A stretch of 6,648 bases of DNA from a virus (lineage: Duplodnaviria; Heunggongvirae; Uroviricota; Caudoviricetes), in the IMG/VR virus record IMGVR_UViG_2526164689_000017, positions 1 through 6,648 of that record; one strand, written 5' to 3'. The notes under the pieces are model-generated. The model searched no databases. It was not told the DNA's origin and was given only the letters and a program-made list of their open reading frames with translations. The translations under genes were made by a program, and so were the position numbers. This document shows, piece by piece, positions 1 through 6,648 of this stretch. Numbering within the stretch: position 1 is the first letter of the stretch; each line of letters begins with the position of its first letter.

Positions 1-217
1 CTGCATAGCTGAATGACGTCACCATCCCCAGCGTATCCGTAAACTCATAACGGTATTTCACGTTAATCCCGTTAAGATTATCGCTACCGGGAGCGTTCGT
101 CCGGGCATGAAGATACCCCGCGCTCAGCGTGGCCTGCTGCTCAGACGCCCATGCAGGCGCGCCGGATACGGCCAGACAGATGGCTGCGGACAAAATGGCG
201 GCATAAAGTTTACGCAT
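1..217 (-). CDS. lom: Lom-like outer membrane protein (Ail/Lom/PagC family), N-terminal part; gene runs off the left edge of the window
   Basis: Not in the ORF track because it is truncated. Minus-strand ATG at 215-217 is preceded by GAGAGG about 5 nt upstream. My translation: MRKLYAAILSAAICLAVSGAPAWASEQQATLSAGYLHARTNAPGSDNLNGINVKYRYEFTDTLGMVTSFSYA. It has a signal-peptide-like N-terminus ending AWA, and the GINVKYRYE segment matches what I recall of lambda Lom. Position immediately downstream of J is as in lambda. Confidence 0.78.
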   Translation of the reverse strand, partial: MRKLYAAILSAAICLAVSGAPAWASEQQATLSAGYLHARTNAPGSDNLNGINVKYRYEFTDTLGMVTSFSYA

Positions 218-238
218 AATTACCTCTCGCTTTTCTGC

Positions 239-265
239 AATAAAAAAGGCGTCATTTCTGACGCC
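239..265 (-). terminator. Rho-independent terminator downstream of J
   Basis: Perfect 7-bp inverted repeat ggcgtca (248-254) / tgacgcc (259-265) with a 4-nt loop. On the minus strand it reads GGCGUCA-GAAA-UGACGCC followed by UUUUUUAUU (plus 239-247 aataaaaaa). It lies between the J stop (284-286) and the lom start (217). Confidence 0.7.
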
Positions 266-283
266 CGTTCTGGGTTATAAAAT

Positions 284-3200
284 TCAGCTGATACTGATAC
301 CTGCTGTGGATTTTTTCATCACCACAACCAGCAGATCGCTGATACTGGTTGTTGGTGTCCAGTTATTCGCTCCTGATGAAGATACGGTGAATGTCAGTGT
401 CAGCGTCCCCTGTCCGGCAGGCATATCTATAACTGAGGAAAATACGCCCTGAACATCCGTCGTGGACTGATTAAAAATCTCCTGACCATTGCGGGTCACT
501 CTTAACCGGCAGGTTGAATACCAGTATGACTGTTGGTTATTACTGTTGAAATTCTCATGCTTACCACCGCGGAATAACACTGGCGGTATCATGACCTGCC
601 GGTCAAACTTCTGATCATCACTGATTCTTACCGTGATGGTGCCACTGGCATAAGTGCTCGTGCGGGGGAAAGACTTGCTGACCGTTTTGACAATATCGCC
701 TTCAATCTGGTTGGCTGACAGTTTCCCCTTAATCTGACAGTTCTCATTAATCGTGACGTTGTTGAGCGTCCCTGAGTTCGCATTCACACTGCCACTGATA
801 TCCGCATTTTTCGCCGTCAGTCGCCCGTCCGGCGTCAGGGAAAATGCCGGAGGATTGCCGGATGACGTGATGCTCACCGCAAACAGTCGTTTCAGGAACA
901 CGTCGTTCATGAACAGCTGATTCCCCTGCGCCACAAATAACGGCGTGCTGTTGCCGCTCTCCGGATTTATCATCGCGATACGGTCAGCCAGCAGCAGTAT
1001 GTTGCTCAGTGGCTGGCCATCAGTATCCTCAATCCCTGCACCAATCCCGGCCACATAGGGAATGCCGTCTTTCGTTTTTTGAACCTTCAGCATGTACAGC
1101 GCAGCCAGGTCATCATTTGTGTCCTTCTGCACGCGCTGTATCTGCTGAATGGTGGCGCTCTGGTCTTCCAGCGTTTTACTGACCGTCTGTGTGATTTCAT
1201 TGCGGGTTTCTGTGATGGTGGTCTGCATTTCCGCCATCTCGTCCTTCAGCTGACTGTTGTCAATCTCTGCCCACAGCGCCTCTGCCAGATGCGTTTTTCC
1301 TATCTTTTCCCGGAAAAGTTCCAGATAGCCCGCAGCATCATTGCTCGCCCGTCCACTGGCTTCCACAAAAGCAGATTTACCCACCAGGTTGACGCTGCGC
1401 ACATAAAACCAGAAATCCTTTCCGGGCTTAATGTGCGGACCGGAGACACTCCACTGACTGCCGGTCCCCAGATAACGGGCAGAGGTTTCCACCTGTGCGG
1501 CGTCTGCAATTTTTGCCTCCGAAAACCAGAACTCAAACTGCACCGTCGGGTCATAAATGGTCAGTTTCGGGACTGCCGTTATCTGAAAATACCCCGGCGT
1601 CAGTTCAACACCGGCAGGCGCTGCCGGTGCGTTAATCCGGAACGTGGTGGTGGCGGGTTCGCCCTGCTGGCCATAGCTGTTAATCGCCCTGACCGTCAGG
1701 GTGTATTCCCCGAGAGGCAGGCCACTGAAACGGTGCTCCGTATCGGCAGTGATGGCGGTGGTCACCAGACGGCTGTCTTCTCCGCTTCCGCTGGTCAGGC
1801 GCAGACTGAAGCGCACACCCTTCACCACCCGCGGCGTGTCCCATTTCGCCTGTGCCAGATACTGACCGTCAGCCGCGCTCACCTCCACCGTCAGGTGCTG
1901 CACTGCCGGAGGGATGACGCTGTTCAGGGTGCCGCTCTGGTCGCTGTCAAAGTGCGCCCCGTTATCCACGATGGCTTCTTTTTCCGGTACGTGCTGCACT
2001 GCCGTGATGGCAAAGGTGCTGTCCGTGTTTTCCCGGATGGAGACACAGCGGAACAGGCGACGACGCAGTGACGGCAGGGAGAGTCCCCACACACCGTATG
2101 TCTCCACACCATCAGGCAGGGTGCTGACCTGTATCCGGTCCGGCGCGGGGTGTGCAGTGATGGCCACGCTCACCGGCTTACCGCTGCCGTTAATCAGGTT
2201 CACCGTGGCGGCACCTGTCTCCGGCAGGGTCACCTCACGGTCCAGTGTCAGGGTGCGGCTGGCGGCATCGATGGACAGGATACGTCCGCCGGTCATGGTC
2301 CCGGCATAGTCGTTATCACAGATTTCAATAATGTCTCCGGGTGTGTGACGCAGCCCCTGTGACCCGAGCGTGAAATCCACCGTCTGCGTTTCCAGCAGTC
2401 CGGTCTTTATCACCCACAGCCCGGCACGGTGGGCCTGACCGCGACTGGTGCAACCGAACGCATCCATCTTCAGCAGGTTGCGCCCGTAGCGCAGTATGGC
2501 TTCCGGGTCTTCCACCAGTTCCGTGGAGGTCTGCCAGCCGTTCTGCGGGTCGGTGTAATTCACCTCCACCGCCGTGTGGCGGTCCTTCAGGGCGCTGAAG
2601 CTGTAGCGAAACCCCACGCCGTTATCATCCACCACCACATCGCAGTTGGTGTACGGCCACACCACATCCGACGGGCGGTCCTGAACGAACGTCAGCGTCT
2701 GGCCGTTCCATACCGGCATACAGCGCATCGCCGAGCAGAAATCACTGAGAACGTCCCACGCCTTACGCTGTTGTGACAGGTACGCATTAAAGGTCATCCG
2801 CGGCTCTGTGCCCCCGAAGCCATCCGGGACACGCTGGTCACAGTACTGCCCGATGGCATACAGCGCCCATTTGTCCACGTCCGCGGCCCCCAGGCGTTTC
2901 CCCATCCCGTAGCGCGGGTGGGTCAGCATGTCCCACAGGCACCAGGCCGGGTTGTTGCTGTATGCCGGTTTCAGACTGCCGTCCCAGATACCACTGTACG
3001 TGCGTTTTTCCGGGTCATAGTTTGACGGCACCTGAATAATGCGACCGCGGATATGGTAGTTCACCGTCATCTGCTGACCGCCAAACTGCTCCGCATCCAC
3101 CTGCAGCCCCACAATCGCCGTGTTCGGGTAGCACTGTTTCACATCGATGATTTCGGTGTATGACGACCAGAGCGTCTTATTCTGCAGCTGGTCCGTGGTG

Positions 3201-3763
3201 CTGTCCGCCGTCTCCCTGACCATCCGGATGTTAAAGGGGCGCTCAGGCAGATTATCCAGAATCACCGAAGCGAGGAACTGTGAGGTGGTCTTGCCGTTAA
3301 TGGTGACATCCTTTTCCGTCACCCAGTTACCGTTACGCTGCAGCTGAATCAGCAGGCGGACGGATGCCGGGTTACGGTCACCCTGTGAGGTGGTCTGCAC
3401 CAGTGACTGCACCCCGAAGGTAACCCGCAGGCGGTCAATGTTCGCGGACGTAATGGTGCGCGTCACCGGCTTTGCCTTCGTCACTTCCACGCCCAGTGCG
3501 GTTTCAGAGCCGGATGACTCAAAACCTTCCGGCGGTGTCTGCTCCTGCTCCCCGGCGCGCCAGACCGCTGTCACACCGTGTATCACAGGATTACCGTCCG
3601 TGTCCGTCAGCGGGGTTTTGTTCACCAGAATACTCTGCAGCCCCTTCACCGGACCTTCCACCGGTCCCTCACCGATGGCGTCAATCACGCTCATCATCTG
3701 CGTGGACTTAAGATTGTCCTTTGCCTCAACCGGCGTGTGCGCCTTGCCGCCACCTTTACCCAC
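284..3763 (-). CDS. J: Central tail fibre / host specificity protein J (tip attachment protein), 1159 aa
   Basis: The track ORF begins [39 protein letters not shown], near-identical to the lambda J N-terminus as I recall it, with similarity continuing through the body (for example [50 protein letters not shown]). Start is GTG at 3761-3763 with GGAGAGGGGGA a few nt upstream on the minus strand. Stop is TGA at 284-286. Confidence 0.97.
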
Positions 3764-3798
3764 TCTGTCCCCCTCTCCTGTCTGATGTCTGAATCTGT

Positions 3799-3963
3799 TT
3801 ATGCCCCAAAAACGACAGGCACCCCGGAGGGTGCCTGTGTCATGACGGAATAAAATTTCTGAATTTCTTCACATTTTCTGTACGCCCCGTGGCAGATATC
3901 ATTCCCGGGCGTTACAGTTTTTTCGGGCCAATAAAAACAAAACCCCCTGTGGTTAATCTTCAT
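3799..3963 (-). CDS. Hypothetical small protein (54 aa) in the I-J spacer; weak candidate
   Basis: My own translation of the minus strand: ATG at 3961-3963, TAA at 3799-3801, giving [54 protein letters not shown]. Only a weak GGGA-type ribosome-binding site; uses rare AGG/AGA/GGG codons. The terminator hairpin at 3815-3838 lies inside its last 13 codons, so termination would precede the stop codon, which argues against a real gene. Confidence 0.15.
3803..3838 (-). terminator. Terminator-like hairpin between I and J, minus-strand orientation
   Basis: Perfect 10-bp inverted repeat acaggcaccc (3815-3824) / gggtgcctgt (3829-3838) with loop cgga. On the minus strand the hairpin is followed by CGUUUUUGGGG (plus 3804-3814). 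Whether it terminates or acts as a stability or processing element cannot be told from sequence. Confidence 0.5.
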
Positions 3964-3970
3964 TTTCTGT

Positions 3971-4003
3971 TCCCGCAGCCTCCATACACTGCGGGATTTT
4001 TTT
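3971..4003 (+). terminator. Terminator-like hairpin with U-tract in plus-strand orientation, just 3' of the I stop codon
   Basis: 8-bp stem tcccgcag (3971-3978) / ctgcggga (3989-3996) with a 10-nt loop cctccataca, followed on the plus strand by seven T (3997-4003). On the minus strand the tract is A-rich upstream of the stem, so the signal is plus-oriented, antisense to the tail operon. Confidence 0.4.
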
Positions 4004-4008
4004 ATGCT

Positions 4009-4689
4009 TTACCCCTGCCGCCCGATAACCACCACCTTCCCGCCACCACCTTCATCACGGGTGCTGATGTCCTGGGAGATTCGCCGGGAGCCAACCAGCA
4101 TTTCACCGTAAGGCACCGGCATCGGGTTCCCCTGGGCAATCATGTTATCCAGCGAGGAAAAGTACGTGTTCTGTCTGCCGTTATCCGTTGCCCTGTATTC
4201 CGGTGTTTTTGGCTTCGGGGCAAGCATCTGTGCCACACCACCCAGTATCATGCTGGCCCCCAGTGAAAACAGCATCGTGGTGGCAGAAAAACCACCGGCT
4301 GCCAGGGCTGAACCCCATAACGCCATTGATGCCCCGGCCGTGAAGAACGACCCCACGATGGCTGCCGCCCCCAGCACAATCTGCAGTCCGCCCTTTCCGG
4401 CTCCGGCCAGTCGCGGCACAATATGGATGACCGCCCCCTCACCCAGAGGTTCGTGAAGACGGGCGTACACCGCCTCCGGTGCCGTGTCCTCACCGCGAAT
4501 ACGTATCTGGTACCAGCCTTCGTTCATCTGACGGCGGAATCCCGGCACCTGTAACGACAGCGCCCGGATGGCTTCCGCTGCCGTGTTCACATACAGGCTG
4601 AGGCGGCGGCCAAATCGTTGCAAATCCCCGTGAAGGCAGATGCGTGCCAGTGGCGGTGACGCCAGACAGAATGCGTTCGTCGTTGCCAT
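4009..4689 (-). CDS. I: Tail assembly protein I, 226 aa
   Basis: The track ORF begins MATTNAFCLASPPLARICLHGDLQRFGRRLSLYVNTAAEAIRAL and ends in a Gly/Ala-rich hydrophobic segment, closely matching lambda I as recalled. Stop is TAA at 4009-4011. The start overlaps the 3' end of K by 103 nt in another frame. Confidence 0.93.
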   Translation of the reverse strand: MATTNAFCLASPPLARICLHGDLQRFGRRLSLYVNTAAEAIRALSLQVPGFRRQMNEGWYQIRIRGEDTAPEAVYARLHEPLGEGAVIHIVPRLAGAGKGGLQIVLGAAAIVGSFFTAGASMALWGSALAAGGFSATTMLFSLGASMILGGVAQMLAPKPKTPEYRATDNGRQNTYFSSLDNMIAQGNPMPVPYGEMLVGSRRISQDISTRDEGGGGKVVVIGRQG

Positions 4690-5330
4690 TTTTCGGAATA
4701 CCTCTCCCGTTTACTCAGTTGTTCAGGCAGATGGTGAAGCAGCTCACCGTTGCCGCAGTATATGGCGGCATGATTGGCCACCGATGCGCCAAAGCAGCAC
4801 AGCAGGATATCGCCAGGCTGTGCGGAAGGCAGGGAAATCCTGTAAAAACCAGTCGCCTCCATATTGTCCAGGTACAGGTTCTGACCGTTGCGCCACCAGT
4901 CATCCTCACGCTCAAAATCCGGCATATCAATTCCCGCCAGATGGTATGCATCCCGGAACAGCGTGTAACAGTCCGTCACCCCGTGCTCAAAGCGCCGTCC
5001 TGTCAGATGCGGCACACAGCGGAATTTATGAATCTCACCCCGGCAGACCAGCCACCAGGACAGTGCACTCTGCATCTGCAGCCGCCGGTCGGCCTCACTC
5101 AGCCAGGGCAGACCACCGGGATGACTGTGGACCAGTGCCACAATCTCCCCCTGCATTTCTGCCCGCAGCCAGTCTTCCGGTGCAATACGAAAATACGCCT
5201 CCGGCTCTGCAGAGATATTCACACAAGGGATATACCGCTCCCCCTCCGGCGTTCTCACCACGAAGCCGCACGACTCCGCAGGCGCACACCGCCGGGCATG
5301 CGCCAGAATCGCTGATTCAGTCTGTGTCAT
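4587..5330 (-). CDS. K: Tail assembly protein K, 247 aa from the internal Met of the 334-aa track ORF
   Basis: The segment from MTQTESAILAHARRCAPAESCGFVV onward matches lambda K as recalled. It contains a JAMM/MPN metalloprotease motif (HSHPGGLPWLSEAD, HxHx7Sx2D) and an NlpC/P60-like Cys/His pair (DCYTLF and NHAAIY). ATG at 5328-5330 lies 10 nt after the L stop. The upstream 87 codons of the track ORF overlap L and are rejected. Confidence 0.92.
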   Translation of the reverse strand: MTQTESAILAHARRCAPAESCGFVVRTPEGERYIPCVNISAEPEAYFRIAPEDWLRAEMQGEIVALVHSHPGGLPWLSEADRRLQMQSALSWWLVCRGEIHKFRCVPHLTGRRFEHGVTDCYTLFRDAYHLAGIDMPDFEREDDWWRNGQNLYLDNMEATGFYRISLPSAQPGDILLCCFGASVANHAAIYCGNGELLHHLPEQLSKRERYSEKWQRRTHSVWRHRHWHASAFTGICNDLAAASACM

Positions 5331-5340
5331 AAACCGGGAT

Positions 5341-6039
5341 TTACTGCGAAAGTTTATTAATGGAAAGGAAACCGCCAAAATTAGCCACCATGCCGCGCAT
5401 CTCACACCCGCGCATGCACTTGCTGCATCTGTCCTTACGGATATCGGTGGTGGGTTTATCGAACTCATCCGCCACAGCCCCGCCCGTGTAACCACACTCA
5501 TCAGAGCGGTAGGTCCACATACAGGTATTCGCCAGCATAATGCGACCGGGAAACAGCGCTCCGTCCGTCTCCGTCGGTGTTGCCAGCACAAACGAGGCTG
5601 TCATGGCCGTCAGCTCTGACATCTGCTCCACCACCCAGCGGTCGCTCAGCTCCTGCTCCGGGTCCGCTTCCGGATTGCCCGCCACAAAATTCACCGCATC
5701 CAGAAAACGGGCATACACCCGGCGGCGGACCACCGTGGCCCCCACCAGGCTCTGCAGGTCCTCCGCCATCCCGGTGACCAGACCAAACAGATTCGACACC
5801 GTCAGCGACGGGCGGGCACTGCTGCCCTTCCCGTTCATCTCAAAGCCACTGCCGTCAATCGGGTATGCCTGGTACTTCCGCCCCTGCCAGGTCACCGGCT
5901 CCCCTTTTTCATTCAGCTCATTACAGAAAAAATACCGCTCACCACCCTGGGCCTTCAGGTCAATTTCCCAGAGCACCACCCGCGGTGACTGCTCTGATTT
6001 AACCGACTCGTTCAGGCTTTCCCCGTGAATATGCTGCAT
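5341..6039 (-). CDS. L: Minor tail protein L, 232 aa
   Basis: The track ORF starts MQHIHGESLNESVKSEQSPRVVLWEIDLKAQGGERYFFCNELNEKGEPVTWQGRKYQ and ends FGGFLSINKLSQ, closely matching lambda L as recalled. The ATG overlaps the M stop as ATGA. Confidence 0.95.
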   Translation of the reverse strand: MQHIHGESLNESVKSEQSPRVVLWEIDLKAQGGERYFFCNELNEKGEPVTWQGRKYQAYPIDGSGFEMNGKGSSARPSLTVSNLFGLVTGMAEDLQSLVGATVVRRRVYARFLDAVNFVAGNPEADPEQELSDRWVVEQMSELTAMTASFVLATPTETDGALFPGRIMLANTCMWTYRSDECGYTGGAVADEFDKPTTDIRKDRCSKCMRGCEMRGMVANFGGFLSINKLSQ

Positions 6040-6380
6040 CAGTTCACCACCTGCTCAATCGTACAGCTGAAATCACTGTACCGGACGTTATCCGTGACGC
6101 TCCACTCCCGGCACACCACCCTCACCGTCCGGTTATGTTTCGGCGGTCGCCACAAAAAGGCACGGTAACCACCATGCCAGGATAAAAATTCATCCAGCCA
6201 GCGCCGGGTTGACTCATCCGTCACCCGGAACACCGCCTGAAACGTCTTCAGTTGAGGATTCAGTCCTGTGGGGCGACGCTGTTCATAACCGTCACCAAAC
6301 CGTACCCTCGCCACCGACGGTTTCTCACTCACCTGCATCCCTTCACGCGGGACCAGATGCAGCGTTTTTATCTCAGCCAC
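6039..6380 (-). CDS. M: Minor tail protein M, 113 aa
   Basis: The track ORF contains VRFGDGYEQRRP and ends CTIEQVVN, matching lambda M (VRFGDGY... EQVVN) as recalled. GTG start at 6378-6380 overlaps the H stop at 6373-6375. Position between H and L fits. Confidence 0.9.
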   Translation of the reverse strand: MAEIKTLHLVPREGMQVSEKPSVARVRFGDGYEQRRPTGLNPQLKTFQAVFRVTDESTRRWLDEFLSWHGGYRAFLWRPPKHNRTVRVVCREWSVTDNVRYSDFSCTIEQVVN

Positions 6381-6648
6381 TCAGCATTCCTCCGTCACGT
6401 CGCATGGACAGCATCACCGCCTGCACCCGCTGGTCAATCAGCTGCACAAGACTGCCTGCCGCCTCCGCCCCTATCTGTCCGTTAGCCCCGTCATTCTGAA
6501 TGGCGATGTGGTAGACCGGGGAATACACCAGACCGGCACTGCCGTTCATACTGCCCACCGCGCGTACGCCCAGCGAGCCATCCGCCGCCCGGGTCAGGGG
6601 CATAATGGCTTCAGGTCCGGCTTCCCCCATCAGCCCGGCCCTTTGCAA
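6373..6648 (-). CDS. H: Tail tape measure protein H, C-terminal part; gene continues beyond the right edge of the window
   Basis: Open frame to the window edge on the minus strand, in the gene position of lambda H immediately upstream of M. The C-terminal segment IQNDGANGQIGAEAAG...MRRDGGMLSG resembles the lambda H C-terminus as I recall it. Stop is TGA at 6373-6375. Confidence 0.82.
   Translation of the reverse strand: MQRAGLMGEAGPEAIMPLTRAADGSLGVRAVGSMNGSAGLVYSPVYHIAIQNDGANGQIGAEAAGSLVQLIDQRVQAVMLSMRRDGGMLSG

Follow-up and report, generated by a model that had tools for sequence, protein, structure and literature searches.

Background

The C-terminal specificity region of J, the tip attachment protein or central tail fibre, has been known for decades to set receptor choice. 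J of phage lambda (1132 aa; structures 8xcj and 8xck) is a LamB binder, and Maddamsetti et al. (PMC6646904), who delimited the "specificity region" as lambda residues 960-1132, identified hotspots of indels and variation at lambda residues 1012, 1048/49, 1077/78 and 1107 among 1,207 natural J homologues. The loops of OmpC clash with the lambda domain in its open state (Ge and Wang). Phage 21 also uses LamB natively, and gains the use of OmpC by the single substitution I1025T, at a residue lying above the domain on the trimer axis (PMC11336670).

Several J tips that recognize OmpC have been described. The phage vB_EcoS_phi330 (phi330) is a naturally occurring lambdoid Stx2a siphophage of EHEC with a long tail. 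For this phage, the ompC knockout was the only one of 54 Keio knockouts of outer membrane proteins that was not lysed, while plaquing was brought back by chromosomal Plac-ompC (PMC12502783). A8 is a chimera that joins the first 964 residues of lambda gpJ to the tip of a natural E. coli prophage gpJ, obtained by amplifying the C-termini of gpJ variants from E. coli strains (Brödel et al., Nature 2024; PMC11338833); the screen used a lamB-deleted recipient with the chromosomal ompC deleted and ompC supplied from a plasmid (PMC11338833). A8 delivers DNA into lamB-deleted cells via OmpC, depending on the OmpC variant expressed (those of EDL933 and MG1655 are among the variants bound), and together with another chimera, 1A2, which also delivers through OmpC, it covers 21 of 23 OmpC variants (PMC11338833). 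Two PDB entries deal with the A8 protein: 9wca, entitled "Closed state of A8 gpJ 713 central tail fiber", and the cryo-EM complex 9wcb (released 2026-01-28), entitled [quoted passage not shown]. A literature search for a paper on these two entries found none, and they are known here by their titles. A literature search for the "PhiR" ECOR phages, whose J tips are related, likewise gave no relevant result, and a 2026 preprint on receptor prediction covers GpJ of the Drexlerviridae type and holds no lambdoid data.

The window analysed here is a stretch of 6,648 nucleotides that corresponds to the entire contig AIGI01000031.1 of the E. coli DEC8D draft genome. It encodes a complete J protein (EHW25062.1/WP_000514870.1), whose C-terminal part had been predicted from the nucleotide sequence to diverge from lambda J. 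The coordinates of the features discussed below are listed in Table 1.

Table 1. Features of the window, ordered by position.
Feature	Positions	Strand	Details
lom, start of gene (Ail/Lom outer membrane protein)	1..217	minus	cut by contig end; PF06316, E = 1.6e-37; ATG 215-217
Terminator-like hairpin, J-lom spacer	247..266	minus	8-bp stem with 5 GC pairs, then TTTTTTA
J (tip attachment protein/central tail fibre)	284..3763	minus	1159 aa, intact; GTG start, TGA stop at 284-286
Exchangeable specificity cassette (tip)	287..790	minus	J residues 992-1159; matches the A8 donor part after lambda G964, within lambda 960-1132
Ig-like receptor-binding domain	287..658	minus	residues 1036-1159; PF12421 (Ig_GpJ_C), E = 4e-36
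Loop L4, predicted receptor-facing	335..373	minus	residues 1131-1143; 4/13 as in lambda, 1-residue deletion adjoining; hotspot 1107
Loop L3 (TDVQ), predicted receptor-facing	449..460	minus	residues 1102-1105; 0/4 as in lambda; hotspot 1077/78
Loop L2 (NFNSNNQQS), predicted receptor-facing	527..553	minus	residues 1071-1079; 0/9 as in lambda, 5-residue insertion; hotspot 1048/49
Loop L1, predicted receptor-facing	644..673	minus	residues 1031-1040; 4/10 as in lambda, 4 residues shorter; lambda hotspot 1012
Conserved junction, likely crossover site	737..808	minus	residues 986-1009
Alpha-helical shaft region with 28-aa insertion relative to lambda	1169..1261	minus	J residues ~835-865; MAFFT alignments
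I	4009..4689	minus	
K	4587..5330	minus	
L	5341..6039	minus	
M	6039..6380	minus	
H, end (tape-measure gene)	6373..6648	minus	

The J protein and its similarity to lambda J

The J protein of the window aligns with lambda J from end to end and collinearly (BLASTP: 65% identity over 1164 columns, E = 0). It contains the Pfam domains FNIII-A_GpJ, Phage-tail_3, Ig_J, Ig_J_second, Phage_Tail_Tip and Ig_GpJ_C (PF24801, PF13550, PF24421, PF24489, PF09327 and PF12421), each above its cut-off and all in the order found in lambda-type J proteins. By analogy with the structures known for lambda and A8, it would assemble into a trimer at the tip of the tail and trigger DNA ejection.

The similarity to lambda J is unevenly distributed (identity in residues 1-600: 76.0%; 601-810: 66.7%; 811-900: 35.5%; 901-991: 71.4%; 992-1159, hereafter the tip: 48.5%). 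In bins of 50 columns it amounts to 70-88% over most of 1-800 and to 88% at 950-1000, and drops to 39-47% in the last ~110 residues. With residues 811-900 excluded, 79 of 163 aligned tip residues are identical to lambda vs 661 of 901 in the remaining J (Fisher p = 1e-9). The pairwise alignment thus upholds the original prediction that the C-terminal region has diverged from lambda J, the identity of the tip being well below that of the rest of the protein rather than equal to it. The extent of the divergent part had been put at ~130 residues, starting from a segment that begins with KFDRQVM; this segment starts at residue 1052, 108 residues from the end, and the divergence actually sets in near residues 1003-1010, so here the estimate has to be revised. 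The positions 284-800 for which the divergence was predicted nearly equal the specificity region of Maddamsetti et al. (PMC6646904). The N-terminal and central parts, described as lambda-like, are mostly so, except for the patch of residues 811-900, which went unmentioned and is more divergent than the tip.

The J protein is longer than its lambda counterpart, as had been noticed, but the implied connection of the additional length with the C-terminus turned out to be wrong. Most of the 27 additional residues are explained by a 28-aa insertion in the region called the "alpha-helical shaft" by Ge and Wang, while the tip adds only small indels (-4, +5, -1). J of phage 21 and every EHEC-type J protein contain the insertion, which is absent from lambda and from the lambda-h434 hybrid.

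Tip classes and the closest relatives

A sequence search of the PDB with the last 338 residues of J reported the "A8 gpJ 713" chains (9wca, 9wcb), of which the N-terminal part is derived from lambda, as the best matches. Throughout the segment following lambda G964, the tip is nearly identical to the A8 donor part (165/168 residues, 98.2%; differences S1036N, T1037S and V1104A) and to phi330 (167/168 residues, 99.4%), from which it differs solely by V1104A (V in the window, A in phi330).

In our sequence comparisons, the J tips across phage records fall into discrete classes, and those of the long-tailed EHEC/Stx prophages into a few of them. The class of the window, A8 and phi330 (at least 97% identity to the window tip) uses OmpC, and the phage 21 class (82%) uses LamB; the Stx1_499 class exhibits 77% identity to the window tip. 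The WGPS2 class (64-68%) is probably, on weak evidence, that of 1A2, and its receptor would in that case be OmpC: the 3' end of 1A2 is closest to WGPS2-type tips (60% vs at most 44% for the others), a result that is only indicative, as it was obtained by tblastn with an error-laden query sequence. The most distant are the h434 class (49-52%; receptor OmpC) and the lambda class (46-49%; receptor LamB).

A8 and the window tip share the same fold, and the two proteins differ upstream, where A8 possesses the N-terminal 964 residues of lambda, without the 28-aa shaft insertion found in the window J. The J protein of phi330 (PV189401) is 100% identical to that of the window in residues 901-991 and only 79% identical in residues 601-810; unlike the window, phi330 contains an extra gene between I and J. 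Phage 21 (OL657228) is the closest classical lambdoid phage. It has the same shaft insertion and, as far as the loops can be assigned from the model described below, identical L2 and L4, but its tip (82.1% identity) differs from that of the window at 30 positions, some of them in the predicted loops L1 and L3, and the phage uses LamB natively.

The tip of lambda h434 (OM418627) belongs to the same domain family and also uses OmpC, yet its identity to the window tip is 51.5%, far from what would be expected of members of one 434-type class; it is about as distant from the window tip as that of lambda. The 434-type tip is a separate OmpC-binding class. Lambda J shares with the window J the PF12421 domain with its Ig-like fold, the overall architecture, the DDxxFDRQ, NG and DMPAG motifs and the C-terminal strand, and differs from it in the sequence of the tip; the receptor of lambda J is LamB and not OmpC.

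Structure of the receptor-binding domain

The C-terminal domain was modelled by AlphaFold2 as a monomer (residues 960-1159, alignment of 17 homologues). The pLDDT values are 80-96 in the domain, while the trimeric fibre part is poorly predicted, which is to be expected of a monomer model. Foldseek searches of the PDB with the model reported 9wca and 9wcb as the top matches (E = 5e-25 and 1e-23), followed by the lambda structures 8xck and 8xcj (52% identity); the match to 9wcb has a TM score of 0.74 at 98% identity. The best matches of the model are thus the solved A8 domain, and the Ig-like fold of lambda is retained in the prediction. The modelled domain is a beta-sandwich, in which the strands alternately leave and return to the fibre.

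The Ur-lambda structure paper does not delimit the J loops at the level of residues, and they were therefore assigned from the model: loops were designated as receptor-facing or fibre-facing according to the alternation of strands in the monomer, together with the description of the lambda structure. The four putative receptor-facing loops, L1 to L4, coincide with the four hotspots of Maddamsetti et al. In total, only 8 of their 36 residues (22%) are identical to lambda, as compared with 32 of 76 (42%) in the beta-strands of the domain and 10 of 13 (77%) in the putative fibre-facing loops (DDQKFD, NG and PAGQG). All gaps in the alignment of the domain with lambda are located in or adjoining L1, L2 and L4, and the lowest-pLDDT block within the domain is L2. 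The loops are accordingly not lambda-like, as they would be in a member of the lambda LamB-binding class.

The model therefore suggests that the divergence from lambda is concentrated in four loops that would face the receptor. The scattered motifs that the original prediction had listed as shared with lambda J (VIDMPAG and the ISIS/ISVV end) prove to be conserved, and would from this distribution represent the core of the domain and its fibre-facing side.

Receptor specificity

Because the near-identical tips of phi330 and A8 use OmpC, we consider it highly probable that the last 168 residues of J are an OmpC-binding cassette of the A8/phi330 class, and not a LamB-binding one; the OmpC dependence is taken over from those proteins on the strength of the sequence match. 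Of the two consequences that had been proposed for the divergence of the tip, a different receptor is thus favoured by the experiments on phi330 and A8, while a different LamB allele specificity finds no support for this tip allele. The use of OmpC by the phage 21-type substitution I1025T was also considered as a candidate route and rejected: the window retains isoleucine at the equivalent residue 1024, and its OmpC specificity would therefore not be achieved in that way.

The similarity to phage 21 nevertheless raises the question of whether the tip might, like that phage, still recognize LamB, either in another allelic form or alongside OmpC. The phage 21 tip, with LamB as its native receptor, is 82.1% identical to that of the window and identical in the predicted loops L2 and L4, V1104 is common to both and replaced by alanine in phi330 and A8, and receptor choice in the phage 21/A8 clade can hinge on very few residues, as it shifts with one to few mutations. 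On the other hand, phi330, only one residue away from the window tip, does not lyse the ompC knockout despite the presence of LamB in that strain, A8 was selected on a lamB-deleted recipient, and natural Stx1a phages and EHEC genomes commonly carry tips 100% identical to that of the window, all of which makes retention of LamB as a receptor very improbable. Likewise, since such identical tips are widespread in natural Stx phages, a receptor changed with respect to phi330 and A8 is unlikely, while a shift in the range of OmpC alleles is possible. There is a modest chance that small natural variation within the A8/phi330 class tunes the usable OmpC alleles or leaves some residual use of LamB. 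The three differences from A8 are all found among the 36 residues predicted to face the receptor, two of them (1036 and 1037) in L1 and the third, V1104, which is also the only difference from phi330, in L3. If the tuning is real, the comparison of phage 21 (LamB) with the A8 type (OmpC), which agree exactly in L2 and L4, would narrow the switch to L1, L3 and a few residues of the strands.

With OmpC as the preferred receptor, the following mode of action can be proposed. The C-terminal Ig-like domains of the J trimer at the tail tip would direct their four variable loops towards the cell surface, where these would bind OmpC, a trimeric porin, instead of LamB. By analogy with lambda, binding may spread the three domains apart, and the change may travel upwards through the beta-prism fibre and helical shaft, so that the tail tip opens and DNA is ejected. 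The signalling steps following receptor binding are transferred here from lambda with LamB, the only system for which they are known.

Origin of the tip

The cassette probably entered the J gene by homologous recombination at the conserved junction of residues 986-1009, which is almost invariant in lambda, h434, phage 21 and EHEC-type J proteins. The J proteins of WGPS2 and Stx1_499 are 98% identical to that of the window in residues 1-600, but only 67-77% identical in the tip, and the identity collapses just 3' of the junction. Comparison with WGPS2 revealed dS of 0.09 for residues 2-600 and of 1.0 for the tip. Because dS jumps at the conserved junction, these data indicate that the tip is a cassette recombined between old allele classes rather than a product of fast local divergence. 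In the J genes compared, backbone and tip, as judged from the alignments, do not travel together. The same junction stretch was chosen as the fusion point for A8.

Divergence in place from a lambda-like ancestor, driven by fast positive selection on host range, could be expected for a region on which diversifying selection is known to act and in which host-range mutations obtained in the laboratory cluster (PMC6646904). However, in the comparison with lambda, dS in the tip rises together with dN (dS 1.95 in the tip vs 0.86-1.17 elsewhere; dN 0.48 vs 0.17-0.26), which leaves dN/dS near 0.25 in both the tip and the rest of J. Added to the jump of dS against WGPS2 at the junction, the GC content of the cassette is 11 points lower than that of the remaining J (0.476 vs 0.590), and the phylogeny of the tip departs from that of the backbone, as exemplified by WGPS2 and Stx1_499. 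Accelerated evolution in place was rejected on the basis of dS, and we find it hardly credible as the source of this tip.

Distribution of the tip allele

Among complete E. coli genome records, 684 contain the 517-bp segment for which the divergence had been predicted (positions 284-800) at 99% identity or more, and about 2,200 at 90% or more, in up to 11 places per genome. The segment is 100% identical in many complete genomes of O157:H7, O145:H28 and other strains and in Stx1a phages, and the 168-aa tip is likewise 100% identical in Stx1a phages, e.g. Stx1_120412. The OmpC-binding tip class is already known from genetics, engineering and a solved structure, and the window tip is a copy of a very common allele. 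Thus, the tip class found at this level of identity in the 684 records can be annotated as OmpC-binding, which is relevant for predicting the strains that can be lysogenised by Stx1 and Stx2 siphophages and for designing lambda-based delivery particles.

Integrity and gene context of the contig

The window is a whole draft contig of 6,648 bp flanked by repeated prophage sequence, and EHEC strains contain up to 11-15 related copies per genome. The exact J protein is on record for this one contig only, no complete E. coli genome matches the whole window above 96.6%, and upstream of nucleotide ~1450 no relative is matched evenly, the identity to each of them ranging from 85 to 100% per 200 bp. 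One could therefore suspect that J as assembled is partly an artefact, or that it comes from a defective prophage, in which case this exact protein may not function in a virion and the tip would still be a genuine allele. Against this, the six tail ORFs are all intact and in the lambda order, the 3' 1,450 bp of the window, and with them the entire tip, are 100% identical to the Stx1a phage Stx1_111698, and lambdoid prophages of a common host normally show mosaicism on a fine scale. We regard an artefact or a defective prophage as a doubtful explanation; the full-length mosaic of J may not be real, which leaves the tip unaffected.

Analysis of the ORFs and of their Pfam matches identified the window as a distal tail region of a lambdoid prophage, with M, L, K, I and Lom around J in the lambda order H-M-L-K-I-J-lom. 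The spacer between J and lom contains a terminator-like hairpin, and a terminator is annotated at the same place in phage 21.

Relationship of the J tip to other tip classes

The tip of the J protein (residues 992-1159, assigned to the class represented by A8, a lambda gpJ chimera that delivers via OmpC, and the OmpC-dependent Stx2a phage phi330) differs from that of A8 by only three amino acids (residues 1036, 1037 and 1104). Each of these positions belongs to the set of 36 residues, out of 168, that are predicted from a monomer AF2 model to face the receptor (loops L1-L4). The chance of such clustering, if the differences were evenly spread, is about 0.01, which hints at fine-tuning within the A8-type class. 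In the same model-based assignment, loops L2 and L4 of the putatively OmpC-binding tip are identical to those of phage 21, whose native receptor is LamB; the 30 differences between these two tips are located in L1, L3 and the strands.

The 434-type tip, found in lambda h434 imm21 (3501..4016), uses OmpC as the A8/phi330 class does, yet it exhibits only 51.5% identity to the tip analyzed here (and 43.9% to that of lambda). Thus, OmpC binding is found in at least two distinct classes of J tips, and probably in three.

Features of the window discussed in this section
Feature	Position (nt)	Strand	Remarks
J-lom terminator-like hairpin	266..247	-	GGGCGTCA-GAAA-TGACGCCT then TTTTTTA
Loop L4	335..373	-	
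J residue 1104	452..454	-	differs from A8
Loop L2	527..553	-	
J residues 1036, 1037	653..658	-	differ from A8
Insertion in the J alpha-helical shaft	1169..1261	-	28 aa vs lambda; J residues ~835-865
I-J spacer	3764..4008		245 bp, vs about 60 bp in lambda
Strong terminator-like hairpin in the I-J spacer	3838..3815	-	10-bp stem, 7 GC pairs, followed by a T-run
Overlap of I (226-aa frame) and K end	4587..4689	-	about 100 nt

Insertion in the helical shaft

The shaft insertion is present in phage 21 and in all EHEC-type J proteins, and is missing from the J proteins of lambda and lambda-h434. Because residues 841-861 of the lambda shaft refold into beta-strands on tail opening, a shaft four heptads longer than that of lambda might alter the geometry of triggering.

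Spacers, gene starts and origin of the contig

The I-J spacer is 100% identical to that of several Stx1a phages. YYZ-2008, Stx2a_WGPS8 and phi330 each match the window in two pieces, with an anti-repressor (Ant) gene annotated inside the matched region, and some relatives therefore appear to carry additional genes inserted around this spacer. The hairpin of the J-lom spacer follows the stop codon of J and precedes the ribosome-binding site of lom, a position at which phage 21 has an annotated terminator. The longest reading frame of I (226 aa, ATG at 4689, minus strand) overlaps the end of K, as is also the case for K and I of lambda; the public gene call places the start later, at 4590, and predicts a protein of 193 aa.

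The window corresponds to the entire contig AIGI01000031.1 (6,648 bp) in the draft assembly of E. coli DEC8D. This exact J protein is on record for that contig alone, and none of the complete genomes searched matched the window at more than 96.6%. Compared with each of the relatives examined, the window is a fine mosaic upstream of nt ~1450; this pattern could result either from real gene conversion among co-resident prophages or from a collapsed assembly repeat.

Follow-up and report, generated by a model that had tools for sequence, protein, structure and literature searches.

Small RNAs and morons of lambdoid prophages

EcOnc22, EcOnc23, and EcOnc24 were listed as homologous Hfq peaks on the + strand of prophages Sp15, Sp14, and Sp11, respectively, of E. 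coli O157 Sakai (Tree et al. 2014, Table S2, PMC4104026). EcOnc22 gives a northern band of ~85 nt and is destabilized in an hfq deletion (PMC4104026). A 2021 review describes this sRNA as confirmed by northern blotting and CRAC, with its targets unknown (PMC7873438).

Three other sRNAs of EHEC, HnrS (EcOnc10-12), AsxR (EcOnc02), and AgvB (EcOnc01), are similarly short, Hfq associated, and equipped with intrinsic terminators. They too are encoded in the late regions of lambdoid prophages, are multicopy through polylysogeny, and are enriched in EHEC/EPEC. AsxR has been described as antisense to the stx2 transcript, and the HnrS of Sp9 lies opposite the adjacent lysis gene; AsxR and AgvB each combine a conserved 3' part with a variable 5' part. 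However, these sRNAs occupy other sites (downstream of PR', or between the lysis and packaging genes), are unrelated in sequence, and have defined targets (hha, FnrS, and GcvB), whereas the family discussed here has none.

Lambdoid phages also carry morons, such as lom and bor of lambda and sodCI of Salmonella Gifsy-2. In O157 prophages, sodC-F is a prophage-expressed moron at the I-J junction (D'Orazio et al. 2008, PMC2569942).

The window analyzed here is a 6,648-bp stretch of a Caudoviricetes virus (IMG/VR record IMGVR_UViG_2526164689_000017, positions 1 to 6,648). Next to its tail gene I, in the spacer that separates I from J, it contains DNA that is, by homology, an allele of the Hfq-bound EcOnc22/23/24 family, a real element and not a new one. 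This family is unannotated in RefSeq and Rfam and has had no known target since its listing in 2014. New here are its exact placement (the I-J junction, antisense, in the slot used by sodC), its promoter/seed/terminator anatomy, and the differences between alleles in the probable seed, which together provide a concrete basis for annotation and target hunting.

The I-J spacer and its length classes

In the window, the tail operon runs on the - strand. The gene for tail assembly protein I (positions 4009 to 4689; RefSeq homologue annotated "tail assembly protein") shares 96 to 99% identity with its counterparts at 80 viral-contig loci. Downstream of it, the gene for the tail tip/host specificity protein J (positions 284 to 3763; RefSeq homologue, gpJ) begins with GTG, and inspection of the sequence suggests a Shine-Dalgarno region, GGAGAGGGGGA, at 3768 to 3778 (-). 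The preliminary description of this locus put the gap between the two genes at about 245 bp, compared with roughly 60 bp in lambda. The lambda spacer is exactly 60 bp (NC_001416, 15445-15504), and that of the window, positions 3764 to 4008, is 245 bp. It is AT-richer than the flanking tail genes, as had been noted (GC content of 0.469 versus 0.608 in I and 0.574 in J), and this AT-richness is limited to the I-proximal 168 bp (positions 3841 to 4008; GC content of 0.429); the J-proximal 77 bp have a GC content of 0.558.

Among relatives, homologous I and J genes are separated by 60, ~240, ~340, or ~850 bp, so that junctions with and without the segment, which the preliminary description proposed to look for, both exist. 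Junctions of 60 bp are found in lambda, E. coli, Shigella, and E. ruysiae; the cassette is absent from lambda and the lambda-like ones. The ~850-bp class carries sodC; in Sakai Sp10, the annotated order is I, a Cu/Zn-superoxide dismutase on the opposite strand, and J. An 801-bp junction query (window positions 3500 to 4300) is covered to at least 80% in 143 of the 151 matching phage records, and a query with only the spacer finds 147 records, with a coverage of at least 80% in 104. Judged by these matches, the ~245-bp spacer is the usual state in Stx/EHEC lambdoid phages and is not peculiar to the window.

Since other prophages carry sodC at the I-J junction, it is a true insertion site for cargo of the moron type. 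Like sodC in Sp10, the cassette sits at the I-J junction, has its own terminator and a distinct base composition, and is directed against the late operon. Its reading as a moron-like insertion stands in part: the extra DNA is AT-richer (0.429 GC versus 0.558 to 0.608), has the layout of an autonomous unit, and is present or absent at one junction in otherwise collinear phages. Its terminator is clear, and its promoter is near consensus in relatives, although weak in the window (8/12 matches). What does not hold is the protein-coding cargo of classical morons such as sodC-F: the sole open reading frame (ORF) is unconserved, the cargo is an opposite-strand, non-coding RNA of ~95 nt, and only ~168 to 185 bp have been added.

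The two hairpins announced for the spacer, terminator-like and opposed in orientation, are both present, at 3815 to 3838 (-) and 3971 to 3996 (+). A terminator scan of positions 3600 to 4200 calls only the J-proximal one, and its single hit compares with 0.8 expected from shuffles; the weight of both hairpins therefore lies in their conservation, not in the scan. Taken together, the spacer is in all likelihood a composite of a lambda-type J-proximal region and an I-proximal sRNA gene of the EcOnc22/23/24 type in reverse orientation, whose product would act in trans through a variable seed. The preliminary description had singled the spacer out as the only part of the window outside the canonical tail-gene layout. 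A known element and an ancestral lambda hairpin account for it, and no new kind of system is involved.

The J-proximal hairpin

On the - strand, positions 3808 to 3838 contain the intercistronic hairpin ACAGGCACCC-TCCG-GGGTGCCTGT, with a 10-bp stem (3815-3824/3829-3838) followed by CGTTTTT. Homologous hairpins occupy the same place in lambda, in the lambda-like 60-bp spacers, and in distant relatives from Rahnella and Pantoea. The lambda hairpin, for which no annotation was found in record NC_001416, shares with that of the window its position, a 4-nt loop, a G+C-rich stem, and a T-rich tail ahead of the J ribosome-binding site. It differs in stem sequence and stem length (8 bp, versus 10 bp in the window); its loop is TGCG, whereas the window and the lambda-like spacers have TCCG.

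The stem shows a compensatory change from C-G to T-A (25 versus 16 loci); U.G and C.A variants are rarer, at 5 and 2 loci, respectively. These variants were tabulated directly; a structure-aware MAFFT alignment of the lambda and window hairpins left their arms out of register. By comparison with these relatives, the hairpin is ancestral and not part of the insertion, and because it is already present in the 60-bp spacer of lambda, the added DNA amounts to only ~168 to 185 bp. It may act as a terminator on polymerase that lacks antitermination; for the lambda hairpin, conceivable roles are those of a terminator, an mRNA stabilizer, or a processing site.

Anatomy of the antisense sRNA gene

The cassette proper comprises ~168 bp (positions 3841 to 4008) with 43% GC, compared with 56 to 61% in its flanks. 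It is predicted to encode a transcript of ~95 nt at positions 3909 to 4003 (+), in antisense orientation to the tail operon. Whereas the 3' end is firm, the probable 5' end is at 3909 according to the -10 element, or at ~3925 if the 5' end of the CLASH reads is the true one. In Sakai, the corresponding lengths are 91 nt by the -10 element and 75 nt by the CLASH reads, which start 16 nt further in; the northern band is at ~85 nt.

The intrinsic terminator (positions 3971 to 4003, +) consists of the 8-bp stem TCCCGCAG/CTGCGGGA (3971-3978/3989-3996), a 10-nt loop, and a T7 tract on the + strand, and it ends 5 nt short of the I stop codon. In 17 diverse alleles the stem is unchanged, whereas loop lengths range from 10 to 21 nt; since the stem never varies, these alleles show no covariation in it. 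In relatives, the scan does call this terminator.

The -10 element (positions 3897 to 3902, +) is TATCAT in the window and TATAAT or AATAAT in other alleles, and its position is kept in all ~240- and ~340-bp junctions. In two relatives (L102 and L083), a promoter scan finds TTCACA-16-TATAAT, with 11 of 12 consensus matches, at the matching position and strand. The same scan returns nothing above threshold in the window, where the hexamers TTTTCT-17-TATCAT are weak (8/12), so that this promoter is recognizable only through the relatives. Its -35-like hexamer, TTTTCT, lies at 3874 to 3879 (+), 17 bp upstream of the -10 element; the experimentally detected Sakai allele likewise has no good -35.

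Upstream of the promoter core is a near-invariant A/T-rich block of 39 nt (positions 3840 to 3878, +). All 32 unique ~240-bp spacers have it in nearly the same form, and the ~340-bp class retains the ~30 nt of it that lie closest to the promoter. This block is a candidate UP-element-like or regulator-binding region. A LexA box was considered; the block reads CTG-N10-CAT and not CTG-N10-CAG.

Ahead of the terminator, the conserved motif TTAATCTTCAT (positions 3953 to 3963, +) starts a U-rich tract, in which (A/G)ATCTT is invariant in the 17 alleles. Because Hfq modules generally consist of a U-rich tract, a hairpin, and poly-U, this region is a probable Hfq-binding module. The alignment shows that the window allele retains the same layout, which is suggestive of Hfq binding. 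Apart from the terminator, the body of the RNA is predicted to be unstructured, and the whole transcript folds no more stably than its shuffles (z = -0.89); such ordinary stability is expected of a seed-type sRNA and is not positive evidence for one. Read along the + strand, the alleles begin with an invariant upstream block and a variable spacer, continue with a conserved -10 and start region and a variable body, and end in the conserved U-rich motif and the invariant stem with its free loop.

Identity with EcOnc22/23/24

An nhmmer profile built from 28 non-window alleles matches the window at 3909 to 4003 (+) with an E value of 2.2e-13; one built from the Sakai alleles only matches at 3911 to 4002 (+) with an E value of 1.2e-8. 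The published EcOnc coordinates lie in the I-J spacers of Sp15, Sp14, and Sp11, where the tail genes are on the - strand. These coordinates are offset between NC_002695.1 and NC_002695.2; Esr41, HnrS, and StxS give a rough calibration of +135 to +137, and a CLASH read fragment, GCCTGAAAAATAACTCCATAACGTTAATCTTCA, present on the + strand only, fixes the offset at exactly +136 nt. After this correction, the Hfq peak takes in the body of the sRNA together with the 5' half of its T7 terminator. Placement of EcOnc22 on the J-proximal hairpin, as the uncorrected 2014 coordinates would have it, clashes with the listed strand and is an artifact of the offset.

The window copy lies at the same distance from the I stop codon as the Sakai loci, antisense to the tail genes, and has the CCCGCAG/CTGCGGG stem and U-tract at its 3' end. 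It thus shares with EcOnc22/23/24 the I-J slot, the antisense strand, the terminator stem with T7, the U-rich pre-terminator motif, the -10 position, and the upstream block. It differs from the validated Sakai allele in the 5' two-thirds, with 65% identity overall. On this comparison, the predicted window sRNA is a new allele of a known family.

Rfam has no match in the window at gathering thresholds, and at permissive settings the window and Sakai Sp15 spacers yield nothing beyond weak hits that fall far short of gathering scores. One of these, STnc100 (E = 0.012; 21 bits, versus 47 needed), covers the terminator hairpin only. HnrS was also rejected as the identity of the cassette, being located between the lysis and packaging genes.

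Within Sakai, no allele of the window type was found in the three prophage tails checked (Sp9, Sp10, and Sp12), and the published Sakai data are therefore uninformative on the window allele. Moreover, the alleles of Sp10 (sodC class) and Sp12 (340-bp class) are absent from the 2014 list of Hfq peaks (PMC4104026), so that not every allele is demonstrably Hfq bound or expressed. Expression of the window allele itself is inferred.

A probable variable seed and the proposed mode of action

Just upstream of the U-rich motif, positions 3943 to 3952 (+) vary between alleles, reading CCCCCTGTGG in the window and CTCCATAACG in Sakai. This stretch is likely to be the target-pairing seed. Its Sakai version is the 10-nt perfect core of a CLASH chimera with yjbJ, and the Sakai allele is calculated to pair with yjbJ at -34.3 kcal/mol, compared with -20.2 +/- 3.5 kcal/mol for shuffles, none of 500 of which reach this value. 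The window allele pairs with yjbJ at -18.9 kcal/mol, not markedly better than shuffles. Published CLASH support for any target amounts to 1 or 2 reads, with non-significant p values. For the window allele, regulation in trans and the existence of targets are presumed.

The following arrangement and mode of action are the most probable. The J-proximal ~77 bp (positions 3764 to 3840) are an ordinary lambda-type intercistronic region, with a stem-loop and U-tract followed by the J ribosome-binding site. The I-proximal ~168 bp (positions 3841 to 4008) are a self-contained sRNA gene inserted in the opposite orientation and consisting of the A/T-rich block, the sigma-70 -10 element TATCAT, the unstructured body of ~95 nt, and the terminator just short of the I stop codon. 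In a lysogen, with the late operon silent, host RNA polymerase would transcribe the sRNA from its own promoter; Hfq would bind the U-rich tract, terminator, and poly-U tail and present the single-stranded body, which might then pair imperfectly with host or prophage mRNAs. With the stretch at 3943 to 3952 as the seed, different prophages would have different target specificities. Upon induction, Q-antiterminated polymerase would pass the cassette head-on and read through the sense hairpin.

An alternation of variable seed and constant scaffold is directly visible in the allele alignments. More tentatively, and with the odds rather against it, the I-J sRNAs might form a diversifying family, in which a constant scaffold (promoter block, U-rich Hfq module, and terminator) carries a swappable seed that gives each prophage its own target specificity. 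If so, yjbJ would be the target of the Sakai allele, and the window allele would have a different one and represent an uncharacterized specificity class. Together, the several copies of a polylysogen would make up a combinatorial layer of regulation, which might extend to the tail-operon mRNAs of rival prophages.

Alternative explanations

The sRNA might instead act mainly in cis, by pairing with the I-J part of the late tail mRNA of its own or co-resident prophages and triggering its cleavage or altering the expression of J and lom. Its role would then be to hold down leaky or competing expression of the tail genes and not to regulate genes of the host. The RNA has perfect complementarity to the tail-operon mRNA between I and J, its orientation is antisense in every junction class, and up to 8 related but non-identical copies per genome share a conserved 3' third that could pair across prophages; in Sp9, HnrS too is encoded opposite a late gene. 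However, the transcript ends short of the I stop codon, and its start lies more than 130 nt away from the ribosome-binding site of J, so that it covers no coding or initiation sequence. The tail operon of a lambda-type prophage is expected to be barely transcribed in an uninduced lysogen, which is where the RNA is detected. The published RNA also depends on Hfq, and its chimeras involve mRNAs from unlinked core-genome loci, for example yjbJ; such behavior is of the trans type. We therefore regard a mainly cis-acting role as unlikely.

More doubtful still is the idea that the cassette is a functionless remnant of a decaying sodC moron, namely the terminator and the distal part of the 3' untranslated region that remained once sodC itself had been lost. 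In the ~850-bp junctions, sodC is indeed followed immediately on its 3' side by the module, which has the same orientation and ends at the same terminator beside I, and Sp10 illustrates this gene order. Yet the junctions that lack sodC have a near-consensus promoter of their own, TTCACA-16-TATAAT, which the sodC class does not have, and the breakpoint falls between the -10 element and the start site. Displacement of the sRNA promoter by sodC thus fits at least as well as the reverse. In addition, the module shows gene-like conservation across the 32 unique alleles, and in Sakai it gives an abundant RNA bound by Hfq; the Hfq and northern results in the literature oppose the "no function" part of this explanation.

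A small protein-coding moron has very little chance of being the right answer. The 54-codon ORF (positions 3799 to 3963, -), proposed earlier as a possible gene, is indeed open in the window on the tail-gene strand, starts with ATG, and ends just past the sense hairpin. It is not conserved, however: many alleles have ACG in place of the ATG, and indels change the length from 6 to 54 codons, with single-base indels producing truncated forms of 6 to 41 codons. In the commonest allele (246 bp, with one extra base) the frame stops at 31 codons. The ORF has no Pfam match, conservation tracks the RNA and promoter elements and not codons, and we judge the ORF spurious and reject it as the cargo.

That the spacer is an ordinary intergenic region, with chance or generic palindromes of no specific role, is hardly credible. 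In its favor, simple scans of positions 3600 to 4200 find promoter-like and terminator-like sites no more numerous than in shuffled sequence, and Rfam offers no match. Against it, the conservation is modular: one stem shows a compensatory change, and the other is invariant around a loop that is free to vary. Homologous spacers also have published Hfq-CRAC, northern, and CLASH data, and the distribution is patchy and STEC associated.

Distribution

The EcOnc22/23/24-type cassette is found in 529 of 5,426 complete E. coli genomes, about a tenth, in 1 to 8 copies each. Among the matches listed, the cassette-bearing genomes are mostly of STEC serotypes, which produce Shiga toxin. The exact allele of the window, at 100% identity, occurs in E. 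coli E2865 and 2013C-3252 and in a Stx1a phage. The tail genes themselves match 4,650 genomes, compared with these 529 for the cassette.

The I-J spacer and its J-proximal hairpin

In the window, the lambdoid tail assembly gene I (4009-4689, - strand) and the tail tip/host specificity gene J (284-3763, - strand, GTG start) are separated by a 245-bp spacer (3764-4008), compared to 60 bp in lambda, which bears out the enlargement noted in the preliminary description. Its GC content is 46.9%, versus 60.8% in I and 57.4% in J. The fall is limited to the I-proximal 168 bp (42.9%); the J-proximal 77 bp has 55.8%. The two opposed hairpins are also present, as perfect inverted repeats at 3815-3824/3829-3838, followed by CGTTTTT on the - strand, and at 3971-3978/3989-3996, followed by T7 on the + strand. 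Simple motif scans of the window found nothing above shuffled expectation, so any functional case must rest on the relatives rather than on the motifs themselves.

In the 60-bp spacers of lambda and lambda-like prophages, AAACCGCC and GGCGGTTT flank a loop of 4 nt (TGCG in lambda, TCCG in comparison loci L010 and L013), and TGTC(A/G)TTTATGG comes next. At the equivalent position, the window has CAGGCACCC-TCCG-GGGTGCCTG and then TCGTTTTTGGGG; distant relatives also carry a hairpin with T7 there. In the window's class, the stem reads CACCC/GGGTG in 25 loci and CATCC/GGATG in 16, a compensatory change, with rarer U.G (5 loci) and C.A (2 loci) variants. This change, together with the equivalent hairpins in lambda-type and distant spacers, shows that the J-proximal hairpin is ancestral and belongs to the normal I-J junction. 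It may serve as a terminator for polymerase not modified by Q, an mRNA 3' stabilizer, or a processing site.

Junction classes and cargo

The spacer is not private to the window. Stx-converting or related E. coli phages make up nearly all of the 151 phage records hit by an 801-bp junction query (3500-4300), and 143 of the records cover at least 80% of that query; the spacer alone matches 147 phage records, 17 at ≥99% identity. I-J junctions taken from the window and from 85 loci encoding I relatives (86 sequences) fall into discrete length states: 60 bp in lambda-like prophages of E. coli, Shigella, and E. ruysiae; 86 to 90 bp in Rahnella and Pantoea relatives; 234 to 260 bp in the window's class (32 unique sequences); 336 to 344 bp, with a different J-proximal part; and 848 to 851 bp, with an open reading frame (ORF) on the opposite strand. 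Junctions with and without the extra segment, which the preliminary description had proposed to look for, thus both exist. The ORF of the longest class encodes a Cu,Zn superoxide dismutase (Pfam Sod_Cu, E = 3.9e-32), as in prophage Sp10 of E. coli O157:H7 Sakai, where I (ECs_1987), Cu/Zn-SOD (ECs_1989, opposite strand), and J (ECs_1990) are annotated in this order. These prophage sodC-F genes are those studied by D'Orazio et al. in 2008 (PMC2569942). Their presence makes the junction a genuine cargo site, and the idea of a moron holds to that extent; in the window, the cargo is a small RNA (sRNA).

The possible 54-codon ORF of the preliminary description lies on the tail-gene strand, starting where the conserved AATCTTCAT motif has its complement. 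In many alleles the ORF has ACG in place of the ATG start, and indels cut it to 6 to 41 codons; in the commonest allele, which is the window sequence plus one extra base, it ends at 31 codons. A Pfam search with this ORF gave no match, and it is not a conserved gene.

The ~340-bp junctions (L083 681-1025 and others; Sakai Sp12, L113 19393-19733) keep the sRNA cassette and have the J-proximal part exchanged for ~190 bp. Besides an additional promoter-like site, this segment has a bidirectional-looking hairpin unlike the window's, AAACCCCGGTATC-TGCT-GATACCGGGGTTT.

Junctions of the sodC class have the sRNA module 3' of sodC, with both reading in one direction and the module finishing at the same terminator. 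Other sequence stands in place of TATAAT and the J-proximal hairpin, with the breakpoint between the -10 and the sRNA start region. The sRNA promoter may have been displaced by sodC, or the module may have originated as the distal 3' part of a sodC unit.

Identity with EcOnc22, EcOnc23, and EcOnc24

EcOnc22 (Sp15), EcOnc23 (Sp14), and EcOnc24 (Sp11) are homologous + strand Hfq-CRAC peaks of Sakai prophages; EcOnc22 gave a northern band of ~85 nt that was destabilized in an hfq deletion (Tree et al. 2014, PMC4104026, Table S2). Their coordinates fall within the I-J spacers of these prophages, whose tail genes are annotated on the - strand. Taken at face value, they point to the J-proximal hairpin, an assignment ruled out by the table's use of older coordinates, as shown by Esr41 (located by Rfam), HnrS (its terminator), and StxS (tR'). 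The read fragment listed for all three in the RNase E-CLASH supplement, GCCTGAAAAATAACTCCATAACGTTAATCTTCA (PMC5286369), occurs in the Sakai spacers on the + strand only and fixes the offset from NC_002695.2 at +135 to +137 nt (loci L002 to L007; measured at 2.17 to 2.90 Mb and similar at 1.42 and 1.78 Mb). All EcOnc positions of the 2014 table carry about this offset, and their uncorrected use places sRNAs on the wrong feature. The corrected Hfq peak, GATGCCTGAAAAATAACTCCATAACGTTAATCTTCATCGTTCTCTCCCGCAGCTCCGCTAA, is the RNA body entering the terminator whose T7 adjoins the I stop codon.

A profile of 28 alleles that excludes the window's type matches window positions 3909-4003 (+) with E = 2.2e-13; with Sakai alleles only, the profile reaches E = 1.2e-8. 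By these comparisons, the window element is an allele of a known, functionally uncharacterized prophage sRNA family, located beside an ancestral lambda-type hairpin. The preliminary description had the anomaly and its architecture right; the cargo, strand, and extent were wrong or not known. Homology and anatomy of the window's copy are secure. Expression and Hfq binding come from experiments on the Sakai allele alone and are predicted for the window's allele, which would presumably regulate in trans. Rfam has no family for this sRNA, the validated Sakai allele included.

Anatomy of the sRNA gene

Across 42 unique spacers aligned in the sRNA sense, the layout is gene-like (all window positions on the + strand). 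An almost invariant A/T-rich block of 39 nt (3840-3878) is followed by ~18 to 20 freely varying nt, a conserved -10 hexamer (TATAAT, AATAAT, or TATCAT; 3897-3902), and a conserved GCGTTA with a T-run (from 3909). The variable body extends to ~3952 and leads into the conserved TTAATCTTCAT (3953-3963), a terminator with an invariant CCCGCAG/CTGCGGG stem and a free loop of 10 to 21 nt (3971-3996), and a conserved T7 (3997-4003). Folding predicts no pairing outside the terminator, where the RNA has a 5' U-run and an A-rich tract; such a layout is usual in Hfq-dependent seed-type sRNAs.

A promoter scan of relatives L102 and L083 calls TTCACA-16-TATAAT (11 of 12 matches) at the expected position and on the sRNA strand. 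The window's hexamers (TTTTCT-17-TATCAT) are weaker, which explains why no promoter was called there; a good -35 is also absent from the experimentally detected Sakai allele. Counted from the -10, the Sakai RNA would be at most 91 nt long, versus ~85 nt on the northern blot; CLASH reads, which start 16 nt further in and possibly reflect RNase E processing, would give 75 nt. These values place the 5' end only approximately. The 39-nt block is conserved more strongly than the body of the sRNA; its candidate roles are an UP element, a site for a regulator, or a segment of a sense-strand RNA that has its end at the 3838-3815 hairpin. A LexA box in this block was rejected, the sequence being only a near match (CTG-N10-CAT).

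Allelic variation and targets

The window's and Sakai alleles are 65% identical, mostly in the 3' third. With its scaffold constant and its seed variable, the family is similar to the arrangement described for AgvB and AsxR by Tree et al. (PMC4104026), whose Hfq peaks include only the three-copy allele, the Sp10 and Sp12 alleles not being in the table. EcOnc22 targets were still given as unknown in a 2021 review (PMC7873438). A CLASH partner of the Sakai allele, yjbJ (ECs_5028), is contacted within its coding sequence, and the pairing core, CCAUAACGUU:AACGUUAUGG, falls within the variable stretch. An energy of -34.3 kcal/mol is predicted for the duplex, versus -20.2 ± 3.5 for shuffles (0 of 500 as low) and -18.9 for the window's allele. 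Since the chimeras number only 1 to 2 reads with nonsignificant p-values (PMC5286369), yjbJ is a lead rather than a target. The main worth lies in annotating the element and in the structure of the family, whose variable seed brings target discovery within reach.

Distribution and other prophage observations

Of 5,426 complete E. coli genomes, 529 carry the promoter-plus-sRNA segment (median of 3 copies per carrier, maximum of 8); the complete set of tail genes has matches in 4,650 genomes. Among the matches listed, carriers are mostly O157:H7, O111, O145, O103, and O45, and none has an annotation at the sRNA site.

In Sakai Sp9, HnrS (EcOnc12; L006 449-514, -) lies directly past the Rz/endopeptidase genes on the opposite strand; thus, prophage sRNAs directed against the late genes recur at several late-region junctions. 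The same prophage (L111 9148-9773) has a short "minor tail protein" gene (ECs_1805, 438 bp), a 187-bp gap, and then J. Between them, no tail assembly (K/I-type) genes are annotated, so this tail module looks defective.

Very short contigs labeled Streptomyces flavalbus (L008), Parendozoicomonas haliclonae (L012), and a Clostridiales MAG (L020) encode an E. coli prophage I protein (91 to 98% identity), most likely through assembly contamination.

Window positions 1-280 are part of the region downstream of J, within which the window ends. In the closest genome (L001 1118-1717), J is followed by an Ail/Lom family outer membrane protein gene, another classical moron, and then a tail fiber gene. 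No complete E. coli genome exceeds 96.6% identity to the whole window, yet the window's spacer is 100% identical to those of several Stx1a phages, which points to a mosaic origin.

Follow-up and report, generated by a model that had tools for sequence, protein, structure and literature searches.

A terminator-like hairpin at the I-J junction of the lambda-like tail operon

What is the function of a stable G+C-rich hairpin with a U tract that sits within a late tail operon, directly upstream of the gene for the tail-tip protein J? The question is raised by a 6,648-nucleotide stretch of a tailed-phage genome (positions 1 to 6,648 of IMG/VR record IMGVR_UViG_2526164689_000017), termed the window. 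The window holds, in reverse complement, a lambda-like tail module of the type carried by Shiga-toxin and BP-4795-type phages, with all genes on the minus strand (Table 1) and a J protein that is 77% identical to lambda J over the first 200 amino acids. Ten phage records match the segment 3700-4060, in which the I-J spacer lies, at 99% identity or more. Many O26, O103 and O157 genomes contain the spacer itself at 100% identity, and those having any copy have a median of four. No annotation of the spacer is present in any record examined.

Table 1. Coordinates of genes and RNA features in the window, listed from the upstream to the downstream end of the tail operon
Feature	Position	Strand	Details
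H, end only		minus	
M	6380..6039	minus	Pfam
L	6039..5341	minus	Pfam
K		minus	Pfam
I, tail assembly protein I	4689..4009	minus	stop TAA 4011-4009; Pfam Lambda_tail_I, E = 4e-15
I-J intergenic spacer	3764..4008	minus	245 nt vs 60 nt in lambda
Intrinsic terminator of the PasB homologue	3971..4003	plus	UCCCGCAG, 10-nt loop, CUGCGGGA, U7; score +25.9
PasB homologue	3925..4003	plus	antisense to the late operon; 5' end placed by homology to the 83-nt PasB
A/T-rich conserved block	3839..3881	plus	contains TTCACA 3868-3873; between the hairpin and the PasB body
I-J hairpin, ACAGGCACCC-UCCG-GGGUGCCUGU	3838..3815	minus	stem arms 3838-3829 and 3824-3815, loop 3828-3825
U5 tract	3812..3808	minus	after CG spacer 3814-3813; followed by GGGG
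J, tail-tip / host-specificity protein	3763..284	minus	GTG start, 1159 aa; Pfam GpJ domains
Terminator-like hairpin, GGGCGUCA-GAAA-UGACGCCU and U run	242..266	minus	score +23.8
lom, first 72 codons	217..2	minus	runs off the window; Pfam Ail_Lom, 1.6e-37

Structure and statistics of the hairpin upstream of J

Read 5' to 3' on the minus strand, the hairpin has a perfect 10-bp stem in which all 10 pairs are Watson-Crick and 7 are G-C, capped by a C(UCCG)G loop of the UNCG type. A G+C-rich stem of this length with a short loop falls within the form of an intrinsic terminator (a stem of about 5-14 bp). This strand also encodes M, L, K, I, J and lom, which places the structure in the sense orientation inside the late tail operon, on the transcribed strand and downstream of a transcription unit. 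The stem, the tetraloop, the U5 run, the orientation and the site before J all agree with a preliminary description of this DNA, in which the hairpin was assigned to an interval (3803-3838) that does enclose it and was placed about 40 nt upstream of J; the distance from the last U to the GTG at 3763 measures 44 nt. RNA folding, proposed there as a check, gives -26.4 kcal/mol for 3850..3795 (z = -3.7) with 1 of 200 shuffled sequences as stable, and -20.8 kcal/mol for the hairpin by itself.

A terminator-pattern scan of the window accepts the site and returns it as the best match. Perfect stems of at least 10 bp arise in 5% of 200 dinucleotide-preserving shuffles of the whole window, and the combination of such a stem with a T-rich tail arises in 0.5% of the same 200 shuffles. 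The tail of the window allele has a score of 1.34 compared with 2.8-3.1 for sister alleles having UG in place of CG, and its U tract is the weakest of the alleles. The d'Aubenton-Carafa-type score of the window allele, a rough value as modern energy parameters were used, is -8.9 and lies below the threshold, compared with +17.4 for the Sakai allele, +15.0 for type B, +4.1 for E2348, +30.4 for HK022 and +18.6 for lambda (in a short-stem register). The low score of the window allele arises because the CG dinucleotide separates the stem from the U5 run. The tail on the plus strand, GUCAUGACGG, is not rich in U, which rules out a bidirectional terminator for the window allele; in some relatives the D-type hairpin may act in both directions.

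Pattern scanning and inspection by eye reveal no convincing sense-strand sigma-70 promoter in the spacer of the window allele, and Rfam covariance models searched against both strands of the whole window give no match at E <= 1, with AgvB, AsxR and STnc100 recovered in a control locus by the same search. An ATG open reading frame of 54 amino acids (3963..3799, minus strand) passes through the hairpin and the U run and is very probably not a gene, because in the Sakai allele an open reading frame of 39 amino acids takes the conserved block in another frame. A tandem heptamer, CAGACAU-CAGACAG (3778-3791, minus strand), lies downstream of the hairpin and ahead of the J ribosome-binding site; one relative (L056) has four copies of the heptamer, indicating that the length of the J leader varies by 7-nt steps.

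The second terminator-like hairpin listed in Table 1 sits between the J stop codon (286-284) and the start (217) of lom, a gene that is expressed in the lysogen, and lambda has an analogous sense hairpin between J and lom. From these candidate signals J appears to be bracketed by stop signals, both in the window and in lambda. A further terminator-like hairpin, GGCAUGGU-GGUU-ACCGUGCC followed by UUUUUGUGG, is located on the sense strand inside gene M (6159-6178, minus strand).

The antisense PasB homologue and its relation to the hairpin

The opposite strand of the spacer carries a homologue of PasB, a published RNA that is unannotated in the phage and RefSeq records examined and is evidently absent from Rfam 15. 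PasB is an 83-nt Hfq-dependent RNA from prophage PP6 of EPEC E2348/69, given in Table S6 of Pearl Mizrahi et al. 2021 (PMC8550237) with the coordinates 1466343 to 1466261 and the northern probe AATCCCGCAGTGATCGCGGAGCT; its neighbours E2348C_1436 (I) and E2348C_1437 (J) are encoded on the other strand. In the E2348/69 locus, located by those table entries, PasB ends in a U7 run 6 nt from the I stop codon and the probe covers the terminator hairpin. The window copy corresponds to the tabulated RNA both in sequence and in position, lying in the I-J gap antisense to the tail genes, with 77% identity over 3925-4003 and a 3' half that is conserved far better than the 5' half. Its terminator hairpin occupies 3971-3996 and the U7 run ends 5 nt from the I stop codon; the terminator stem is kept in all relatives and the loop is variable. 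A start near 3909 is possible should the -10 element be TATCAT (3897-3902). The A/T-rich block at 3839..3881 probably corresponds to the -35 element of pasB together with the promoter DNA upstream of it. Inspection of the B and C alleles shows another TTCACA at a distance of 16 nt from AATAAT/TATAAT. The pasB promoter falls below the threshold of the pattern scan and the assignment of -10 and -35 elements is tentative.

Three RNAs from O157 Sakai, EcOnc22, EcOnc23 and EcOnc24 of prophages Sp15, Sp14 and Sp11 (PMC4104026 Table S2, Tree et al. 2014), are about 85 nt by northern blot, are destabilised without Hfq and are encoded on the plus strand relative to minus-strand tail genes (PMC4104026). 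Placed uncorrected on NC_002695.2 their peaks all lie 22-84 nt from J starts, which taken at face value would have an Hfq peak opposite the hairpin on the antisense strand. This placement is wrong, as the coordinates refer to an older Sakai record. The shift relative to NC_002695.2 is about +142 at 1.27 Mb and +137 to +146 at 1.94 Mb (from AgvB and stx2B) and was assumed to be +128 to +142 at 2.2-2.9 Mb, and the corrected peaks lie about 150-225 nt from J, on the PasB-like RNA and in the same half of the spacer. Coordinates from Table S2 of PMC4104026 used unchanged on NC_002695.2 place the peaks on wrong features. The position, strand, size (83 vs about 85 nt) and Hfq dependence indicate that EcOnc22-24 and PasB are very probably one sRNA family. 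The anti-sRNAs AgvB and AsxR were considered as the content of the spacer and rejected, because both map to the PR' moron site, away from the tail region.

The PasB RNA does not include the I-J hairpin, which is encoded on the other strand, upstream of the pasB promoter. In the preliminary description the hairpin was proposed to stop transcripts initiated at a promoter in the spacer before they reach J. This part of the proposal finds no counterpart in the documented transcription of the spacer, where the only unit is PasB on the opposite strand; pasB points away from J, and the only documented spacer promoter does not, therefore, feed the I-J hairpin. In the expression values tabulated for an EPEC lysogen, the tail genes are nearly silent (baseMean 3-15) and pasB is expressed (482-1082) (PMC8550237).

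Hairpins at the I-J junction of close and distant relatives

Close relatives were compared using 79 usable IMG/VR loci with J N termini 94-100% identical. A sense hairpin followed by a U tract is present at the I-J junction in 71 of the 79, belonging to the family of the window hairpin in 47 and differing in 24. The window family comprises ACAGGCACCC/GGGUGCCUGU, ACAGGCAUCC/GGAUGCCUGU, several U.G intermediates and others, with ACAGGCAUCC/GGAUGCCUGU representing a double change from C-G to U-A with respect to the window allele. The E2348 allele of this family has a 6-nt loop, and two recombinant alleles contain a C.A mismatch. In the alignment of the family 98% of cells that should pair do so, compared with 33-48% when the partners are slid out of register; the double change is confined to one pair (C-G, U-A, U.G), and as 134 of 500 column shuffles reach the same score the covariation is not significant. 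Among 24 distinct spacers the best-conserved block consists of the hairpin, the U run and the 40 nt before them with column identities of 0.91-0.95, and the 5' half of PasB has a mean column identity of 0.76-0.83. The 24 loci of the second group have at the equivalent place an unrelated hairpin, ACCCCGGUAUC-UGCU-GAUACCGGGGU followed by UUCUCUUU, which in one case (L071) occurs in a locus with no PasB. The remaining 8 of the 79 loci are without a sense hairpin, an antisense sodC cassette having replaced both the hairpin and the pasB promoter, which indicates that the element is dispensable and not essential.

Several of these loci display rearrangements of the spacer. The sodC cassette (Cu,Zn superoxide dismutase) is found in L014 (at about 650-1500), L017, L029, L031, L041, L051, L084 and L086, has its own terminator, and leaves behind a promoterless 3' part of PasB. 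Hybrid hairpins occur in L019 and L053, in which the arms and outer flanks derive from different allele types with the crossover inside the 24-nt hairpin, and in L019 the C.A mismatch was gained through this recombination. An alternative J-proximal module is present in L025, L070 and similar loci, which have 342-nt spacers; the module combines a different and possibly bidirectional hairpin, AAAACCCCGGUAUC-UGCU-GAUACCGGGGUUUCUCUUU, with another small hairpin and lengthens the DNA ahead of J by about 100 nt, and L071 has it without PasB. The position of PasB is taken in L042 and L050 by a different antisense unit with an unrelated body, which may be another sRNA in the same slot, terminated on the antisense strand by CUCCCGUAAUA...UAUUACGGGAG and a U run unrelated to those of PasB.

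Hairpins that share no homology with the window allele are found at the same junction in more distant phages. Lambda has AAACCGCC-UGCG-GGCGGUUU followed by UGUCAUUUAU, located 18 nt after the I stop codon, with a folding energy of -21 kcal/mol (z = -2.8), and in lambda-like prophages the stem is kept and the loop varies between UGCG, UCCG and UCAG. A set of 78 J loci of the HK022/HK97 type, representing 68 distinct upstream sequences, shows a hairpin of the GCCACC-UUCG-GGUGGC type with U5-8 at 15-18 nt before J in 66 of the 68; the opposite strand of these 150-nt segments gave no terminator-like match. In Serratia phage Carrot the hairpin is AAAGCCCC-UAUCCU-GGGGCUUU followed by U7. Salmonella phage S137 has an I-J gap of 9 nt and is without the hairpin. 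Non-homologous hairpins thus recur at the I-J position in four lineages, and the U tract is always on the sense side. A search of genome contigs returned mostly lambda itself and so added little diversity. Many of the lambda-type J matches in that search (77% identical to the window J, as is lambda J) are on contigs L095-L118, which are assigned to unrelated taxa (Streptomyces, Bacillus-like, Bradyrhizobium, Shewanella and various MAGs) and include several of very low coverage; these look like lambda DNA contamination of assemblies.

The relation of the hairpin to the material inserted beside it can be seen from these layouts. The HK022 record annotates genes 22 and 23 as 'moron gene product' between the I-like gene and the hairpin, with gene 23 antisense, and the inserts (PasB in the window, genes 22/23 in HK022) lie between the I stop codon and the hairpin. 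The spacer as a whole has the makeup of a moron, that is, extra DNA between adjacent genes with its own promoter, gene and terminator. The hairpin does not belong to the inserted unit, because lambda, HK97-type phages, Carrot and the PasB-less L071 have a hairpin without the insert. Comparison of the sequences accordingly places the hairpin as a positional feature of the I-J junction older than the PasB insertion, and the junction itself is a recurrent insertion slot, filled by PasB, HK022 genes 22/23 or sodC depending on the phage.

Interpretation and comparison with known systems

The interpretation toward which the evidence leans, if only modestly, is that the hairpin is of the intrinsic (Rho-independent) terminator type and is kept by lambda-like tail modules at the I-J junction, where it would stop polymerase travelling without Q. 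Hairpins of non-homologous sequence are repeatedly accompanied by a U tract, and invariably on the sense side, which favors intrinsic termination over a mere stable stem. RNA polymerase unmodified by the phage Q protein would stop or be attenuated at the hairpin; such polymerase could arrive by read-through, from divergent firing at the pasB promoter, or from spurious initiation within the spacer or the tail genes. Efficient transcription of J would then be restricted to lytic growth, when Q-modified polymerase would ignore the hairpin. Q-modified polymerase reads through terminators over the whole lambda late operon; the Q gene lies outside the window. As the U tract of the window allele is offset by CG, termination by this allele would probably be partial. 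The near silence of the tail genes in the EPEC lysogen while pasB is expressed, in so far as the tabulated values go, is consistent with termination before J. Set against it, the pattern scan identified no sense-strand promoter needing a stop, and the hairpin is missing from 8 of the 79 close relatives and from S137. Levels of mRNA across the lambda late operon are reportedly roughly uniform, as Sampson et al. are said to have found in 1988, which argues against strong attenuation in lytic growth yet is compatible with read-through by Q-modified polymerase.

A role as an RNA stability or processing element in place of a terminator, which the preliminary description also offered, is judged unlikely. 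The hairpin might shield the upstream tail-assembly message from 3'-to-5' exonucleases after a cleavage in the long J message, or it might stabilise a processed J mRNA from a position near the 5' end of that RNA. In phages carrying PasB the processing could follow RNase III cutting of the duplex between PasB and the late mRNA; a stretch of about 80 nt of that mRNA, immediately before the hairpin, has perfect complementarity to PasB. Stabilisation of mRNA by intercistronic hairpins is well established, the hairpin, which is very stable (-20.8 kcal/mol), occupies one of the rare stretches of this long polycistronic message that are not translated, and the U tract of the window allele is weak. 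However, neither an exonuclease block nor a 5' stabiliser requires the sense-side U tract that is present in every lineage examined, and in lambda and most HK97-type phages the hairpin occurs without any antisense sRNA.

Less probable again, and regarded here as quite improbable, is that the hairpin forms the 3' end (a terminator and Hfq-binding module) of an undescribed sense sRNA of about 55-85 nt, divergent from pasB and ending at 3808. The 40 nt upstream are as conserved as the hairpin (0.91-0.95), which would be in keeping with an RNA body; the block is, however, equally well explained as the -35 and upstream region of pasB. A U-rich stretch, AAAUUUUAUUCC, adjoins the stem as in Hfq-binding modules, and the B and C alleles have by inspection an extended -10-like element, TGTGAAAAT, at the right distance, but the window allele has no convincing sigma-70 promoter on the sense strand. 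Hfq-CRAC data from O157 Sakai contain 87-390 reads on the tail-gene strand over three I-J spacers in all five samples (PMC4104026). The published sRNA list kept only peaks antisense to coding regions or more than 100 bp from them (PMC4104026), and a sense RNA so close to J would have been filtered from it. These sense reads nonetheless amount to about 1% of the antisense signal (whole-spacer counts, with 20,847-33,250 antisense reads in three samples), the parts consulted of the EPEC RIL-seq tables (PMC8550237) list no sense-strand RNA from the I-J gap, and neither strand has an Rfam match.

The 24-bp perfect palindrome is highly unlikely to act as DNA, either as the site of a dimeric regulator for the pasB promoter about 80-110 bp away or as a recombination linker. 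The pasB promoter region does have a perfect inverted repeat on its upstream side, symmetric double changes would also be expected at a palindromic protein site, and the L019 and L053 crossovers fall inside the hairpin with flanks of different types. The U.G intermediates, however, preserve RNA pairing and break DNA symmetry, the lambda, HK97-type and Serratia hairpins have one-sided U tracts and unrelated sequences and are found without pasB, and recombination inside a conserved stretch is a consequence of conservation and not of function. There is similarly very little to recommend a fortuitous or vestigial hairpin without function in this prophage. The hairpin is missing from 8 of the 79 relatives, no allele has a weaker tail than that of the window, and many of these prophages are defective; such a structure, however, is found in only 0.5% of shuffles, lies in the most conserved part of the spacer and has independent counterparts at the same position in four lineages.

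PasB, EcOnc22-24, terminators inside Q-dependent operons and morons at late-gene junctions are already known. The I-J hairpin and its lambda counterpart are not described in the searchable literature, in which a full-text search with the window and lambda hairpin sequences found no paper and a keyword search for a described I-J terminator found nothing relevant. The more useful outcome is comparative: a terminator-like signal usually precedes J, and the I-J gap has received inserts repeatedly and is bounded on its J side by a terminator-like hairpin in most lineages; this offers annotators a landmark for prophage sRNAs and morons. If the hairpin stops unmodified polymerase it would help explain the silence of J in lysogens of the dozens of lambda-like prophages of pathogenic E. 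coli, while PasB and the cargo genes (lom, sodC) in the neighbouring gaps are expressed from their own promoters. Were the hairpin instead the end of a sense sRNA, Shiga-toxin-type prophages would have two Hfq-binding RNAs transcribed divergently from the I-J gap. The current understanding of lambdoid late transcription is not overturned by either.

Comparison with characterised systems sets the hairpin apart from its immediate neighbor. The window copy of PasB/EcOnc22-24 is 77% identical, occupies the same spacer and has the same terminator stem and U7 on the plus strand, and the hairpin, as an element of the other strand, is distinct from that RNA. The 3' module of Hfq-dependent sRNAs, which Ishikawa et al. 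reportedly defined in 2012 as a U-rich stretch, a terminator hairpin and a poly-U tail, has all three of its parts on the I-J sense strand as a U-rich stretch, the hairpin and U5; unlike Hfq-dependent sRNAs, this strand is without a known promoter, transcript or named RNA and has low-level Hfq-CRAC reads only. Intercistronic hairpins that stabilise mRNA, such as the REP elements in malEFG, need no U tract. Both they and the I-J hairpins are stable stem-loops located where a polycistronic mRNA is not translated; the I-J hairpins add a U tract in all lineages.

The morons of HK97 and HK022, reportedly described by Juhala et al. in 2000, are said to be extra genes with their own promoter and terminator between conserved late genes. 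The HK022 layout is that of the window, with I, an antisense insert, a sense hairpin and J in order; unlike a moron component, the I-J hairpin is outside the insert, as lambda, most HK97-type phages and L071 have the hairpin without it. The Q-antiterminated terminators of late operons (tR' and those downstream) share with the I-J hairpin the G+C-rich stem, the UNCG-type tetraloop, the 3' U tract and the location on the transcribed strand, inside an operon that is read through by Q-modified polymerase. In the window the hairpin differs from these tR'-type terminators in having its U tract offset by 2 nt and in standing 44 nt before an essential structural gene, in place of the start or the end of an operon.

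What the first reader, a model, noticed from the sequence alone, without database searches (positions are those of the whole stretch)
3971..4003. Plus-strand oriented terminator abutting the I stop codon, antisense to the tail operon
The stem-loop followed by seven T is a terminator signal only for transcription on the plus strand, which is antisense to every gene in this window. It implies either a small plus-strand transcript originating in the 3840-3970 segment or antisense transcription across J ending here. I found no convincing sigma70 promoter for it, so an sRNA is only a possibility.
Basis: inference. Interest (0 to 1): 0.45.

Follow-up and report, generated by a model that had tools for sequence, protein, structure and literature searches.

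The report
Terminator of a prophage small RNA
The hairpin plus seven T is real and is the transcription stop of a small regulatory RNA gene, of a family already detected experimentally (EcOnc22-24 in EHEC, PasB in EPEC), that sits backwards between tail genes I and J of Shiga-toxin-type prophages; this copy is an unannotated variant, so the find is sound but not a new kind of thing.

Summary
Observation confirmed. An 8-bp stem (3971-3978/3989-3996), a 10-nt loop and T7 (3997-4003) lie 5 nt from the stop codon of I. The hairpin folds at -13.9 kcal/mol (z = -5). None of 200 shuffles of the window gave a terminator this strict.

Interpretation supported, in its first alternative: a short plus-strand transcript. 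The 245-nt I-J spacer is homologous and syntenic to two loci with published RNA data.
- PasB of EPEC E2348/69: 83 nt, Northern-validated, Hfq-dependent, 37 RIL-seq partners. Its mapped 3' end is the last T of the same T7.
- EcOnc22/23/24 of EHEC Sakai: an Hfq-CRAC peak, ~85 nt on Northern, destabilised in Δhfq. The published probe hybridises just 5' of the same hairpin, on the strand antisense to the tail genes.

By homology the window RNA is about 3923-4003 (81 nt). It has an A-rich 5' part, a conserved single-stranded GUUAAUCUUC, then the terminator.

Across 24 variants the upstream block, GUUAAUCUUC, the hairpin's 3' arm (its 5' arm less so) and the U-tract are conserved. The 5' body is swapped in modules.

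The RNA is absent from Rfam and RefSeq annotation. I found no paper linking PasB to EcOnc22-24. Targets are unknown. This is a new member of a known kind, of modest interest.

The parts
3971..3996 (+). Terminator hairpin: 8-bp stem UCCCGCAG/CUGCGGGA with a 10-nt loop.
   Evidence: The 3' arm is 100% conserved in 24 variants and the loop is free to vary (47% mean identity). It is the only conserved structure in the RNAalifold consensus.
3997..4003 (+). U7 tract, the 3' end of the sRNA. It ends 5 nt before the I stop codon.
   Evidence: T6-T9 is present in all 24 variants. The mapped 3' end of PasB is the last T of the homologous T7.
3923..4003 (+). Predicted sRNA of 81 nt, a homologue of PasB / EcOnc22-24. 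The 5' end is inferred, with a range of about 3909-3925.
   Evidence: Alignment to the PasB and EcOnc22 loci. PasB end coordinates come from Table S6 of PMC8550237. Folding gives an unstructured 5' part plus the terminator.
3930..3943 (+). A-rich stretch AAUAAAAACAAAAC (four consecutive A-R-N triplets) in the variable 5' module. A possible Hfq distal-face site or part of the target-recognition region.
   Evidence: Sequence. The 5' body 3924-3951 has only 58% mean pairwise identity across variants, falling into about 4-5 modules. The function is inferred.
3952..3961 (+). Conserved single-stranded GUUAAUCUUC followed by a U-rich linker. A candidate seed or Hfq proximal-face site.
   Evidence: 92% mean identity across 24 variants, against 44-58% for its flanks. 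It is unpaired in the consensus fold. Zhu et al. [quoted passage not shown] The EcOnc22/23/24 probe covers it.
3913..3918 (+). Candidate -10 (TACAGT) of promoter P_B. Its -35 is TGGCAG at 3890-3895 with a 17-nt spacer, and the predicted start is 3924/3925.
   Evidence: Inference. TA...T with an exact 17-nt spacing to T(T/G)G... holds in every variant type read, including Sakai Sp15 and the divergent type. The predicted start matches the mapped 5' end of PasB. This -10 is retained in the sodC-carrying loci. Both hexamers are weak (4/6 and 2/6).
3897..3902 (+). Alternative candidate -10 (TATCAT) of promoter P_A. Its -35 is TTCTGT at 3876-3881 with a 15-nt spacer here, 16 nt in the sister variant.
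   Evidence: Inference. The aligned hexamers are TATAAT (PasB locus, with TTCACA-16 nt upstream), AATAAT and TATCAT. It would give an RNA of about 94 nt. It is not found by the consensus scan.
3848..3875 (+). Near-invariant A/T-rich block GAATAAAATTTCTGAATTTCTTCACATT upstream of the promoter candidates. It resembles an UP element or a regulator site.
   Evidence: 96% mean and 93% minimum pairwise identity across 24 variants whose neighbouring sequence drops to 41%. The function is inferred.
3808..3838 (-). Second hairpin (3838-3815, 10 bp, 7 GC) followed by CGUUUUU on the minus, tail-gene strand. It is an intrinsic-terminator-like site between I and J.
   Evidence: It is conserved in 12 sequence variants with a compensatory C:G<->U:A exchange, and the U-run is always on the tail-gene strand. 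Its role is unexplained.
4009..4689 (-). Tail assembly gene I. Its stop codon at 4011-4009 abuts the terminator.
   Evidence: RefSeq annotates the identical O26 locus as 'tail assembly protein'.
284..3763 (-). Tail tip / host specificity gene J (GTG start at 3763).

Best explanation
The hairpin plus U7 at 3971-4003 is the Rho-independent terminator of a small non-coding RNA gene. The RNA is about 80 nt, roughly 3923-4003 on the plus strand. The gene is inserted moron-like, in reverse orientation, in the I-J spacer of a lambdoid (Stx-phage-type) tail operon.

It belongs to the same family as PasB (EPEC E2348/69) and EcOnc22/23/24 (EHEC Sakai).

By analogy with those RNAs (inferred, not shown here), it is transcribed from its own promoter in the lysogen. 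The U-rich stretch, terminator hairpin and 3' poly-U bind Hfq. The single-stranded 5' and middle part base-pairs with other transcripts in trans. The conserved GUUAAUCUUC and the variable A-rich module are the likely recognition and Hfq-contact surfaces.

Shown: the structure, the synteny, the sequence homology and the conservation pattern. Taken from the literature for homologues: the transcript, its size, Hfq dependence and many RNA partners. Inferred: expression, the 5' end and the targets of this particular variant.
For: Structure.

Synteny and homology with PasB. The I-J spacer of E2348/69 PP6 aligns at 85% mean column identity. The published PasB coordinates (83 nt, antisense to I and J) end on the homologous T7.

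PasB is Northern-validated, ranks 15th by interactions (37 partners), and falls log2 -6.8 / -2.4 in Δhfq.

Homology with EcOnc22/23/24.
- The three Sakai I-J spacers are identical to one another. They carry the same block, GTTAATCTTC, hairpin and T7.
- The published Northern probe is the reverse complement of the plus strand immediately 5' of the hairpin.
- Table S2 gives ~85 nt and 'destabilised' in Δhfq.
- Shifting the old coordinates by the +137-140 nt offset measured on AgvB1 puts the CRAC peaks on the sRNA body.

Conservation pattern typical of an sRNA gene. Across 24 variants from 80 viral contigs the upstream block is 96% identical, GTTAATCTTC 92%, the 3' arm 100% and the T-tract 99%. 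The loop is 47% and the 5' body 58%. The terminator is the only consensus structure. In one divergent type the stem is replaced by a different perfect stem plus a T-run.

Not coding. The 54-codon minus-strand ORF 3799..3963 loses its ATG in other variants. It is also frameshifted by a C4/C5 indel relative to the nearest variant.

Widespread and multi-copy. The spacer has near matches in 786 of 5426 complete E. coli genomes, with a median of 4 and up to 11 places per genome. It also has near matches in 151 phage records, mostly Stx-converting phages. Nothing is annotated under the 25 E. coli genome matches listed, and only the flanking I and J genes, where the record is annotated at all, under the 30 phage matches listed.
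Against: There are no expression data for this sequence variant. Its 5' body differs from both PasB and EcOnc22.

Its promoter candidates are weak: P_B has a 2/6 -35 and a 4/6 -10, and P_A has a 2/6 -35. The consensus scan finds no promoter. In this window the C-run is one base shorter than in the commonest sister variant, which shortens the P_A spacer to 15 nt.

The 5' end is uncertain by about 15 nt.

There is no Rfam family to score against.

Targets of EcOnc22-24 are listed as unknown in the 2021 review.

A duplex test against the ribosome-binding regions of the tail genes in the window was not significant.
Confidence: 0.85

Rival explanations
1. The RNA is the same, but its main job is in cis. 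Being perfectly complementary to the I-J spacer of the late tail-operon mRNA, it would pair with that transcript, whether from its own prophage or from related superinfecting or co-induced phages. That would trigger processing or modulate J expression. Head-on transcription could also interfere with late transcription.
For: It lies antisense within a polycistronic operon. Genomes carry up to 11 related copies whose 3' halves are nearly identical, so cross-talk between prophages is possible. A conserved minus-strand terminator-like hairpin sits just downstream in the operon direction. This suggests the spacer is a regulatory node.
Against: The RNA does not overlap the J ribosome-binding site, which is more than 150 nt away, nor the I coding sequence. 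PasB was recovered with 37 trans partners on Hfq in uninduced cells. The variable 5' module argues for diversifying trans targets. I found no data on tail-gene expression.
Confidence: 0.15
2. This copy is a decaying or silent gene. The terminator and scaffold are inherited by homology, but the weak promoter means little or no RNA is made from this variant.
For: The -35 hexamers are poor, no promoter passes the consensus scan, and there is a one-base deletion in the C-run of the promoter region relative to the commonest sister variant. Only the Sp11/14/15 type is listed among Hfq peaks in Sakai.
Against: The window-type variants (V01, V04, V05, V07, V10 and others) are the most frequent class among the 80 loci. 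They keep the block, the -10 candidates, the GTTAATCTTC motif and the terminator intact. 308 E. coli records carry the spacer at 99% identity or more. I did not establish whether Sakai carries this type at all, so its absence from the CRAC list is uninformative.
Confidence: 0.15
3. The terminator ends long antisense transcription that starts far upstream on the plus strand and crosses J.
For: The plus-strand hairpin at 3815-3838 lacks a U-tract, so it would not stop such transcription.
Against: Homologous RNAs are ~83-85 nt on Northern blots. The conserved promoter-like elements and invariant block lie 50-150 nt upstream of the terminator. No plus-strand promoter was found inside J apart from one weak consensus hit elsewhere, at 5514.
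Confidence: 0.04
4. The hairpin matters on the minus strand, as a 3' stabiliser or RNase III site of the late I mRNA, and the T-run is incidental.
For: The hairpin also forms in the minus-strand RNA and directly follows the I stop codon.
Against: The T6-T9 run on the plus strand is conserved in all 24 variants, including one in which the stem sequence is entirely replaced. The published RNAs map to the plus-equivalent strand.
Confidence: 0.03

Closest known systems
PasB, a 'pathogenicity associated small RNA' of EPEC O127:H6 E2348/69, prophage PP6 (Pearl Mizrahi et al. 2021, PMC8550237; Zhu, Shabalina & Storz 2026 preprint)
   Same: It sits in the same slot, the I-J spacer, and in the same antisense orientation. 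It shares the upstream invariant block, the terminator arms CCCGCAG/CUGCGGG, the U7 and the distance to the I stop codon. It has the related motif UUGAUCUUCAU where the window has GUUAAUCUUCAU.
   Different: The 5' body and promoter-proximal sequence are a different module: CGGGCCAAUAAAAACAAAACCCCCUGUG here against GCCCGAGUAACAAAAACAACUCCUUCAC. The loop differs. The PasB locus has a near-consensus TTCACA-16-TATAAT that this window lacks. The 2026 survey used blastn with word size 28 and more than 75% query coverage. The longest exact run shared inside the RNA is about 17 nt, so by my inference that survey would not retrieve this variant.
EcOnc22/EcOnc23/EcOnc24 of EHEC O157:H7 Sakai, prophages Sp15 (Stx1), Sp14 and Sp11 (Tree et al. 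2014, PMC4104026)
   Same: Same slot, strand, block, GUUAAUCUUCAU motif, terminator and U7. The J-proximal half of the spacer is almost identical to the window.
   Different: It has a different promoter-proximal segment and a shorter 5' body (GAUGCCUGAAAAAUAACUCCAUAAC). Its targets are listed as unknown. No paper in the searchable library links EcOnc22-24 with PasB.
AgvB / AsxR anti-sRNAs and the sRNA dyads at the PR' moron site of EHEC lambdoid prophages
   Same: They are prophage-borne, Hfq-binding, short sRNAs (54-60 nt), carried as morons and present in several prophages per genome.
   Different: They sit at a different site, between the late promoter PR' and the lysis genes, not in the tail operon. 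There is no sequence similarity: Rfam AgvB RF02702 and AsxR RF02703 give no hit at E<=1 in the window.
Lambda OOP RNA (from my own knowledge, not tested here)
   Same: It is a short (~77 nt) phage RNA with its own promoter and intrinsic terminator, transcribed antisense to neighbouring phage genes.
   Different: OOP overlaps the 3' end of cII and acts in cis through RNase III. The RNA here is confined to an intergenic spacer, and its homologues behave as Hfq-dependent trans-acting sRNAs.

Membership tests
Rho-independent (intrinsic) terminator | A stable G+C-rich hairpin immediately followed by a U-tract on the transcribed strand. | tested here: met
   8-bp stem (5 GC pairs), -13.9 kcal/mol, z = -5.04, U7 starting directly after the stem. 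No such site in 200 shuffles.
Rho-independent (intrinsic) terminator | It actually stops RNA polymerase and generates a 3' end. | not testable with these tools
   Indirect only. The mapped PasB 3' end is the last U of the homologous tract.
PasB / EcOnc22-24 sRNA family (I-J spacer sRNA) | Located in the spacer between tail genes I and J and transcribed antisense to them. | tested here: met
PasB / EcOnc22-24 sRNA family (I-J spacer sRNA) | Sequence homology of the 3' scaffold: GUUAAUCUUC-type motif, CCCGCAG/CUGCGGG stem and U6-9. | tested here: met
PasB / EcOnc22-24 sRNA family (I-J spacer sRNA) | A shared upstream region: the invariant A/T-rich block and positionally conserved -10 candidates. 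| tested here: met
   Promoter activity itself was not tested.
PasB / EcOnc22-24 sRNA family (I-J spacer sRNA) | The same 5' (target-recognition) sequence as PasB or EcOnc22. | tested here: not met
   The 5' body has 58% mean pairwise identity across variants and falls into distinct modules. I therefore file it as a family member with a different 5' module, not as PasB or EcOnc22 itself.
PasB / EcOnc22-24 sRNA family (I-J spacer sRNA) | A stable ~80-85-nt transcript in the lysogen. | not testable with these tools
   Shown only for the homologues.
Hfq-dependent base-pairing sRNA | Hfq-binding module: a U-rich single strand, then a terminator hairpin, then 3' poly-U. Optionally an (ARN)n tract. 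| tested here: met
   UCUUCAUUUUCUGUU precedes the hairpin, U7 follows it, and AAUAAAAACAAA is present. This is a sequence-level criterion only.
Hfq-dependent base-pairing sRNA | Physical Hfq binding, Hfq-dependent stability and defined targets. | not testable with these tools
   Shown for homologues: CRAC peak and Δhfq destabilisation, RIL-seq partners and log2FC -6.8.
AgvB / AsxR anti-sRNA families (Rfam RF02702, RF02703) | A match to the covariance model and a location at the PR' moron site. | tested here: not met
   No Rfam hit at E<=1 in the whole window. The location is the tail operon.

The most novel reading that the evidence does not exclude
The I-J spacer carries a modular sRNA cassette with three parts. 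They are a near-invariant upstream control block, an invariant Hfq/terminator scaffold (GUUAAUCUUC, hairpin, U7), and between them a 5' module that recombination swaps among at least 4-5 unrelated sequences.

EHEC genomes hold up to 11 copies. They would therefore run a bank of co-regulated sRNAs with different target specificities. Alternatively, the copies would act on each other's tail-operon mRNAs as a prophage-prophage or superinfection interference system. In a subset of phages the same scaffold is fused behind sodC as its 3' end.

On this reading PasB and EcOnc22-24 are two sampled members of one large, unrecognised family.
Probability: 0.25. Interest if true: 0.55.

Novelty: new member of a known kind. 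Interest (0 to 1): 0.3.

Why it matters
It shows that a terminator read from raw sequence correctly flags a real sRNA gene that is missing from Rfam and from RefSeq annotation. The spacer has near matches in 786 of 5426 complete E. coli genomes, usually in several copies, and in most lambda-tailed Stx-converting phages.

It also ties together two separately named sRNAs, PasB in EPEC and EcOnc22-24 in EHEC, as one positional and sequence family. It indicates that BLAST-based surveys using long word sizes undercount that family.

The targets and physiological role of the family are still unknown. Any role in virulence regulation or in phage-phage interactions remains open.

Tried and rejected
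(1) Rfam scan of the whole window at E<=1 gave no hit. The element is therefore not AgvB, AsxR, Esr41, STnc100, IsrG or another curated family.

(2) AgvB was my first recalled lead. It was rejected because AgvB and AsxR lie at the PR' moron site.

(3) Consensus sigma-70 scan found nothing in 3764-4008. Promoter candidates come only from comparative alignment and remain inference. I also looked by eye for sigma-54, sigma-E and sigma-32 motifs. None is conserved across variants.

(4) Coding potential. The minus-strand ORF 3799..3963 (54 aa) was rejected. Its ATG lies in the GTTAATCTTCAT motif and becomes ACG or is absent (CAAAG) in other variants, and a C4/C5 indel shifts the frame. No consistent frame crosses the invariant block.

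(5) A minus-strand promoter that would make a second sRNA ending at the 3838-3815 terminator. I found no acceptable -35/-10 by inspection, and no minus-strand Hfq peak is listed at I-J in Sakai. This is left unexplained rather than excluded.

(6) RNA duplex test of the sRNA's single-stranded part against the start regions of J, I, K, L and M. All z-scores were weaker than -2.

(7) EcOnc54 in Sakai Sp6 was checked as another possible I-J sRNA. It lies between L and K, next to an inserted regulator/antirepressor pair, so it is unrelated.

(8) A scan of one genome per species (GTDB) with the invariant block gave a single hit. It is a 546-nt contig labelled Asaia platycodi that looks like E. coli prophage DNA plus an IS element. 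There is thus no evidence for the cassette outside Escherichia at exact-match level.

(9) Old and new Sakai coordinates. Taken at face value, the published peaks fall on the hairpin-2 region. The +137-140 nt offset measured on AgvB1 resolves this.

Full report
**What is there**

The window carries the distal tail genes of a lambdoid prophage, all on the minus strand: J (284-3763), I (4009-4689), then K, L, M and the end of the tape-measure gene.

Between the I stop codon (4011-4009) and the J start (GTG at 3763) lies a 245-nt spacer.

The reported feature sits at its I-proximal end. On the plus strand it reads UCCCGCAG (3971-3978), a 10-nt loop, CUGCGGGA (3989-3996), then U7 (3997-4003).
- It folds at -13.9 kcal/mol, z = -5.04, and no shuffle among 200 folds as well.
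- The stock scan missed it because its loop limit is 8 nt.
- A stricter scan of my own with loops up to 12 nt finds only three such sites in 6.6 kb on either strand, and none in 200 dinucleotide shuffles.
- On the minus strand the hairpin is flanked by A7 upstream and has no U-run downstream. It is therefore a terminator signal for the plus strand only.

**What it belongs to**

The spacer is 100% identical to unannotated spacers in O26, O103 and O157 genomes. It has near matches in 786 of 5426 complete E. coli genomes, with a median of 4 and up to 11 places per genome. It also matches 151 phage records, mostly Stx1a/Stx2-converting phages. Rfam has no family for it.

Two published data sets cover homologous spacers.

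*PasB.* Pearl Mizrahi et al. 2021 (PMC8550237, Table S6) list PasB of EPEC E2348/69.
- It is at NC_011601.1, minus strand, 1466343 to 1466261, 83 nt, in prophage PP6.
- Its Northern probe is AATCCCGCAGTGATCGCGGAGCT.
- In that genome, I ends at 1466255 and J starts at 1466496, both on the plus strand. PasB therefore lies in the I-J spacer, antisense.
- Its 3' end is the last T of a T7 that follows CCCGCAG...CUGCGGG.
- PasB was validated by Northern blot, falls by log2 6.8 in Δhfq, and has 37 RIL-seq partners.

*EcOnc22/23/24.* Tree et al. 2014 (PMC4104026, Table S2) list these in Sakai prophages Sp15, Sp14 and Sp11.
- They are on the plus strand, run at ~85 nt, and are destabilised in Δhfq.
- All three published coordinates fall in I-J spacers whose genes are on the minus strand. 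The three spacers are identical.
- The published probe GGGAGAGAACGATGAAGATTAACTGATGAGTTA is the reverse complement of the plus strand just 5' of the hairpin.
- The published peak coordinates refer to the older Sakai assembly. Using AgvB1 as a ruler, the current record is shifted by +137 to +140 nt. That shift moves the peaks onto the sRNA body.

The window spacer aligns with both loci at 84-85% mean column identity.

**Anatomy by comparison**

Using the N-terminus of J, I fetched 80 related viral contigs and extracted 24 distinct versions of the spacer. The pattern is mosaic.

| Segment | Window coordinates | Mean pairwise identity |
|---|---|---|
| A/T-rich block GAATAAAA.TTCTGAAT.TCTTCACATT | 3848-3875 | 96% |
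| Promoter-proximal segment | 3876-3912 | 70% |
| 5' body of the RNA | 3924-3951 | 58% |
| GTTAATCTTC | 3952-3961 | 92% |
| Loop | 3979-3988 | 47% |
| 3' arm | 3989-3995 | 100% |
| T-tract | 3997-4002 | 99% |

The 5' body falls into about 4-5 unrelated modules.

The consensus fold contains only the terminator hairpin. One divergent type replaces the stem with a different 14-bp stem and keeps the T-run.

Zhu et al. 2026 independently propose that the PasB seed lies just upstream of the terminator. That is the conserved motif here.

By homology with the PasB ends, the window RNA is about 3923-4003, or 81 nt. It has:
- an A-rich run with four ARN triplets (3930-3943);
- a U-rich single strand;
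- the hairpin and U7.

This is the sequence signature of an Hfq-binding sRNA.

**Promoter**

Two candidates are conserved in position.
- P_B is TGGCAG (3890-3895), a 17-nt spacer, then TACAGT (3913-3918). The 17-nt spacing holds in every type read. It predicts a start at 3924/3925, which equals the mapped 5' end of PasB. Both hexamers are weak.
- P_A has TATCAT (3897-3902), aligned with TATAAT in the PasB locus, where TTCACA lies 16 nt upstream. In the window the -35 is only TTCTGT and the spacer is 15 nt.

Which one is used is not decided. Both are inference.

**What it is not**
- It is not AgvB or AsxR, which lie at the PR' moron site and have Rfam models that do not match.
- It is not coding. 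The 54-codon minus-strand ORF loses its start codon and its frame in sister variants.
- It shows no significant pairing with the ribosome-binding regions of the tail genes in the window.

**Mechanism and rivals**

Best supported (0.85 for identity): this is the terminator of a prophage-borne sRNA gene of the PasB/EcOnc22-24 family. By analogy the RNA is made in the lysogen, stabilised by Hfq, and acts by base-pairing in trans. Its targets are unknown.

Rivals:
- a mainly cis or anti-phage role on the complementary late mRNA (0.15; not exclusive with the main explanation);
- a silent or decaying copy, because of the weak promoter (0.15);
- termination of long antisense transcription across J (0.04);
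- a minus-strand mRNA element (0.03).

**Novelty**

The kind is known. This variant is unannotated and has a 5' module different from both published RNAs.

Pearl Mizrahi's table gives no EHEC homologue for PasB. The 2026 preprint never mentions EcOnc and used word size 28. Only one review in the library mentions EcOnc22, and it gives 'unknown' targets. In the literature I could search, the equivalence PasB = EcOnc22-24 family has therefore not been stated.

Interest is modest.

Noticed in passing
window 3808-3838 (minus strand): There is a second strong hairpin (10 bp, 7 GC) followed by CGUUUUU on the tail-gene strand. It is an intrinsic-terminator-like site inside the late operon, between I and J, about 45 nt before the J start. 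It is conserved in 12 variants with a compensatory C:G<->U:A change. Its role is unexplained. It may insulate J, or it may stop divergent transcription from the sRNA promoter.
   Followed up: partly
window 3848-3875: A 28-nt A/T-rich block is 93-100% identical in all 24 spacer variants, although the sequence 3' of it diverges to 41%. It may be an UP element or a regulator binding site for the sRNA promoter. It matches no motif I could name.
   Followed up: partly
L005, L023, L034-L040, L042, L043, L045, L046, L048, L058, L083 (e.g. L005, reverse strand from 1934): In 16 of 80 related contigs a Cu,Zn-superoxide dismutase gene (sodC) sits directly upstream of J in the same antisense orientation. 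It replaces the block and the second hairpin. It is followed, co-oriented, by the sRNA body, hairpin and T-run. The junction is at GAGTTAATG, which keeps the P_B -10 candidate. The sRNA may be a 3'-UTR product of sodC there. The I-J junction looks like a hot spot for antisense morons.
   Followed up: partly
L085 (NZ_BAKW01000035.1, 546 nt) and one IMG/VR locus: An IS3-family element is inserted right after TTCACATTTTCACAAACTGA, in the sRNA promoter region. The only GTDB species-representative hit to the block is this 546-nt contig labelled Asaia platycodi. It reads as E. coli prophage DNA plus an IS element, so it is probably contamination.
   Followed up: partly
window 3779-3792: The heptamer TGTCTGA occurs twice in tandem in the J leader, on the complement of the mRNA. 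One related contig has four copies. This is a small copy-number-variable repeat just upstream of the J Shine-Dalgarno region.
   Followed up: no
window 247-266 (minus strand): A clean intrinsic terminator (8-bp stem, T6) lies 18 nt after the J stop codon.
   Followed up: no
L003, L087, L088 (Sakai Sp15, Sp14, Sp11): The published EcOnc22/23/24 probe differs at three positions (two 1-nt gaps and one mismatch) from all three Sakai copies in NC_002695.2. Coordinates in Tree et al. 2014 are offset by about -137 to -140 nt from the current record at 1.94 Mb.
   Followed up: yes
L086 (Sakai Sp6, 1576553-1578208): In Sp6 a regulator/antirepressor pair is inserted between tail genes L and K. EcOnc54 maps near it. 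I is truncated there and J is replaced by espX7. This is another example of cargo inside the tail operon.
   Followed up: no
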